From: Promethearchaeota archaeon
GTDB lineage: Archaea > Asgardarchaeota > Heimdallarchaeia > Hodarchaeales > Hodarchaeaceae
Reading direction: 5' to 3'
DNA length: 64,000 nucleotides
NCBI GenBank assembly: GCA_048938105.1
Contig: JBHLMN010000005.1
Location: 119,318-183,317, forward strand
Part shown: positions 1-64,000 of the stretch, piece after piece
Layout: the number at the start of each line of letters is the position of its first letter
How positions within the stretch are numbered: position 1 is the stretch's first letter
The notes under the pieces: generated by a model
What the model was told of the DNA's origin: nothing
Databases searched by the model: none
Seen by the model: the letters and a program-made list of their open reading frames with translations, nothing else
Program-made: the position numbers and the translations under genes

Positions 1-202
1 GGTTTTAGACCGTGATTATAATGCTGCGTTGAATATAGCCAATTATTATTATATCCATCAACACTTACTCTTTCCCGTCGCCGAGAGTTCTGCGGAGACT
101 TTAAATGCCTGTGGAGAGGTTGTAAGACCTGTGTTTCATCAGGCACGCCTCAATGAATCAGGAAGAGCAGCTCCAAGGATTGCTTGGGACAATTGTTCCT
201 AG
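1..202 (+). CDS. tnpB: 3' end of an RNA-guided endonuclease TnpB (truncated by window start)
   Basis: Frame starting at nt 2 reads VLDRDYNAALNIANYYY...ETLNACGEVVRP...WDNCS* (TAG 200-202). DRDxNAAxNI is the RuvC-III motif of TnpB. Not in the supplied ORF track. Confidence 0.88.
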   Translation, partial: VLDRDYNAALNIANYYYIHQHLLFPVAESSAETLNACGEVVRPVFHQARLNESGRAAPRIAWDNCS

Positions 203-233
203 CGGACCTCTTTGGGTAAGTCTTTCAGAACGG
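1..233 (+). mobile_element. Right end of an IS200/IS605-superfamily element, probably IS607-like, including the putative omegaRNA scaffold
   Basis: The tnpB tail contains GCCTGTGGAGAG...AATGAATCAGGAA followed by TTTGGGTAAGTCTTTCAGAACGG (ends 233), resembling IS607-type right ends that finish in CGG. The exact boundary is inferred. Confidence 0.6.
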
Positions 234-349
234 TAGTTGGATAATAATTTAGAATAGAGGATTTCATCAAGAAGAACCGAAAATATAAAGCAATATCTTG
301 AATAAACTTATTACTTTCATTCCATTCTTTAATCCGGAAACATAATAAC

Positions 350-1123
350 TTAACGAATTGCACTCCAAAGTGTCCAGCGATCTTTTTCAATAATAAGTTC
401 TTCTGAGGGAATTTTGCTAGAAATGTAAGTAATTAACTCTTCTATTTGTTCATTATTTAGTTCGTGAAGAATTGATCTCCCAGTTCTATCACGTAAATCG
501 CTAGCCATTTCGGAGAAATTATGATAGGTTCTCCGTGTTTCCCATAGTGTATACTGCTTAATAATATTAAATCCAGCTGCTATCAATCCTTTCTTGATTT
601 CTTTGGAAGATGGACGGCGTTTATATTCTATGTCTAGTAAATGAGGAAATTTTTCGAAAAAGTATCCTCTTATATGTTCTTTTGATGCTGGAACCTCAAT
701 ATCTTCAGGAATTCGTTCCTGAATAATATAAATACCATCAGATCTTAATAATCTGAACGCTTCGTTTAAGCAACTGGGGATATTAGAAATATGGTGAATA
801 AGAGCGCGTTCAAACACTATATCTGTGATTTTATCATCTAAGCCCGTTGAAATCGCATTTCCAACTTGATAAGATATATTAGAAAAATCAGTGGACATTT
901 CTCTAGCAGTTTGAATCATTTGTTCAGAAAAATCAAGACCAAGAACTTGAGCTGCCCCTAGTTGGGCCCATGTTCTTGTATAAATCCCTCCTCCACATCC
1001 TATATCAGTTACATGTTTTCCCGAAGGATTTACAATTTTTAATATTATTTCGATCCAGCTAGAGTCTACATCTCTCTTTGCGTAAGTAAAACGGTTCTCT
1101 TTGTCATGAAAATTAATAGGCAT
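350..1123 (-). CDS. Class I SAM-dependent methyltransferase
   Basis: DIGCGGG motif I, GLDFSEQM, ERALIHH. Start placed at ATG 1123 (track starts at TTG 1135). Confidence 0.9.
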   Translation of the reverse strand: MPINFHDKENRFTYAKRDVDSSWIEIILKIVNPSGKHVTDIGCGGGIYTRTWAQLGAAQVLGLDFSEQMIQTAREMSTDFSNISYQVGNAISTGLDDKITDIVFERALIHHISNIPSCLNEAFRLLRSDGIYIIQERIPEDIEVPASKEHIRGYFFEKFPHLLDIEYKRRPSSKEIKKGLIAAGFNIIKQYTLWETRRTYHNFSEMASDLRDRTGRSILHELNNEQIEELITYISSKIPSEELIIEKDRWTLWSAIR

Positions 1124-1571
1124 TAACAATCCCAATTGGAGGAAATGTCTAGTTTTATATTATCGGGCATAGCTTTATCTACGTTCTATTTTCGTATATT
1201 ATCTTTCTATTATTTTTAGCTTAAAGATAACAGGTCGTATTCCATCAGTACAACAGGCTATCATTGCATAAGATTTTTATTTCTATCTTAACTAAACGAG
1301 TATCTTTTCCTTTCTGAACAAATTGGTCTTTTTAACTCTTCTTTTTTAGGGAATATAAAAAATGGAATATCAGGAGCCAGAAGACTAGTTTTGGAGGAGA
1401 TAAACATTTTCAGGCTTTTTACTATTTTAAGAGACTCCTGACTTTTCTTTCCTATCCTTAGCTTATCAGTACAATTTTTGATTTCCGCAAAACCAATCCT
1501 TAAAAGTTTCTTTATATTTGACTTTTCCTGAAGGTTCCTGAAGGTTACCATAAAGGTGAGAAAGCACAAAA

Positions 1572-1763
1572 ATGGTTTATTGTAAGGAATGTAATTTTCA
1601 TAATGAAGCAGATGCTATTTTTTGTGTATCTTGTGGTGTTCAATTAAACGAATTACGAGAATACAAGGTATCATCCCCAAATAAACAGAAATCACATTCT
1701 AAAACCTATATTGTTGCTGCAGCTGCTGCAGCCGCCGCTGCTACTGCAATTATAATATTTTAA
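1572..1763 (+). CDS. Small zinc-ribbon protein with poly-Ala/hydrophobic C-terminal tail
   Basis: CKEC...FCVSCG zinc ribbon, SD-like AAGGTGAG upstream, C-terminus YIVAAAAAAAAATAIIIF. Confidence 0.75.
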   Translation: MVYCKECNFHNEADAIFCVSCGVQLNELREYKVSSPNKQKSHSKTYIVAAAAAAAAATAIIIF

Positions 1764-1796
1764 CCTATTTCCTAAGATTTGAGGCATCACAGGCCA

Positions 1797-3188
1797 TTAC
1801 ATTCGACGTTTTAGAAAGACAATAAACGGTATTATCACAATCATCAAAATGAAGGGGAATCCTGATGTTGGGAAGAGATTTTTCTGTGTTGTTTCCTCTG
1901 TTGTAGTCTCTTTAGATGTTATTTGATTTCTGGTATCATCTTCTGTTGACATTAATGAGGAAATACTCGTACTGGTGTTTATAGTAGTCGTAGGTATAGG
2001 TATATCTGTCGGTGAAGTTTCAGTGATTGTTTCTTTTAGCTTATGGATTTTCCCATCAAAAGCACAGATATATAGCTCGTTTGTTTTGTCAACACCAAAG
2101 GAAACTATATTGAATGTGGTATCAATAAGAAGATGATTTTGAATCGTTGAATTATCGCTAGATAACGCCCAGATTCTTCCTGAGCCATAGTCTCCATAAA
2201 TGTAATTTCCATACAGAGTTTTTAGATTAGAACCACGATACACATAACCCCCTGTTATTGAAATGCCAATATCATGGCCATACTCAAAGATTGGTAGAAT
2301 GAGATTTGATTGATTGCACCCTGTGGATGGAGAATAACAATGGGAACCTTCCATAATATTCCAACCATAATTTCCCCCTTTTTCGATAATATCGATTTCT
2401 TCAATTTTATTCTGACCAACATCACCAGCCCAAAGCCAACCCGTTAAAGGATCAATACTAAATCGCCATGGATTCCGTAATCCATATGCGAATATTTCCT
2501 TTCTGAAATTCTCAGGTGTACCAACAAAGGGATTATCACTCGGAATGCTGTAAGTTGTAGTTGGAGAGTTATTATCAACATCTATGCGAAGAATCGATCC
2601 TAATAGAGTAGATCGGTTTTGTCCATTCCCTAGAGGATCACCTCCGCTTCCCCCATCTCCTAAAGCAATATAGAGATACCCATCAGGTCCAAAGGCCAGT
2701 TGGCCTCCATTATGATTGGCGTAAGGTTGACTCACCTCTAACAGTAAGAGTTCACTTGTAGTGTTCGCTTGATCTGAATTGTTGTTCATGACTGAATAGC
2801 GGGCTATAACAGTTCGTCGTGGATTATCTGCAATATAGTTTAAATAAAAATATCCATTACTGGAATAATTAGGATGGAATACTAATCCAAGAAGGCCTTG
2901 TTCCCCTCCAAATAGAACTTTATCAGAGATATCCAAAAAAATATTGGTTGAACTAACGAATTTTGAGTTATTGAAGGAAAAAATGATCCCTTCTTGTTCT
3001 ACAACAAAGAGTCGGTTGCTATCATCGTTGGAATAATAAAGGCCTATAGGATTGGTGAATGTGAGATTAGGGAATGCTTGCTCGACAGTGAATTCGACAG
3101 ACTCAGCTATCTCTATGCTAGTAGTAAACAATAATCTCGAAAACGTGAGAAAACTAATTACCACAATGATGAGTGATATTTTATTCAT
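1797..3188 (-). CDS. PQQ-dependent glucose/sorbosone dehydrogenase (GSDH) family, secreted and C-terminally anchored
   Basis: GEQGLLGL, NHNGGQLAFGPDGYLYIALGDGG, YGLRNPWRFS, signal peptide, Thr-rich linker, SGF+TM+KRR tail. Confidence 0.92.
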   Translation of the reverse strand: MNKISLIIVVISFLTFSRLLFTTSIEIAESVEFTVEQAFPNLTFTNPIGLYYSNDDSNRLFVVEQEGIIFSFNNSKFVSSTNIFLDISDKVLFGGEQGLLGLVFHPNYSSNGYFYLNYIADNPRRTVIARYSVMNNNSDQANTTSELLLLEVSQPYANHNGGQLAFGPDGYLYIALGDGGSGGDPLGNGQNRSTLLGSILRIDVDNNSPTTTYSIPSDNPFVGTPENFRKEIFAYGLRNPWRFSIDPLTGWLWAGDVGQNKIEEIDIIEKGGNYGWNIMEGSHCYSPSTGCNQSNLILPIFEYGHDIGISITGGYVYRGSNLKTLYGNYIYGDYGSGRIWALSSDNSTIQNHLLIDTTFNIVSFGVDKTNELYICAFDGKIHKLKETITETSPTDIPIPTTTINTSTSISSLMSTEDDTRNQITSKETTTEETTQKNLFPTSGFPFILMIVIIPFIVFLKRRM

Positions 3189-3422
3189 TTTTAGCCCTTT
3201 AATTTAATAATAGAAGAGTTTTTTTGATTATTTTAGATAGTACCATTCTTCTAAAAGAAAATAATAATAATTGTTTTCCGATAATCAAAAACGCTAAAAT
3301 TAATTATATTTCTCATCCTTAACATTAATAAAACGGGATTAAATTCAAACATCAAACCAATGTGAAATAAATATCAACATATTTAACATTAAATGATTAC
3401 AATTTAAAAAGGGATCAAAATC

Positions 3423-5513
3423 ATGACACCAGCTAAAGATATTAAACCACCCATTGCAGTCATTAAACCACGAAGAATTACAGTTCATGGTGAAGAGCTT
3501 ATTGATAATTATTTTTGGTTAAGAGACGATTCAAGGAAAGATCCTGAAGTCATCTCGTATTTAGAAGCAGAGAATGAATATACAAAAATTATGATGAAAA
3601 ATACCGAGAATTTTCAGAAAAAATTGTATTTTGAAATGAAAAATCGCATTAAGGAAGATGATACATCTGCTCCTGAGAAATCTAGGGATTATTCCTATTA
3701 TAGTCGCACTATCAAAGACAAACAGTACCGAACTTATCACAGGAAAACACTTGAGGGGCAGGAAGAGTTATTATTAGATGAAAATAAACTAGCAGAAGGA
3801 TTTGATTATTTTAAAAAAGGAGTCTTTAAAATTAGTCCAAATCATCAACTCTTAGCCTATTCAGTAGATAATAATGGTTCAGAACAGTACACAATATATC
3901 TTAAAGATCTTAACACTGGCGAACTATTACCAGATATGATTAAAAACACTTATTATTCATTAGAATGGATTAATAATGAAACATTCTTATATACCACATT
4001 AAGTGACATTAAACAGCCAGATAAGGTATATAAACACATAATTGGAACCAACCCATCGACTGATGAGTTAATTTATCATGAAGAAGATGAGAAATTCTAT
4101 TTAACTCTATTCAAATCACATAATGAAAAATGTATTTTTCTAAGTTTATCAAGCATGTTAACTTCTGAAGTACATTTTCTCATGATTGATCAACCCAATC
4201 ATGTCTTTCAAGTCATTCATCCTCGTGAACATGAATTAGAATACTTCCCAGTACATTGGAATGGGAAATTCTACATTCGTACGAATGAAAACAAAGCGAA
4301 GAATTTTAAATTAATGATTACTTCAACAGACAACTGTTCAAAGGAAAAATGGGAAGAAGTTATTCCTCATCGAGAATCAGTTATGTTAACTGATATTGAC
4401 GTATTTAAAAATCATCTAATCCTGTATGAACGAGAAGATGGACTCCTCAAAGTACGTATTATAAATCAAACAACTAATGAAGGTCATTATGTTACTTTTC
4501 CAGAACCAAGTTATACTGTACAGCCCTTTTATCCTCTGATTTCATCATATCATTCATCATTAATTCACCCTGAATTTGATACAAACATTATAAGATTGTC
4601 ATACACATCTCTAATCACTCCAAATTCTGTATATGATTACAATATGGAAACCCATGAACTATCTTTAATTAAACAAGAAGAAATTTTAGGAGATTTTGAT
4701 AAAAATCATTATATAGCTGAACGAATTGCTGCTACTGCTCCAGATGGTAATATTATTTATATATCCCTTGTTTATAAAAAGGGACTCGAGCGAGATGGAA
4801 ATAATTTTCTCATCTTAAGTGGTTATGGCGCCTATGGGATAAGTAACGATCCAGAATTTGTTTCGACGCGATTAAGTTTAATAGATCGTGGAATGGTATA
4901 TGCTATTGCACATATTCGTGGAGGAGGAGAAATGGGGAGAAAATGGTATGATGATGGGAAATTCCTGAAAAAGTTGAATACTTTTACTGATTTCATTGCT
5001 TGCGCAGAATATTTAATCTCACAAGGTTTTACATCCAGCGAAAAATTAACAATTACAGGAGGAAGTGCTGGTGGTCTACTCATGGGAGCAGTAGTAAACA
5101 TGCGGCCTGAATTATTCAATGTGATGGTTACCAGAGTCCCCTTCGTTGATGTTATCAATACTATGCTTGATCCTACTATTCCTTTAACAGTAATGGAATA
5201 TGAAGAATGGGGGAATCCAAAGCAAAAAGACTTCTTTGATTATATGAAAGCATATTCTCCATATGACAATGTGGAGAGTAAAGATTATCCCCATATCCTC
5301 ATTACTGCAGGATTGAACGATCCTCGCGTCCAATACTGGGAACCAACGAAGTGGACTGCCAAATTAAGAGCATTAAAAACAGATAATCATCGTTTATTGT
5401 TAAAAACCGACATGGGATCAGGTCATGCAGGTAAATCAGGTAGATATGAGCATTTGAAAGAAGTCGCACTTCAGTATGCTTTCATTCTAGACATCTTTAA
5501 CATTGGAGAATGA
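3423..5513 (+). CDS. ptrB: Oligopeptidase B (protease II, S9A)
   Basis: DNYFWLRD N-terminus, GGSAGG nucleophile, LNDPRV, GHAGKSGR. Confidence 0.95.
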   Translation: MTPAKDIKPPIAVIKPRRITVHGEELIDNYFWLRDDSRKDPEVISYLEAENEYTKIMMKNTENFQKKLYFEMKNRIKEDDTSAPEKSRDYSYYSRTIKDKQYRTYHRKTLEGQEELLLDENKLAEGFDYFKKGVFKISPNHQLLAYSVDNNGSEQYTIYLKDLNTGELLPDMIKNTYYSLEWINNETFLYTTLSDIKQPDKVYKHIIGTNPSTDELIYHEEDEKFYLTLFKSHNEKCIFLSLSSMLTSEVHFLMIDQPNHVFQVIHPREHELEYFPVHWNGKFYIRTNENKAKNFKLMITSTDNCSKEKWEEVIPHRESVMLTDIDVFKNHLILYEREDGLLKVRIINQTTNEGHYVTFPEPSYTVQPFYPLISSYHSSLIHPEFDTNIIRLSYTSLITPNSVYDYNMETHELSLIKQEEILGDFDKNHYIAERIAATAPDGNIIYISLVYKKGLERDGNNFLILSGYGAYGISNDPEFVSTRLSLIDRGMVYAIAHIRGGGEMGRKWYDDGKFLKKLNTFTDFIACAEYLISQGFTSSEKLTITGGSAGGLLMGAVVNMRPELFNVMVTRVPFVDVINTMLDPTIPLTVMEYEEWGNPKQKDFFDYMKAYSPYDNVESKDYPHILITAGLNDPRVQYWEPTKWTAKLRALKTDNHRLLLKTDMGSGHAGKSGRYEHLKEVALQYAFILDIFNIGE

Positions 5514-5644
5514 AATATTTCAACAAACTCTTCAGAATTCCTGTACCTCTGTTTACTCCTTTTCTTTAGAATATTAACATAGATAAAAAATAAATTTACC
5601 ACAATTGTAAAATTTTTAACTATGTAAATAAGACTGGGTATAAT

Positions 5645-6115
5645 ATGAACGACACACTAGTTAAAGTTATTATAAATGGTCTTCATGGAGAGAATACTCA
5701 TCTTAAACCCCAAAAAGCAATGGAAGGGCTAACACCAGCTAGCGCGAGAAATAAACCAGATAAAGAGTTCCATTCATGTTGGGATATTCTTCACCATATC
5801 GTTGTCTGGCAAGAAGGAATATTGCAGGCGATAAAAGGGGAGAAGGTCGATTGGAAAGATATCGGACGAAGTCACAATTGGCCAACAAATGAATTATTAA
5901 CTGATGATTCAAATTTCTCAAACCTTCTGAACAAGTTCGAGAATGGTCTCAATAAGGCTGAAGAACTAGCTAAAACTATTGATTTAAATAAACCAATGCC
6001 TGCATGGGGTGGTGCACCCGTTATTCAAGCCTTTATTGTTCTCTTACAACATAATTCCTATCATCTTGGTCAAATTGTTGCGGTACGAAAGATGCTTGGG
6101 AATTGGCCTTCTTAG
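5645..6115 (+). CDS. DinB/YfiT family protein
   Basis: HSCWDILHHI and QHNSYHLGQI His motifs. Confidence 0.88.
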   Translation: MNDTLVKVIINGLHGENTHLKPQKAMEGLTPASARNKPDKEFHSCWDILHHIVVWQEGILQAIKGEKVDWKDIGRSHNWPTNELLTDDSNFSNLLNKFENGLNKAEELAKTIDLNKPMPAWGGAPVIQAFIVLLQHNSYHLGQIVAVRKMLGNWPS

Positions 6116-6156
6116 TTCATTCTATACAATTACTTATTTCTATTACCAGTGAAAAT

Positions 6157-6564
6157 TCAGGCTTCTTTCCAGTCCCATATTCCTGTTTTTCGCCAACGGC
6201 AATAGGCCCAGATCCATGATTGGATCATAATGGCAGCATCATAAGCTGTATATGAAAAATGCCAGTCTTTTTGGGGGCGAAGATAACAAATTTCCGTATG
6301 TCCATATTTATCTATTTTATAAACATGATGTACTTTTGTAGATACTTTTGGTCGAGTAACCCATGCTCGAGGTGGGGCTGTTGGATAGTTATGGGGAAAT
6401 TCGATCAACACATGAAATGTCCCACAGGAATATTCTCCAGTTGTAACGTATTTTACACGAACACAGATATTTCCATTTTCCAATCGATAAAAATCCTTTG
6501 TACTTAATGAAGGAAATACTCCTTGTAATTCATGAAGTTCTTGTTCAACTGTTCTAGTATTCAC
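6157..6564 (-). CDS. Ubiquitin-conjugating enzyme E2-like protein (paralog B)
   Basis: FPHNYPTAPP, HHVY (HPN-equivalent), GHTEICYL with putative catalytic Cys, KDW. GTG start preceded by GGTGA SD. Confidence 0.85.
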   Translation of the reverse strand: MNTRTVEQELHELQGVFPSLSTKDFYRLENGNICVRVKYVTTGEYSCGTFHVLIEFPHNYPTAPPRAWVTRPKVSTKVHHVYKIDKYGHTEICYLRPQKDWHFSYTAYDAAIMIQSWIWAYCRWRKTGIWDWKEA

Positions 6565-6577
6565 TAAAGATCACCCA

Positions 6578-7012
6578 TTAAAAAAAATGATCCCAAAATC
6601 CTGCCTCTGGAAAATCCCAATTTTGAGTTTTAGTCCAACGACAGTATGTTGTAAGCCAATTTTCAATCATTTTTGCGGCTTCAAACGAAGTGTAACTAGG
6701 ATGCCAGTCCTTTTTAGGACGTAAATAACAGATGAGAGCATGTCCTTCTTCATCCCATCGATACACATGAGGGGTTTGATGTGGAATTTTAGGTTTCTGA
6801 ACCCAAGCCATGGGAGCACTGATTGGATAATTATAGGGATATTCAATCAAGACATCAAAATATCCACAGGCAAATTTTCCTGTAGTGATAAAGCTGATCT
6901 GAACACAATAGTTACCATTCTTAAGCTTACGGAAATCTTTTCTCCGAATATTTGGGAAAACTCTTCGAAGAGGGTCTATTTCTCGTTCTGGAATAGTTTG
7001 CCTTAGTAACAT
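6578..7012 (-). CDS. Ubiquitin-conjugating enzyme E2-like protein (paralog A)
   Basis: YPYNYPISAP, TPHVY, GHALICYL with putative catalytic Cys, KDWHPSYT. Start placed at ATG 7012 just after the E1 stop; 7030 and 7066 are alternatives. Confidence 0.85.
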   Translation of the reverse strand: MLLRQTIPEREIDPLRRVFPNIRRKDFRKLKNGNYCVQISFITTGKFACGYFDVLIEYPYNYPISAPMAWVQKPKIPHQTPHVYRWDEEGHALICYLRPKKDWHPSYTSFEAAKMIENWLTTYCRWTKTQNWDFPEAGFWDHFF

Positions 7013-7016
7013 CTTC

Positions 7017-8258
7017 TTATTCTTCTTCATGACCTTGGTGTCGTAGATGGATTGTTTGGATCCCATGAAATGGACACTTTGGATCTTTTTCTAAGTCTTC
7101 ATAGTAATATAGTTCAAGTCCCTCATATTTTTCTGTTGATTTGTCCACATTCATTATCGTTCGATTGAACCACATATAAAAATTATGTGGGAAGTGATAC
7201 AAACCATGTTCTATCCCTTTGAGGAGGATATCCAGACAGAATTTAGAAAGTAATATCGTTACATTATCTACATCTAATCCTAATCCAGGTTGAGCCAGCT
7301 GTTCTTGTAAAGTTCGATCATAACTAATTTTGCGTTCGAGTTCAATTGTAGTTGGGATTGCTTTTGTTTGGATACTTCCATAATCATTTGGTTTGGAATA
7401 AAGACAATGATAACAATAATCATCTTCCTGAGGATCAACTTTAAACATCAATCCTCCATCAACTCCATCAAACGTCCCTGCATAGATTATTGGGATAGTT
7501 AAATGATTAGAATGAACAAAATCATTAATAGCATAATTCACATCGTGTTCTCCCGAGACTGCAGCAATTAAGTCAACATTCTTGAGAAGACTGAAAAAAA
7601 AGTCAAAATCAGCCTTAGTATATAAATGGAATTTTCGTTCTATTGTTTGTATATCAACATCAGGGATTCTCGCTTCAATATAATCTTTTACTGCTTTTGT
7701 TTTAAATCGTCCAAGATTAGTGAGATCACAAATGTGCCTGATAATATTATGAGTTTCAAGATAGTCGTCATCGATGAAGATGAACTTTTTAACACCCGAT
7801 TTTGCGAGATATAACGCTAGTAGTGCTCCCCCAGACCCCATACCTATAATAGCAACCTTTTTTTGGTTCAGTATTTTTAATGGAGTCTCTTTTTGATCGA
7901 TTCGTACAAATAACCTATCTAAATTCACATACTCAATATCTACCTCGACAATGAATTCCCTATCGTCTTCATTATAGTTAACTTCGGCTTTTAGATTTGA
8001 AAGTTCATTTTCTACAATGATATGAAGGTAAGGATATTCTAGAGCTTTAGCTGTAATGATTGGTTCTTTTGTGGGGGTACTTCCAATTGTCAGAAGCCCT
8101 ATTGACTGACTATTCTTTGATGGATACACTCCTGTAAGATGACATACTGTAAGATCATCATAAATCCTCCCATAAAGCAGATAGGTTATTGTTTGACCTT
8201 TTAAATCGTTAAATTGGTTTTCAAATGAAGGATAAATAATTATTCTCATCTTATTCAC
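7017..8258 (-). CDS. E1-like ThiF/MoeB family adenylyltransferase with N-terminal extension
   Basis: IIGMGSGG, DDDYLETHNIIRH, GRFKTKAV, Zn ligands CYHC...CPFH, QPGLGLDV. ATGA-type overlap with the JAMM gene stop. Confidence 0.9.
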   Translation of the reverse strand: MNKMRIIIYPSFENQFNDLKGQTITYLLYGRIYDDLTVCHLTGVYPSKNSQSIGLLTIGSTPTKEPIITAKALEYPYLHIIVENELSNLKAEVNYNEDDREFIVEVDIEYVNLDRLFVRIDQKETPLKILNQKKVAIIGMGSGGALLALYLAKSGVKKFIFIDDDYLETHNIIRHICDLTNLGRFKTKAVKDYIEARIPDVDIQTIERKFHLYTKADFDFFFSLLKNVDLIAAVSGEHDVNYAINDFVHSNHLTIPIIYAGTFDGVDGGLMFKVDPQEDDYCYHCLYSKPNDYGSIQTKAIPTTIELERKISYDRTLQEQLAQPGLGLDVDNVTILLSKFCLDILLKGIEHGLYHFPHNFYMWFNRTIMNVDKSTEKYEGLELYYYEDLEKDPKCPFHGIQTIHLRHQGHEEE

Positions 8259-9229
8259 TCCAATTTACACATAACTTTCCATAAAGGTTCTTTCATTAAT
8301 TGAGGGATTTTTTCTTCTAGGGTAACCTTAAGCAATTGAAGAAATGGTTGGATAAGTTCTTGTTCATATAAGACATTTGCAGGATGTTTTTCGACTGTAA
8401 CCTTTCTTGATAAGTCCTGTGAAGAGATGTCGATATATATCTGTCCCTCTGGGAAGTCTGAGGGAAATGAAATTAGAATTATAAGATCTAATGTTTTATC
8501 TTCCCCCTCTAGTTCTAAAATAAACTGAAAAGGAAATGATAAAATTATTTCGTCTGGTGTTGAGCTTGAAAACTGGAGGATATCTTTAATTGTGAACCTT
8601 GAGCCATAAACCTTTACTAATTCGTTTTTCACAATAGATATCTGTTTTTTTGTGATACCTACTTCTTCAATAGAATTATAATCATCAGTGAAATAGGATA
8701 TGTTTTTATCAGGTATTCTAAAAGTTTGAAAAACACTTTCTACTTCCTCTCCGATATTTTCATTTTTCTTATACACTTCTATTATTAATTCATGATCATC
8801 TTCGGTAATAGAATCAATGATTGTGGATATAACTATATTCTTATGAGGATTAAGGGTAAAGAACTCCTCTACTTGCATATGATCGCCGTGACTTGGGCCC
8901 CCATATCCGAGGTGTTTATGCCAATTCCCTAAATAAAGTAAATTTTCTTTATCTAAGATTGATCTTGCATATTTAGGATTTATTTCGAAATAAGTATTAT
9001 TTCTGATACATTCCTCCTCAGGTGGGATATATGTTTTGATAATCCGTATTTCTAAACCAGATTCTTTTTGTTGGATCTTACCAAACATCAATCCACCAGT
9101 TTCTTTCCCAGGCCATTTCGCTGTTTCTTCCATCATTTCATTGATCATTTTGTTATTAAAATGGATGAAAATAGTTTCAGCTTGATTCTGAAACAATGAA
9201 AACATCCTCTTAGTTTTAAAAAAAATCAT
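8255..9229 (-). CDS. JAB/JAMM (MPN+) metallopeptidase with C-terminal degenerate E2/RWD-like domain
   Basis: ETGGLMFG and WHKHLGYGGPSHGD give a complete E-HxH-S-D JAMM motif. C-terminal ISFPSDFPEG resembles the E2/RWD (Y/F)PxxP motif. Start is 9229 or 9205. Confidence 0.88.
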   Translation of the reverse strand: MIFFKTKRMFSLFQNQAETIFIHFNNKMINEMMEETAKWPGKETGGLMFGKIQQKESGLEIRIIKTYIPPEEECIRNNTYFEINPKYARSILDKENLLYLGNWHKHLGYGGPSHGDHMQVEEFFTLNPHKNIVISTIIDSITEDDHELIIEVYKKNENIGEEVESVFQTFRIPDKNISYFTDDYNSIEEVGITKKQISIVKNELVKVYGSRFTIKDILQFSSSTPDEIILSFPFQFILELEGEDKTLDLIILISFPSDFPEGQIYIDISSQDLSRKVTVEKHPANVLYEQELIQPFLQLLKVTLEEKIPQLMKEPLWKVMCKLE

Positions 9230-9251
9230 AAAAGAAAAATTAAATGAGATT

Positions 9252-9353
9252 TTAGTAATGTTTGGCTATTGGGACTGTATCCTTGTTTTCTTCAGCATCT
9301 TCCGTTGCTTTCTCTTTTGACTCCGTGTCTACTCTTTTTACTGGTCGAGGCAT
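9252..9353 (-). CDS. Unannotated 33-aa peptide MPRPVKRVDTESKEKATEDAEENKDTVPIAKHY, first gene of the JAMM-E1-E2-E2 operon
   Basis: ATG at 9353, TAA at 9254-9252, AGGAG SD 10 nt upstream (9368-9364), co-oriented and directly upstream of the JAMM gene. Below the ORF-track size cutoff. Confidence 0.75.
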   Translation of the reverse strand: MPRPVKRVDTESKEKATEDAEENKDTVPIAKHY

Positions 9354-9397
9354 TTGCTTTAAACTCCTAAATACTCCAATTAAACGGAATAGACCAC

Positions 9398-9412
9398 TAT
9401 TTATTAATCTTT
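9398..9412 (-). promoter_or_regulatory. Putative BRE/TATA promoter of the peptide-JAMM-E1-E2-E2 operon
   Basis: Minus strand reads AAAGA-TTAATAAATA about 45-55 nt upstream of the peptide ATG. The AT-rich context lowers specificity. Confidence 0.35.
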
Positions 9413-9810
9413 AGTTATGAGAAAGAGACATTTTTGATGAAAGGATCTGTATAGATGATAATTTTATATATTAGAGTAAAAATCTAATGAATTTATTTAA
9501 TTTACACAGCCTTTGTTCTACATAATTGAACCATTGGCATGAAATATGTTAAGAACACTGCTAATTTCCAAGATAATAAGATCTAGTAATGATAAGATAC
9601 TTTATCATGGATATTCCTAACAATTAATGGTCTATATAATAAAATAATGAGTTTGAAGGTTGTGATAGAAATGATATACATAATGATTCATCATATTTCA
9701 GTTCTTGTTTAGGATTCTAGATATGAGAATCAAAAATCGGTTCTAAGTGTTCTCTTCTTGTACTTAAATATCCAAAAAGATTTATTATCTTATAATCAAT
9801 CTTTAGATAA

Positions 9811-11127
9811 TTACTCTGAAAAACACTTCATTAAACGCTCATATAAATTGGGAATGGTCATGAAGAAATAGTAATCCCAGAAAGATGAATATATCGAGTA
9901 AAAATCTTTCCAATTATAAGTCTGGAGTAATTCAAAGGCTCTTCGGTTCTCAGGAAGACTAAACTCTTTGATCCCTTCAATTAAATCTGAGTAATGTGAA
10001 GCAGAAACACGAAACTTTTGGAAACATTTCTTGTTAATAACAGGTAGTTCAGGATGAAGAAATATCAATAGTTTAATTAGTGAATTAAGTAACCACACAC
10101 GTGTTTCGCTTTTCCACTCGGGATCATAAGTATCTTGGAAGGAAATCACTCGGGCAATAGGTCCATAGAGTTTTTGAGTAGCTTTTTTTCCATGAATAAC
10201 ACGTTGCCCCATTTCTATAACAAGTTTTGCATCTTTGAGGCTCTTTAGATACCGATATATTGTTGAGCGTTTCCGCGGTGCGAAAGCCACTTGGTTGTAT
10301 TTTTCTACGATTTCCTCTATAGTCATTGGTCCATCCCGCAAGACATGAAAGAGGGGAATATAGGCTGGTTTTTCCGTATAATGACGTCTGATATCATCTG
10401 TAGGTAATACAAAAAAGAAATTGGGTAGTTGTCTGAAAATATCTTGGACATCTCTGGATTTTTTAATCGTAAGATTCATAGTTGTATCATTAGTAGAAGT
10501 TCTGGATGTTGTTGCTACTTCTATATGTTCGTTAAAGCAGTTCAATAGTTCATCTTGGGCCGTAGGATGCGTTAGGAGAACAGATATCCAACCCAAAAAT
10601 TCTACGATATCATTGATGCTATAAGGAGCCCAAACAGATAATATCTCGAGAATTTCAGCGTTTTTTGAATTGATAAGCCTCTTTTTATCCGCATTTACAA
10701 TATGTTGGAAATTTAGCTGCCACTGGAAAAGAGCATTTTCATCAATGATCTTATTTGGATAAACTATCTTTAAAATATTGAGTATTTCTTTGAAAATCCA
10801 ACAACCATGGTTTTCTTCCCAATCTATTTCTGGTTCATCAATAATTATGTACTTCGCTGTGAGTGAATAAAGGGTTCTTGACATGGTTTTTCCTTTGGTT
10901 ATTCGTTGACCCACTTCTTGAATAATATTATGCTGCTTTAATAGATTTAGATATAGATAAACTGTGGATTTACTATTTGCTTGTCTCATCTCCTTCGTTA
11001 ATTCTGCGTACTTCTTGGCAATTTCTTCAAGGGTCAAAGGATCTTCTTCATGTAGAATTTTAACAAGAGTTAAATAACGAGGATTTCTTAAAAGAGCAAT
11101 CTGTTCTGGATTTAAAGTGGCCATCAC
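9811..11127 (-). CDS. Internally duplicated winged-helix (ArsR-like) transcription regulator
   Basis: Two homologous halves: PLTLEEIAKKY..KSTVYLYLNLLKQHNIIQEVGQR..TLYSLTAK and PMTIEEIVEKY..RSTIYRYLKSLKDAKLVIEMGQR..KLYGPIAR. Confidence 0.8.
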   Translation of the reverse strand: MMATLNPEQIALLRNPRYLTLVKILHEEDPLTLEEIAKKYAELTKEMRQANSKSTVYLYLNLLKQHNIIQEVGQRITKGKTMSRTLYSLTAKYIIIDEPEIDWEENHGCWIFKEILNILKIVYPNKIIDENALFQWQLNFQHIVNADKKRLINSKNAEILEILSVWAPYSINDIVEFLGWISVLLTHPTAQDELLNCFNEHIEVATTSRTSTNDTTMNLTIKKSRDVQDIFRQLPNFFFVLPTDDIRRHYTEKPAYIPLFHVLRDGPMTIEEIVEKYNQVAFAPRKRSTIYRYLKSLKDAKLVIEMGQRVIHGKKATQKLYGPIARVISFQDTYDPEWKSETRVWLLNSLIKLLIFLHPELPVINKKCFQKFRVSASHYSDLIEGIKEFSLPENRRAFELLQTYNWKDFYSIYSSFWDYYFFMTIPNLYERLMKCFSE

Positions 11128-11490
11128 TAGTTCTGACTCTCTAGTAATAATATCTTGATATTTTTGATCAATAGGATTTTCTATGATGGTTTATCACCAA
11201 TTTCAACGATTTATTAAACCTATATTTGTCTTGTTACAATTTCAGTATGGATAAGTCATTTAGGTGATGTCATAATACCTCATCAACTTTAGTTGTAGAA
11301 TCGGGGAGCTTTAAGGAAATTAGCTTTTGTATCAAAGATTCGTTAAAGGGATTATAACAATTTATTGTTTGTTTACGACCATTCATCATTATATATAACC
11401 TATTTCAATTTTATTACTTCCTATTTTAAAAAGTATTTATATTATTTAATTTTATCATTTCTTGTTTTAAAATTGAGAAAAGTGAAAAAA

Positions 11491-12441
11491 ATGCATCCTG
11501 AATTTATTATAAAAACAGAAAATCTAACTAAATTATACAACGGTGTTTTTGCATTAAAAAATCTAAATTTGTTAGTTAAAAAACACTCTATTTTTGGCTT
11601 TCTTGGTCCAAATGGAGCCGGAAAAACAACTACCATAAAAATACTAATAGGATTAATACAACCAACAGCAGGTAGCGGTGAGGTTTTTGGTTATAATATT
11701 CAAAATGAAAGTATGAAAATTCGTGCTCGTATTGGTTATTTACCCCAGGAACCTACATTTTATGATCATCTATCTGCTCGTGAGGTACTCAAATTTACAG
11801 CTCGATTCTTTTTTTCTGGGTCTAAAGAAGCTATAAATAAGCGAGTATCTGACATGCTCGAATTAGTTTCTCTTTCAGATAAATCAGACCGACCTATTAG
11901 GGGTTATTCCACTGGTGAAAAACGACGATTAGGTATTGCTCAAGCAACGATAAATTATCCCGATTTATTAATCCTTGACGAACCTGCAGCTTCTCTGGAT
12001 CCCATTGGCCGTCTAGATGTCTTGAGAATTATGTCTAAACTCCGCGAATATACTACAATTTTCTATTCCACGCACATCTTAGATGATGTGCAAAAAGTGA
12101 GTGATTCTGTAGGTATTCTAAACAAAGGACAGCTTATCTCACAAGGTTCTATCGAAGATATTTTGAAAGATGGAAAAGGGACAATATTCAGTGTTAAAGT
12201 TCAAGGAGACATTTCAAAGGTTCACAACCAACTAATTATCCAGAAATGGATTTCTAATGTGAATATCACTCAATTAGGTGACAATAATGATTATCAATTG
12301 GAGATCACAGTATCAGATGATGAACATGCACAAAAAAATCTTCTTCGTGAATTGATGAAAGATAATTCATTAACTATTAGCGATTTTCGACGTCAAGAAT
12401 ACGAATTAGAAGATATTTTCATTAAACTTGTTGAAGGATAA
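11491..12441 (+). CDS. ABC-2 type transporter ATP-binding protein
   Basis: GPNGAGKTT, YSTGEKRRL, LILDEP, STH. Start moved to ATG 11491 (MHPEFIIKTENLTK). Confidence 0.93.
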   Translation: MHPEFIIKTENLTKLYNGVFALKNLNLLVKKHSIFGFLGPNGAGKTTTIKILIGLIQPTAGSGEVFGYNIQNESMKIRARIGYLPQEPTFYDHLSAREVLKFTARFFFSGSKEAINKRVSDMLELVSLSDKSDRPIRGYSTGEKRRLGIAQATINYPDLLILDEPAASLDPIGRLDVLRIMSKLREYTTIFYSTHILDDVQKVSDSVGILNKGQLISQGSIEDILKDGKGTIFSVKVQGDISKVHNQLIIQKWISNVNITQLGDNNDYQLEITVSDDEHAQKNLLRELMKDNSLTISDFRRQEYELEDIFIKLVEG

Positions 12442-12445
12442 CAAA

Positions 12446-13234
12446 ATGTTAAAAAACGAAAATTTAGAACGAATATCTTTTACAAAATGGAATCAGGGGT
12501 TTAATAATCTTTTTAGAGCAGAATTATCTAGGTGGTTTAATAAAAAGGTTTTCCTTACTCGCCTCCTTCTTTGGTGCGGTTTCTCAAATGGGATGGCTAT
12601 ATTAATCTGGTTGCAAGCCCCTAACGCAGGATCAGAACCGATTTTAGTATTTGGGATTTTTGCGGGTTTAGCTTCCTCTATTGGAGTAACTATTATAATG
12701 CAAGAGTCTATTGTTGGGGAAATTAAATATGGTGCAGCAGCTTGGATACTCTCAAAACCTATCACTAGAAAATCCTATATTTTAGCCAAATGGACAGGAA
12801 ATTCAATTGGGGCTGCCATATCAATGATTATTGCACCCACTTGTCTCTTTTATGGCTCATTTTTTCTATTCACTGGTGAGATATTAAAATTAGAGATGTT
12901 TTTCGTAGTTTGCATAGTTTTGTCGCTAAACATGCTTTTTTTCTTGTCATTCACTCTATTGATGGGATCTTTTCAGCGCAATTCCACGCTTGTAATCGGT
13001 GTACCCATTGCTTTCTATTTAACACAACAAATCATATTTAATTTTACCACTTCATTGGTTCATATTGTTCCATGGGCACTTACAAATCCTTTAAGTGATG
13101 GTACTCCCAGTATTGTAGTTTCCTTCATACTAGGTACTAAACCTTTCTCAATCTTACCCATAATTGTAACTTCAGTGTACATTCTCATTTTGTTATTATT
13201 AACAATTAAGATCATGCAGAAACAAGAAATTTAA
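12446..13234 (+). CDS. ABC-2 type transporter permease
   Basis: About six TM segments and EIKYGAAAWILSKPITRKSYILAKW motif; directly follows the ATPase. Confidence 0.9.
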   Translation: MLKNENLERISFTKWNQGFNNLFRAELSRWFNKKVFLTRLLLWCGFSNGMAILIWLQAPNAGSEPILVFGIFAGLASSIGVTIIMQESIVGEIKYGAAAWILSKPITRKSYILAKWTGNSIGAAISMIIAPTCLFYGSFFLFTGEILKLEMFFVVCIVLSLNMLFFLSFTLLMGSFQRNSTLVIGVPIAFYLTQQIIFNFTTSLVHIVPWALTNPLSDGTPSIVVSFILGTKPFSILPIIVTSVYILILLLLTIKIMQKQEI

Positions 13235-13327
13235 CAACGATGTTTCCATATAAATAATCTTTGCGATAAGAAGACGAAATGTGACTATTTAATCGAAGAT
13301 AACTCTCTCATTCTCAGTTAACCATTA

Positions 13328-13741
13328 TTAAGGTGAGATTTCTAAGAAGATCCTCTCTTCTGGATTCTTCCAGAATTGAAATTTACTGAAGAAAACAAAG
13401 AGAGATCTCATAATCTTGTTGAATCCTTTATTGAATTTCTCATCAAGAGCTTGTTTAGCTATATTAACTTCATCAGCATTGGAGAGGATTCTAACAGTCA
13501 TATCCTCTTCTTCTCCAAGGATTTTTCCACGAATGGTACAAGGGGCTATTTTTGCTTTTGGATTTCTTTGAATTCGTTTTACTTTCCATGATTTTTTTCG
13601 TGTATTAACATAAAGCTTACCATTCCTTTCTGCGAATTCGACAGGTGTAGCGATTCCTTTCCCGCTTTTATAGAAGGTCTTTAAACTAATATATTTCTTG
13701 TCTTTAAGATAAGAGAATGGATTTTCTGTCATGATATTCAC
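13328..13741 (-). CDS. PPOX-class probable F420-dependent oxidoreductase
   Basis: YISLKTFYKSGKGIATPV, SWKVKRIQRNP..IAPCTIRG. Confidence 0.85.
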   Translation of the reverse strand: MNIMTENPFSYLKDKKYISLKTFYKSGKGIATPVEFAERNGKLYVNTRKKSWKVKRIQRNPKAKIAPCTIRGKILGEEEDMTVRILSNADEVNIAKQALDEKFNKGFNKIMRSLFVFFSKFQFWKNPEERIFLEISP

Positions 13742-14307
13742 ATTAGTGAAGAATTCAAGATAGGTTTAAGCTTGTTAACATATTTCTTTCGAAATTTCAT
13801 GATTTTTGGTATAATTAAAAGTTGACAATAGGGTTGGTTCGGGTTCTTTTTGAAATATTCTTGATGATAATCTTCTGCAGGGAAAAAATTTGTGAAAGCG
13901 GTAACTTCTGTGGCAATTGGATCAGGCCATATGGCTTCAGTTTCTAATTCTCTGATTAATTCTCTTGCTTCCTCCTTTTGTTGCTTAGAGTGATAAAAAA
14001 TCACTGATCGGTATTGAGTTCCAATATCATTGCCCTGACGATTCAATTGAGTTGGATCATGAATAGTGAAAAAGATTTCTAGAATTTCTCTAAAAGAAAC
14101 TAGTTGCTGATTGAACGTAATCTGAACTACTTCGGCATGGCCAGTAGTTCCTGTACAGACCTCCTCATAAGTGGGATTAGCTATTTTTCCTCCAGAATAA
14201 CCAGATATAACTTCTTTTACACCTTGAACATCATTGAATATCGCTTCTAGACACCAAAAACATCCTCCTCCAAGTGTGATAATTTCATTATCTTTTTGAT
14301 TTACCAT
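13738..14307 (-). CDS. msrA: Peptide-methionine (S)-S-oxide reductase
   Basis: GGGCFWC, YEEVCTGTTGHAE, HDPT, AEDYHQEY. Confidence 0.97.
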   Translation of the reverse strand: MVNQKDNEIITLGGGCFWCLEAIFNDVQGVKEVISGYSGGKIANPTYEEVCTGTTGHAEVVQITFNQQLVSFREILEIFFTIHDPTQLNRQGNDIGTQYRSVIFYHSKQQKEEARELIRELETEAIWPDPIATEVTAFTNFFPAEDYHQEYFKKNPNQPYCQLLIIPKIMKFRKKYVNKLKPILNSSLM

Positions 14308-14508
14308 TAAAATATATTCAATCCTTTAATCCGTTTAAGAAAGACAGATTAAACATAGAATAAGTGCTTAATTCAATGAAATTCGAATGGTTCTTTTTAA
14401 AAGAACATGTTTTGATTACATCGAATTTTTATTGAAAGGAGTTTCACTCAGTTATGAAAAGACTCTTGAATGATTATTCTTCTTTTCTTCCACGGAGATT
14501 AGGGAAGA

Positions 14509-15174
14509 TTGATAGGTGTAATAATAGATATCGATGATACAATAATAGAAACTCTACCAAGAACTCACAAAATAATGGAGTCAATATTAAATCGAGAGAT
14601 TCCTTTTACAGATCTTCATAGGTTATCTCAAGAGGAAATTTTTTACAAATATGCAACGCAGAGCCAAAAAGATAAATCCAAAGAACTGAGAAAACAATTT
14701 TTCAATCTCCTTTTATGTAAGAATGAAACAGGTATCGAATTACTTAAGTACGACAAAGCTATCCCTTTTGCTGTTGATGTACTTCAAAAATGGAAAGAAG
14801 TGTGCAAAATAATATACATTACAGGTCGATTGAAACATATACGTGACCAAACAATGGAAGAACTAAGGGAATTTGGCTTTCCTGTGACAAATACAGATCT
14901 AATCATGTTTGAACCTTCTGATTGGGGATCTGGAGAGTCATTGCTTGAAGCTTGAAAAAGGTTATTATTTTCAATTTCCAAGCATTTAACTATCGTTAAA
15001 GTTGTTGATGATTATCCTGGGTATTTTCCAGCATATAAACAGACTTCTATTCCCGATAGAATAGGTCTCCATAGATTAGAAAATCGTTCTAGAGATGATT
15101 ATGTAAAGAATGGAGCAACGCGAGTAATAGAAAGTTGGGAACAGTTGTTGGATGATACCCCAAGAGTTCTGTAA
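14509..15174 (+). pseudogene. HAD-superfamily hydrolase interrupted by an in-frame TGA at 14953-14955
   Basis: DIDDT motif I and ITGR motif II. The frame stays open after the TGA (KRLLFSISKHLTIVKVVDDYPGY...GATRVIESWEQLL), supplying motif IV (DD), to TAA 15172-15174. Confidence 0.8.
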
Positions 15175-15244
15175 GATAAATAGAAAAGCTGTTTAATTAT
15201 GAGTCGCAAGGAAACAACAAGGAGTTATTTTACTTCTGTTGATA

Positions 15245-16129
15245 CTAGTCTCCTGAGATTTCAAAGTTTAATTCGGTACCTACAGCGCAGGTTCTAATTT
15301 TCGCTGTTCCAAATCTCTGTTTTAAAATTTTGGTGACTGGAGTTTTCTTTACCGAAGGTAATGGAAAATTATCAGTGCAATGGTTTAGATAGAGGTCTGG
15401 AACTCCATATTTTTCTTCTAACACATTCGCTACTTGTTCTACCTCGTTTTTAGAAAACCGAACCATGTGTGTTCCCCCAATTATCGCCTTAAATGGTTTA
15501 TTTTTTAGTTTCGTTACGTGTTCTAAGGTGTTTAATAAACCCGCATGACAGCATCCTGTTATTAGTACTAGACCTTCTTTGGTGTCTAAAACAACAGACT
15601 GATCATCAACAACTGGATCGACTTCTAGAGTCTCACCAACCTTGTGGTACGCATTGGGTTCCCTGCCATCGCGGTGTGGACGATGGGTTATTTCACCTGT
15701 TGAGGTTAATCCCTCAGCTAATTCGATTGGATCACTAATAAGGTGAAAATCAATCTTTTTTTGTTGTTCTTCGGATAATTTTGGAAATCCTATATTTCTT
15801 TCAATTAAATTCATCTTGAAGACTTTACTTTCAGTTATAGAAGGATGTCCATATACAGGTATTGGACTGACTGGATTTATTGAATCAAGCAACCCTGGCA
15901 AACCATGAGTATGGTCATAGTGGCCGTGAGAAAAAATAATTTTTGTAATATTATCTGGTGACACCCCTAATTCATTCATATTGTGTAGAAGAATTTCTGA
16001 ATTTGCACCTGTATCAAAAAGTATGTTTTCATCACCTGTTGAAATATAAAACGCTTGTCCATGCCCTCCTTTTAGATTTTTATTATCTGGAAATTCATTT
16101 GTAAATACATTTGTTATTTTGACTTTCAT
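15245..16129 (-). CDS. MBL-fold metallo-hydrolase (MJ0301-like family)
   Basis: ILFDTG, SHGHYDHTHG, DDQS, TGCCHAG, IIGGTH, HCT. Start placed at ATG 16129 (MKVKITNV). Confidence 0.88.
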   Translation of the reverse strand: MKVKITNVFTNEFPDNKNLKGGHGQAFYISTGDENILFDTGANSEILLHNMNELGVSPDNITKIIFSHGHYDHTHGLPGLLDSINPVSPIPVYGHPSITESKVFKMNLIERNIGFPKLSEEQQKKIDFHLISDPIELAEGLTSTGEITHRPHRDGREPNAYHKVGETLEVDPVVDDQSVVLDTKEGLVLITGCCHAGLLNTLEHVTKLKNKPFKAIIGGTHMVRFSKNEVEQVANVLEEKYGVPDLYLNHCTDNFPLPSVKKTPVTKILKQRFGTAKIRTCAVGTELNFEISGD

Positions 16130-16235
16130 TTTTAAGCTCATCTCTGAAAAATGTAGAATTAAACTTAAATATGTTTTTTTTTTAATGGTCATTAAATTAA
16201 TTACAACAATGAAATGATTGGAGACATAAAGAAAA

Positions 16236-16445
16236 ATGAGTAGGAAGTTCCTAATATTTCTTATATTAGCACTTTTATTTTGTGGTTTAGGATTACACTC
16301 CTTGATATTATTCCTAATTGATCCAGAGTTAAACTTCATATATGGTTTTATAAGTATGGGACTTCTTATTCCTGGTTCTATTCTTTTTCTCGCTGCTTTT
16401 GAATCAAAGATAGGATTTTTATCAAACGATTCGGTGAAAACCTAA
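16236..16445 (+). CDS. Small two-TM membrane protein
   Basis: Two hydrophobic segments. It occupies the intergenic gap once the MBL start is corrected. Confidence 0.55.
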   Translation: MSRKFLIFLILALLFCGLGLHSLILFLIDPELNFIYGFISMGLLIPGSILFLAAFESKIGFLSNDSVKT

Positions 16446-16674
16446 CCTCTTTTTGTTTAAAAGAATAAAATATTTCCAAAATTAAGTACTAGCGTGTAAA
16501 CTGATTCCATAAACTTATTCGGACAATTCACTCAAAAAAAACTTGATGGTCTCCTAAAAAAGCAAATTTACTGTTAAAATCTACTTCTTTGTCCAAAAAT
16601 TATTTTCTTTTTATTTATAAAGTAAAAACAAATGTTTACTTTTCGGGAAAATTTCTGTTTATAGAAGTGATTAA

Positions 16675-17229
16675 ATGATTGAACAGGATGATAGTGAGAA
16701 ATGGACGCTCAAATTTCTAAAACAATGGTTTTCAGGTCTTATTAGAGGACTTGAATGCCATTCTGAGCAGGTACATAACAATATTTCGAAACACTGTGGA
16801 CGGGCCTGCGCACATCCCCAGGCTGTGAATTTTTTTCGTGAAGCCTGGGAAAAAACCAAGAATATTGATAGATTTATTCAATTATTAAATCAGAAATATC
16901 AATCTGGGGTTTTTAATAAAAAAAGTGAAACATCTATTTCTGTTCACTATTCTAAATGTTATTGTCCGCTGTGGCAGCTAGAATTAGTGGATTCGTCTAT
17001 ATTTCGCAATTGTTCCAGTTTCTGGTTACGAGAGGTATTCGAATCCGCTTTAAACATTCCTGTTCATGTCAAAACCATACAAACAATATGTAATGGAGCT
17101 ACTAAATGCTTATTTGAAGTAGAATTCCCATTGGGTGCAATCGATACATCACTAACTGAATTTCAAATCTATCTTAAAGAAGCAATAAAATTGCGATATC
17201 AAGTAGATGAAGGCCATTTTGATGTCTAG
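16675..17229 (+). CDS. Cys-rich V4R/DUF6144-like ligand-binding protein
   Basis: CGRACA, CYCP, NCS, TICNGATKCLFEV (V4R-like C-terminal pattern). Confidence 0.6.
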   Translation: MIEQDDSEKWTLKFLKQWFSGLIRGLECHSEQVHNNISKHCGRACAHPQAVNFFREAWEKTKNIDRFIQLLNQKYQSGVFNKKSETSISVHYSKCYCPLWQLELVDSSIFRNCSSFWLREVFESALNIPVHVKTIQTICNGATKCLFEVEFPLGAIDTSLTEFQIYLKEAIKLRYQVDEGHFDV

Positions 17230-17386
17230 AAACAAAAAGGATGCCATAAACACATCTTAGGTGATTTCAGTTCTTAATTTCCTATCGATCTTAGAATTCC
17301 GAAATTCATACTTCGTACCTTAAAAATGGAATTACCTTAACAATTAGCTTTAAAATACATTAGAAGAGCGTAGAGGATGATAGAAA

Positions 17387-17659
17387 TTGACTTTTAAAAA
17401 ATCAACAGAACCTATTTGTCAAAGTTGTGCGATGGTTCTTGAGACACTTAATGATAAAGGCACTGAAGCTGATGGAACACGAAGTGATGATTATTGTTAT
17501 AGTTGCTATGAATCTGGTGAATTCACTGAACCTGAAATCACGATGAAAGAAATGATTGAGAATAGCATATCCAGTACAGCAAAATCCCTTGATATTACGA
17601 TAGAAGAAGCAAAAACTTATCTAGAATCACTCCTTCCTACTCTTAAACGATGGCGATGA
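17387..17659 (+). CDS. Zinc-ribbon protein (Zn_ribbon_2-like)
   Basis: CQSCAM..GTEADG..DYCYSCY..GEFTEP..LKRW pattern. Confidence 0.85.
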   Translation: MTFKKSTEPICQSCAMVLETLNDKGTEADGTRSDDYCYSCYESGEFTEPEITMKEMIENSISSTAKSLDITIEEAKTYLESLLPTLKRWR

Positions 17660-17778
17660 CTCTAGAATCGTATTACTCTATAATAATTTTCTCTTTGAGC
17701 TATTAGATAGAATTATTTGCCTATTTGAAGACATATTTCAAAGAAAAAGTACATTTCATGTAGAATCCTGGGAGCTAT

Positions 17779-17979
17779 TTATGGGATCAATCGTCGTGGA
17801 ATATAATCGGATAATTTCTTATTAGAAGGAATACGAGAAACAAAGGCATCCATCCCGCATTCAGAGCACTTTAAACGAAGCATACGATGATTTACAATAG
17901 CAGAAATGCTATGAATGTGACACCAAGGACACACTAATTCTATTTTAGCTCTTGATTGAAGTACTATATCTTCCTCCAT
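17779..17979 (-). CDS. Small zinc-finger protein
   Basis: CPWC...CSECG. Confidence 0.65.
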   Translation of the reverse strand: MEEDIVLQSRAKIELVCPWCHIHSISAIVNHRMLRLKCSECGMDAFVSRIPSNKKLSDYIPRRLIP

Positions 17980-18078
17980 TTCGATAGTCAGATTACGGTC
18001 CTCCTTTTCTTTTTTAACTTCTTAATTGAAGGAAAATCTCTCTAGTTTTGTTCATATACTCATTCTTGGTAAATTTCA

Positions 18079-18534
18079 CTAAGAAATATTCTCGTAAATT
18101 CGCTCCATTTTTAATAATTTTTGGACTTCTGAAATACCGCTGAACTTTTTTAGTTTTGAAATAAAGTAATTTAAGTCTTGTAAGTTCCTTGAAAGAACCT
18201 CAAGCATAAACATATCTTCATCATTAGCTCGATATAGTGAAAGCAGTTTACTATTACTTTGTTCCGCTTGGTTAGGTAATTGCTCCAATTGTATGTAATT
18301 CTTATAACTTGGCTCAAGTTGAAAAGTTATTATTGCTTGGATTTCATATCCAAGGTTTTCTGGAAATGTGACGACTCTATAACCGTGGATGATCCCGTTC
18401 TCTTGTAATCGTTTAATACGGTTCCTTACTGTACCCTCTGTTTTATGAATAGACTTAGCTATTTCAGTGAATTTTGTTCTTCCGTTTTGATGCAAAATTT
18501 CTAGAATTTTCCTATCAATCTCATCATAATTCAT
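18079..18534 (-). CDS. Lrp/AsnC family transcription regulator
   Basis: DEIDRKILEILHQNGRTKFTEIAK..TVRNRIKRL..GII; GGAGG SD upstream. Confidence 0.93.
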   Translation of the reverse strand: MNYDEIDRKILEILHQNGRTKFTEIAKSIHKTEGTVRNRIKRLQENGIIHGYRVVTFPENLGYEIQAIITFQLEPSYKNYIQLEQLPNQAEQSNSKLLSLYRANDEDMFMLEVLSRNLQDLNYFISKLKKFSGISEVQKLLKMERIYENIS

Positions 18535-18922
18535 AGAGTTTCCTCCAAAACTAACAATTCTCTCTATGAGTGAAAGTAAATTTAGATAAAGCTCTCTTAA
18601 ATTATTAAGTTAATTCCAATTAATTAACATATGATATTTGAGAAGAACAACTCAAATCAAATTGAGATAAAGTAAATCAAAATATACACGAGTGTTTTAT
18701 TCAGGTTAATAGATAATACGATATTCGAAGGAAATTCAATATATGTAAGAATGTTAGGTGGTACTTGCACTTAAGGTTTCAAAAATATTGAATAATCCAA
18801 AAGGTTCATGGATCTAAGTAGATTGAACAGATATAACTTAACCATTTAAATAATTATACCTGTTTTTTCTGATAGAAGATATTAATGCAGTAAAACGATC
18901 CTTATATAAGGAAAATGTTACA

Positions 18923-20056
18923 ATGAGAATTCTAATAGTTGACGACAATACAACATTCTTAGAAACAATGAGTAATATTTTACTTTTAGATCAGCATGAA
19001 ATTCTTACTGCAACTTCAGCGGAAGAAGCATTAAAGATAATTGTGGATGAAAAGTTCGATTTACTTTTAACAGATCTCAAGATGGGAGATCTATCTGGTG
19101 TTGATTTAATTAGGGAGATTAACAAGAAAGGAATAGACTTAATTAGTGTCGTAATAACAGGATACGGAAGCATTGATTCAGCAGTAGAGGCAATGAAAAC
19201 TGGAGCTTACGATTATCTATTGAAACCTTTCGAGGTCTCACCCTTAAAAGAAAAAATCAAAGAAGTCCAAAAAGAATTAGAAATAAGAAAAAATTATTCT
19301 TTCTCTCCTCTTGTCAACAAGCAAATTCTGCAAGATTATGCATTAGAGGGAACCCTCCGTGAGTATGAACACCCCTTTTTAATTATATCAAATGAAGATC
19401 CTCAAAAAATTGTCAATGAATATGAAATTAAAAATACGTTTGCAATTCGTTTGGGTTTTACCAAAGAAGTCAATGAGATCCCTCCAACAAAGCTGCACCT
19501 GATACACCATCGAATTGAGGAATTTGTTCGAACACACGAAAAAGGAACAATTATTTTTAAGGGTGTAGAAGAGCTTTTTCAGGTTCACACTTGGAGTCAC
19601 TTCAAAGGATTTATAGATGGGCTAAGCCACTGTATACTTGATTCAAATTGTTCTCTAATATTCTTAATAGATGAAAAAGATAATACAATATCTCAACCAT
19701 TAGTTCATGATGCATTGTCATTACTTTCAATTCAAGCCTTCGATAACATTATTAGCCTTATTTCACACCCTTTAAGGAAAGATATTATAAATCTATTAAA
19801 ATCTCGGGTTAAGTTGAATTTTAATAAAATCCTTGAAGAATTACAAGTTGAAAGTTCCTCCTCTTTTGCTTTTCACATAAAGAAGTTGGTTCAAGAGGAT
19901 ATTTTAGAAAAAGATAATAATTTGTATTACTTAACATCACGAGGGCAATACTTTGCAGAAATAATATTCATCTTAGAGAAAATTGGATTTGTAGACCCAG
20001 GATCAAAAATAAAAATTTTTAATTATATTAAGAGAACAAAAAAACCCATTCCATGA
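18923..20056 (+). CDS. Response regulator: REC + DUF835-like + C-terminal wHTH
   Basis: ILIVDD, TDLKM (phospho-Asp), ITGY, KPF; middle IIFKGVEEL; C-terminal SHPLRKDII..SSSSFAFHIKKL..YYLT. Confidence 0.85.
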   Translation: MRILIVDDNTTFLETMSNILLLDQHEILTATSAEEALKIIVDEKFDLLLTDLKMGDLSGVDLIREINKKGIDLISVVITGYGSIDSAVEAMKTGAYDYLLKPFEVSPLKEKIKEVQKELEIRKNYSFSPLVNKQILQDYALEGTLREYEHPFLIISNEDPQKIVNEYEIKNTFAIRLGFTKEVNEIPPTKLHLIHHRIEEFVRTHEKGTIIFKGVEELFQVHTWSHFKGFIDGLSHCILDSNCSLIFLIDEKDNTISQPLVHDALSLLSIQAFDNIISLISHPLRKDIINLLKSRVKLNFNKILEELQVESSSSFAFHIKKLVQEDILEKDNNLYYLTSRGQYFAEIIFILEKIGFVDPGSKIKIFNYIKRTKKPIP

Positions 20057-20313
20057 AAAGGATCACAATCTAAAGATAATAAATCTTCCTCTAGTTTAAA
20101 TCATTATTTTTCTAAAGAATTTATCTTTGAATTAGACCTTACTGATGTTTTGAACATCCTAGATTATTGATATAACTCATACCAACAATATACATTTAGA
20201 AGATCTATAGATAGTTTTATAATAGTGTGAAAAGTAGAATAAAAATCCAGTTATTCTAATTATCGGAAAAATTGGAGGAGTAGATCCTGATAGATGATTA
20301 TCAAAACAAAAAA

Positions 20314-22143
20314 TTGATAGATTCTCTTAATTATCCTTTTTATGTTATTGATGTCTCTGATTACACCCTTAAACTGAGTAATTCAGCAGCCAAAATGATT
20401 TTTGGGGAATATAAATACACAGATACCTGTTTTTTTATCACCCATGGAAAAAAAGTACCATGTACAGGTGAAGAACACCCCTGTCCTATTGAAATGGTGA
20501 GGAAAGAGAAAAAACCAATTAAAACTGAACATATTCACCTTGATAGAAAGGGAAATCCCAAAATTTATGAAATACATTGTCATCCAATTTTTGACAATAA
20601 TAATGATATTAAACAAGTAATTGAATATACTTGGGACATCACTGATCGAAAAAAAGTTGAAGAATCATTACGGAAGTCAAAAGAGAATTTAAATCAAACC
20701 AGTCAGTTACTTGAGCAGATTTTAAACACTACAGATATATTAATCGCCTATATGGATCCACAGTTTAATTTTGTTAAGGTTAATCGTGCATATGCTCGAG
20801 CCGATGATCGAGATCCTGAGTTTTTTCCTGGTCGTAATCATTTTGATTTGTACCCTAATGAAGAGAATGAAGAGATCTTTAAACAAGTAGTTGAGACAAA
20901 GGAACCTTTTTTTATCACTGCAAAAGCTTTCGAATATGCAGAACACCCTGAACGTGGAGTTTCATATTGGGATTGGAGCTTAATCCCAATTTTTGATTTA
21001 AATAATATGGTTGTAGGATTAGTTTTGACTTTACAAGATGTCACCGACCGTGTAAGAATGCAAAAAGCATTAGAAATGTCAGAGAAAAAATTCAAGAGTA
21101 TAACGGAACTAGCTCATGAGATTATTATGAGGATTAAACCTGATGGACATTGTACTTATATTAATACATCAGGAATTGAGTTCTTTGGAAAACCCAAGAA
21201 TGAGATGCTACAAGAAAATATTTTGAGTTTCGTGCATAAAAATGATCTTAATAAAAGTAAATTATTTTTAGAACGAGTTATGAAGGATATAGACCATATT
21301 GAAGAGACAACAGTTAATTTTATTGTTCCTAAAGGAATAAGAACAATTGAATGGAATGCATCTCCGATTATTGATGAGCTTGGAAATATTATTGAAGTTC
21401 AGTTGAGTGGTAGAGACATTACGGAACTTCAAGAAGAATTAGTTGAAAAAGACAAGCTTGCTGCAGTAGGTCAGCTCGCAGCGGGAGTAGCTCATGAAAT
21501 AAACTCACCATTAGCTAACATTACCCTGAAAGCCGAATATCTATTGAATATCATTAAAAAAGATTCATCAACCCTAGAAATCAGCTTATTAGAAAGAGAG
21601 CTCATGAGTATCAAGAAGGAAGTTAAATTGTGCTCTAAAATTGTCACAGATCTTCTACAATTTTCAAGAAAAATACATTTGACTCCAAACAAATTAAAAA
21701 TAAAGTTTCTAATGTCTGAGCTACTCAGTACTCCATCCATTAACTCTAGGTTATTAGAAAAGAACATAGATATTGAATTAAACATCGAGGAAGATCTCGA
21801 AGTTGTCGGTGATAAAACGTTATTATTCCAAGTATTCCAAAATGTAATAAATAATTCAATAGATGCATTCGAGAATATTGATGTTTTACCTCAAATTAAC
21901 ATCACAGCTGACAAGAAAGGAAATAATATTGAAATTAGAGTGACAGATAACGGGATAGGAATTAAAGAAATGAATTTAAAGAGAGTTTTTGAGCCTTTTT
22001 TTTCAACCAAGCCAATTGGAAAGGGTACAGGTCTTGGATTATCCATTTGTCGGGGTATAATAGAAAAACATGAAGGAAAAATCAAGATTAACAGTACCTA
22101 TGGTTCTGGGACTGAAATTCTTATAATGTTACCTATTCGCTAA
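20314..22143 (+). CDS. Cytoplasmic multi-PAS sensor histidine kinase
   Basis: Three PAS/PAC segments, AHEINSPL H-box, QNVINNSIDA N-box, DNGIG and GTGLGL G-boxes. The start may be further upstream (CTG 20287). Confidence 0.95.
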   Translation: MIDSLNYPFYVIDVSDYTLKLSNSAAKMIFGEYKYTDTCFFITHGKKVPCTGEEHPCPIEMVRKEKKPIKTEHIHLDRKGNPKIYEIHCHPIFDNNNDIKQVIEYTWDITDRKKVEESLRKSKENLNQTSQLLEQILNTTDILIAYMDPQFNFVKVNRAYARADDRDPEFFPGRNHFDLYPNEENEEIFKQVVETKEPFFITAKAFEYAEHPERGVSYWDWSLIPIFDLNNMVVGLVLTLQDVTDRVRMQKALEMSEKKFKSITELAHEIIMRIKPDGHCTYINTSGIEFFGKPKNEMLQENILSFVHKNDLNKSKLFLERVMKDIDHIEETTVNFIVPKGIRTIEWNASPIIDELGNIIEVQLSGRDITELQEELVEKDKLAAVGQLAAGVAHEINSPLANITLKAEYLLNIIKKDSSTLEISLLERELMSIKKEVKLCSKIVTDLLQFSRKIHLTPNKLKIKFLMSELLSTPSINSRLLEKNIDIELNIEEDLEVVGDKTLLFQVFQNVINNSIDAFENIDVLPQINITADKKGNNIEIRVTDNGIGIKEMNLKRVFEPFFSTKPIGKGTGLGLSICRGIIEKHEGKIKINSTYGSGTEILIMLPIR

Positions 22144-22377
22144 TGAGAATATGATTAAGAGTCAGATATTTTGATTAGAGAAGAAGTATTTATTCATTTT
22201 ATAATGAAATCTCTAAAGGAATATAATTCCTTTGTTGGAGTTGATTCTAATCCTAATTGATGAATAAAAGGGAAACTAGTCGATCAATATGATAGATCCA
22301 TTTTATTTTAGGAGCCATTATGAATTAAAATGCATTTTGTTTATTTTTAAAATAAAAATGACTCCTTTACATTTCTA

Positions 22378-22932
22378 TTACAATTCAGGAACTTCCAATC
22401 GGTCTCCTAGCCTGTAATAATTAAAGTCGCCTCCAGTTGCCCAGATAATTGGATCGACTTTGCGTAAGTCAAGTGTTTTGCCAGTTAAACATCCAGAATT
22501 TGCATAAGATTTGATAACTTTTCCAATGATCCCTTCATTTGGATCATAATCTAGAATTTCAACCACTTCACACTCCATATTTAATGGACATTGCTGAATC
22601 ATTGGAGCAGTCTTTAATTCACCGTAAAACACTTCAAATAGAGTTGATTTATCGAATTTGCTTCCAGATTTAGTTCCACATATATTCACCTTTGTTAGAA
22701 GATCTACAGATGGAATATTCACACTAAAAGTCTTATTCTCATAGATACCTTTTCTGGAGAATCGCTTTTTATATAGACTGAAGAAAATGTGTCGACCAAA
22801 ATTAAAGGGAGAAATGTATCCAATGATAAGGAAATTGGGTTTTCCATTGACTTGCGTTCCAACCAAAGCTACTGGTAATGGATTTAACACAGTTCCTTTT
22901 ACTTCCTGTTTGTTCAAATCGGTTTCTAGCAT
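22378..22932 (-). CDS. Flavin reductase family protein
   Basis: PLPVALVG, FSVNIP, APMIQQCPLNMEC. Confidence 0.9.
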   Translation of the reverse strand: MLETDLNKQEVKGTVLNPLPVALVGTQVNGKPNFLIIGYISPFNFGRHIFFSLYKKRFSRKGIYENKTFSVNIPSVDLLTKVNICGTKSGSKFDKSTLFEVFYGELKTAPMIQQCPLNMECEVVEILDYDPNEGIIGKVIKSYANSGCLTGKTLDLRKVDPIIWATGGDFNYYRLGDRLEVPEL

Positions 22933-23059
22933 ATCTATTATCCCTAAAATGAAAAAATCCTCTAAGGATTTTAAAGGTCATCTTCTTGGTAATGGTAGAA
23001 AATCAATAGTATCCATTTTGATAGGAAGAGGAAAAAAGGAGATAGGTGTTGAAAAACCA

Positions 23060-24025
23060 CTAATTTGGTTTGTATGCACGAATGTGGCCTTTCATGATAG
23101 AAGTACTCAAACTTTCATACTCTTGTAATGTAAGCTCAACCTCAACTTCCTTACCATAGGTTCTAAGCTTCGCTTTAACAGTACCAGACTCGGTTTTTTT
23201 TGGTTTGTTACTAGGTGTAATAGTCTCAGCTTCAAGGAGTTCTACTTGTTCAAATCCAGCGTTTTTAATGACCCCTAAATAATTCTCTTTCACCCAGGCT
23301 CTTGATACACATCCAGGAATATCTGTAAAAGCCTCCTTAACAACATCTGGAAAATCATGGTTAAGAATAATGTCTGAGATAACTAACCGTCCACCTGGTT
23401 TTAAGACCCGAAAGGCATCTTTAAAGACTTGAGCTTTATCGACTGATAAATTTATGACACAGTTCGAGACAATAAGATCAACGGTGTTATCAGCAACAGG
23501 CATATGTTCTATTTCCCCTAATCGGAATTCAATATTGGTATATGCCCCTTTCCTCGCATTAATCCGAGCCTTGTCAATCATTTGAGGGGTCATATCAATT
23601 CCAATCACTTTCCCTGCTTCACCAACTTTATTCGCAGCTAAAAAACAATCGCCCCCCGCTCCAGAACCCAAGTCAACAATAGTTTCACCTAGTTGGATAT
23701 TAGCCAATTTAATGGGATTTCCAGAACCTAAACCAAGGTTTGATTCTTTGGGAATGCTTGAAAGATCTTCTTCAGAGTAATCAGTATAACTCTCTTGACT
23801 TTCCTGTATGGTTAATTTTGGATCAGATTGTTCAGACGCAATCAAATTATCTGCTTTCCCTGTTGCAATTTCAGCATACTGTTTTCGAATATTTAACCTA
23901 ATTCTTTCAGATTGAGTCATATCCTGTTCAGAAGAAGTGTTTTTCACTTCATCAGACCCAGAACCACAACATGCATAACTCTGTCGGGGTTTTTCATCAG
24001 AAGGAATAACTTTTTGTTCAGTCAT
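23060..24025 (-). CDS. arsM: Arsenite S-adenosylmethyltransferase
   Basis: NLGLGSGNP, DLGSGAGGD, GIDMT, RLGEIEHMPVAD, SNCVINL, PGCV. Confidence 0.88.
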   Translation of the reverse strand: MTEQKVIPSDEKPRQSYACCGSGSDEVKNTSSEQDMTQSERIRLNIRKQYAEIATGKADNLIASEQSDPKLTIQESQESYTDYSEEDLSSIPKESNLGLGSGNPIKLANIQLGETIVDLGSGAGGDCFLAANKVGEAGKVIGIDMTPQMIDKARINARKGAYTNIEFRLGEIEHMPVADNTVDLIVSNCVINLSVDKAQVFKDAFRVLKPGGRLVISDIILNHDFPDVVKEAFTDIPGCVSRAWVKENYLGVIKNAGFEQVELLEAETITPSNKPKKTESGTVKAKLRTYGKEVEVELTLQEYESLSTSIMKGHIRAYKPN

Positions 24026-24056
24026 TTTGTTTCATCTCAAATTTTTTCAGTGAAGT

Positions 24057-24095
24057 GAATATTCATTATGAATATTCCTTAGGAATGTTCCTTAT
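24057..24095. promoter_or_regulatory. Operator array between divergent arsM and padR
   Basis: Three 13-bp repeats GAATATTCATTAT/GAATATTCCTTAG/GAATGTTCCTTAT. Nt 24057-24077 is a perfect 10-1-10 palindrome. Confidence 0.75.
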
Positions 24096-24157
24096 AGATA
24101 ACATTTTTAAAGATTACTAAAAGGGTAAAGCAAAAATAAAGACAATGTGTTTAAACT

Positions 24158-24535
24158 ATGTTTGGTAAAAACCTTGCTGTCACTCCTACAGAGTCATTAT
24201 TCCTACTTGTTTTATATAATAATACAAGTTTATCTGGATCTGAAATTGTAAAGTATGTTAAAGATGATCTTGGGGAAGAGTGGTCCCCTACATCAGGTGC
24301 AACGTATAAAATTATACGTAATTTAATAGAAAAAGGCTATATTCACGAAACAACAGAGAAGGAAAAGAAAGATCGAGATAAAAGAATTCGCACATATACT
24401 TTAACATCAGAAGGTAAGTCTATGGTTATCAAGATTATTAATCGTATGAGAAAAATGATTGGATTTATGGAATCTTGCTGTCCTGACGGTAATGGAATTA
24501 TTATTCTGAAAAAAAGAGAAACAGACAAAATATGA
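24158..24535 (+). CDS. PadR-family transcription regulator with C-terminal Cys-Cys
   Basis: SGSEI..WSPTSGATYKII..L..GYI..RTYTLTSEG; ends MESCCPDG. Confidence 0.88.
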   Translation: MFGKNLAVTPTESLFLLVLYNNTSLSGSEIVKYVKDDLGEEWSPTSGATYKIIRNLIEKGYIHETTEKEKKDRDKRIRTYTLTSEGKSMVIKIINRMRKMIGFMESCCPDGNGIIILKKRETDKI

Positions 24536-24679
24536 TAGTTCACGAAATTTGTGATAGAATAATAATTCATGAGATTTGTTGATATTTCTTAATTTTATAA
24601 CCTCGGCTTTTTATCTAGAGCCACCTTTTTAAGATACTCGTCGTGGTTCAATTTAATTACAAAAAATGTAAGAAACATA

Positions 24680-25543
24680 ATGAGAGAACTAATAATGGTA
24701 GTTAAAACATTCTTACATTGTAATAACGAAATCCTTGAATGGTGTTGGGCTTCTGATCATGAAATGATGCTTAATCCATACTGGACATCATGTTATTTAA
24801 TAGATGGATTGCTTATTGATTCAGGGGCACCAGGAGGAGTGGATGATTTTCGTGATTTTGTTAAAACATTAGGTGATCAGAAGATAGGAGCTTGTGTTCT
24901 AACCCATACACATGAGGATCACGCAGGGGGAGCTCACATGCTGAATTCTGAATTTGGTGTCCCTATATATGCAAGTAAAAAGGCTATATCAATATTAAAA
25001 ACAGGATATACTTATCCTGAATATAGACAAATTGCGTGGGGAGAAGAAGGTGTTCTTCCAGTAACTGCTGAACTTATGCCAAATCCGATTTCTTCAATGT
25101 TGGGAAAATACACTTTTCATGTTTTACCGATTCCAGGACATGCACCAGACCAAATCGCTTTAATTGAGAAACAGCAAGGATGGGCCTTTGTTTCTGATGG
25201 CATTCAAGTAAAATATAAGCGAATTTTTGGAGGTACTTCAAGCATCCAAGAAGATATTTCTTTAATCTACCAATCTATTCAAAAAATTAATCATTTTACA
25301 TCAAAAATGACAGACCTGAAAATTTTCCTTCCAGGAGGAAAAGTTTATGAGAGGGATTTGATAGACCAAAAATTACAAGAAATATGGAACCTTCGTCGTG
25401 AAGTTCACGAACTTGTTGGTCAAAACTTTTCAGTAGATGAGATTGTTGTGAAAGTATTTGGAGAAGAAGATATATTAGCCTCATTTACTAATGGAAAGTT
25501 GTCTAAAAAGAATTTGATAACATCTCTAATTAAATGGCATTGA
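24680..25543 (+). CDS. MBL-fold metallo-hydrolase
   Basis: LIDSG, THTHEDHAGG, PGHAPD, SD. Confidence 0.9.
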   Translation: MRELIMVVKTFLHCNNEILEWCWASDHEMMLNPYWTSCYLIDGLLIDSGAPGGVDDFRDFVKTLGDQKIGACVLTHTHEDHAGGAHMLNSEFGVPIYASKKAISILKTGYTYPEYRQIAWGEEGVLPVTAELMPNPISSMLGKYTFHVLPIPGHAPDQIALIEKQQGWAFVSDGIQVKYKRIFGGTSSIQEDISLIYQSIQKINHFTSKMTDLKIFLPGGKVYERDLIDQKLQEIWNLRREVHELVGQNFSVDEIVVKVFGEEDILASFTNGKLSKKNLITSLIKWH

Positions 25544-25598
25544 TTTTTTTCATTTATATTTCCCCTTATATTCTTAAGTAATCAAAGAAAAGCAGAAA

Positions 25599-26768
25599 TT
25601 AATCCTTAAAATCATGTTGTACGGATTTCCAATTTGATAATGCATCGTAAGCAGCTAAAATATTTTCTGGGGGGACATCAGCAAGAATATTATGAGCCAT
25701 AGCGAAAATATACCCAGTTTTATTTTTTGCTAATGCATTGAGGACTCTTTTAACCTCATTTTCAACCTCTACTGGTGATCCTCGAGGTAACACTTCTTGA
25801 ATATCAACTCCTCCATGAAAACAGATTTGAGATCCATATTTTTGTTTTAGATATATATGATCCATTCCTTTAGCAGGTTGAACAGGATTGAGAATGTCAA
25901 ATCCAATTTCAATCAAATCAGGAATAACCTCTGCAATAGAACCACAGGAGTGGAGTTGGATCTTTATGTGGGGAAAATTCCTTTTTATTGATTGAATTAA
26001 TTCTTTAACTCTAGGCTTAACTAATTCGCGCCACATATTTGGATGTAATAGGAGTCGTTCTTGGGTACCATAGTCATCACCATACATTGCAATCGTCACC
26101 CAATCCCCCAATTCACTTAACCATCTCTCCCATACCTGTATTTGATGAGTTAAATTCTGATCTAATAACACTTCGATTAGCTCTCTATTTCTATACAAGT
26201 CAGAAAGAAATGTATGAAATCCTCTAAGACCAATTGTCTGTTCTAAAATCCCCCCAGACATGGCGTCGGCAACAACAGCATATCCTTCCTCCCAATATTT
26301 TCTAGCCGCTTTTTCACAACCAATAAACCATTCTTCAGTAGGGGAGGGAAGTTTAAGTTCTTTAACTTCTTTCAAAGATGCTTCTGCCAATGGATAGGAG
26401 ACCATTTCATAATATAGAGGATCATACTTCGATGTTCTAATATATTGATATTTAATCTTATAAATATTGTAAAATGACTCGATTTTCCCATTTTTTGAGA
26501 GCTTTTCTCGCCGAGGGGGATCCATTCCGATATGTCGTGTATCAATTTTTAATTTCATCAATACTGTTTCATTAATCGCTGCCAATTGTTGAATTAAGTC
26601 AGAAACTTGTATATTATTGCTAGACATATTCCAATAACTTAGAAGCTTCTCATATGCAATTATCGAAATTCCACTAACAGGTCCACCCAAGTCTCTAGGT
26701 ATTCGATCTATTTCGTGAAATGAGACAGCATTTTCTATTCGCTCTCTCGGAAGCATAGTATCCACCAA
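25599..26768 (-). CDS. Uroporphyrinogen decarboxylase-fold (MtaA/CmuA-like) protein
   Basis: GDDYGTQ, LHSCG, NPVQ, FHGGVDIQ, GYIFAMAHNI..DVPPEN. Confidence 0.88.
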   Translation of the reverse strand: MVDTMLPRERIENAVSFHEIDRIPRDLGGPVSGISIIAYEKLLSYWNMSSNNIQVSDLIQQLAAINETVLMKLKIDTRHIGMDPPRREKLSKNGKIESFYNIYKIKYQYIRTSKYDPLYYEMVSYPLAEASLKEVKELKLPSPTEEWFIGCEKAARKYWEEGYAVVADAMSGGILEQTIGLRGFHTFLSDLYRNRELIEVLLDQNLTHQIQVWERWLSELGDWVTIAMYGDDYGTQERLLLHPNMWRELVKPRVKELIQSIKRNFPHIKIQLHSCGSIAEVIPDLIEIGFDILNPVQPAKGMDHIYLKQKYGSQICFHGGVDIQEVLPRGSPVEVENEVKRVLNALAKNKTGYIFAMAHNILADVPPENILAAYDALSNWKSVQHDFKD

Positions 26769-27167
26769 TTGTATAGTATAAGGTATAGAATTTTTAAATA
26801 TTTAAATTGTTATGAAACTAATATCAAATTTTCTTAAGGTGAGACATTTGCATAAGAAGTGAAATTCACATAATTTAACATTTTTCTACAGAAAAGCTGT
26901 AAAATAAATAGATAGGTAGTAAAAATTCATATTGACTTTTATTCTCATTTCACACATGTTTATTGAAAATGTTATCAGATGATTTTTAAAGACTTGAGAA
27001 AATCATCATTCAGAGCTTAAATCAGAATTTTAAAAGTGAAAACAAAAACGAATGGAACAGGTTGATGTCTCTTTACCTTTGAGAGTCTAGAAATTCGAAA
27101 TCGTTGTTTAATTTTGCTTTTTTGATATGATAAGGGTTCTATTCGTAATAGAATTGATGTGTAGAAA

Positions 27168-27680
27168 ATGTCATATAATGATGAATCAATTGAAACCCAT
27201 AACGTCAAAATAGAGGACGTAAAACCACTCGAAAAACGACTTAATGTCGTTTTTAAGGTTATAGAGAGAGAGGAAGAACGCGAAATCAATAAGAGATCTG
27301 GTGAAACGCATCGAGTATGCGATTTGACTGTTGCAGATGAAACAGGGTCAATCATTCTAACCCTCTGGAATGAAGATATTGATGAGGTTGAGGATGAAAA
27401 AGTCTACAAATTAACAAATGGATTTGCAAATGTCTTTCGAAATTCTCTTCGCTTGTCTAAAGGAAAATATGGGTCTGTAGCTGAGGACCAAACCGTCTTT
27501 AGTGAACTTAACCAAGAAAATAATCGATCTTCTGAACACGTTGAGGATCCTCGCCGACGATATAGCGAACGACGATCTTATGGAGATAGTCGCAGTTATG
27601 GTGATCGACGATCCTATTTTGGTGGTTCTGATAATCGAAGACGTGATGATCAATCTTCAAATAGACGTAGGCGATGGTAA
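27168..27680 (+). CDS. ssb: Single-OB-fold ssDNA/RNA-binding protein (crenarchaeal SSB/RPA-like) with R/S/Y/G/D-rich tail
   Basis: KIEDVKP..NVVFKVIE..VADETGSIILTLWN..NGF..F..L..GKYG; low-complexity tail. Confidence 0.88.
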   Translation: MSYNDESIETHNVKIEDVKPLEKRLNVVFKVIEREEEREINKRSGETHRVCDLTVADETGSIILTLWNEDIDEVEDEKVYKLTNGFANVFRNSLRLSKGKYGSVAEDQTVFSELNQENNRSSEHVEDPRRRYSERRSYGDSRSYGDRRSYFGGSDNRRRDDQSSNRRRRW

Positions 27681-27787
27681 TTTTCATAACAAACTAGTGT
27701 ATCTTTTATTTTCAACACCTATTCAACTTCTTTTTTAAAAAGAATAGGTTAACAATACCTTCCAAATTTTATATCAGAGGAATTTTT

Positions 27788-29014
27788 ATGAACACAACTA
27801 CATTTAAGCAACTAGGAATCATTGACCCAGTTCTTCAGGTGTGTGAAGAAGAAGAATTTATACATCCAACTGAGATACAGGAGAAATCTATTCCTTATGT
27901 TATTGAAGGGAGAGATGTTATTGCTAAAGCAGCAACGGGGAGTGGTAAAACGCTCGCTTTTGCTTCTGGGATAATTCAAAAAACGGTTAGAGGTGGAGGG
28001 ATTCAAGCATTAATTATAACACCCACTCGTGAATTAGCTCATCAAGTAGCAGAAATGATATCTAACTTATCAAAATATAAAACTCTTCGAATAATTTCAG
28101 TGTACGGGGGAGTCTCCATTAATCCCCAGTTTAATGAATTAAAAAGTGCTGATGTCGTTATTGGAACTCCAGGACGGTTGATCGATCATATTGAAAGAGG
28201 AACAATAAAACTAAGACAGGTCAAGATCTTAGTTCTCGATGAGTGTGACCGACTTCTTGACATGGGATTCTTACCAGATATTGAGAAAATTATCTATTCT
28301 CTTCCAAAAAAACGACAAACCCTCTTATATTCAGCAACAATACCTTATGAAGTAAGTCGGATTGCTCAAAAATATATGAAAAACCCGATTGAGGTCGGGG
28401 CTCAATCTTATGTTGACCCACGAAAATTGAAACAGAGCTATTACGGTCCGGTAAGTAATTCAATGAAATTCTCGTTACTAGTTCATCTATTGAACCAGGA
28501 AAATAGAAATGGTTTGTCAATGATTTTTTGTAACACACGAAGAAATGCGGATATTATTGCTAAAAATCTAGTTCACTCAGGAATCAAGGCAACAGTCCTA
28601 CATGGTGGATACAGTCAACATGAGCGGTCAAAGCGGTTAAATAGCTTTCTATCACGAAAAGTAAGGATTTTAGTTGCCACAGATGTTGCTGCAAGAGGAC
28701 TGGATATCCAGGGGGTTACATTTATCTTTAATTATGATCTTCCATATAATTTTAAACAATATATCCATAGAATAGGCAGAACAGCACGAGCAGGAAAGAC
28801 AGGTGAGGCAATTACGCTTGTATCACAAAGAGACGGCGAAGATTTCTTTCATTTATTTAGAGATAATCGGACAAAGATCCGAAAAGGAAGAATCCCTTTT
28901 ATTAAAAAAATACCTTTCAAAAGCGGGAGATCAACACCTAACGGTCGTGAAAAAGAATTCAGAAAGAGAACTAGAAATACCATGAATTCTCATTTTTCTC
29001 GGTATTCAATCTAG
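27788..29014 (+). CDS. DEAD-box RNA helicase
   Basis: Q motif, ATGSGKT, PTRELA, TPGR, DECD, SAT, ARGLD, HRIGRTARAG. Confidence 0.96.
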   Translation: MNTTTFKQLGIIDPVLQVCEEEEFIHPTEIQEKSIPYVIEGRDVIAKAATGSGKTLAFASGIIQKTVRGGGIQALIITPTRELAHQVAEMISNLSKYKTLRIISVYGGVSINPQFNELKSADVVIGTPGRLIDHIERGTIKLRQVKILVLDECDRLLDMGFLPDIEKIIYSLPKKRQTLLYSATIPYEVSRIAQKYMKNPIEVGAQSYVDPRKLKQSYYGPVSNSMKFSLLVHLLNQENRNGLSMIFCNTRRNADIIAKNLVHSGIKATVLHGGYSQHERSKRLNSFLSRKVRILVATDVAARGLDIQGVTFIFNYDLPYNFKQYIHRIGRTARAGKTGEAITLVSQRDGEDFFHLFRDNRTKIRKGRIPFIKKIPFKSGRSTPNGREKEFRKRTRNTMNSHFSRYSI

Positions 29015-29178
29015 AAATGGGCCATATGTCGGAATAGGAGAGAGTTATTATCCTCTTTCCGAGAAGATCCCCCTCAATCGTGTTTTTTTAGGATTGTAAG
29101 ATTTTAATCTATGTCTAAGAAGAGTCTTTTCTTAATAATGAGGGAGTAGAACTCCTTAGATTTTTCACTGCACTATTC

Positions 29179-30144
29179 TTACCTAAATCTTCTTCTAATC
29201 AAGAATATTATTATTAATGATGAAAGATAGAATAATAGCGGGACTTCCTGAGTCGTTTCAGTTTGGGTTTCTTGAGTTGTTTTGTTTAATATTTTTGTCG
29301 TCGTTTGAGAAAAGAGATCACTAATTAAAATGGGATTTTCATTCCCTTTAGCCAATTCCTTATCTAGATTTAGCTTAACCACTTTCTTAAAATTAAAATT
29401 CTGATAAATATAAATGTCACGAGTTATGAGATCAAAAATATTGCTATATTTTGTCGCGTATGTTCCTTCTTGATGAGTTGCATTAAGGATATCACGGATA
29501 GCTTCCACAGTAAGATTATCTTCTTGAGCAATGTCACTTAACATATCAAAGGCTATTGTATAACGCCAACAAGGTATCCAACCATTCTTTGGATATCCAA
29601 CATTGAAATTCGTTGAAAGAAGAAATCCATCTCCAACGTTCTTTCGTGTGAAATTAAGTTCACCATCTGTCCCCGCGCTAATGACTATAGCGTCTCCAAA
29701 CATATCAGCAAATTGGACTTGATATGCGATTGAAGTTCCCCAGTTAAATTCTTGAGCAACCTGAATAACCTGGGAGATGTTTGCGCATAATTCAAGAATA
29801 TGTTTAACGATCCATTTTTGAGAGTATGGGAGTTCAGGATGATTATTTAGTGTCATTTTAGGTAAAGCATTTGCGTCAAAACAAAGACCATACTCATTCA
29901 TTCCCCCCTGTGGGAAAAAGTCATCAAAACCAAGATAAACTCCCCCGAATTTTTCTTCATTAGATAATTCAAACCAAATATATGTATTAGGGTTGGTCCA
30001 ATCCTCATTGTTCCCAAATAGAACCTTTTCTCCACTAGAAACAGTACAAATTGTACAGGCTGATCCTGATCTGATAAAACAAGTGAAAATAAAAATAAGC
30101 GTTAGAGAGAAAGTGAAAGAGAATATTATTTTATGTGATTCCAT
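29179..30144 (-). CDS. Secreted, C-terminally anchored Ntn-hydrolase (linear amide C-N hydrolase/C45-like)
   Basis: Signal peptide then CT (N-terminal Cys nucleophile), GNNED, GGMNEYGL, STNF, Thr linker + TM + RRRFR. Confidence 0.82.
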   Translation of the reverse strand: MESHKIIFSFTFSLTLIFIFTCFIRSGSACTICTVSSGEKVLFGNNEDWTNPNTYIWFELSNEEKFGGVYLGFDDFFPQGGMNEYGLCFDANALPKMTLNNHPELPYSQKWIVKHILELCANISQVIQVAQEFNWGTSIAYQVQFADMFGDAIVISAGTDGELNFTRKNVGDGFLLSTNFNVGYPKNGWIPCWRYTIAFDMLSDIAQEDNLTVEAIRDILNATHQEGTYATKYSNIFDLITRDIYIYQNFNFKKVVKLNLDKELAKGNENPILISDLFSQTTTKILNKTTQETQTETTQEVPLLFYLSSLIIIFLIRRRFR

Positions 30145-30446
30145 ATGAAATCTAATTCACGAAAATCATTTTTATTTAGCTAATGATTAGTGCAATAATT
30201 ACAGCATCTGTCTTCGGATTTCTGAATCTCTAATTAAATAAGGTTCATTTTAAGTTATTATACATGTTCACAAGATAGGAATCAATTGTATATATGAAAA
30301 AAAAAGCCATAGATTCTATTTTGATGATTATAAGTTATATTTTGTCAATGAATGGCTTATCAATGACCAATTCATTTGATTACTTATTTAAACTACTACT
30401 TTTGCATTTTAAAAAAAGATCCTACATAAATAGAGGTGTAAAGAAT

Positions 30447-32933
30447 ATGCAAACTAAAAGCTATAAAATATTAAGACTTCCATGTCTGATAATCCTTGTG
30501 ATGACTATTTCCTTTATTTCACCTGCATCAGCAGGAGAAATACCAGTTATTGAGACAAAAGTGGAAAGAACCACATTTATACCAGCTGGTTCAGAAGGAG
30601 GTTTTCTTTATTATGTAAATCCTCCAGGAACTGATTTTACTGATTCCCCAATTCTTTATCAAGGTTATTCAGGAGTACAAAATGCAGAATATACCTATTT
30701 CTTAAACTATCAAGAATTTTATACAGGAAAATCAAATTTAGAGAGAGATCAAGGCGTATCTGATGGTCTCTTGAGTGATACAATACGTTATGGCGATCAT
30801 CCTTTATTTGATCCTGAACTATATCCTTGCGCGGTAAGAATTCCTTCGATTTTTGATCCCATTTTTGAATACACTCAAAGGAGAGCAATTAATCTCCATA
30901 TGGATCATTCATATACCTTTATGGTAGAAGCATATGTTGAATACTTTGGGTTCCTTAATACCAGCGAAGCATTCTTTCTAGATATTGATATCTTTGATTG
31001 TAACGCATATGGATCTATTATTTTTCCTGATGCTTTTCCAACACAGGGTTATTCAATAGGTTATATTGAGAAACAAATGACTTATCCATTTTTTCCAAGA
31101 GGAAATTCATCAAAGCCATTAAATTTCACCTTTATGCTTGATCAAGGTTCATTAGTAACTTTGACTCCACATCCATGGGAATTTCCCGAATATATGCCAG
31201 AAATTAAAGTAAACACCTCATATTCAGGGGAAATTGATCAGGGGACTCGTGTGATTATCGAAGACAATGAAATGATTTACCCTGAAAATGAGCTTTTTAG
31301 CATCAGGATGTTTAATCTTACACTAGAAGCAGATCAATACTATGAATTATTTATTGATTTTAGAATGCTTGAATACTCTGGTTGTACTAGTAACCAACCA
31401 TATGTTTTCCTTATCGCGGAATATATAGATGTAATTCCATATACTTATCTTAATCAAAATGGTTACCGTATCCACGCTAATCAGGATGAGAGTGTATTTC
31501 TGGTATTTTTTACTCAAGGGTGGTCAGTTGGGGAATATGTAGTCTATTATCAAAATTATAAACAGATAGAGGAGCTCACAAATACTGTTCCACTAACCTT
31601 TAACAAAAATATCAAAGTAAATTTTGACATATACTATTCTTTTACACTAGATACTCCCCATATGATTGCAGTTAACTACTCATATTATCATGATTTCAAT
31701 CTTTACATTCCTGGAGCTCACCCTGATGAATGGATTCAAGTAGGAACCTCTTCTTTTTTTGATCCTGAATATGGTAATCTTTTTGGATCCATTGGGGAAA
31801 TTGGGAATAATTGGCGTTATTTTCCTGCAGGAACTTATGCAATCAGATTTACCTATTATTGGTCAAGTGGAGAAATTCGTTTTACTAAAGTCCCTGTCCA
31901 ATCTCCTGGAACTGTTTCTGTTACAAAGGATAGTATCTTCGCTTTTGAGCTTTCTCTTAAAAATAATAAAATTAATTTTGTCAATATCTCAACTGATGAC
32001 CATATTATCCCCTATCAAAGAGTTCAATACGAATATAGTTGGATTGGAAAGTACAATGAAATGATAAAGAATGTATACTACCCAGGAAACACTTGGATTG
32101 GTAACCGTAATGATACAGGACAATGGTTACAATGGGGATCTAATAATACCCTTTTAGAAGCTTTTCTGCCTACTCGAAATTATGAAATTCCAATCTTGAT
32201 GATTAGGCCTTTTAGCGCAGAAAATAGTGCTTTTCAGTTTCCTGAACCATTTGCCGCAACATTAACAGTTAGCAATAATGAAGCACCAATACAGCATTAT
32301 TCATCGTTTTTTTGGAATTATATTGGTGGAGGTTACTTTATTCCAAAAAATGGAATTTCAAGAAGAACATTCTTTGAAGTTAATGATGATACTGTAGCAA
32401 ATACAGATCATCTCTATGGAATTCCATTATATCTAGAACGGAATAGAATCTATAATATTACTGCATATCTCCATGGCAATTATACCACAGGATCCTCACC
32501 TTGGAATGCCACGCTTGATGGGGTGAGCGTACTTGGTGGTAATCTTAACAATTTGGCTATCTTTGGTACAATGAGTTCTGGTTGGGATGAAACTAGTTAT
32601 TGGAATACAATGCTAATTTTGACGGTAGTTAGTACGGTTTATCTTTACGTTGATGTTACACGGACATTCAATGGTACAAATTATAGAAATGCGACGCTTG
32701 AGATTTATTTTAAAGAAATTACAGCTAATTACTTAGATTTCGTTTTGCCTCCATTTGAGTACAATGCAACACCACACACAAAAGAAGTGGTTAATGACGA
32801 CTTACTCGCCTCTGAACTTACAGCCTCAGAGATGAAAAAACCAAGTGGAGTTCCAGGTTTTGAGTTCATTCTGGTTTTAGGAACTCTTGTTATCGTTGTT
32901 GGGCGAATATCTCATTATAGAAGGAAGAGATGA
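30447..32933 (+). CDS. Large beta-rich cell-surface protein with PGF-CTERM-like anchor
   Basis: ATG 30447 after GAGGTG SD, signal peptide (ISPASA), many NxS/T sequons, VPGF+TM+RRKR tail. Confidence 0.8.
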   Translation: MQTKSYKILRLPCLIILVMTISFISPASAGEIPVIETKVERTTFIPAGSEGGFLYYVNPPGTDFTDSPILYQGYSGVQNAEYTYFLNYQEFYTGKSNLERDQGVSDGLLSDTIRYGDHPLFDPELYPCAVRIPSIFDPIFEYTQRRAINLHMDHSYTFMVEAYVEYFGFLNTSEAFFLDIDIFDCNAYGSIIFPDAFPTQGYSIGYIEKQMTYPFFPRGNSSKPLNFTFMLDQGSLVTLTPHPWEFPEYMPEIKVNTSYSGEIDQGTRVIIEDNEMIYPENELFSIRMFNLTLEADQYYELFIDFRMLEYSGCTSNQPYVFLIAEYIDVIPYTYLNQNGYRIHANQDESVFLVFFTQGWSVGEYVVYYQNYKQIEELTNTVPLTFNKNIKVNFDIYYSFTLDTPHMIAVNYSYYHDFNLYIPGAHPDEWIQVGTSSFFDPEYGNLFGSIGEIGNNWRYFPAGTYAIRFTYYWSSGEIRFTKVPVQSPGTVSVTKDSIFAFELSLKNNKINFVNISTDDHIIPYQRVQYEYSWIGKYNEMIKNVYYPGNTWIGNRNDTGQWLQWGSNNTLLEAFLPTRNYEIPILMIRPFSAENSAFQFPEPFAATLTVSNNEAPIQHYSSFFWNYIGGGYFIPKNGISRRTFFEVNDDTVANTDHLYGIPLYLERNRIYNITAYLHGNYTTGSSPWNATLDGVSVLGGNLNNLAIFGTMSSGWDETSYWNTMLILTVVSTVYLYVDVTRTFNGTNYRNATLEIYFKEITANYLDFVLPPFEYNATPHTKEVVNDDLLASELTASEMKKPSGVPGFEFILVLGTLVIVVGRISHYRRKR

Positions 32934-32983
32934 GTAATCATCACCTACTTCCTCTTCTTTTTTACTATTTCTTCTTTTGAGAT

Positions 32984-33463
32984 TCATGAAATAAGGATGG
33001 CTCCAATTTCTTTTCCTATCTCTCGAAATACTACTTTAACTTCAGATTCGAGTGGGCCTTCTCTTCCATAGACAATAGCCGATTGCCGAGGCCTAATGAT
33101 TTTAATCTTCATGCTTTTCATTTTGCCTTCGATTCTTCTTGCAGCACTGTTTTCCAAAATTAACCATCGTTTTTTGTTCATTCGAGAATGATTTCTGGTG
33201 TCAAAGCTAAATCCCTTCATCCCCCGTAGATTAACGGATTTTAGGTTCTTTAAAAAGGCTTTCATTGCCTTAGATAATCCTATCATATGGGTTGGCCCAC
33301 CAATTGCTAGAAAATCATAGTTTGGTATTTGATTAATGTTAACCTCATCAATCCCCATATAGACTGTTTCAATACCAGTTTCTTCAATTCCTTTAGCCAA
33401 ACTAAGAGCAACATCTTTTGTATTCCCAAAGAGAGAATGATATAATACTAACGCACGTACCAT
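32984..33463 (-). CDS. Flavodoxin family protein
   Basis: YHSLFGNTKDVA, IGGPTH, FDTR, EGPL. Confidence 0.9.
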   Translation of the reverse strand: MVRALVLYHSLFGNTKDVALSLAKGIEETGIETVYMGIDEVNINQIPNYDFLAIGGPTHMIGLSKAMKAFLKNLKSVNLRGMKGFSFDTRNHSRMNKKRWLILENSAARRIEGKMKSMKIKIIRPRQSAIVYGREGPLESEVKVVFREIGKEIGAILIS

Positions 33464-33483
33464 TAACTTCACCAAGTTCTGAT

Positions 33484-34158
33484 TCAAGTAACAAGATTTT
33501 GAGCATCCAATTTTCCCAATATTTGGGTATTCGTTCTCTTATTCCGAAAATCCTGAAAAATTACTATTAAAAGTGAGCCAAATGTTAAGGTAGGAAATAC
33601 ACTTAGCCAAAATAAGCTCCAAATTTTCACATGGAAAGGTAATCCAATCAATATTCCAAATAATGTCACCCATTGAAGCCAATACAGAAAAATCTCTTTC
33701 TGATCTCTTCTAGGGTACAATGGCCAGTCTATAAGCCAAAAACTATATTCAATTGTCCATAAAAGGCCTAGGATCAATATAAAGATCATACAATTGATCG
33801 ATTGTTGTACGACTAATAGCACATGTGTTAAAGTAAGGCTTATCACGATTGTATAAATTCCACTATGGAACATCAGACCTGGAGTATAATATCTAGTAAA
33901 TATGCTCGAAATTTTATGTATTCGTAATCCAACTCTATTAGCAACTAAGTAGAAGTAATTGACCAAAATTGGAATCTCAGAAAGAATAAATAGTAAGAAA
34001 ATAATACGTCCTAACTCGGTTCCTTCAAAAGAATCAAATAGAGAAAGGATATATCCACTCACTAAAGAACAAATTAGTAGAATTACTAAACCTATGAGAA
34101 TACTATTCTTTATAGAATCATTTACTTTGATATAAGCTGAATCGCTTGTATTGTACAT
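33484..34158 (-). CDS. Multi-pass membrane protein of unknown function
   Basis: About six hydrophobic segments; lies in an operon between TetR and flavodoxin. Start uncertain. Confidence 0.75.
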   Translation of the reverse strand: MYNTSDSAYIKVNDSIKNSILIGLVILLICSLVSGYILSLFDSFEGTELGRIIFLLFILSEIPILVNYFYLVANRVGLRIHKISSIFTRYYTPGLMFHSGIYTIVISLTLTHVLLVVQQSINCMIFILILGLLWTIEYSFWLIDWPLYPRRDQKEIFLYWLQWVTLFGILIGLPFHVKIWSLFWLSVFPTLTFGSLLIVIFQDFRNKRTNTQILGKLDAQNLVT

Positions 34159-34197
34159 TTTGACACATCTTCTTTTTTTCCTGAAATAGTACAATAC

Positions 34198-34881
34198 CTA
34201 ATCATCATAATGTCTCAATCCTTTGTCTATAATATTAAATAAAACTGTCAAATATTCTCGAGATTTATCTTTGGACGGACTCCTCTTTCCACGAATCACC
34301 AATTCGTTGATTGCTGATCCAAGAGTGCTTAGAACCATCACAACCGAGAATGGATCTATCTCAGTCTGAACTCCTGAACTGCTTATGGTTTCTGTGATAA
34401 CATTAATCATGAGCTTTTCAATCCTTAATTGGAGATCTCGAAATTCTTTTTCGCTTTCAGTCAAGGGTTGATTTGTTTCTTCTTTTGTGATCATTTTTCC
34501 AATGACTAAATTCAATCTACCTGATTCAAAGAGGCTTGCATGAGCAGGATACTCTTCAACAAAGGTCAGATAAGCATTCCCTAGAGTGAGTAGTTCATAT
34601 TTCACGTCTTGAGCATGTAATGTATTTTCCATGATCTGAAACATTTTTTCAAAAGCCTTAGCTACCACTGCAATAAAAAGATCATCTTTGGAATCAAAAT
34701 AATTGTAGATCGTTGCTTTACTGTATCCTGATTTTAGTGCAATCTGATCAACCATCGTTTGGTCATATCCTTGATTTATGAAGAACCATTCAGCAGTTTT
34801 AATAATATCTTCCCGACGTTGTTTACGTTCTCGTTCCATTCTCCGCTTTCTAGGAGAATTTAGTTTCTCATTATCGTTCAT
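34198..34881 (-). CDS. TetR/AcrR family regulator
   Basis: GYDQTMVDQIA..GYSKATIYNYFDSKDDL. Confidence 0.95.
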   Translation of the reverse strand: MNDNEKLNSPRKRRMERERKQRREDIIKTAEWFFINQGYDQTMVDQIALKSGYSKATIYNYFDSKDDLFIAVVAKAFEKMFQIMENTLHAQDVKYELLTLGNAYLTFVEEYPAHASLFESGRLNLVIGKMITKEETNQPLTESEKEFRDLQLRIEKLMINVITETISSSGVQTEIDPFSVVMVLSTLGSAINELVIRGKRSPSKDKSREYLTVLFNIIDKGLRHYDD

Positions 34882-34927
34882 AAGCCTTCTCTAACAGATG
34901 AATTAAGATGATTTATTAAGATATTGT

Positions 34928-34973
34928 ACTTAAGTCGAATGAATCAACTCAAGTATATCAAGTAGACTCGAGT
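34928..34973. promoter_or_regulatory. Three phased ACTYRAGT palindromes upstream of tetR (putative operator)
   Basis: ACTTAAGT 34928, ACTCAAGT 34947, ACTCGAGT 34966, with exact 19-bp period. Confidence 0.6.
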
Positions 34974-35247
34974 TTAAATATTATATTATTGAGGCAAATG
35001 ATAAAATCGTAAAAGAAAATATCGAATTATGCGAGATCATCCAAAATGCAATCTTTTTTTTTATAATTACTTGTAGATAGAAATCTCATTTCATAATATA
35101 ATCACTCATCACCTGTATCTAAGGATATAAAGTATCAAAATGAATGTTATTTTCCTCATTATGAAAGAAAGGTATAAAACGGGTGAGGCTAACCAAAGAA
35201 AACATAAGCACTTGGAAGTAGGATTAACTAAAGGATGTAGGTGCTAG

Positions 35248-35904
35248 ATGGTTAGGCTCTTTAAAAAATCAAGCCAGAAACAAACAACTACTTTTAAATT
35301 TAATTCCTCTTTACAACTAAAGAATTTGGAATTGGAAGAATATGCTCACGTCATTCACGCTTTCCATAAGGGATTAACAGAATTAGATCACTTTTTAAAG
35401 GAATCCTTATTGGAGAATTATATTTCATTCCACACATTTGATCGAATCTCACATGAACTCAGATTAGTGCACTTTCGACAGTGTAAAATCCCAGATGTGC
35501 CATCTATAAAGACTTTATTTTATTCAAAAGCGGTGGAATTAAAAACAAGTGGACCAGAGATTACTTCTAAGATTAAACAGATTGAACTAAAGGGTCCTCC
35601 TCAGAAAGATATATCAGGCCCACCTCATCCTGTACCTAAACCCTCCCCAATTCCTTCTGCTCCACCTCAAGCACCATCCGCGCTTCCCATGGCTTCCCCC
35701 GCCCCATATCCTCCAGTTTCTTCGGGAGGTTCATCATCCCCTAAAATAGTATTTTCTGACACAGTGACAGAAACACCAATGACCAGTAGTCCACTAGGAC
35801 CTTCAAAATCCCAACGAGAAAGTGATCGAGCAACAGGAATTGCTATTTTGCGGAAACAAATGGTTGAGGAACTCAAGAGAATCCGTACGATCCTCCCAGA
35901 CTGA
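35248..35904 (+). CDS. Hypothetical protein with Pro/Ser-rich linker and C-terminal amphipathic helix
   Basis: 218-aa ORF with AGGTG SD; PPHPVPKPSPIPSAPPQAP; C-terminal TGIAILRKQMVEELKRIR. Confidence 0.8.
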   Translation: MVRLFKKSSQKQTTTFKFNSSLQLKNLELEEYAHVIHAFHKGLTELDHFLKESLLENYISFHTFDRISHELRLVHFRQCKIPDVPSIKTLFYSKAVELKTSGPEITSKIKQIELKGPPQKDISGPPHPVPKPSPIPSAPPQAPSALPMASPAPYPPVSSGGSSSPKIVFSDTVTETPMTSSPLGPSKSQRESDRATGIAILRKQMVEELKRIRTILPD

Positions 35905-35976
35905 AATTTGGGAAACTATGTTATTTAATGTACCTTACATTGTTAATAAAACTGGTTGCTATTTCCCACATTACCA

Positions 35977-36303
35977 TTACGGTACAGTTGTTTTGACTTC
36001 TGATGAAGGCAATTTATTCCTAATAATTTTGAGAACAACACCAGCAGAGGTAGGATCAGGGCAGCGAACGAATTCGGTAGTCTGGCCTTCAGAATCAATT
36101 ACTTTTTCATAAGGTGTCCCCAAATAATCCCAGGGAAGTAAGCCATCATATTCTAACACACGAATCATTGAATTAGCACTATCTAGAAGCCATGAACAGA
36201 TCTTAGCTTTATCATCAGGGTAAGAGAATTTTTGACCGGCCCTATGATATGGACATCCACTTTCAAAAATCTCCAGTTCGAATGAGTACTTTCTTCTTAC
36301 CAT
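35977..36303 (-). CDS. TIGR04076-like small Cys-containing protein
   Basis: CPYHRAGQKF..ICSWL..VRCPDP..VVLKI; GGAGG SD. Confidence 0.75.
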   Translation of the reverse strand: MVRRKYSFELEIFESGCPYHRAGQKFSYPDDKAKICSWLLDSANSMIRVLEYDGLLPWDYLGTPYEKVIDSEGQTTEFVRCPDPTSAGVVLKIIRNKLPSSEVKTTVP

Positions 36304-36460
36304 TTGGTTTATTCCTCCATAAAAGTTGTTTAAATAAAAGTGATTAATTCACTTTTATTAGAGATGTATAAAGGTAATTTTATTAGTAAAGCTCTATTAG
36401 TCAATTATACTAAATCCATGTTTCTGTTTTTCAAAGATAAATTCCATATTTAATAGGAGC

Positions 36461-37051
36461 TTATAGATGTTTAATTATTTGACAGGGATTTCCTACAGCT
36501 ATAACACTATCAGGGATATCTTTAGTAACAACACTTCCAGCACCAATACTGACATGATCACCAATAGTCACTCCTGGACAAACAATGACTCCACCGCCAA
36601 ACCAACAATTCTTCCCAATTTTAATTGGTAATCCTAATTCTAATCCTTTCATACGTGTTTCAGGATCAGGGAGATGTGTAGCGGAAAGAAGTTGACAATG
36701 AGGTCCAAACATAGTATTTGCTCCAATTTCAACGGTGTTAACATCTAAAATAATACAATTATGATTCATGTAGACATATTCACCCATGGAAATATTGTAG
36801 CCATAATCACAGTAGAACGGTGGTTCAATGAAAATATATGAGTCAACTTTACCGAACAATTGCCTAATAACTATCATTCTTTCTTCCAATAATTCCTCTT
36901 CACTGAATTTAAGTTCGGTTATTGAGTTATATTTCCACATCAGCTTCTTAGCCCTAAATCGATCGCTAATTAATTCAGGATCGGCTGAAAAATATAGTTC
37001 ACCTGCTAACATCTTTTTCTTTTCCGTTTTGACATTATTATCGTCATTCAA
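36461..37051 (-). CDS. maa: Sugar (maltose/galactoside) O-acetyltransferase
   Basis: EKKKMLAGELY, IEPPFYCDYGYNI, hexapeptide repeats, GNPC. Confidence 0.92.
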   Translation of the reverse strand: MNDDNNVKTEKKKMLAGELYFSADPELISDRFRAKKLMWKYNSITELKFSEEELLEERMIVIRQLFGKVDSYIFIEPPFYCDYGYNISMGEYVYMNHNCIILDVNTVEIGANTMFGPHCQLLSATHLPDPETRMKGLELGLPIKIGKNCWFGGGVIVCPGVTIGDHVSIGAGSVVTKDIPDSVIAVGNPCQIIKHL

Positions 37052-37371
37052 AATGAATCACCGGTTAAAGCGTTGTCAATAAATATTACTAATTTTTCTT
37101 TTACCTTTCTTTATCATTGTATTCTATAACATAGGAAGAAGAAAATTCTAAGTAGTAAAGATTTCTTTCATCCAATATTCAAGGAAACGAGATTTAAATA
37201 TCACACAGTTTAGCCCTCTAAAAACATAATCGCTATAATATCCAAAACCCTATGTGTTTTAGTTTGTTTTTTATGTGGAGATTAATCTATTTGGTATTTC
37301 AAAAAGATTATATCAAAATAGAAATTCTCCTTTGCACTGTAAAGGAATGATCTAGGGATTGCGTTACCATC

Positions 37372-39144
37372 ATGAGTTTGGATCTAACAAAGATATCAAG
37401 CTATAGAAAGTGGTTTTTATACCATCTCGCTAGGCAAAAAATCTTAGTGCTGTGCACTCTTCTTGGTATTATAATTGTTACATTCTCAAGAGTTATCATT
37501 CCTGTTTTTATTGGATATATTATAGATACTACTCTTATAACCCAAGACCTAACTGATTTAGTACTCTTACTCGCCATTACTCTTACTGTTTATGTTACTC
37601 GGAATGCCATGGATTATCTAACTATGATGATAGGACACTATCTTGGTCTTTCTGCTGAAAAGAATATGCGGCAAGAATTTTTCGACACACTTCAGTATAA
37701 ACCATTGCGGTATCATGACAAAGCACGTACTGGTGACCTTCAAGCTCTAGCAACAAATGATTTGCGTATCATCAATACAATGATCTCTCATGGAGCTTTT
37801 TACCTTTATCCTTTCTTTCAAGTTATTATGGCTGCATTTTTGATGATAGTAACCCTTGATTTCAGACTGGCCTTGGTTTGTACTCCCTTCATGCTTTTCT
37901 ACATTATTTTTATTTTAGACTATCGAAAGAAAATTGCTCCATGGGCTGCTGGTAGGATGGTTACTCATTCAAATGTCGCAGTGGTCTTACAAGACAGTAT
38001 AAGTGGTGCTGCAATTGTACGATCCTTTACTGCAGAAGAACTAGAACGTGAAAAATTCCACAACGCAGTAATTGGATTTCGTGACAATCGGATTGGGGAG
38101 ACGAGAGTTCAAGCGAGATTTTATCCATTGTTGGTGCTTTATCTTGCAATTGGGATGACATTTCTTGCAAGTTGTGTGTTTGTGTTCGAGGGGTCGCTAA
38201 CAATAGGAGCATTGACGGCAGCTAATTTACTATTAATCACCCTGATAGATCCAACTAACATGATCTTTTGGGCCACAAATGACATGATGAGTGGTTTTGC
38301 AGCTTGCTCACGCTTGTATACAAGTTTATCACTAGAAGAGGAGGAACCAAAAGAAAGTAATCTTGTATGGCCAGATACTTTTAAAGGAAGAATTGAGTTC
38401 AAGAATGTAACTTTTGCTTATGGAGATGATGGAGAAGAAAATACACCTATTCTAAAGAATCTATCATTCATTGTTGAACCAAATCAACGAGTAGCACTTG
38501 TAGGTCCAACCGGCTGTGGAAAAACAACTCTAGTGAAATTAATCCTGCGGCTCTATGAACCGCAAGAGGGAATGATCCTACTAGATGGAATAAATATTCG
38601 AAATTATCCTCTTGATGAATTGAGACGGCATATCGGGTATATTGAGCAAGATATCTATCTTTTTTCCCGAACAATAAGCGATAATATCGCGTTTGGGAGA
38701 CCAAATGCATCACATGAGGCAATAATGGATGCAGCGAAGCTTGCTCAAGTTGAAGAGTTCGTGCTAGAGTTTCCAGAAGAATACAACACCGTTGTTGGGG
38801 AGAGGGGAACTCGACTTTCAGGTGGAGAGAAACAGCGTGTTGCCATCGCCCGTGCGTTCTTAACCAATCCCGAAATCCTCATTCTGGATGATTCCGTTTC
38901 ATCAGTCGATAGTGAGACGGAGGAGAAGATCACACGTGCAATGGAGAATATTATCAAGAATAGAACAACATTAGTCATTACTCATAGATTACACACAATC
39001 AGGACTTCTGACAAAATAATCGTACTTAAACGCGGGAAAAATGTAGCTGAGGGTACTCACAATGAATTATTACAAAATTCGGAAGATTACAGACGAATTT
39101 TTGGAAAGCATCTGGTCTTGCCAGAATTACTAGTAAGAAGCTAG
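37372..39144 (+). CDS. ABC exporter, fused TMD-NBD (heterodimer subunit 1, degenerate Walker B DD)
   Basis: TM domain, GPTGCGKT, LSGGEKQR, ILDDS, ITHR. Confidence 0.95.
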   Translation: MSLDLTKISSYRKWFLYHLARQKILVLCTLLGIIIVTFSRVIIPVFIGYIIDTTLITQDLTDLVLLLAITLTVYVTRNAMDYLTMMIGHYLGLSAEKNMRQEFFDTLQYKPLRYHDKARTGDLQALATNDLRIINTMISHGAFYLYPFFQVIMAAFLMIVTLDFRLALVCTPFMLFYIIFILDYRKKIAPWAAGRMVTHSNVAVVLQDSISGAAIVRSFTAEELEREKFHNAVIGFRDNRIGETRVQARFYPLLVLYLAIGMTFLASCVFVFEGSLTIGALTAANLLLITLIDPTNMIFWATNDMMSGFAACSRLYTSLSLEEEEPKESNLVWPDTFKGRIEFKNVTFAYGDDGEENTPILKNLSFIVEPNQRVALVGPTGCGKTTLVKLILRLYEPQEGMILLDGINIRNYPLDELRRHIGYIEQDIYLFSRTISDNIAFGRPNASHEAIMDAAKLAQVEEFVLEFPEEYNTVVGERGTRLSGGEKQRVAIARAFLTNPEILILDDSVSSVDSETEEKITRAMENIIKNRTTLVITHRLHTIRTSDKIIVLKRGKNVAEGTHNELLQNSEDYRRIFGKHLVLPELLVRS

Positions 39145-39156
39145 TGTGGGATCAAT

Positions 39157-40989
39157 ATGGGTCTCTATAGAGGATTACTCAAAGAAAAACGAGAACGAGA
39201 GTATTCAGATCATGAGCTATTAGCTCGATACACTCATCGAATCGTTCCGTTTAAGAAGAGTATTCTATTAATTTCTCTATTTATACTCATTTCCACAGTA
39301 GCCGATATTATTATCCCCCTTATTGTTGGATTTGCAGTTGAGGAGCTTGTACAACCCGAGAGTGATTTCATTCTATCTTTAGGTGTAGGAGGGATATATC
39401 TCATCTTATCTGCACTAATTTGGATTATGTTTAGCCTACGCCGAAAAGAAATGGGGAATTTTATGCCTTATTTTTTAGAAAAACTTCGTATGGATATTTT
39501 TGATAAGTTACAGGAGCAGGACATGAGTTTTTACGATAAACACTTGAGTGGTAGTCTGAATTCAAGAGTTTCAAATGATGCTTTAGACTTTGGAAATACC
39601 ACTATTCTATTTGCAGACACTATGGGGAATCTTCTTGTAAGCATTTTGACTTTCGGAATTCTTTTCTGGTTGAATCCAACATTAGCTCTGATTACCTTAG
39701 CTGGTGTTCCTTTTCTTTTTCTGTTAATGTTTTCTTTAAGGAAACTAGCTCGAATTGTTAGTCGAGATTATCGAAAATCAATTGGAAATATTAATAATGC
39801 AATGGTAGAATCAATTGAAGGCATTCAAGTGTGTAAAAGCTACGGACAAGAAGCTAGAGTTTCTGAACAATTTCTTGAGACAAACAAAGAATACTTTAGA
39901 ACAGCTTATCGTTTAACTGCAGTAACTCATGTCTGGAGATCTATTCTTGAAACAATTACCGCCATAATACTGGTGATAATTGTATATTTGGGTGGTCAAC
40001 TCATCTCTCAAGGAATATCATCCACAGCGATTATTTTGATGTATATCCTTTATATCCAACGATTTTTTCGTCCGATCATGATTCTTGCTACATTTTTTCC
40101 AGAACTTAGTGCAGGGATGGCTGCATATGAACGTATTTTAGATATTTTAGACTCCAAGCCTAATGTTAAGCAAAACCCAGAACTTCACAATGTCAATGAG
40201 TTAGAAGGAGAGATCGTTTTTGAAAATGTTGACTTTAGTTATAGAAACGATGGTGAATGGGTCTTCAAAGGGTTTAATTTAAGAATAGCTAAGGGAGAAA
40301 AACTCGCAATCGTAGGTCACACAGGAGCGGGAAAATCCAGCTTAATCAACCTTCTAGCTCGATTTTATGAATTTCAAGGGGGAAAAATCTTGATTGATGG
40401 AATTGACATTAGAGAGATGAAGCTGGATTCATATAGACGAAATATCGGGATGGTGCAACAAGATGTGTTCCTTTTTTCTGGGACAATAGAGGAGAATATT
40501 CGCTATGGTAGACGAGATGCATCAGAAGGAGATCTGTGGAACGCTATTCGTGCAGTCCATGCTGATGAACTTATCGAATATTTACAAAATAGTCTTCAAA
40601 CTCAAGTAGGTGAAAGAGGAAGTGGGTTATCAGCTGGTCAAAAACAGCTGATCAGTTTTGCGCGAGCCCTCCTAACAGATCCTAAAATTCTCATACTCGA
40701 TGAAGCCACGTCTTCAGTAGATGCTTATACAGAGGCGATTATTCAAGAGGCCCTTGAGGTACTTTTATCTAATCGAACCTCAATCATTATTGCTCACAGA
40801 CTCTCTACCATATTAAATGCAGATCGAATCATTGTAATGGAAAAGGGGCAAATTATTGAAGAGGGAACACACGAGTCCTTGCTAGTTCAAGGAGGCAAAT
40901 ATGCACAGTTGTATAAACAATACTATGAGCACCAAAGTCTAGATTGGAGGCCAATTAAATTATCTGGTGAAAAGATATCTAATTTATGA
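39157..40989 (+). CDS. ABC exporter, fused TMD-NBD (heterodimer subunit 2)
   Basis: GHTGAGKS, LSAGQKQL, ILDEATS, IAHRLST. Confidence 0.95.
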   Translation: MGLYRGLLKEKREREYSDHELLARYTHRIVPFKKSILLISLFILISTVADIIIPLIVGFAVEELVQPESDFILSLGVGGIYLILSALIWIMFSLRRKEMGNFMPYFLEKLRMDIFDKLQEQDMSFYDKHLSGSLNSRVSNDALDFGNTTILFADTMGNLLVSILTFGILFWLNPTLALITLAGVPFLFLLMFSLRKLARIVSRDYRKSIGNINNAMVESIEGIQVCKSYGQEARVSEQFLETNKEYFRTAYRLTAVTHVWRSILETITAIILVIIVYLGGQLISQGISSTAIILMYILYIQRFFRPIMILATFFPELSAGMAAYERILDILDSKPNVKQNPELHNVNELEGEIVFENVDFSYRNDGEWVFKGFNLRIAKGEKLAIVGHTGAGKSSLINLLARFYEFQGGKILIDGIDIREMKLDSYRRNIGMVQQDVFLFSGTIEENIRYGRRDASEGDLWNAIRAVHADELIEYLQNSLQTQVGERGSGLSAGQKQLISFARALLTDPKILILDEATSSVDAYTEAIIQEALEVLLSNRTSIIIAHRLSTILNADRIIVMEKGQIIEEGTHESLLVQGGKYAQLYKQYYEHQSLDWRPIKLSGEKISNL

Positions 40990-41321
40990 CACTTGTCAGC
41001 TGTTTCACAGAATAAAAGCCAATGTTTCCTTAAAGAAATTCATTTTATCTAATTAAGTCTTTAGACATACAATTCTTCTTATCATTGAGGATAATCTAAT
41101 TTACTCATTATTCATTAGCATCTCTTTTCAAACAATCGGGAAAAGGATAATAATTTTTTTCAAATATAAAATGAACCTCCTCAATCATAACCAATATACT
41201 TCGTTGGAAGCGCGTATATCATTCACTTGAAAAGAAGTCATCTCTTACCCTCCCATATCAATGAGTCCAATACTTGATGTAAAGATTTATTAGATTGAAG
41301 GTTTATAAATATTGATAATAA

Positions 41322-43334
41322 GTGTTTATTTTTAACTGGTGTATGGGAAGAATGCTTATAAATAGAACAGAAATAAAATTCATACTATCCATTTTTATCA
41401 CTTGTTTTATTATTGGAAATTTAGCAATTATGCTATTTTTTGAAACATCAGGTAGCTTGGTGACAAAAAAACCAAGTAAAACCACAAATCAAGATAGCTG
41501 TGATGAGAATCTTGATATCGAATCATCAGGAGTAATTTTTGAGAAAGCAGAGGTTTTTTCAGATGGATTTTTAACCAATGTAACTCTCAATGAAAACAAA
41601 GATCTCTCCTTAGCAGAAGAAATCTCTGAGAATTGGTGGATTGAGGTTACCCTACCTGGGCCTTCTCCTCGTGAAAAATTTGGAATGGCTTATGACCAAG
41701 AAGGTCAGAAAGCAATGTTGTTTGGGGGTGCTGATGCAGGAATAAGAGACGATGAGACATGGGTATATGATTTTCCATCCAATACATGGATTAATATGAG
41801 TCCCTCATCTCACCCGAGTGCGAGAGTCTCTGCTTCTATGTGCTATCATTCCCAAGCGAAAAAATTTGTACTATTTGGAGGTTTTGATGGAAGTAGGAAC
41901 AATGAGACTTGGATCTATGATCTCAACGCGAATAGCTGGACACTAAAGAACCCCTCACTTTCCCCAAGCCCCAGAAGCGGTCACTCAATGGTGTATGATG
42001 CCTACCATGATAAAATAGTTTTGTATGGAGGCAATACTGGGTTATATAATGGCGAAACCTGGGTGTATGATTTAGATACAAATACTTGGAAAGAGAATAA
42101 GCCAGAATTTTCTCCAGCAGGAAGAGAAAGTTCTCCTTTAGTTTATGATAAAAGTAATAAGAAAATATTCCTTTTTGGGGGTTGGACTGGGAGTACAAAC
42201 AGTGAGACTTGGATGTATGATTTAACTACTAATAATTGGACACAATTAAACTCAATAATTGAGCCAAGTGCAAGATTTGCACATAGCTTAACTTACAATT
42301 CGGTCAACAATGCGATTATATTATTTGCTGGGCGAAATGGAACAGCTGCTTTTGATGACACTTGGGTTTATACTTTTAGTGAAAACACATGGACTCCTGT
42401 ATTTCCTAGGAGTAGACCTCTAAAGAGAAGTGGTCATACACTACTATATGATGAGCAATCGAATAAAGCGATCCTATTTGGAGGATCTGCTTCGATTGGT
42501 GTCCCTCTTCTTGGAGACACATGGATTTACCCAGTTAACAAATTTTTTCGATATGGTCAGTTTTCCTCAAAATTAACTTTTTTTGGGGGAATTTATAACG
42601 TCACAGGCAACTTAATATGGAAAATGAAAGAGCAGCCTAAAAATACAACTTGCAGATTTCGGTGTGGTTTATCAAATACCACTAAAGAAGAAGATTTCAT
42701 GTACTCTAAGATTTTTACAGAGCCCTTTTCTATTAAAGGCTTGGGTCGATATTTGAGATATCAAGTCTTTTTTGAATCAGATATCTATCAAATCTGGTCT
42801 CCTCAGCTAGAAAGTGTTTCACTCTATTATGTAGCAGAAAAACCAAAACCTTCAGTAACTATAACACAACCACAAAACAATAGTGTGGTCACAAATATAG
42901 TCTACATCACCGCATCTTCGGAATCTCCTAATGGAATTGAAAAGGTTGGCTTCTATATTGATGGTTTCTTATTAAGTTGGGATTATATTCCACCGTATAG
43001 CTGTGTATGGAATAGTAATCATTCAGAGAACGGGTACATAAATGTCATGGCTGTTTCTTACACTAATCTGGGACGACAAAACGCTGATGTGATTCAGATT
43101 TGTGTTAATAACAGCTTACAAGAGAAAGAAACTATTTTATCAACCCAAAGTTCTAAGTCTATAATCACAAAAACAACAACAAAAGCTTCTATTACCACTA
43201 CTGAAACAACAACGAAAACAGTAACGGAATCAGCAGGAACATTTGCAGAATTATTTTTGATTGTACTTGCTATAAGCGCTTTAACGTTCTTTATGAGAAG
43301 AAGTTTTAGATCCAAAAATTCTCGTCCTTTATAA
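41322..43334 (+). CDS. Cell-surface Kelch-repeat beta-propeller protein with Ig-like domain, Thr-rich linker and C-terminal TM
   Basis: Six PSxR..M/L.YD..LFGG..ETW.YD..N.W repeats; PSVTITQP..GIEKVGFYIDG (Ig-like); TM + RR. Start uncertain. Confidence 0.88.
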   Translation: MFIFNWCMGRMLINRTEIKFILSIFITCFIIGNLAIMLFFETSGSLVTKKPSKTTNQDSCDENLDIESSGVIFEKAEVFSDGFLTNVTLNENKDLSLAEEISENWWIEVTLPGPSPREKFGMAYDQEGQKAMLFGGADAGIRDDETWVYDFPSNTWINMSPSSHPSARVSASMCYHSQAKKFVLFGGFDGSRNNETWIYDLNANSWTLKNPSLSPSPRSGHSMVYDAYHDKIVLYGGNTGLYNGETWVYDLDTNTWKENKPEFSPAGRESSPLVYDKSNKKIFLFGGWTGSTNSETWMYDLTTNNWTQLNSIIEPSARFAHSLTYNSVNNAIILFAGRNGTAAFDDTWVYTFSENTWTPVFPRSRPLKRSGHTLLYDEQSNKAILFGGSASIGVPLLGDTWIYPVNKFFRYGQFSSKLTFFGGIYNVTGNLIWKMKEQPKNTTCRFRCGLSNTTKEEDFMYSKIFTEPFSIKGLGRYLRYQVFFESDIYQIWSPQLESVSLYYVAEKPKPSVTITQPQNNSVVTNIVYITASSESPNGIEKVGFYIDGFLLSWDYIPPYSCVWNSNHSENGYINVMAVSYTNLGRQNADVIQICVNNSLQEKETILSTQSSKSIITKTTTKASITTTETTTKTVTESAGTFAELFLIVLAISALTFFMRRSFRSKNSRPL

Positions 43335-43360
43335 AGCAACTCCGTTAATGGATTTAAAAA

Positions 43361-43576
43361 GCACTTGAAGTACTCCTTAAGAATCAAATATCATTTATTA
43401 TTGCGTACAGGCTTTCAACAATTTCAGATACTTATCGAATCATTGTAATGGAAAAAGGGCAGATTATCGAAGAGGGAACCCATGAGTCCTTGCTTGCTGA
43501 GGGAGGAATGTATAGCCAACTGTATAAGCAATATTATGAACATCAAAGTCTGGACTGGAAATCCATTTCCCTTTAA
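43361..43576 (+). pseudogene. Orphan duplicate of the 3' end of the ABC exporter gene 39157-40989
   Basis: Translates ALEVLLKNQISFIIAYRLSTISDTYRIIVMEKGQIIEEGTHESLLAEGGMYSQLYKQYYEHQSLDWKSISL*, matching ALEVLLSNRTSIIIAHRLSTILNADRIIVMEKGQIIEEGTHESLLVQGGKYAQLYKQYYEHQSLDW encoded from 40750. Confidence 0.9.
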
Positions 43577-43603
43577 TCGTTTTCAAATTGAATTGAGTAA
43601 GTA

Positions 43604-43870
43604 CTAGAATCCTTTTCCAAAAAAAGCTGTCAGATTAAAATACAGATTAACAACACTTTGATCAGTAAGTTGAATTATTATTCGATCATATACTTGCTGT
43701 TTCTCATTCAATAATTCTTGTTTGATTAATTGCCATTCTACTCCTCTTCTGCCGAATTCGTTCTCAATATATCGATATTCCGCGTCTATTCCCTCAAAAT
43801 GATCATCAACGTCAGTTATGATAATAGCATCTTCAATTGATCTTCCTTCATTAGCAGAATAAGTTACCAT
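43604..43870 (-). CDS. Small conserved-looking hypothetical protein
   Basis: 88 aa with AGGAG SD; GRSIEDAIII..AEYRYI..W.LIKQ.L..YD.I..LYFNLTAFFGK. Confidence 0.75.
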   Translation of the reverse strand: MVTYSANEGRSIEDAIIITDVDDHFEGIDAEYRYIENEFGRRGVEWQLIKQELLNEKQQVYDRIIIQLTDQSVVNLYFNLTAFFGKGF

Positions 43871-44072
43871 TCCGTTTGTTCTCCTGATATGTCTCGATAT
43901 AGTTGAGAATCAAAAGAAGCAATATCTTAAATAAAAAGTTTAATAAAATTACAATTCAGAAAACAGCACAATCATTGTGTATTTTTCGAAGTATCCTAGA
44001 ATCAATGTAAATAATGTAGTTTATGAGTTTCAATTTATCAGTACTTGCTAGTTGACAATCTAAGAAGGAAAA

Positions 44073-45455
44073 TTGAACATGGTTAACAAACAGAAGCTTG
44101 TTTCTATCAGTTCCTTTTTAACAATTACTTATTTAGCATTCTTTGGGTTTATATTTTTCTCTTCTAATTCTTTAGGATCTGAGTTAATAAGTGATAACCC
44201 CAATTTGTTTATAAGTGAAGAATATACGGATAATGTTCCAGATGGTATCCTTCTAATCGGTGCAGACAACGTTTGGAATCGAACAGCTGGTTCCCCAGAG
44301 ATAATAGTTGCAGTTCTCGATACTGGACTTGATGCTACTCATTCCGATCTGGTAAATGCTCTTTGGAATAACACAGATGAAATCCCAAATAATGGTATCG
44401 ATGATGATGATAATAACTACATTGATGATTGCCATGGATGGGATTTTGTACGTAATAATAATGATCCATTCAATCTCTCCATTTATGACAATTCCAAATA
44501 TAAATCTAGTTTAAAAAGACATGGGACGCATGTTACCGGTACAATTGCAGCTCGTTTGAATAATTTTGGAGTGGTTGGAGTTGCTCCTAATGTTTCGATC
44601 ATGACTCTAAGAGTCGTGAATGAAAGCGACTGGAACCCTGATATCCTCGTCGCTGAAGCTATTCGCTATGCTACCAATAATGGCGCTCAAATTATTTCTA
44701 TGAGTATTGGTATTTATAATGAAGAGATTACCAATTCAACTTCTTACCAACTCGTTGAGGATGCGTTACAATATGCTTTTTCAATGGGCGTACACATTGT
44801 GGCTTCAGCAGGGAATGATTATCCTGCTCCTGTTATTCGACCTGCAAATAATGACTATGTAATAGCTGTTGGAGCAATTGATTCTATGAAAAAAATTGCA
44901 TCCTTTTCGTGTCAAGGTCCGGAAGTTGAAGTTGTCGCTCCAGGTGTTAATGTTTATTCTACAGTCCCTGGTGACAATTTTGGCTCTTCATCGGGTACTT
45001 CGATGGCGGTACCTCATGTATCAGGAGCTTTGGCGCTTATGATTAGCTATGATCCCAGTTTGACTAATACTGAAGCCCGTATGATTTTACAACAAACAGC
45101 GGAAGATCTGGGTACATCTGGTCGAGATGATGTGTATGGATTTGGATTGATCAATCTTACTCGTGCTATAGAAACCATTGCTGCAATGAAGTATACTTCA
45201 ACATCAACTGAGTCTACAACTTTATCCTCAACAAATTCGGAAACCACACCCATTTTTTCATCTACTTCGGCTACAATTCCCTCATCGACAACAACTTTAG
45301 AAACAAAAACCATGTATAATTCATCTTCAAAAACCACAAATTCTTCTCAAATAAATTCAAAAACAACAGCCATAGATGGCTTTTTATTCTATTTGTTTGT
45401 CCTCCTCGTCCTTCCTCTCACTAGGTTGTATCAACATAGAAGAGAAAGAAACTAA
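44073..45455 (+). CDS. Subtilisin-like (S8) serine protease, C-terminally anchored
   Basis: VLDTG, HGTHVTG, AGN, SGTSMAVPHVSG catalytic motifs; Ser/Thr linker; DGF+TM+RR tail. Confidence 0.95.
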   Translation: MNMVNKQKLVSISSFLTITYLAFFGFIFFSSNSLGSELISDNPNLFISEEYTDNVPDGILLIGADNVWNRTAGSPEIIVAVLDTGLDATHSDLVNALWNNTDEIPNNGIDDDDNNYIDDCHGWDFVRNNNDPFNLSIYDNSKYKSSLKRHGTHVTGTIAARLNNFGVVGVAPNVSIMTLRVVNESDWNPDILVAEAIRYATNNGAQIISMSIGIYNEEITNSTSYQLVEDALQYAFSMGVHIVASAGNDYPAPVIRPANNDYVIAVGAIDSMKKIASFSCQGPEVEVVAPGVNVYSTVPGDNFGSSSGTSMAVPHVSGALALMISYDPSLTNTEARMILQQTAEDLGTSGRDDVYGFGLINLTRAIETIAAMKYTSTSTESTTLSSTNSETTPIFSSTSATIPSSTTTLETKTMYNSSSKTTNSSQINSKTTAIDGFLFYLFVLLVLPLTRLYQHRRERN

Positions 45456-45570
45456 CTTATAACTAGAGTTTAAAGCTAATATCAAACAAATTGATCACCA
45501 ATTAAATTAATTTTGCGATAGTGCTCCAACTGCTTGAGATTATAAGGTGTGACGAGATTAATTGCCTCTT

Positions 45571-46473
45571 TTAGGAAAGTACAATACCATACACTGCTGA
45601 TTTAGGTACTTCATTACTAGGAAGGGGACCATGACCAGCAGCGGCTTTTGAAAGAAGTTTATTCCATCGGTTCCAGTTTGTATTAAAGGTTATTGCATGA
45701 CTTGGGCAGTGAGAGACACAGGAGCCACAATGAATACAGCTTGGACTTCCTTTCGGAATGGTTGGTCTTTTATCAATCATTTCAATCCTTTGAACAGGAC
45801 ATATATTAGAACACTTACTACAATGGATACATTTCTCGAGATTAATCACTTGTTTGGGGTACAGGTAATTCTGCCAAAGTTTTTCCCGAAAAATTGTTTT
45901 TGCTTTAATTCGAACCTTTAGTTTCTGATAACAGAATTCCTTGGAAGCATCCGTAAAGCCCTCACCATTCAGAAGCTTGTGTGATAATTCTTCGATTAAA
46001 GGATCAATTTCTTTTCCAGGCATACCCTCATTTACCTTGACCGAAATCTGTGGTAATTTTGTTAGAGAGTGCTGAGAATTGATTTTCATGCCAGCGATGG
46101 GGATCCGACCAGTTTTTTTCAAAAGATGGCCTGCCTCTTGGAGAGCAACCCCAGAATTTATTCCCCCATAAGTGATGAATGGGATAGCCAATCGCCCCCA
46201 CCCATCACCCGGTGGAGGTAGGGATTTAATGAGATCTTGGACATTGTAATGTAGGTGATGGGCATAAACAGGAGATCCGATACAAAGAACATCATGTTCT
46301 TCAATATGTTGCTTCAAATATTGGCCAAATGTTCTATATCTAAAAACTTCTTTGGTTCGTGTTATATCAACGATTTGGACGAGAATATTATTCTCTAAAA
46401 GATGGCTTTCTAGCATCTTTGCAACTTTCAAAGTATTTCCAGAAGGACTGAATACAATAATAGCAATTTTCAT
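45571..46473 (-). CDS. EFR1-family ferrodoxin (flavodoxin + 2x[4Fe-4S])
   Basis: FSPSGNT, GSPVY, CIHCSKCSNICP, CIHCGSCVSHCP. Start placed at ATG 46473. Confidence 0.9.
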   Translation of the reverse strand: MKIAIIVFSPSGNTLKVAKMLESHLLENNILVQIVDITRTKEVFRYRTFGQYLKQHIEEHDVLCIGSPVYAHHLHYNVQDLIKSLPPPGDGWGRLAIPFITYGGINSGVALQEAGHLLKKTGRIPIAGMKINSQHSLTKLPQISVKVNEGMPGKEIDPLIEELSHKLLNGEGFTDASKEFCYQKLKVRIKAKTIFREKLWQNYLYPKQVINLEKCIHCSKCSNICPVQRIEMIDKRPTIPKGSPSCIHCGSCVSHCPSHAITFNTNWNRWNKLLSKAAAGHGPLPSNEVPKSAVYGIVLS

Positions 46474-46493
46474 GCGCAATTTAACCACTTCAA

Positions 46494-46543
46494 TAGCGAA
46501 CACATGTTCACTATTATATTTATTAGCGAGCGGTTGTTCGTTA
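46494..46543. promoter_or_regulatory. Two putative TetR operators upstream of the ferrodoxin gene
   Basis: TAGCGAAC-ACAT-GTTCACTA (46494-46513) and TAGCGAGC-GGTT-GTTCGTTA (46524-46543). Confidence 0.7.
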
Positions 46544-46659
46544 TTGATATATATAAATATAGTTATGAAGGCAAAACATGTTAGAAAATTAGCTATATTC
46601 TTATTCAAAAAGACAAGTTAAGGATAAGACAAAAAATAAGTGACATAGCTTGAAACTAT

Positions 46660-47265
46660 TCACTTAAAAAATTGAGCCATGCCATGTACATGGTATTTCA
46701 TTAATGCTTCAATGTTATCGTCCACCCATTTGTCATTAATATAGTGTCTAGAGATTTCTAATAATCCTTCTAGCAAATTTCTCGCCAAAATATGGAAGAT
46801 GAAAGTATCTGACACATTCTTAGTCGTTGTGTTATCAATTGTTTGTAAATGCTCAGCAAAATGCTTCTCCATTATTATTACCAATTCTTCCTGGAAATTT
46901 TCGTATTTTGTTCCTTGGCTACCCTCCATAATTAGAAGAAATTCTTTCCGGTGATTCTTTAATAAATCTTTGATTGGTCGTGCAATCAAATTACTAACTT
47001 GCTCAAAAAAGAATTCTCTTCCAATTTCTCTTTCAGTGTGTACAAGATCATTTGTTAAATCTTTTATAATGTTGTAAACTTCATCAGTAATCGAGTAAAA
47101 TAATTTCTCTTTGCAGTCAAAATAATTATATAAATTACTTGTACTAGTCTGCGCATTCTGAGCAATAATCCTCATAGATGCATTTAAGAATCCTTTGGAT
47201 AGAAATTCATCTAGAGCTGCACGTTCTATTTTCTCTTTTATTTGTTTTTTTAAAATCTGAGGCAT
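46660..47265 (-). CDS. TetR/AcrR family regulator
   Basis: EFLSKGFLNASMRIIA..STSNLYNYFDCKEKLF. Confidence 0.93.
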   Translation of the reverse strand: MPQILKKQIKEKIERAALDEFLSKGFLNASMRIIAQNAQTSTSNLYNYFDCKEKLFYSITDEVYNIIKDLTNDLVHTEREIGREFFFEQVSNLIARPIKDLLKNHRKEFLLIMEGSQGTKYENFQEELVIIMEKHFAEHLQTIDNTTTKNVSDTFIFHILARNLLEGLLEISRHYINDKWVDDNIEALMKYHVHGMAQFFK

Positions 47266-47340
47266 TTTAAAACCAAGCCATTGAGAAAAATTCCATTGAG
47301 TCCATGAATTAAATGAATAGTGCGAAATGTATCATTTTAA

Positions 47341-47360
47341 TAACGAACGTTGGTACGTTA
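47341..47360. promoter_or_regulatory. Putative TetR autoregulatory operator
   Basis: TAACGAAC-GTTG-GTACGTTA, same consensus as the two sites at 46494-46543. Confidence 0.7.
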
Positions 47361-47820
47361 ATACAATCTAATAATTGTTTTTCTTGTATCTAAGAGATAT
47401 GTCCATAGGGGATTTTAAGTCCTTTAGTGAAAATTATTATTGCAATAATCTTATTAGTATGAGGGGATGAGGAATCCATTGAATAATGGGTTTTCTAATC
47501 AAGATAAAGGTAAGAAATTTTCCGATCTTGACAGGGAAGAGGAATTTACAATTTATATTGGCCCTGTTGAAAAAATAACTCAAGAAAAGAACATTGGTGA
47601 AAATAGATAAACAAAAATGGGATTAATGATTATTTTATAGATTCGGGTAGATTCTATTCTTTGTAAATACGAGATACAATAATTCAATAATCCGAAGATA
47701 TTATTTAGTTTAATTAATATTGTTTGGATTCTAGCATAATCACTGAAAGGTAAGATAAATTCTCTAGGAGAGTTTAATAACTCTTCGGATCCGTCTCCCT
47801 TTTTTATCAAATTCTTTTGG

Positions 47821-50800
47821 TTGGTAGAGATGAGATTAAAGATTGTTCGTCTTTTCGGAATAATATTGTTATTTATTTATATGGTAACGTTATGTTCAAC
47901 AATTGTCTCAATAGAGAAATATGAAAGCGAAGAGACTTCTAATTTCTTTATTGATATACTTAGAGGGGTAGGTATTCCCCCTGCAAAAGAATACATAGGA
48001 GCTCCTATTGAACGTCTTATGTCTGAATCTGTCGATGATGATCTTCATTTTTCCAATTTTAGTATTAATTCTAAAATTGGGGGTTCTTATGCAAGAACAG
48101 ACTGGGTAGATACGCGTTGGAAATTTAGGAAGAATATTACAATAGATCACAATCAGGTACCAGCAGATCTTGAAAATTTCCCAGTGTATGTTGAGTTGTT
48201 TGATACTGATCTTCAGGAGCATGCACAAGCGAGTGGAAATGATATATTTTTCACGAATGAGAAAGGAAAAGTTTTGGATTTCGAAATTGAACAATATCTT
48301 AGAACTTATAACTCTAGTCATGCCAAATTAGTTGCTTGGGTAAGAGCAAATGTGTCAAGTTCTGCCCCTGACACAATTCTTACGATTTATTATGGTAATC
48401 CCTTATCTTCTAATCACGAAAATCCTTCTGGGGTTTGGGATAATAACTATCTTTTTGTTCTTCATATGGATCAAGACCCTTCTATTTCTGATATTCTTGA
48501 TAGCTCTCAAAATGGCTTTGATTTCGATGTAGAACCCACAAGTAATATGAATTCTGATGATCTTGTCATTGCGCAAACTGGTAAAGGAATTTCATTCGAT
48601 GGATCTGATGATTATATATTTCTGCCATACTCTGAGAATTTTATAGGGTCAGTTGATAAAATGACCTTTGAATTCTGGATAATGTTTCCAAACGGAGGTC
48701 CTGTTTCACGAGAATGGCTTGCTGCTCCAGGAACGACCTCTCATAATCCGAGATTGTCTTTTAATTACAATTTTGATTTTAGAGTAGAAGGTATTTTGAC
48801 TTCAACCTCTGAACTGACTTCTGCTTTATCATCTTTTTCAGCAAACACATGGTATTATATTACAGCCATTTGGGATGGGACAGGGGATGGACTTCATGAA
48901 ATATACATTAATGGTCTATGGGATAATGATGATAGCACCCCACTAGCAGAGCAACATATAGAATGGAATACATTTGCCATCGGTGCGGAAGATGACGAGA
49001 CGAATGGTGTTGGTGGTGATAATCCTCATAATGAGATTAATGCAGTAGTTGGAGAATTTAGATTGTCAAACAGTGTTCGAGATTCAAATTGGATTTGGAC
49101 TCAATTTAGCAATCAAAAGGATCCAAGGGATTTTTTCGCCCTTAGTTCAGAAGAAGAATCACCAACACAAGACGACTGGTTACTCCCACTCTATAAATAC
49201 AGAAAGAACATTCATATTAATTCTTCACAAATTAGTGGAACTTTAGTAAACTTCCCTATCCTTATTGATGTTATTGATTCTGACTTAAGTGATACTAGTA
49301 AAGTTCAATCAGATGGGGACGATATTGCATTTACCTCTAATGAGGGATGGATTTGGAGCGATGAGCTGATTAGCAATGGGGGGTTTGAAACAGGGAATTT
49401 CGCTGGATGGACAGTATCTGGAAATTGGGCCGTCGGGACTGATCCATCCCAAGGTGATAAAGGCCCTCAAGCAGGAAGTTATTGTGCATATGTCTCGTCT
49501 TCGGGTCAATCTACTGATTATATTCAGCAAGATATTAACATTGGGAGTTATGCTAGCTATATTGACTCTGGGAAAGCGATATCTAATGTTACTGGATGGA
49601 TGGTGGCAGCAGAAGATGGTTTTGATTATTGTAATATGGCTATTGAATATTTGGACAACATAAAAAGTGTTATCTCAACACCCGTTGACAAAGGCAATTT
49701 ACTACCAACTTCTTGGACAAAATATGGTGCTATTTCAGATTTAATACCAATTAACACCCGATATATTAGAATCCGTGCATCTTGTTGTGAAGAGGGTTGG
49801 GATGCCGGAAGCTTGGACTCTTTTAGTGTGAAAATTGGCACATATCAATCTCTTACTCGTGGTTTCCAACTAAGCCATGACATTGATTATTTTGATCAAG
49901 GAACTGGTCATCTTGTTGCTTGGGTTAATGTACCACGCTTAGCGAGTGATACCAATAACAATATAACCATATATTATGGAAATGATGTTTTAAGAAACAA
50001 CCAAGATCCTTCCAATGTTTGGAAGCAATATCATGAAGCTGTATGGCATCTTTCAGAAGAAAGTGGATCAAGCAGCTATATTGTAGATTCAACAATGAAT
50101 GGGTATGACGGAACACCATCGGGTACCCAATATCTTCAATCAGGATTGGTTGGAGGAGCAAGGGATTTTATAGCTTCAGGAGTTAATGAAATCGTTATGG
50201 ATGATGGTTCTGAATTGCTAGATGGTTGGGATGCTTTTACTATCTCTTTTTGGATATACCCCAACTTTGCCAGTGATTCAGAATGGGAAAGCGCGAGTAA
50301 TGGGGCAGTTTTCTACAAACAACAATCTGCGTGGCTTTCACGAATTTGGCGAGTTTCTGGGATGGATCCAGGTGTGGGTAAATTCCAAGTAGATTTAAAT
50401 TTCGAAAATTCAGGGACTCAATATATAAATGTAGATATTTATCGTCAATATTGGAATTGGATAGTGTATAGCTTTGATGGCCAGTACTTGCGAATTTTTG
50501 TAAATGGATCATTCATGGGATCAAATGATCTGGGGAGCGATAAGCTAGTATCCGATACAAGTCAGTTCAAGCTAGGTAATGGAGCAAGTACGTTTAAAGG
50601 GTATCTTGATGAATTTCAATTACTTAATTATGGAAAAACTGTTGACTGGGTGACAACAGAATACACGAATATCGATGACCCCACCTCATTCTATACTGTA
50701 GGGGAAGAAGAAAACAGTAGTAAGTGGTGGGCTGATACGTCATTCGGATACCGGAGAGATATTGTAATTGACCGTAATGAGATAGCTGGTGATTTGAGGA

Positions 50801-53800
50801 ATTTCCCAGTCCTAATTGACATTAGTTCCACAAGTTTTAAAGAGAGTCAGATAAGATCAGACGCAAATGATATTCTTTTTACTGATGAATTTCAGAATAA
50901 ATTAGATTTTGAGATTGATTATTTCTCACAAACTCCCACCCAAGGACGGTTAATTACCTGGGTTAAAATTCCTTACCTTTATGAATCTGTAGATACTGTA
51001 ATATCTCTTTATTATGGAGGAACATCACCTCTTGAATCACAACAAGATCCTGTTGGTGTATGGGAATCAGATGTTGGGGTATGGCACCTATCAGAGGATC
51101 CCTCTGATACAGATCCTCAATTTAGCGATAGTACAGGAAATTCAAATGATGGAACTGCTGTTGCATTAACAACATCCAATCAAGTGACTGGAATTATTGA
51201 TGGGAGTTTAGAGTTTGACGATACGAACGAACGTCATGTTGAAGTTAATCATTCATCTTCGCTTCAATTATCTTCAAACATTAGCGTATTTACGTGGGTT
51301 AAAACAACAGATAGCGATTCAGATGTTGGAGTTATAGTTGCAAAGTGGGGAAGTCAAAGTACAGACAGAAATTACTGGTTGGGAAAGCTTGATGCCGCAA
51401 ATATTGCATTTTATGTTGATGACACCCAAACAGTATCATCAAATTTAAATCTGATAAATAACGACATCTGGCATCTAGTTGTTGGCGTTGCTGATGCATT
51501 GAATGGTCAATTACGATTGTATGTTGATGGAGTTCTCAGAAATTCAGCCAGTTATGATGGAACTTCTTTTACTGGTAGTTCAAGTTTTCACGTTGGAAAT
51601 AGTCCTGGAGAAATATTTCAAGAATGGAATGGATTAGTTGACGAAGTTCGAGTTTCAGGAAGAATATACTCCGTAGAATGGCAAACAACTTCATATAACA
51701 ATCAATTATTACCTTCAAATTTCATTGTTGTGAGTGGAGAACGAGAATTCGATGTAATATCTCCTACCCTAAATGACTTTGGTGTTGATGACCTAGGAAC
51801 TGGTACAGGTGTGTTCTGGGCACAGGTTACTGATAATTTAGCTGGAGTGAGTTCTGTAAAACTTGAAGTAAATGGAATACCTCATTTAATGAGTGATAAT
51901 GGGACACATTGGATTCATCAAGAAACGGTGGATTATTTAGGCTATTACGAATATCAGATTATTAATGCGTCGGATTCAGTTGGAAATTATCTTATAAATC
52001 CCTCTATTGTGAGAAATTATACATTTATTAATGATATCGTTGCCCCTGATGTAATTGATTGGAAATATATAAGGGTAGAGGATAGATTTTATGCAAATGT
52101 AACTGATTCATGGGGTACGATCGATACTGTTATTGTAGAAGTAACTGCTCATACAGTTTCCTTACCTGATCCCCCAACAGCTGTAATGCAGTTTTACCAG
52201 GATTTTGGAAGTGATCTTCTGGGATATTTGAATGATACTATCGAAATGAGCTCTGGTGATATTGAATTTAGAATTTTTGTCAATGACAGCAATGGTAATT
52301 CTTATACTTCAAGTCCCCACCCTGGAACTGTCTTTAAGAATCATCCTCCTGTTGTCAGTGATCTTACACTAGATACTGCTCCTTATCATAGTAATAGTCC
52401 ATTAGAACTATCATATAATTACACTGATGAGGATGGACATGCAGAAGTTGGAACTGAAATAAGATGGTACAAGAACAATGGCACAGGATTTCAACTAGTT
52501 CCTGATAAGAATAATAGCCTCACAATATCCGCTTCTTTGCTCTTTAAGGATGATGAGTGGTATGTTACCGTAAGACCTAAGGATGGACAAGCTTTTGGGG
52601 ATCTTGAAAACTCTACAATAATAACGATTACTAATACTCCTCCAATTGTTCAATCTGTTCAATTGAATCCAATAAGTGCCTACACTACTTCTGCTCTTAC
52701 TATTCTAAACACCACATCTGATTATGATGGAGACACTATAACAAAATACTACATTGAATGGTTTGTAAATTCTATTCATGATCCAACTTATGATAATGAA
52801 TTTCAGATTAATCCAATTAGCACCACTAAAAACGAGTTTTGGTATTGTCATCTAAGAGCCTTTGATGGAACTGACAATTCAACTTGGGTTAATTCAAATA
52901 CGATCACAATACTAAATAGCCTTCCCAAGGCAGTAAATCTTTCCATTACTCCTGCACAGCCATATAACACTTCCATATTGACAGCAAACTGGGATATGCA
53001 GGATGCGGATGGTGATAGCGAGAATAAAAGTCTCGCAATAATATATTGGTTCAAATATGGAATTCCTCAACTTCATTTAACCAATTCTACCTATATTAAT
53101 CCTGATAATACCAGTAAAGGTCAACTATGGTCGTTTAAAATCCGAGTCTGGGATGGTACAGCTTATTCTGGAAATTACTCTATTTCTCCAATCGAAATAT
53201 TAAACTCGGTTCCAACAGTTAAAAACGTAGAAATATTAATTTCTAATCCTCAATCAGGTGATGATTTGCCAATCGGATGGTATTATTCCGATCTCGATAA
53301 CGATTCGGCTGGAACTCCATTAATTAAATGGTATAGAGATAATGAGTTAATATATGAAAATTATGACCCCTTACCATCATCTGTTACAACCAAAGGGGAG
53401 TATTGGCATTATGGGATTCAGGTTTTCGACGGAGAGGTTTATTCAGCTCAGGTGAACTCAACACAAGTATATATTGAAAATACTGTTCCTATTATTGAAT
53501 CTCTCTCCCTTACAAGTGATGCAAAAACATTAGACGATTTAATAGCTTCTTGGAATGCCCTTGATAATGATACAAGTGATGACTTAGAATTTAATGTTAC
53601 TTTTTATTTAAATGGGAATAAAAATTCTTCATGGCTCACAACTAGCTCAAGTGTGATTTTAGAGTCAGGAAACACTACTAAGCATGATTTATGGTATTTT
53701 ACAGTAGAAGCGTTTGATGGAGACGCATATTCTAACATCTTCTCATTAGAAAGCAATGTTACTATTTATAATTCTTTACCTATTGTACCCCCGAGTAGTG

Positions 53801-56800
53801 CGACTTTCAATAAAACTACTCCGCTAAACAACGAAGGTTTTAATATCACTTATCAATTTACTGATGTTGATGGTGATGTAGAAAACCTAAGTAAAATATT
53901 TGTATATTGGTTTGTAGATTCAGGTGCTGGATTTGAACATCGTCTTGAATTTCAAAATTATACAGAAATCCACTCTGATAATACCTCGGATGGCCAGATT
54001 TGGTATTATAAACTAAGAGTAAGTGACAATGAGGGATATAGTATTAATGTAACCTCAATTTTGGGAGTTCAAATTGGGACTGGTGGTCCGGAAAATAAAC
54101 AACCTAAAGCATGGAATCTGACAATTAAACCGATTTCTCCAAACACAACTCAATCGCTTATCGCAAATTATACTTATTTCGATTTTGATGATGACCCACA
54201 AGTTGCAGTTGAAATACTTTGGTATATGAATAATGATCTTCAACCTGAATTTACTAATCTACTCACTATTTCTTCAAGCGTTACAGAAAAAGGTCAAGAA
54301 TGGAATTTCACTGTTAAAGTTTTTGATGGAACCGATTGGAGCCCGCTAAATTCATCTGATACCATAACGGTTTCTAATGCAGAACCATTCGCAAGTAATC
54401 TTGATTTAACTTCTAATATCTATACTGATGATAACTTAATTGCATCGTGGCAAGCATTTGATTATGATTCAAGTGATAGTTTAACATACAACATAACTTG
54501 GTACCAAAATGGTGTGAAGAATTATTCTTGGATCACTTCAGATCTTAGTGCTGTGTTGAATCATGAAAATACAACTAAGAATGCGAATTGGACCTTCTCC
54601 ATTCAAGTTTTTGACGGAATTATAAACTCACAAGTTTTTTCGTTGGATTATAATGTTACAATATTGAACTCAGCCCCCATAGCCGCAAATCTGACGATAA
54701 CTTCTAATCCACGGAGTATAGATGATCTCATCGCTGGATGGGATTATGATGATATTGATGGTGATCCTGAAGCCGACTCTAGTGCGATTATTACATGGTA
54801 CAAAAATGGAGAGAATCAAACAGGCTTATTCAATAATGATGTGATTGATTCTGGGAATTTAGGTAAGGATGAAAAATGGTGGTTTACAGTTCAAGTTTCA
54901 GATGGAGAAGACCACTCTCTTCAGATATATGAATCTAACCACGTTACAATCTTGAATACAGAACCTCTTATCTCTGGGAGCCAACTTCCTGTTCCTAGTA
55001 GCCCCACTCGACTATCTGGGATTGATCTTAATTTAAACGATATTTTACTTGCCTTCAATGACCCAGATTTAGACGATATTGAAATAATTGAAATCAGTTG
55101 GTATAGAAACAATGTTTCACAAGAACAATTCGCACAGAGTTTGTCAATCGATGGAGATTATTTCACGAAGGGTGAAACTTGGAATTATTCTGTGATTGTT
55201 ACCGATGGTTTATCTAATTCGTCTGTTCTCTTCTCTCAAGTGTTTCAAATTAAAAATTCGAAGCCCGTTGTAGAAAATTCACATTTTGAGGACACTGATG
55301 TTAAAACAAATGATGATCTGGTAATTATATACCAAGCGACGGATGTTGATAATGATCCAATAACAGTAGCTAATATAATTTGGGAGCTTTATAATTCTAC
55401 TAGTGGCGAATATGATATAATGACAGATTATAACAATACGATGGTTTTACCTTCTAATGCCACAACAAAAGGGGAAATCTGGTTGTTTGAAATTCAGGTG
55501 ACGGATGGATTACTAGTTTCCGAATGGGACGACCCGACAATCCCAATTGTGATAGAGAATAGTGTTCCTCGTATAATTATAGATAGTATTACCATTTCTG
55601 GGGGGGAAACTACTCAAAGTTCTCTAACTGTGAATTACTATTGGGAAGATGACGATCCTGAGGATGATGAAGGAGCGACAGGAATTATCTGGGAAAGTAG
55701 TACTCAATATATAACAAATGAATCTACCAATCTTCCTTCTAAATATACTGTTGCTGGAGAAAGATGGTGGGTAACCATACGTCCTCATGATGGAGAGGAT
55801 TACGGGGAGTATTATGATAGTAAACAGTTTGGGGTGACCATTATCATCGGGAACACTCCACCTTACGTAATACCTGATGAAGCAGCAATATTCGGTATTT
55901 TAAATGAAACTATTTATGATAGAAGTACTGTAGGAACTACCCTTGACTTGGTTGTTAAATATAATGCTTCTGATATTGATGGTGATCAAGGAGTAGTTGC
56001 TTATGATATCGTACTAATTGAAGGGGATTATGTAAGTAATTCAGAATATCATTGGTATAGAAATCGCTCTGGAATTGTTACCCAAGTATCAACATTAAAT
56101 GGGAAAACCAAAGTTCCATTCTATTTCACACAACGTGGTGACATTTGGTGGTGTGAGATAAAGCCAAGAGATCTTTACGGTGATTTTGGCTCTACTTATA
56201 ACTCAACTCCAATAATTATTGGAAATACCGCGCCCAAGATTAGGGATATCAGTTGGTTAAATGATTATCCAACTGCTAATGACAATTTAAGTATCGAATT
56301 TGATTATTTTGATGCTGATAATGATCCTATAGTGGAATCTAAAACTCTTATATTGTGGTACAAAAATGGGAACCTAATATTTGGCACTGAAAATCAAACA
56401 ACTATATCAAACACCTATTTTATAAAAGATGATAACATTACTGTTATCATTAGACCATTTGATGGAAAAAATTGGGCAGCATGTAATTTTACTAGCGGAA
56501 TCATTCGAATACAGAACTCCCCCCCAATTATTAATGAGATTATACTTGAACCTTTAGTTTTCGAGGATCTTGCAATTTTGTGCCTTAATTGGTCTTATTA
56601 TGATTTAGACGGAGATCCTGAAAGTAATAATTACTATATTAGATGGATTAGAAATGGAGGGGTTGTGCCTGAGTTTGAGAATTCATCATATATCCCCTTA
56701 ATTACTGTAAGTAATGGCGATTTATGGCGTGTTGAACTGAAGGTTAATGATGGAACGAATTATAGTGTTCTCTACTTAAATCATATTTATACCAAAGTTG

Positions 56801-58479
56801 TGAGAGTTGAGTACGTTTTTGAAGCATCTTCAAATGTTGATCCCAATATTAGAATAGATGAATTTTGTGTAGAAGACGAGAATATCAGAATTATATATCA
56901 ATTTTCGATTCAAAACGATGCCCTCAATTCGTTAATTCAATGGTACAAAATTTTTCCAAATGGGACATACATCGAAGTGTTTGACTTTGAAAATTCTACT
57001 TCCATACCTTATTGGGCCACTTCGGTTGGTGAAAGGTGGTACTGCACAATTACTCCCTTTGATGGAAAGTACTACTGGAGAAGGATTAATACATCACGGA
57101 TTATAATACTAAGTCGTCCAATTATTGAAACATTAATAGAAGATATAGTAATAGCACTATCTGATATAGAAGGCCATTATCTCTTCAACCTGACAGTAGG
57201 TGATACTGAAAATCCTGTTACATTCGTTGAATACACACTAAATGATACTGTACGCCTTGCGGAGCAAATAAATCAAAATACATGGGTATTAGATTATCAG
57301 CTACCAATTAATAATTTCGCGAGCTTAGAGGGAACCTTGATTGTCGGAGAAGTTAAAGTAGGGTACTCAGTAAATCAATCATTTGATGTATTTACATTTC
57401 TTAATCTTAACTTTACAGTTGTTGATTCTGCTGCTCCAAGAGTATTCAATGCATATTTTGCTCCTAGTGAGGTAAATATCACCTTTTTTGCAGAAGTAGA
57501 AGAATTCGGGAGTGGTATAAACTCGGTAATATGTCATTACTACTTTGAACCTGTAAATGAGACTGAAGGTGGAGCTGGAGGCTCAATAAACCACTATGTG
57601 CATTCATCTCAGATGACTTTTTTGAATTCTACAGACTCAGCTCAACTTTATTTAGTAACAATACCATTCAAACAAAACGGAACTGATTGGAGAGTTATTT
57701 ATTGGATAGAAACCTTTGATAATGCAGGTAATCATAATCCAAGGGCATTTGATGTTTTAAGAGATGAACCTGAAAGTGTTGATTTAAATATAATAAAGTT
57801 CATTCCCCCTGGGTTGCCTCAATGGATATTACTAGTTGCTGGAGCCATTATTTTCCTTATTTTTTTCGGTGCTGTCGTTTATGTACGATTTATCCGAAAG
57901 GCTGAATTGGTAGGATTAGACAAAGAGATGGTAATGAAAGGTATAGCACAATTCTCTGATGCTGAAATCTCATCACAGATGGAGCATCATACAATTGGAG
58001 GTATGGTAAGTTTCTTTGATCAACGACATGGGCCTATTCCCATTGTCGTTCATCCTGAAGTTTTGAAAGACAATTTTCCTAAGCTTGTTGATCTCAGTGA
58101 TAAGTCTTTTTCGAGTACTGGTTTTAGTAGTAACTTTACTACTGAAACAACCTCATCTTATGATTATGTGCTAGACCAAGATTTACTTGTCGCAGTCATG
58201 AGCTTTGGATTCTCCTTAGACAAACCTCAGGCTAGAGGGGGACAAGAAAATATCACTTTTAATCTTATTATCTATAAAGATCTTTTCGATCTCCTGAATC
58301 AATTTCTCAATGAAATAAAGGTTGAGGTTCATAAGTTACATATGATTATGAATGATCCATCCACACCAAAACAACAGTTGAGAAATGACATTGTTCGGAT
58401 CAGGAAGTATGTTACTAGCATTATTATGAGCTATGAGTCACAATATGGGACCACAGAACTCCTTGAGGAAGAAATTTAA
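47821..58479 (+). CDS. Giant (3552 aa) type-I membrane protein: 3x (DUF2341-like + LamG), ~15 Ig/cadherin-like repeats, TM helix, cytoplasmic longin/uDENN-like domain
   Basis: Three W..(Y/F)R(K/R).I.I..NFPV/I modules each followed by a LamG-like region; repeated NxxP..DxDxD..W(Y/F)..T.KG..W..DG units; TM WILLVAGAIIFLIFFGAVVYV; tail with SFFDQRHGPIP. Confidence 0.85.
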   Translation: MVEMRLKIVRLFGIILLFIYMVTLCSTIVSIEKYESEETSNFFIDILRGVGIPPAKEYIGAPIERLMSESVDDDLHFSNFSINSKIGGSYARTDWVDTRWKFRKNITIDHNQVPADLENFPVYVELFDTDLQEHAQASGNDIFFTNEKGKVLDFEIEQYLRTYNSSHAKLVAWVRANVSSSAPDTILTIYYGNPLSSNHENPSGVWDNNYLFVLHMDQDPSISDILDSSQNGFDFDVEPTSNMNSDDLVIAQTGKGISFDGSDDYIFLPYSENFIGSVDKMTFEFWIMFPNGGPVSREWLAAPGTTSHNPRLSFNYNFDFRVEGILTSTSELTSALSSFSANTWYYITAIWDGTGDGLHEIYINGLWDNDDSTPLAEQHIEWNTFAIGAEDDETNGVGGDNPHNEINAVVGEFRLSNSVRDSNWIWTQFSNQKDPRDFFALSSEEESPTQDDWLLPLYKYRKNIHINSSQISGTLVNFPILIDVIDSDLSDTSKVQSDGDDIAFTSNEGWIWSDELISNGGFETGNFAGWTVSGNWAVGTDPSQGDKGPQAGSYCAYVSSSGQSTDYIQQDINIGSYASYIDSGKAISNVTGWMVAAEDGFDYCNMAIEYLDNIKSVISTPVDKGNLLPTSWTKYGAISDLIPINTRYIRIRASCCEEGWDAGSLDSFSVKIGTYQSLTRGFQLSHDIDYFDQGTGHLVAWVNVPRLASDTNNNITIYYGNDVLRNNQDPSNVWKQYHEAVWHLSEESGSSSYIVDSTMNGYDGTPSGTQYLQSGLVGGARDFIASGVNEIVMDDGSELLDGWDAFTISFWIYPNFASDSEWESASNGAVFYKQQSAWLSRIWRVSGMDPGVGKFQVDLNFENSGTQYINVDIYRQYWNWIVYSFDGQYLRIFVNGSFMGSNDLGSDKLVSDTSQFKLGNGASTFKGYLDEFQLLNYGKTVDWVTTEYTNIDDPTSFYTVGEEENSSKWWADTSFGYRRDIVIDRNEIAGDLRNFPVLIDISSTSFKESQIRSDANDILFTDEFQNKLDFEIDYFSQTPTQGRLITWVKIPYLYESVDTVISLYYGGTSPLESQQDPVGVWESDVGVWHLSEDPSDTDPQFSDSTGNSNDGTAVALTTSNQVTGIIDGSLEFDDTNERHVEVNHSSSLQLSSNISVFTWVKTTDSDSDVGVIVAKWGSQSTDRNYWLGKLDAANIAFYVDDTQTVSSNLNLINNDIWHLVVGVADALNGQLRLYVDGVLRNSASYDGTSFTGSSSFHVGNSPGEIFQEWNGLVDEVRVSGRIYSVEWQTTSYNNQLLPSNFIVVSGEREFDVISPTLNDFGVDDLGTGTGVFWAQVTDNLAGVSSVKLEVNGIPHLMSDNGTHWIHQETVDYLGYYEYQIINASDSVGNYLINPSIVRNYTFINDIVAPDVIDWKYIRVEDRFYANVTDSWGTIDTVIVEVTAHTVSLPDPPTAVMQFYQDFGSDLLGYLNDTIEMSSGDIEFRIFVNDSNGNSYTSSPHPGTVFKNHPPVVSDLTLDTAPYHSNSPLELSYNYTDEDGHAEVGTEIRWYKNNGTGFQLVPDKNNSLTISASLLFKDDEWYVTVRPKDGQAFGDLENSTIITITNTPPIVQSVQLNPISAYTTSALTILNTTSDYDGDTITKYYIEWFVNSIHDPTYDNEFQINPISTTKNEFWYCHLRAFDGTDNSTWVNSNTITILNSLPKAVNLSITPAQPYNTSILTANWDMQDADGDSENKSLAIIYWFKYGIPQLHLTNSTYINPDNTSKGQLWSFKIRVWDGTAYSGNYSISPIEILNSVPTVKNVEILISNPQSGDDLPIGWYYSDLDNDSAGTPLIKWYRDNELIYENYDPLPSSVTTKGEYWHYGIQVFDGEVYSAQVNSTQVYIENTVPIIESLSLTSDAKTLDDLIASWNALDNDTSDDLEFNVTFYLNGNKNSSWLTTSSSVILESGNTTKHDLWYFTVEAFDGDAYSNIFSLESNVTIYNSLPIVPPSSATFNKTTPLNNEGFNITYQFTDVDGDVENLSKIFVYWFVDSGAGFEHRLEFQNYTEIHSDNTSDGQIWYYKLRVSDNEGYSINVTSILGVQIGTGGPENKQPKAWNLTIKPISPNTTQSLIANYTYFDFDDDPQVAVEILWYMNNDLQPEFTNLLTISSSVTEKGQEWNFTVKVFDGTDWSPLNSSDTITVSNAEPFASNLDLTSNIYTDDNLIASWQAFDYDSSDSLTYNITWYQNGVKNYSWITSDLSAVLNHENTTKNANWTFSIQVFDGIINSQVFSLDYNVTILNSAPIAANLTITSNPRSIDDLIAGWDYDDIDGDPEADSSAIITWYKNGENQTGLFNNDVIDSGNLGKDEKWWFTVQVSDGEDHSLQIYESNHVTILNTEPLISGSQLPVPSSPTRLSGIDLNLNDILLAFNDPDLDDIEIIEISWYRNNVSQEQFAQSLSIDGDYFTKGETWNYSVIVTDGLSNSSVLFSQVFQIKNSKPVVENSHFEDTDVKTNDDLVIIYQATDVDNDPITVANIIWELYNSTSGEYDIMTDYNNTMVLPSNATTKGEIWLFEIQVTDGLLVSEWDDPTIPIVIENSVPRIIIDSITISGGETTQSSLTVNYYWEDDDPEDDEGATGIIWESSTQYITNESTNLPSKYTVAGERWWVTIRPHDGEDYGEYYDSKQFGVTIIIGNTPPYVIPDEAAIFGILNETIYDRSTVGTTLDLVVKYNASDIDGDQGVVAYDIVLIEGDYVSNSEYHWYRNRSGIVTQVSTLNGKTKVPFYFTQRGDIWWCEIKPRDLYGDFGSTYNSTPIIIGNTAPKIRDISWLNDYPTANDNLSIEFDYFDADNDPIVESKTLILWYKNGNLIFGTENQTTISNTYFIKDDNITVIIRPFDGKNWAACNFTSGIIRIQNSPPIINEIILEPLVFEDLAILCLNWSYYDLDGDPESNNYYIRWIRNGGVVPEFENSSYIPLITVSNGDLWRVELKVNDGTNYSVLYLNHIYTKVVRVEYVFEASSNVDPNIRIDEFCVEDENIRIIYQFSIQNDALNSLIQWYKIFPNGTYIEVFDFENSTSIPYWATSVGERWYCTITPFDGKYYWRRINTSRIIILSRPIIETLIEDIVIALSDIEGHYLFNLTVGDTENPVTFVEYTLNDTVRLAEQINQNTWVLDYQLPINNFASLEGTLIVGEVKVGYSVNQSFDVFTFLNLNFTVVDSAAPRVFNAYFAPSEVNITFFAEVEEFGSGINSVICHYYFEPVNETEGGAGGSINHYVHSSQMTFLNSTDSAQLYLVTIPFKQNGTDWRVIYWIETFDNAGNHNPRAFDVLRDEPESVDLNIIKFIPPGLPQWILLVAGAIIFLIFFGAVVYVRFIRKAELVGLDKEMVMKGIAQFSDAEISSQMEHHTIGGMVSFFDQRHGPIPIVVHPEVLKDNFPKLVDLSDKSFSSTGFSSNFTTETTSSYDYVLDQDLLVAVMSFGFSLDKPQARGGQENITFNLIIYKDLFDLLNQFLNEIKVEVHKLHMIMNDPSTPKQQLRNDIVRIRKYVTSIIMSYESQYGTTELLEEEI

Positions 58480-59325
58480 GTTAAAGAAGAAATACCTCAG
58501 ATTGCTAATCTGGTTTTGGCTTTAATTGAATTTTAATTAATGATTATAATACTATAAAATCCTTTAAGGGAACCACTCACAACCATCTCATTCTAATCTA
58601 AATCCTTTTACTGAATTTTGGATTCATATTTTACCTTGTTAGCTTAACAGATGCAGCAGTAACCCAAGAGTGAGAAACAACCAAGTGTTTGCAGCCAGCT
58701 TGAATAATGGGAAAGGAGTCTTTGAAATAAAAACAGCTATGTCTAAGATTATGGAGAACGCCAAAAGGACAGAAACATAAAAGACTGTTAGATCTACCCC
58801 CCAAATTTCTTCATAATTTAAAAATGTATAAAAATTATCGATAAACCATCAGGACGTTTCTTTTAGGCATTAAAAGCATAAATGTAAAGGAATATTGCCC
58901 TGTGTGTTATTTAGATGGGGGTTTTATCATATAATAACTAGTAAAGGATTTAAATTCAAACATATCTTCGGAATTTTAGGTCTTTCGGGCTTTGTGTTCA
59001 TTTATCAGATTTGTATAAGTAATATTTCTTAGATCTTTCATAATGGCTCTTTATAGGAGTGCAATTCATATTCAAATTGGTACCTTAGATAATAGTTTTA
59101 TTATTGCTCTATTATTTATGTTTCAAAGCTCCTAGAGTAAAAAAAAGAGTCCTAGAATCCAAGCAACAATTATTATTATCAAAAACAATATCTACAATAG
59201 ACTGATTTCTATTTCAATCTCTTATTAGTAGTATTTAGATAGATTTAAAATAATTAGTTTGAGTGGCTAACTATCATTATAATATTTAGGAGGTTCAATA
59301 AATTAAAGACAAGCTTCAATCTATT

Positions 59326-62250
59326 ATGTTGGAGCTTCACCCGGATGTCCCAATATCATTAAATCGTTTAGCGGAACTAGCTGAACAGGAGACAAACGAG
59401 TGCGAAGAGAATATTAGGAGATTATTAAGAGAAGGGGAGATAGTAGGGAAATACTTTGAATTCGAACAAGTGTTTATTCTGGGAGAGACAACACTTTATT
59501 GTCAATTTGATGAAAGAAAGTTCTCAACATCAACGCCTCACTATACCTGTTCGTCCTGTGGAAGGCATGTATGCGGTTGGTGTGTTGGAAAACAGCTTAC
59601 AATTGGATTTGTTGTTTGTCCTAACTGCAATACAAAGTTTGATCCGAATCCTATAATTAAATCAATGGAAATGTCTATGGATAATTATAAAAGAAAATAC
59701 GGAGAGGGTCTCGGTTTTATATCGGAGGAAAAATGGAATGAAGCCTCAGAAGTTTTCCAAGAAATACTTGCAGATAACTACAATGATGATTTAGCTTGGT
59801 TCAACCTAGGGTTCGTCTTAAGCGAACGAGATAAGTATAAAGATGCACTTTATTGTTTAAAAAAAGCCAATGAGCTAAGACCAAATAATCTGACAACACT
59901 TCTAAAATGGGGGATAACACTTCATAAAATGGCTCATGTCGAAGAAGCCATTGAAAAGTATCAAGCTGCTGAGAGGGTACGTCCAAATTATCCTCCTACT
60001 CTATTAAAATTGGCGAATGCGCTTACTGAGTTAAAATATACAGAGGAAGCGTTAAAAAAGTGTGAAACTGTTGATAAATTGCAGTTGAACCATCCTAAAA
60101 CTCTCGCAGACTTGGGAGATGCTTATTTAGATTTAAAAAATGTTAAGAAAGCTATAAAGAAATACAAAGCTGCAACCGAACTAGGACACAACCATCCCTC
60201 AACAGTTATGAATTGGGGGAAGGCTCTATATGCCTTAGCTCGTATAGATAAAGCGTTAAAAAAGTTTCAGGAAGCAGATAAATTACAACCAAACCACCCT
60301 GGTATTCTCGTAAACCTTGGAATAGCACTTTATGCCTCAGGTCGTGAAGAGGAAGCTGTACAGAAGTTCCAAGCTGCAAATAAACTACGACCATATCATT
60401 CATTAACGATCTATAACTGGGCTAAAGCGCTCTATAAGTTGGGTCGTTTAGAGGAAGCTATAGGAAAATATCAAGCTATAAACGAACTACAACCTAACAA
60501 TCCCTCAATACTTGTAAATTGGGGTATAGCACTTGATGAATCGGGTCGTTCAGAGGAAGCTATACAAAAATATCAAGCTGCAGACAAACTACGGCCGAAC
60601 CACCCTGATATTCTTATGAACTGGGGGATAGCACTCCGTCAGATAGGTAATTCGGAGGAAGCTATAGAAAAATATCAAGCTGCAGATAATCTAAGACCTA
60701 ACCGCCCTGACACTCTCGTAAACTGGGGTATAGCTCTTAGTAATTTGGGTCGTACAAAAGAAGCCATACGGAAGTATAAAGCTGCATCTAAACTATTTCC
60801 AAGACAACCATTGGCGTTCTATAACTGGGGTTTAATTTTCTATAAGATGGGTCGCCTGAAAGAAGCCATAAAGAAATTCCAAGCTGCAAATAAATTTAAA
60901 TCAAAATTCCCAGAGGTTTTCATAAATTGGGGAAATGTACTTGGGAGCATGGGGCGACCAAAGGAAGCTATAAAGAAATTCCAAACTGCAGATAAATTAC
61001 GACCGAACAACCCCGATATTTTCTATAATTGGGGTAAAATGCTCCAAAGCGCGGGTTTTTTAGAAGAAGCCATACAGAAGTACGGACTTGCATATAAACT
61101 ACGACCAAACCATTCATTGACCCTCATAAATTGGGGTCTTGCACTCGATGAGTTGGGATATTCAAGGGAAGCCATACAGAGGTACCAAGCTGCGGATAAA
61201 GTACAACCAAGAAATCCTGATACTCTCATGAATTGGGGTATAACACTCCGTAGCTTGGGTCGTTCAGAAGAAGCCTTACGGAAGTACCAAGCTGCGGATA
61301 AATTACGACCGAATCACCCTGATACTCTCGTGAATTGGGGTATAGCGCTCCGTAGCTTGGGTCGTTCAGAAGAAGCATTACGGAAGTACCAAGCTGCGGA
61401 TGAATTACGACCGAACCATCCATTAACACTCTCAAATTGGGGTATAGCACTTCGTACTTTAGGCCGTTCTGAAGAAGCATTACAGAAGCACAAAATTGCC
61501 AATGAATTACATCCAGGAAACCCTGACATTATACTGAACTGGGGGATAACGCTTCGTACTTTGGGGCGTACTGAGGAAGCATTACAGAAGTTTCAAGCTG
61601 CAAACAAACAACGGCCGAACCACCCATCAACACTTGTAAACTGGGGGATTGCACTATATGAGTTAGGCCATACAGAAGAAGCATTACGGAAGTTTCAAGT
61701 TGCGGATGAACAACGGCCGAACCACCCACCGACACTTGTAAATTGGGGGATTGTACTCGATGAGTTGGGTCGTTCACAGGGAGCATTACGGAAGTTTAAG
61801 GCCGCAGCTAAAGTGCAACCGAGAAATCCTGATATCCTCGTGAACTGGGGGATTGCACTAGACAAATCAGGATATTCAGAGGAAGCAATACAAAAATACC
61901 AAGCTGCAGACAGAATACAACCGAGAAATCCTGATATTCTCGTGAATTGGGGCATTGCACTCCGTCGTCTTGGTCGTTCCGAGGAGGCCATCCAGAAGTA
62001 CCAAGATGCGAATAAACTACGACCGAATCATTCATTAACGCTATACAACTGGGGTATTGCGCTCCGTAGTATCGGTCATGCGGAGGAGGCCATCCAGAAG
62101 TACCAAGCTGCTTACGAGTTACAACCGGAAAATATGTCGATCCTATATAACTGGGGAAATGCGCTATATGAGGTGGGACATATTGAGGAAGCCATAAAAA
62201 AATGGGTTGCCAGTATAAGAGGTAGTGTGGAGGATCAGAAGCTAAAATAG
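59326..62250 (+). CDS. N-terminal wHTH-like + RING/FYVE-like Zn finger + ~25 TPR repeats
   Basis: CQFD..CSSCGRHVCGWC..CPNC, then contiguous 34-aa repeats of consensus PDTLVNWGIALxxLGRSEEAIQKYQAADKLRPNH. Confidence 0.9.
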   Translation: MLELHPDVPISLNRLAELAEQETNECEENIRRLLREGEIVGKYFEFEQVFILGETTLYCQFDERKFSTSTPHYTCSSCGRHVCGWCVGKQLTIGFVVCPNCNTKFDPNPIIKSMEMSMDNYKRKYGEGLGFISEEKWNEASEVFQEILADNYNDDLAWFNLGFVLSERDKYKDALYCLKKANELRPNNLTTLLKWGITLHKMAHVEEAIEKYQAAERVRPNYPPTLLKLANALTELKYTEEALKKCETVDKLQLNHPKTLADLGDAYLDLKNVKKAIKKYKAATELGHNHPSTVMNWGKALYALARIDKALKKFQEADKLQPNHPGILVNLGIALYASGREEEAVQKFQAANKLRPYHSLTIYNWAKALYKLGRLEEAIGKYQAINELQPNNPSILVNWGIALDESGRSEEAIQKYQAADKLRPNHPDILMNWGIALRQIGNSEEAIEKYQAADNLRPNRPDTLVNWGIALSNLGRTKEAIRKYKAASKLFPRQPLAFYNWGLIFYKMGRLKEAIKKFQAANKFKSKFPEVFINWGNVLGSMGRPKEAIKKFQTADKLRPNNPDIFYNWGKMLQSAGFLEEAIQKYGLAYKLRPNHSLTLINWGLALDELGYSREAIQRYQAADKVQPRNPDTLMNWGITLRSLGRSEEALRKYQAADKLRPNHPDTLVNWGIALRSLGRSEEALRKYQAADELRPNHPLTLSNWGIALRTLGRSEEALQKHKIANELHPGNPDIILNWGITLRTLGRTEEALQKFQAANKQRPNHPSTLVNWGIALYELGHTEEALRKFQVADEQRPNHPPTLVNWGIVLDELGRSQGALRKFKAAAKVQPRNPDILVNWGIALDKSGYSEEAIQKYQAADRIQPRNPDILVNWGIALRRLGRSEEAIQKYQDANKLRPNHSLTLYNWGIALRSIGHAEEAIQKYQAAYELQPENMSILYNWGNALYEVGHIEEAIKKWVASIRGSVEDQKLK
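60190..62205 (+). repeat. 102-bp-period coding tandem repeats (TPR array)
   Basis: Recurrent AA(C/T)TGGGG..ATAGCACT and GAAGC..TACCAAGCTGC every 102 nt. The units at about 61216-61420 are near-identical at DNA level. Confidence 0.9.
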
Positions 62251-62303
62251 TAGCTATATGATAGATCATACCTTGAATCATTATTGCAATCTACTATTAG
62301 GTA

Positions 62304-63998
62304 TCATAATATATCTGATAAGGTCTGTCTTGTTTTTATCAAGATAACAATGATATTAGATAGAATTATTCCAAATATAATACTCAGATCTGAAGATGGG
62401 AAAATTATCAGGCCTCCTATATTGGTTGATTGAAATAATTCTATTTGTGTCATCATCAGGATCCCCATCATCGAACCCAAAAAACTAGCAAATACGCTCA
62501 TGATAACTAATTGAACAGATATCATTATATAAATTTGCATCAAGGATCCTCCTAACCTTTTTATGGATTGTAAGCTCCTGTAGTTCATTATAATTGGATA
62601 TGAAATTACAGAAGAAACATTCAACAGGGATAATGCTGCTATTATGAGTACTAATGCTATCAGTGAAGTTTTTGCTACTTCTAACGCCCCACCTAGGAAA
62701 CTTTCCATATAGTCTGTAGATTCTACTACATCAATATTAGTTCTACCTCTTCGATTCACTGAAGAAGCTAAATCATAATTAATTTCAGTTGGCATCTTTA
62801 AAGTTAATGAAATTGATTTTTTCTCTTCTGCGAAACTTATTAACACTGTTTCATAAACAGTATTTCTAATTAATGCTGTTACAGAGTAATTTCCCCACGG
62901 TAGATCTAAAAATGTAATAGTAGCATTTTGGGTTGTTATACCTGTTCTTGAAATATTAAACAGGATGTTTTGAATGACTATTCTTGCTCCTACTATTCTT
63001 CTGCCTTCTGAAGACATAACCTTTAGAATCAATTTACCTGTAAGATCTAAAGTTTCCCCTACAATGTAGACTTGACTTTCCATAAATGATACATTAAATT
63101 CTCGTTTGAAATCAAAATGTTCAATTGAAATAGAATAATTCCCTAAAGGGATTGTTACTACTGATTTTCCTGATGTGTTGGTAGTAAATTTTTTAAAAAT
63201 GCTTCCATTATAAAAGATTGTAACATTAGTTCCTTCAATAGGAATATTACTTGAAGTTCTAAATAGAAATTTCAATTTTACATCTCCTAAAGGGATGTTC
63301 ACAAATGTTGTCTCTTGAGAAATTTCAATTTCCTTATGCCACTTATAATGGTTATATGTAGCATTAAGATAGTAATTTCCAGAATTGTTTAATAAGAATC
63401 TGACAATCCCATCATCATTTGTAAAAGATGTGTTTATGATCTCACTATCATTGTAAAGGTCTATTTTACAATTGCTTAAGCCATTTAATTCAAGAGTTTC
63501 TATTGTACCGTTGTATGCTCTGATTTCCACCCAATAGATCTCGGTTTGATTTGGTGATAGGAATTTTAAAGGTATTATTGTTGAAGAATCAAAAAAAATT
63601 GTTGTAGAAATAGAATTATTATTCTGTGGATTTTCAGCAGTTACCATATAATTGAATCCAGTTTCTAGCTCAAAAATTACTTTACTTTGGCTATTAGTCT
63701 TCATATAGTCGATCAGGACACCTTTAGAATAAATTGAAACATTCACATTTTCAATAACTTCCCCCTTATAACCAAGGACGTTGATTTCTAATTTTCCCTT
63801 TCCAATGTAAATTTGATTACTGGTATTAGCAGAAATTGTTTGATTCCATGATCTTACTTTCTCTCCTATCGAATAATTAACCAAATAAATTCCAGGTTCA
63901 TCTATATACAATATCTCTTTACTATCATATTGGAGCCAGGTGAGATTATTCGTTGGATATAGTAACTGAGTCGGATTGCTCGAATTTATGAGCTGTAT
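62304..63998 (-). CDS. FtsX-like ABC permease with repeated carboxypeptidase-regulatory/prealbumin-like extracellular domains (5' end beyond window)
   Basis: Repeated IEG/NxNVxI..TNxxG..G.Y beta-sandwich units; C-terminal TMs with SIKRLGGS (FtsX-like). The frame is open to the window edge. Confidence 0.8.
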   Translation of the reverse strand: MQLINSSNPTQLLYPTNNLTWLQYDSKEILYIDEPGIYLVNYSIGEKVRSWNQTISANTSNQIYIGKGKLEINVLGYKGEVIENVNVSIYSKGVLIDYMKTNSQSKVIFELETGFNYMVTAENPQNNNSISTTIFFDSSTIIPLKFLSPNQTEIYWVEIRAYNGTIETLELNGLSNCKIDLYNDSEIINTSFTNDDGIVRFLLNNSGNYYLNATYNHYKWHKEIEISQETTFVNIPLGDVKLKFLFRTSSNIPIEGTNVTIFYNGSIFKKFTTNTSGKSVVTIPLGNYSISIEHFDFKREFNVSFMESQVYIVGETLDLTGKLILKVMSSEGRRIVGARIVIQNILFNISRTGITTQNATITFLDLPWGNYSVTALIRNTVYETVLISFAEEKKSISLTLKMPTEINYDLASSVNRRGRTNIDVVESTDYMESFLGGALEVAKTSLIALVLIIAALSLLNVSSVISYPIIMNYRSLQSIKRLGGSLMQIYIMISVQLVIMSVFASFLGSMMGILMMTQIELFQSTNIGGLIIFPSSDLSIIFGIILSNIIVILIKTRQTLSDIL

Positions 63999-64000
63999 TT

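Follow-up and report, generated by a model that had tools for sequence, protein, structure and literature searches.

A conserved 33-residue peptide ending in His-Tyr as the candidate modifier of a JAB–E1–E2 gene cassette in Hodarchaeales

Genes and enzymes of the cassette

The window (the whole stretch of 64,000 nucleotides that was analysed) carries on its minus strand a micropeptide gene followed downstream by four co-directional genes, which encode a JAB/JAMM metalloprotease, an E1-like adenylating enzyme, and two E2-like proteins. The micropeptide gene (9252..9353, minus strand), the first of the cassette, was recognized as an open reading frame (ORF) and by its conservation. It encodes 33 amino acids running from Met-Pro-Arg-Pro to Lys-His-Tyr-stop, with five lysines (K6, K13, K15, K24, and K31), no glycine, and the C-terminal end TVPIAKHY. 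The translation is exactly the one quoted in the preliminary description of this DNA, which had drawn attention to the AGGAG, the five lysines, and the lack of glycine and gave no strand; the strand is minus. The gene is present in a single copy in the genome.

Two putative expression signals precede the gene on the same strand. An SD-like AGGAG (9368..9364, minus strand) lies 10 nt before the ATG, and a TATA-like box, TTTAATT (9384..9378, minus strand), occupies positions -31 to -25 relative to it; both (T/A)GGAG and TTTAATT are kept in most of the Hodarchaeales orthologues. In distant cassettes, the peptide is preceded only by a TATA-like box approximately 25–30 nt upstream with no SD, suggesting leaderless mRNAs for the peptide gene in these lineages.

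The JAB/JAMM metalloprotease (8255..9229, minus strand) is 324 amino acids long and is matched by Pfam Prok-JAB and by the CBASS-type JAB models of PADLOC. It is overlapped by 4 nt by the E1-like gene (7017..8258, minus strand; 413 amino acids), which matches Pfam ThiF and the PADLOC E1-E2 models. E2-like protein A (6578..7066, minus strand; 162 amino acids) has a weak match to Pfam UQ_con and matches the PADLOC CBASS E2 models, and E2-like protein B (6157..6564, minus strand; 135 amino acids) is its paralogue with 53% identity. The CBASS-type JAB, E1-E2, and E2 models of PADLOC fit much better than those of Pfam, with E-values down to 4e-29, and relatives of the E2s are recorded as PF26395, E2-CBASS.

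In the JAB, Glu43, His104, His106, Ser113, and Asp116 are invariant in an alignment that includes a Nitrososphaeraceae member. The protein carries an extra C-terminal domain of approximately 150 amino acids, which has no match in Pfam; by profile it resembles the E2s of the same cassette only weakly (hhalign probability 39%). His100 and Cys113 of the E2 are invariant in 13 E2s from seven lineages. The E1 core keeps the GxGxxG loop, the Arg/Lys, and the CxxC...CPxH zinc site. Its crossover loop, predicted to be disordered in the AF2 model, has no invariant cysteine between the CxxC and QPGLG motifs, and the only invariant residues there are Tyr287 and Tyr313, the latter across 20 sequences. With their catalytic residues and motifs in place, the JAB, E1, and E2 look active but unusual.

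The E1 begins with a domain of its own, spanning approximately residues 1–125 (7884-8258, minus strand) and described from AF2 models, Foldseek, and VIA-align. It is predicted to fold confidently (pLDDT 80) as an MPN domain from which the metal ligands are absent. The best fold matches are Rpn8/Mov34 (Z 9.0 to Rpn8), KIAA0157, Cap3, and BubCD (Z 7.2), and the top matches of Foldseek and VIA-align are all MPN proteins. The top Foldseek match of the E1 model is Cap2 (7TO3). A search of PDB sequences with the E1 profile gave PaaA, ThiF, Cap2, and MccB as the best matches and prompted a reading of the N-domain as an MccB/PaaA-type peptide clamp that would hold the conserved N-terminus of the peptide, which was rejected since the fold searches returned MPN proteins. 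An E1 with a dead MPN domain beside a separate active JAB recalls the Rpn8–Rpn11 and CSN6–CSN5 pairs. A predicted complex of two E1 copies with ATP, Mg, and the peptide scored 0.20 (mark 0.32) and counts neither way.

Conservation, linkage, and distribution of the peptide gene

The local DNA (30%–35% GC) holds 99 ORFs of at least 25 amino acids within 11 kb, so the length of a 33-codon ORF is not by itself above chance, and it is conservation that establishes the gene. The orthologues compared are 11 Hodarchaeales loci of the same genus that include upstream DNA, and all identities refer to the copy in the window. The micropeptide lies at the same place in all 11 with 85%–100% amino acid identity, while its neighbors reach 42%–79% (JAB), 58%–81% (E1), and 60%–86% (the E2 pair); the micropeptide is thus better conserved than the neighboring enzymes. 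The differences between orthologues are almost all synonymous (dN/dS approximately 0.04), and the variable columns at codon positions 1, 2, and 3 number 7, 4, and 30 of 32, respectively. Nucleotide identity is 83% in the ORF against 64%–69% in the flanks. All three stop codons (TAA, TGA, and TAG) occur at the one stop position, and the start is TTG in one orthologue and GTG in a more distant relative, at the same codon as the ATG. These patterns show that the micropeptide is a real gene under very strong purifying selection. A conserved non-coding element or structured RNA is ruled out by the codon-position pattern; Rfam returned nothing relevant over positions 9000-9900.

The peptide is also tied to its enzymes. 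Every JAB relative with upstream DNA has the peptide ORF directly 5' of it, and downstream of each peptide copy found comes an ORF that contains the JAB metal motif. The order peptide–JAB–E1 is constant across cassettes, with JAB and E1 fused in one case, while the E2 genes vary in place (downstream, upstream, or divergent) and in number, from one to four copies per cassette. Seven loci with 20 kb of context have only the peptide, JAB, E1, E2, and E2 in common; neither the 438-amino acid winged-helix gene upstream nor the DinB gene downstream is conserved with the cassette, and no beta-grasp, CD-NTase, effector, exporter, or immunity gene is found among the shared genes of these loci. Some neighbors of the cassette are HEPN-MNT or MoxR-type genes. 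Within the cassette, Pfam finds no ubiquitin-like protein (Ubl), no DUF6527 protease, and no cyclase, the last also absent by PADLOC. Other E1/E2 systems in related Heimdall genomes, such as the Cap2-like fusions (L014–L016), have no such peptide ORF. The peptide is thereby shown to be inseparable from JAB–E1–E2. The proposal that this ORF is a genuine micro-gene is borne out by its conservation and dN/dS, which mark it as a translated-looking and obligate member of the JAMM–E1–E2 cassette, and the comparison of JAMM-upstream regions in relatives, which had been suggested for Asgard genomes, recovered homologues far beyond them.

In a whole-genome search, 12 of the 20 other genomes of the genus carried the cassette, and a JAB query over 399 genomes of the phylum found it in no other genus. 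A JAB profile searched against 1.84 billion representatives recovered approximately 20 full-length relatives, and an ORF of 32–54 amino acids lies immediately 5' of the JAB in all those whose contigs include upstream DNA. The peptide-bearing cassettes represent at least 11 JAB clusters at 50% identity and come from Asgard archaea, Nitrososphaeraceae, and unassigned metagenome contigs, with a contig GC of 25%–52%. In Nitrososphaeria, five of 401 genomes have the cassette, one of them with two, adding five more peptide variants. Independently, a blind scan of GTDB species genomes and JGI metagenomes with a degenerate DNA pattern returned the Hodarchaeales copies and a relative of 52–54 amino acids from Nitrososphaeraceae. 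Further pattern matches in Flavobacteriales, Sediminibacterium, Pirellulales, Halpernia, Shewanellaceae, and several metagenome contigs were rejected as chance; none ends in His-Tyr, and most of these ORFs stop within 4–49 codons, one (L075) staying open for at least 200.

Gene callers have often already recorded the peptide homologues as an unnamed 33-amino acid product, and in the B3_Heim assembly the peptide is recorded as a 63-amino acid ORF with 30 extra N-terminal residues. The peptides have no match in Pfam, NCBIfam, or PADLOC; the best peptide match in the ESM Atlas, 0.76, is at chance level, and tblastn of the peptide against phage records gave no match. The E1 matches in plasmid records of Acaryochloris and Mesorhizobium were set aside as lone ThiF genes, and the Acaryochloris gene had neither a JAB nor a His-Tyr-ended ORF next to it. 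In a Planctomycetota sample of 401 genomes, there are three distant E2/E1/JAB cassettes, one of which, read in detail, has a 60-amino acid first gene ending in Gly and not in His-Tyr.

The two termini are the most conserved parts of the peptide. At the N-terminus, Met-Pro is invariant and is followed by Arg in all lineages but one, which has Asn (family alignment together with L093 and L094). The center has Asp followed by Ala, Val, or Ile within an acidic or mixed-charge stretch. The C-terminus reads Pro-x-x-x-His-Tyr/Phe, in which His is invariant and the last residue is Tyr, or Phe in Nitrososphaeraceae. Tyr is directly followed by a stop, encoded by different codons, in most Hodarchaeales copies and in four lineages besides; elsewhere, short, unrelated tails of 1–6 residues come after the aromatic residue (S, RN, M, SA, RQ, and YYFFNR). 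The five Nitrososphaeraceae variants carry the tails YLLNDL, FNDS, YTLQ, YSDT, and YNGT after an invariant ...TIPNIKHF. No Lys, Ser, Thr, or Cys column is conserved across the peptide families, and there is no conserved Gly near the C-terminus.

A candidate modifier and its rivals

By analogy, an invariant boundary at which the peptide either ends or continues into a hypervariable stub is what ubiquitin-like precursors show, with tails that the peptidase of the pathway takes off. No second candidate modifier is encoded in the cassette, which makes the peptide the candidate. The reading we prefer, and to which we give about an even chance, is that the five genes form a self-contained conjugation cassette in which the micropeptide, as a disordered mini-modifier or tag, replaces ubiquitin. 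The preliminary description had held the peptide too short for a beta-grasp fold, and this agrees with its 33 residues (32–54 in relatives) where that fold needs approximately 70 or more; the C-terminal conservation that it proposed to look for is strong, as in a modifier.

In the proposed mechanism, the unfolded peptide would be made either with its reactive end exposed, where the stop follows Tyr, or with a tail of 1–6 residues that the JAB would remove. The E1 would then adenylate the carboxylate of the terminal aromatic residue. It is probably dimeric, and we infer that its dead MPN domain may dock the active JAB as Rpn8 docks Rpn11. Because the E1 has no cysteine in its crossover loop, the acyl group would pass to the invariant cysteine of the E2 either directly or via Tyr313 of the E1 loop. 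From the E2, the peptide would be passed to an amine of a target protein. The range of targets would be wider with two or more E2 paralogues, and the E2s may select among them as proposed for BilB; the JAB would also reverse the modification.

Of the two routes of activation offered in the preliminary description, the data favor the putative direct activation of the terminal Tyr. The other, in which JAMM trims KHY to expose ...PIA, does not fit the family: His-Tyr is the invariant end, the positions of PIA vary, and the extra residues follow Tyr. Likewise, the suggestion that internal lysines allow chains loses its footing, with no such column kept across the families. To our knowledge, no E1/E2 cascade uses a C-terminal aromatic residue, and an aromatic P1 is unusual for JAMM proteases, the characterized JAMM Ubl substrates that we know of ending in Gly.

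A stronger form of the preferred reading is that an unfolded, His-Tyr-ended peptide of 32–54 residues is activated by the E1 and passed via Cys-E2s to proteins, which would make it the first stand-alone E1/E2 modifier that has neither a beta-grasp fold nor a Gly end; we place this a little short of an even chance. Full-text literature searches turned up no description of a peptide with a His-Tyr end beside E1/E2/JAB genes. Besides the unusual aromatic end, several observations count against a tag. The variable tails also fit a pocket-binding motif that needs no free carboxylate, a C-terminal handle leaves the conserved Met-Pro(-Arg) and the central Asp-Ala unexplained, and the E1 is without the usual catalytic cysteine.

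The main rival, which we regard as unlikely, takes the peptide as a non-covalent subunit or regulator of the JAB, E1, or E2 whose His-Tyr end fills the tail-binding groove of the JAB or the E1. It might inhibit, chaperone, or act as a sensor "plug" that a trigger causes to be displaced or cleaved, and the true conjugated species would be Ub/ThiS-type proteins acting in trans or the cassette enzymes themselves. Conservation along the whole peptide, including Met-Pro(-Arg) and the central Asp-Ala, suits a binding partner, and tails of 1–6 residues are tolerated at the C-terminus in several lineages. Possible partners are also present in the genome, where the ubiquitin gene adjoins another E1 on a different contig (C11) and several ThiS-family genes likewise lie on contigs other than that of the cassette. 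However, the stop falls exactly after Tyr in several lineages through different stop codons, which argues that the free end matters, and where tails occur, they are hypervariable and abut an invariant His-aromatic boundary. Furthermore, the cassette moves between genomes without any Ubl, and Nitrososphaeraceae and the unassigned lineages would each need a partner in trans.

It is improbable that the peptide is an acceptor and not a donor, being modified on the amine of its N-terminal Pro after Met removal or on a side chain. A variant of this reading, in which the E1/E2 polymerize the peptide or cyclize it head to tail, would explain both conserved ends. The termini are indeed the most conserved parts, with Met-Pro invariant in all families, and methionine aminopeptidase removes Met when Pro is at position 2 and leaves a free N-terminal Pro, so the mature peptide should begin with Pro. 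Against this, the families share no internal nucleophile column (Lys, Ser, Thr, or Cys), and secondary amines accept poorly in the E2 chemistry that is known.

We give similarly little credence to a RiPP-like or metabolite precursor, in which the ThiF-type enzyme would modify the C-terminus of the peptide in the manner of MccB or PaaA (as a peptidyl-nucleotide or by cyclization), the JAB would carry out proteolytic maturation, and what emerges would be a small molecule or a modified peptide and not a protein tag. The short, precursor-like gene directly upstream of modifying enzymes is consistent with it, as is the place of PaaA and MccB, both of which use short ribosomal peptides, near the top of the PDB sequence search with the E1 profile. 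The RiPP-like substrate of the preliminary description is nevertheless weakened by the N-domain of the E1, which folds as an MPN domain devoid of metal ligands in place of a peptide clamp or RRE, and by the presence in every cassette of one to four E2s whose His and Cys are invariant. In addition, the cassette is not accompanied by any conserved exporter or immunity gene, and the peptide is conserved along its whole length where a leader and a variable core would be expected.

For the conjugation cassette with a peptide tag, the patchy distribution across phyla together with the shifting neighborhoods suggests, as circumstantial evidence, an accessory defense or stress function. The prevailing view is that ubiquitin-type cascades depend on a beta-grasp modifier ending in glycine, although in CBASS the tail of an enzyme can substitute for it. 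If the preferred reading is true, a micropeptide with an aromatic end as the sole candidate substrate would widen both the chemistry and the definition of ubiquitin-like tagging, and the modifier of "Ubl-less" E1/E2/JAB operons may lie hidden in ORFs that annotation often miscalls or leaves without a name. The system occurs in Hodarchaeales, the archaeal order closest to eukaryotes, and in Nitrososphaeraceae, which are soil ammonia oxidizers, two groups whose accessory conjugation and defense biology is almost unexplored. With five genes and a synthesizable 33-residue peptide, it is small enough for direct reconstitution to be feasible.

Comparison with known systems

The cassette fits none of the five operon types 6a–6e of Iyer et al. 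2006 (PMC1779556). Type II CBASS, operon type 6b in that scheme, has a module of Cap2, an E2-E1 fusion, and the Cap3 JAB, which act on the C-terminal tail of the CD-NTase; the titles of PDB entries 7TO3/7TSX describe Cap2 (E1-E2) as conjugating a non-beta-grasp protein through its C-terminal tail. The E1, E2, and JAB of the cassette are homologous to Cap2/Cap3, and in both systems the activated substrate, presumed in the present case, is not a beta-grasp protein. In contrast to CBASS, the five shared genes include no CD-NTase and no effector, the E1 and E2 are encoded separately, as they are in every relative examined, and the E1 has a dead MPN domain and no crossover-loop cysteine. Its presumed substrate is a free peptide of 32–54 amino acids ending in His-Tyr, while that of CBASS is an enzyme ending in Gly or Ala.

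The Bub (6E/DUF6527) system consists of BubCD, a JAB-E1 fusion without the Cys that acts via a loop tyrosine oxyester, the BubB E2, and the BubA Ubl, and BubCD removes the tail of the modifier precursor (BubAB) (PMC11601596). The cassette shares with it an MPN-fold domain fused N-terminally to a homodimer-type E1, a crossover loop that has an invariant Tyr and no Cys (Tyr313 here, Y370 in BubCD), and a peptidase expected to pre-process the modifier. Unlike in Bub, the MPN domain is without metal ligands and the active JAB is a separate gene, the E2s keep their Cys (Cys113) where the Bub E2 uses Ser, and the cassette has neither a beta-grasp Ubl such as BubA nor a DUF6527 protease such as BubE.

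In Bil, the JAB (BilC) removes a C-terminal extension of BilA to expose its reactive end, and the E2 is thought to choose the targets (PMC10557695). Similar to the antiphage BilABCD, the cassette joins a stand-alone modifier with an E2, a JAB, and an E1 and has no E3. BilA differs from the peptide in being a beta-grasp protein that ends in Gly, and BilD, unlike the E1, carries a mobile Cys domain in addition to adenylation domains arranged in tandem.

Pup has the C-terminal residues Gly-Gly-Gln/Glu. Its ligase, the glutamine-synthetase-like PafA, couples it via a side-chain carboxylate, and no E1 or E2 takes part. The peptide resembles Pup and UBact in being small, charged, presumably disordered, and without a beta-grasp fold, but its end is His-Tyr, its enzymes are of the ThiF, UBC, and JAB types, and the cassette has no PafA/Dop-type gene. 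No sequence similarity of the peptide to Pup was detected in Pfam or NCBIfam. Of the earlier suggestion of a Pup-like modifier, the part concerning a small, charged, and unfolded molecule stands, while the end and the enzymes of Pup are different.

The pairs MccB/MccA and PaaA/PaaP likewise combine a ThiF-type enzyme with an adjacent short peptide gene; in the cassette, the peptide and E1 genes share one operon and are one gene apart. MccB and PaaA have an N-terminal peptide clamp and no E2 or JAB partners, whereas the cassette has an MPN domain and Cys-E2s. As with the beta-grasp modifiers (Ub, SAMP, ThiS/MoaD, BilA, and BubA), the peptide is encoded with an E1, an E2, and a deconjugating peptidase; unlike them, it has no beta-grasp fold, and its end is His-Tyr/Phe and not Gly(-Gly). 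The cassette lacks defining features of each of CBASS, Bub, and Bil, and its nearest systems are CBASS Cap2/Cap3 for the sequences of the enzymes, Bub for the architecture of the E1, and Bil for the logic of the cassette.

Neighbourhood of the cassette and related genes

Upstream of the cassette of the 33-aa His-Tyr-ended peptide, JAB, E1 and two E2s, the same strand encodes a protein of 438 aa that contains two PadR/ArsR-like winged-helix modules (window 9811-11127, minus strand). It is excluded as a member of the system because it adjoins the cassette in no other genome. Several genomes have the cassette next to either a HEPN and nucleotidyltransferase pair or a bpMoxR-type AAA operon (L076 6755-7622; L024 9378-11805; L041; L042), gene types that are frequent in islands of conflict or defence genes.

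On contig C11 (120119-120731) of the window's own genome (G000), a canonical gene of the ubiquitin family, scoring 57.7 bits against PF00240, is located directly upstream of another ThiF/E1 match. This pair is separate from the peptide-JAB-E1-E2 cassette and presumably represents the eukaryote-like Asgard ubiquitin operon. A distant E2-E2-E1-JAB cassette was found in a planctomycete (L099 3539-6442, minus strand), in which the E1 lacks the N-terminal MPN domain and the first ORF, of 60 aa, starts with Met-Ala-Pro-Lys-Pro but has Gly, not His-Tyr, at its C-terminus. Possibly, another kind of small partner is encoded here by the first gene, in the slot of the His-Tyr-ended peptide.

Nitrososphaeraceae cassettes

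The peptide ORF and the start of the JAB gene share 11 nt in the Nitrososphaeraceae cassette L021. In this locus (6981-7529), and likewise in L022 and L023, the E1 frame stays open for approximately 180 codons after the JAB gene ends, with no ATG, GTG, or TTG, and for this reason, gene callers shortened the E1 to 229 aa; translation must in fact begin either at a non-standard codon or through coupling. One Nitrososphaeraceae genome, G399, has two copies of the cassette (L087 and L088); most of the difference between the two peptides lies in the tail after the conserved ...IKHF, which is YLLNDL in one copy and FNDS in the other.

E2 genes and the JAB C-terminal domain

Cassettes differ greatly in how many E2 genes they have and where these lie: one in Nitrososphaeraceae, two in Hodarchaeales and in L094 (1378-2267), and four paralogues surrounding a single peptide-JAB-E1 unit in L084 (212-7211). 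Such variation points to diversification of the E2s as what drives the choice of targets. The C-terminal domain of JAB (residues ~175-324; window 8255-8710, minus strand) lacks Cys and matched nothing in a Pfam search, but it has a weak profile-profile match to the N-terminal half of the cassette E2s around their FPxxFP motif (hhalign probability 39%, 73 columns). It is possibly an RWD/UEV-like fold.

E1 architecture and comparison with BubCD

The N-terminal domain of the E1 (window 7017-8258, minus strand; residues 1-125) has an MPN fold but lacks the metal ligands, and the crossover loop (residues 286-329) is Cys-less, with Tyr313 invariant and the adjacent Asp314 and Arg315 nearly so. No description of a hybrid of such a Tyr-loop E1 with Cys-E2s was found in the papers examined. 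The MPN-fold N-domain and the Cys-less loop with an invariant Tyr resemble those of BubCD, the JAB-E1 fusion and Tyr-oxyester E1 of the Bub pathway, whereas the pairing of this E1 type with Cys-E2s sets the cassette apart from the Bub pathway.
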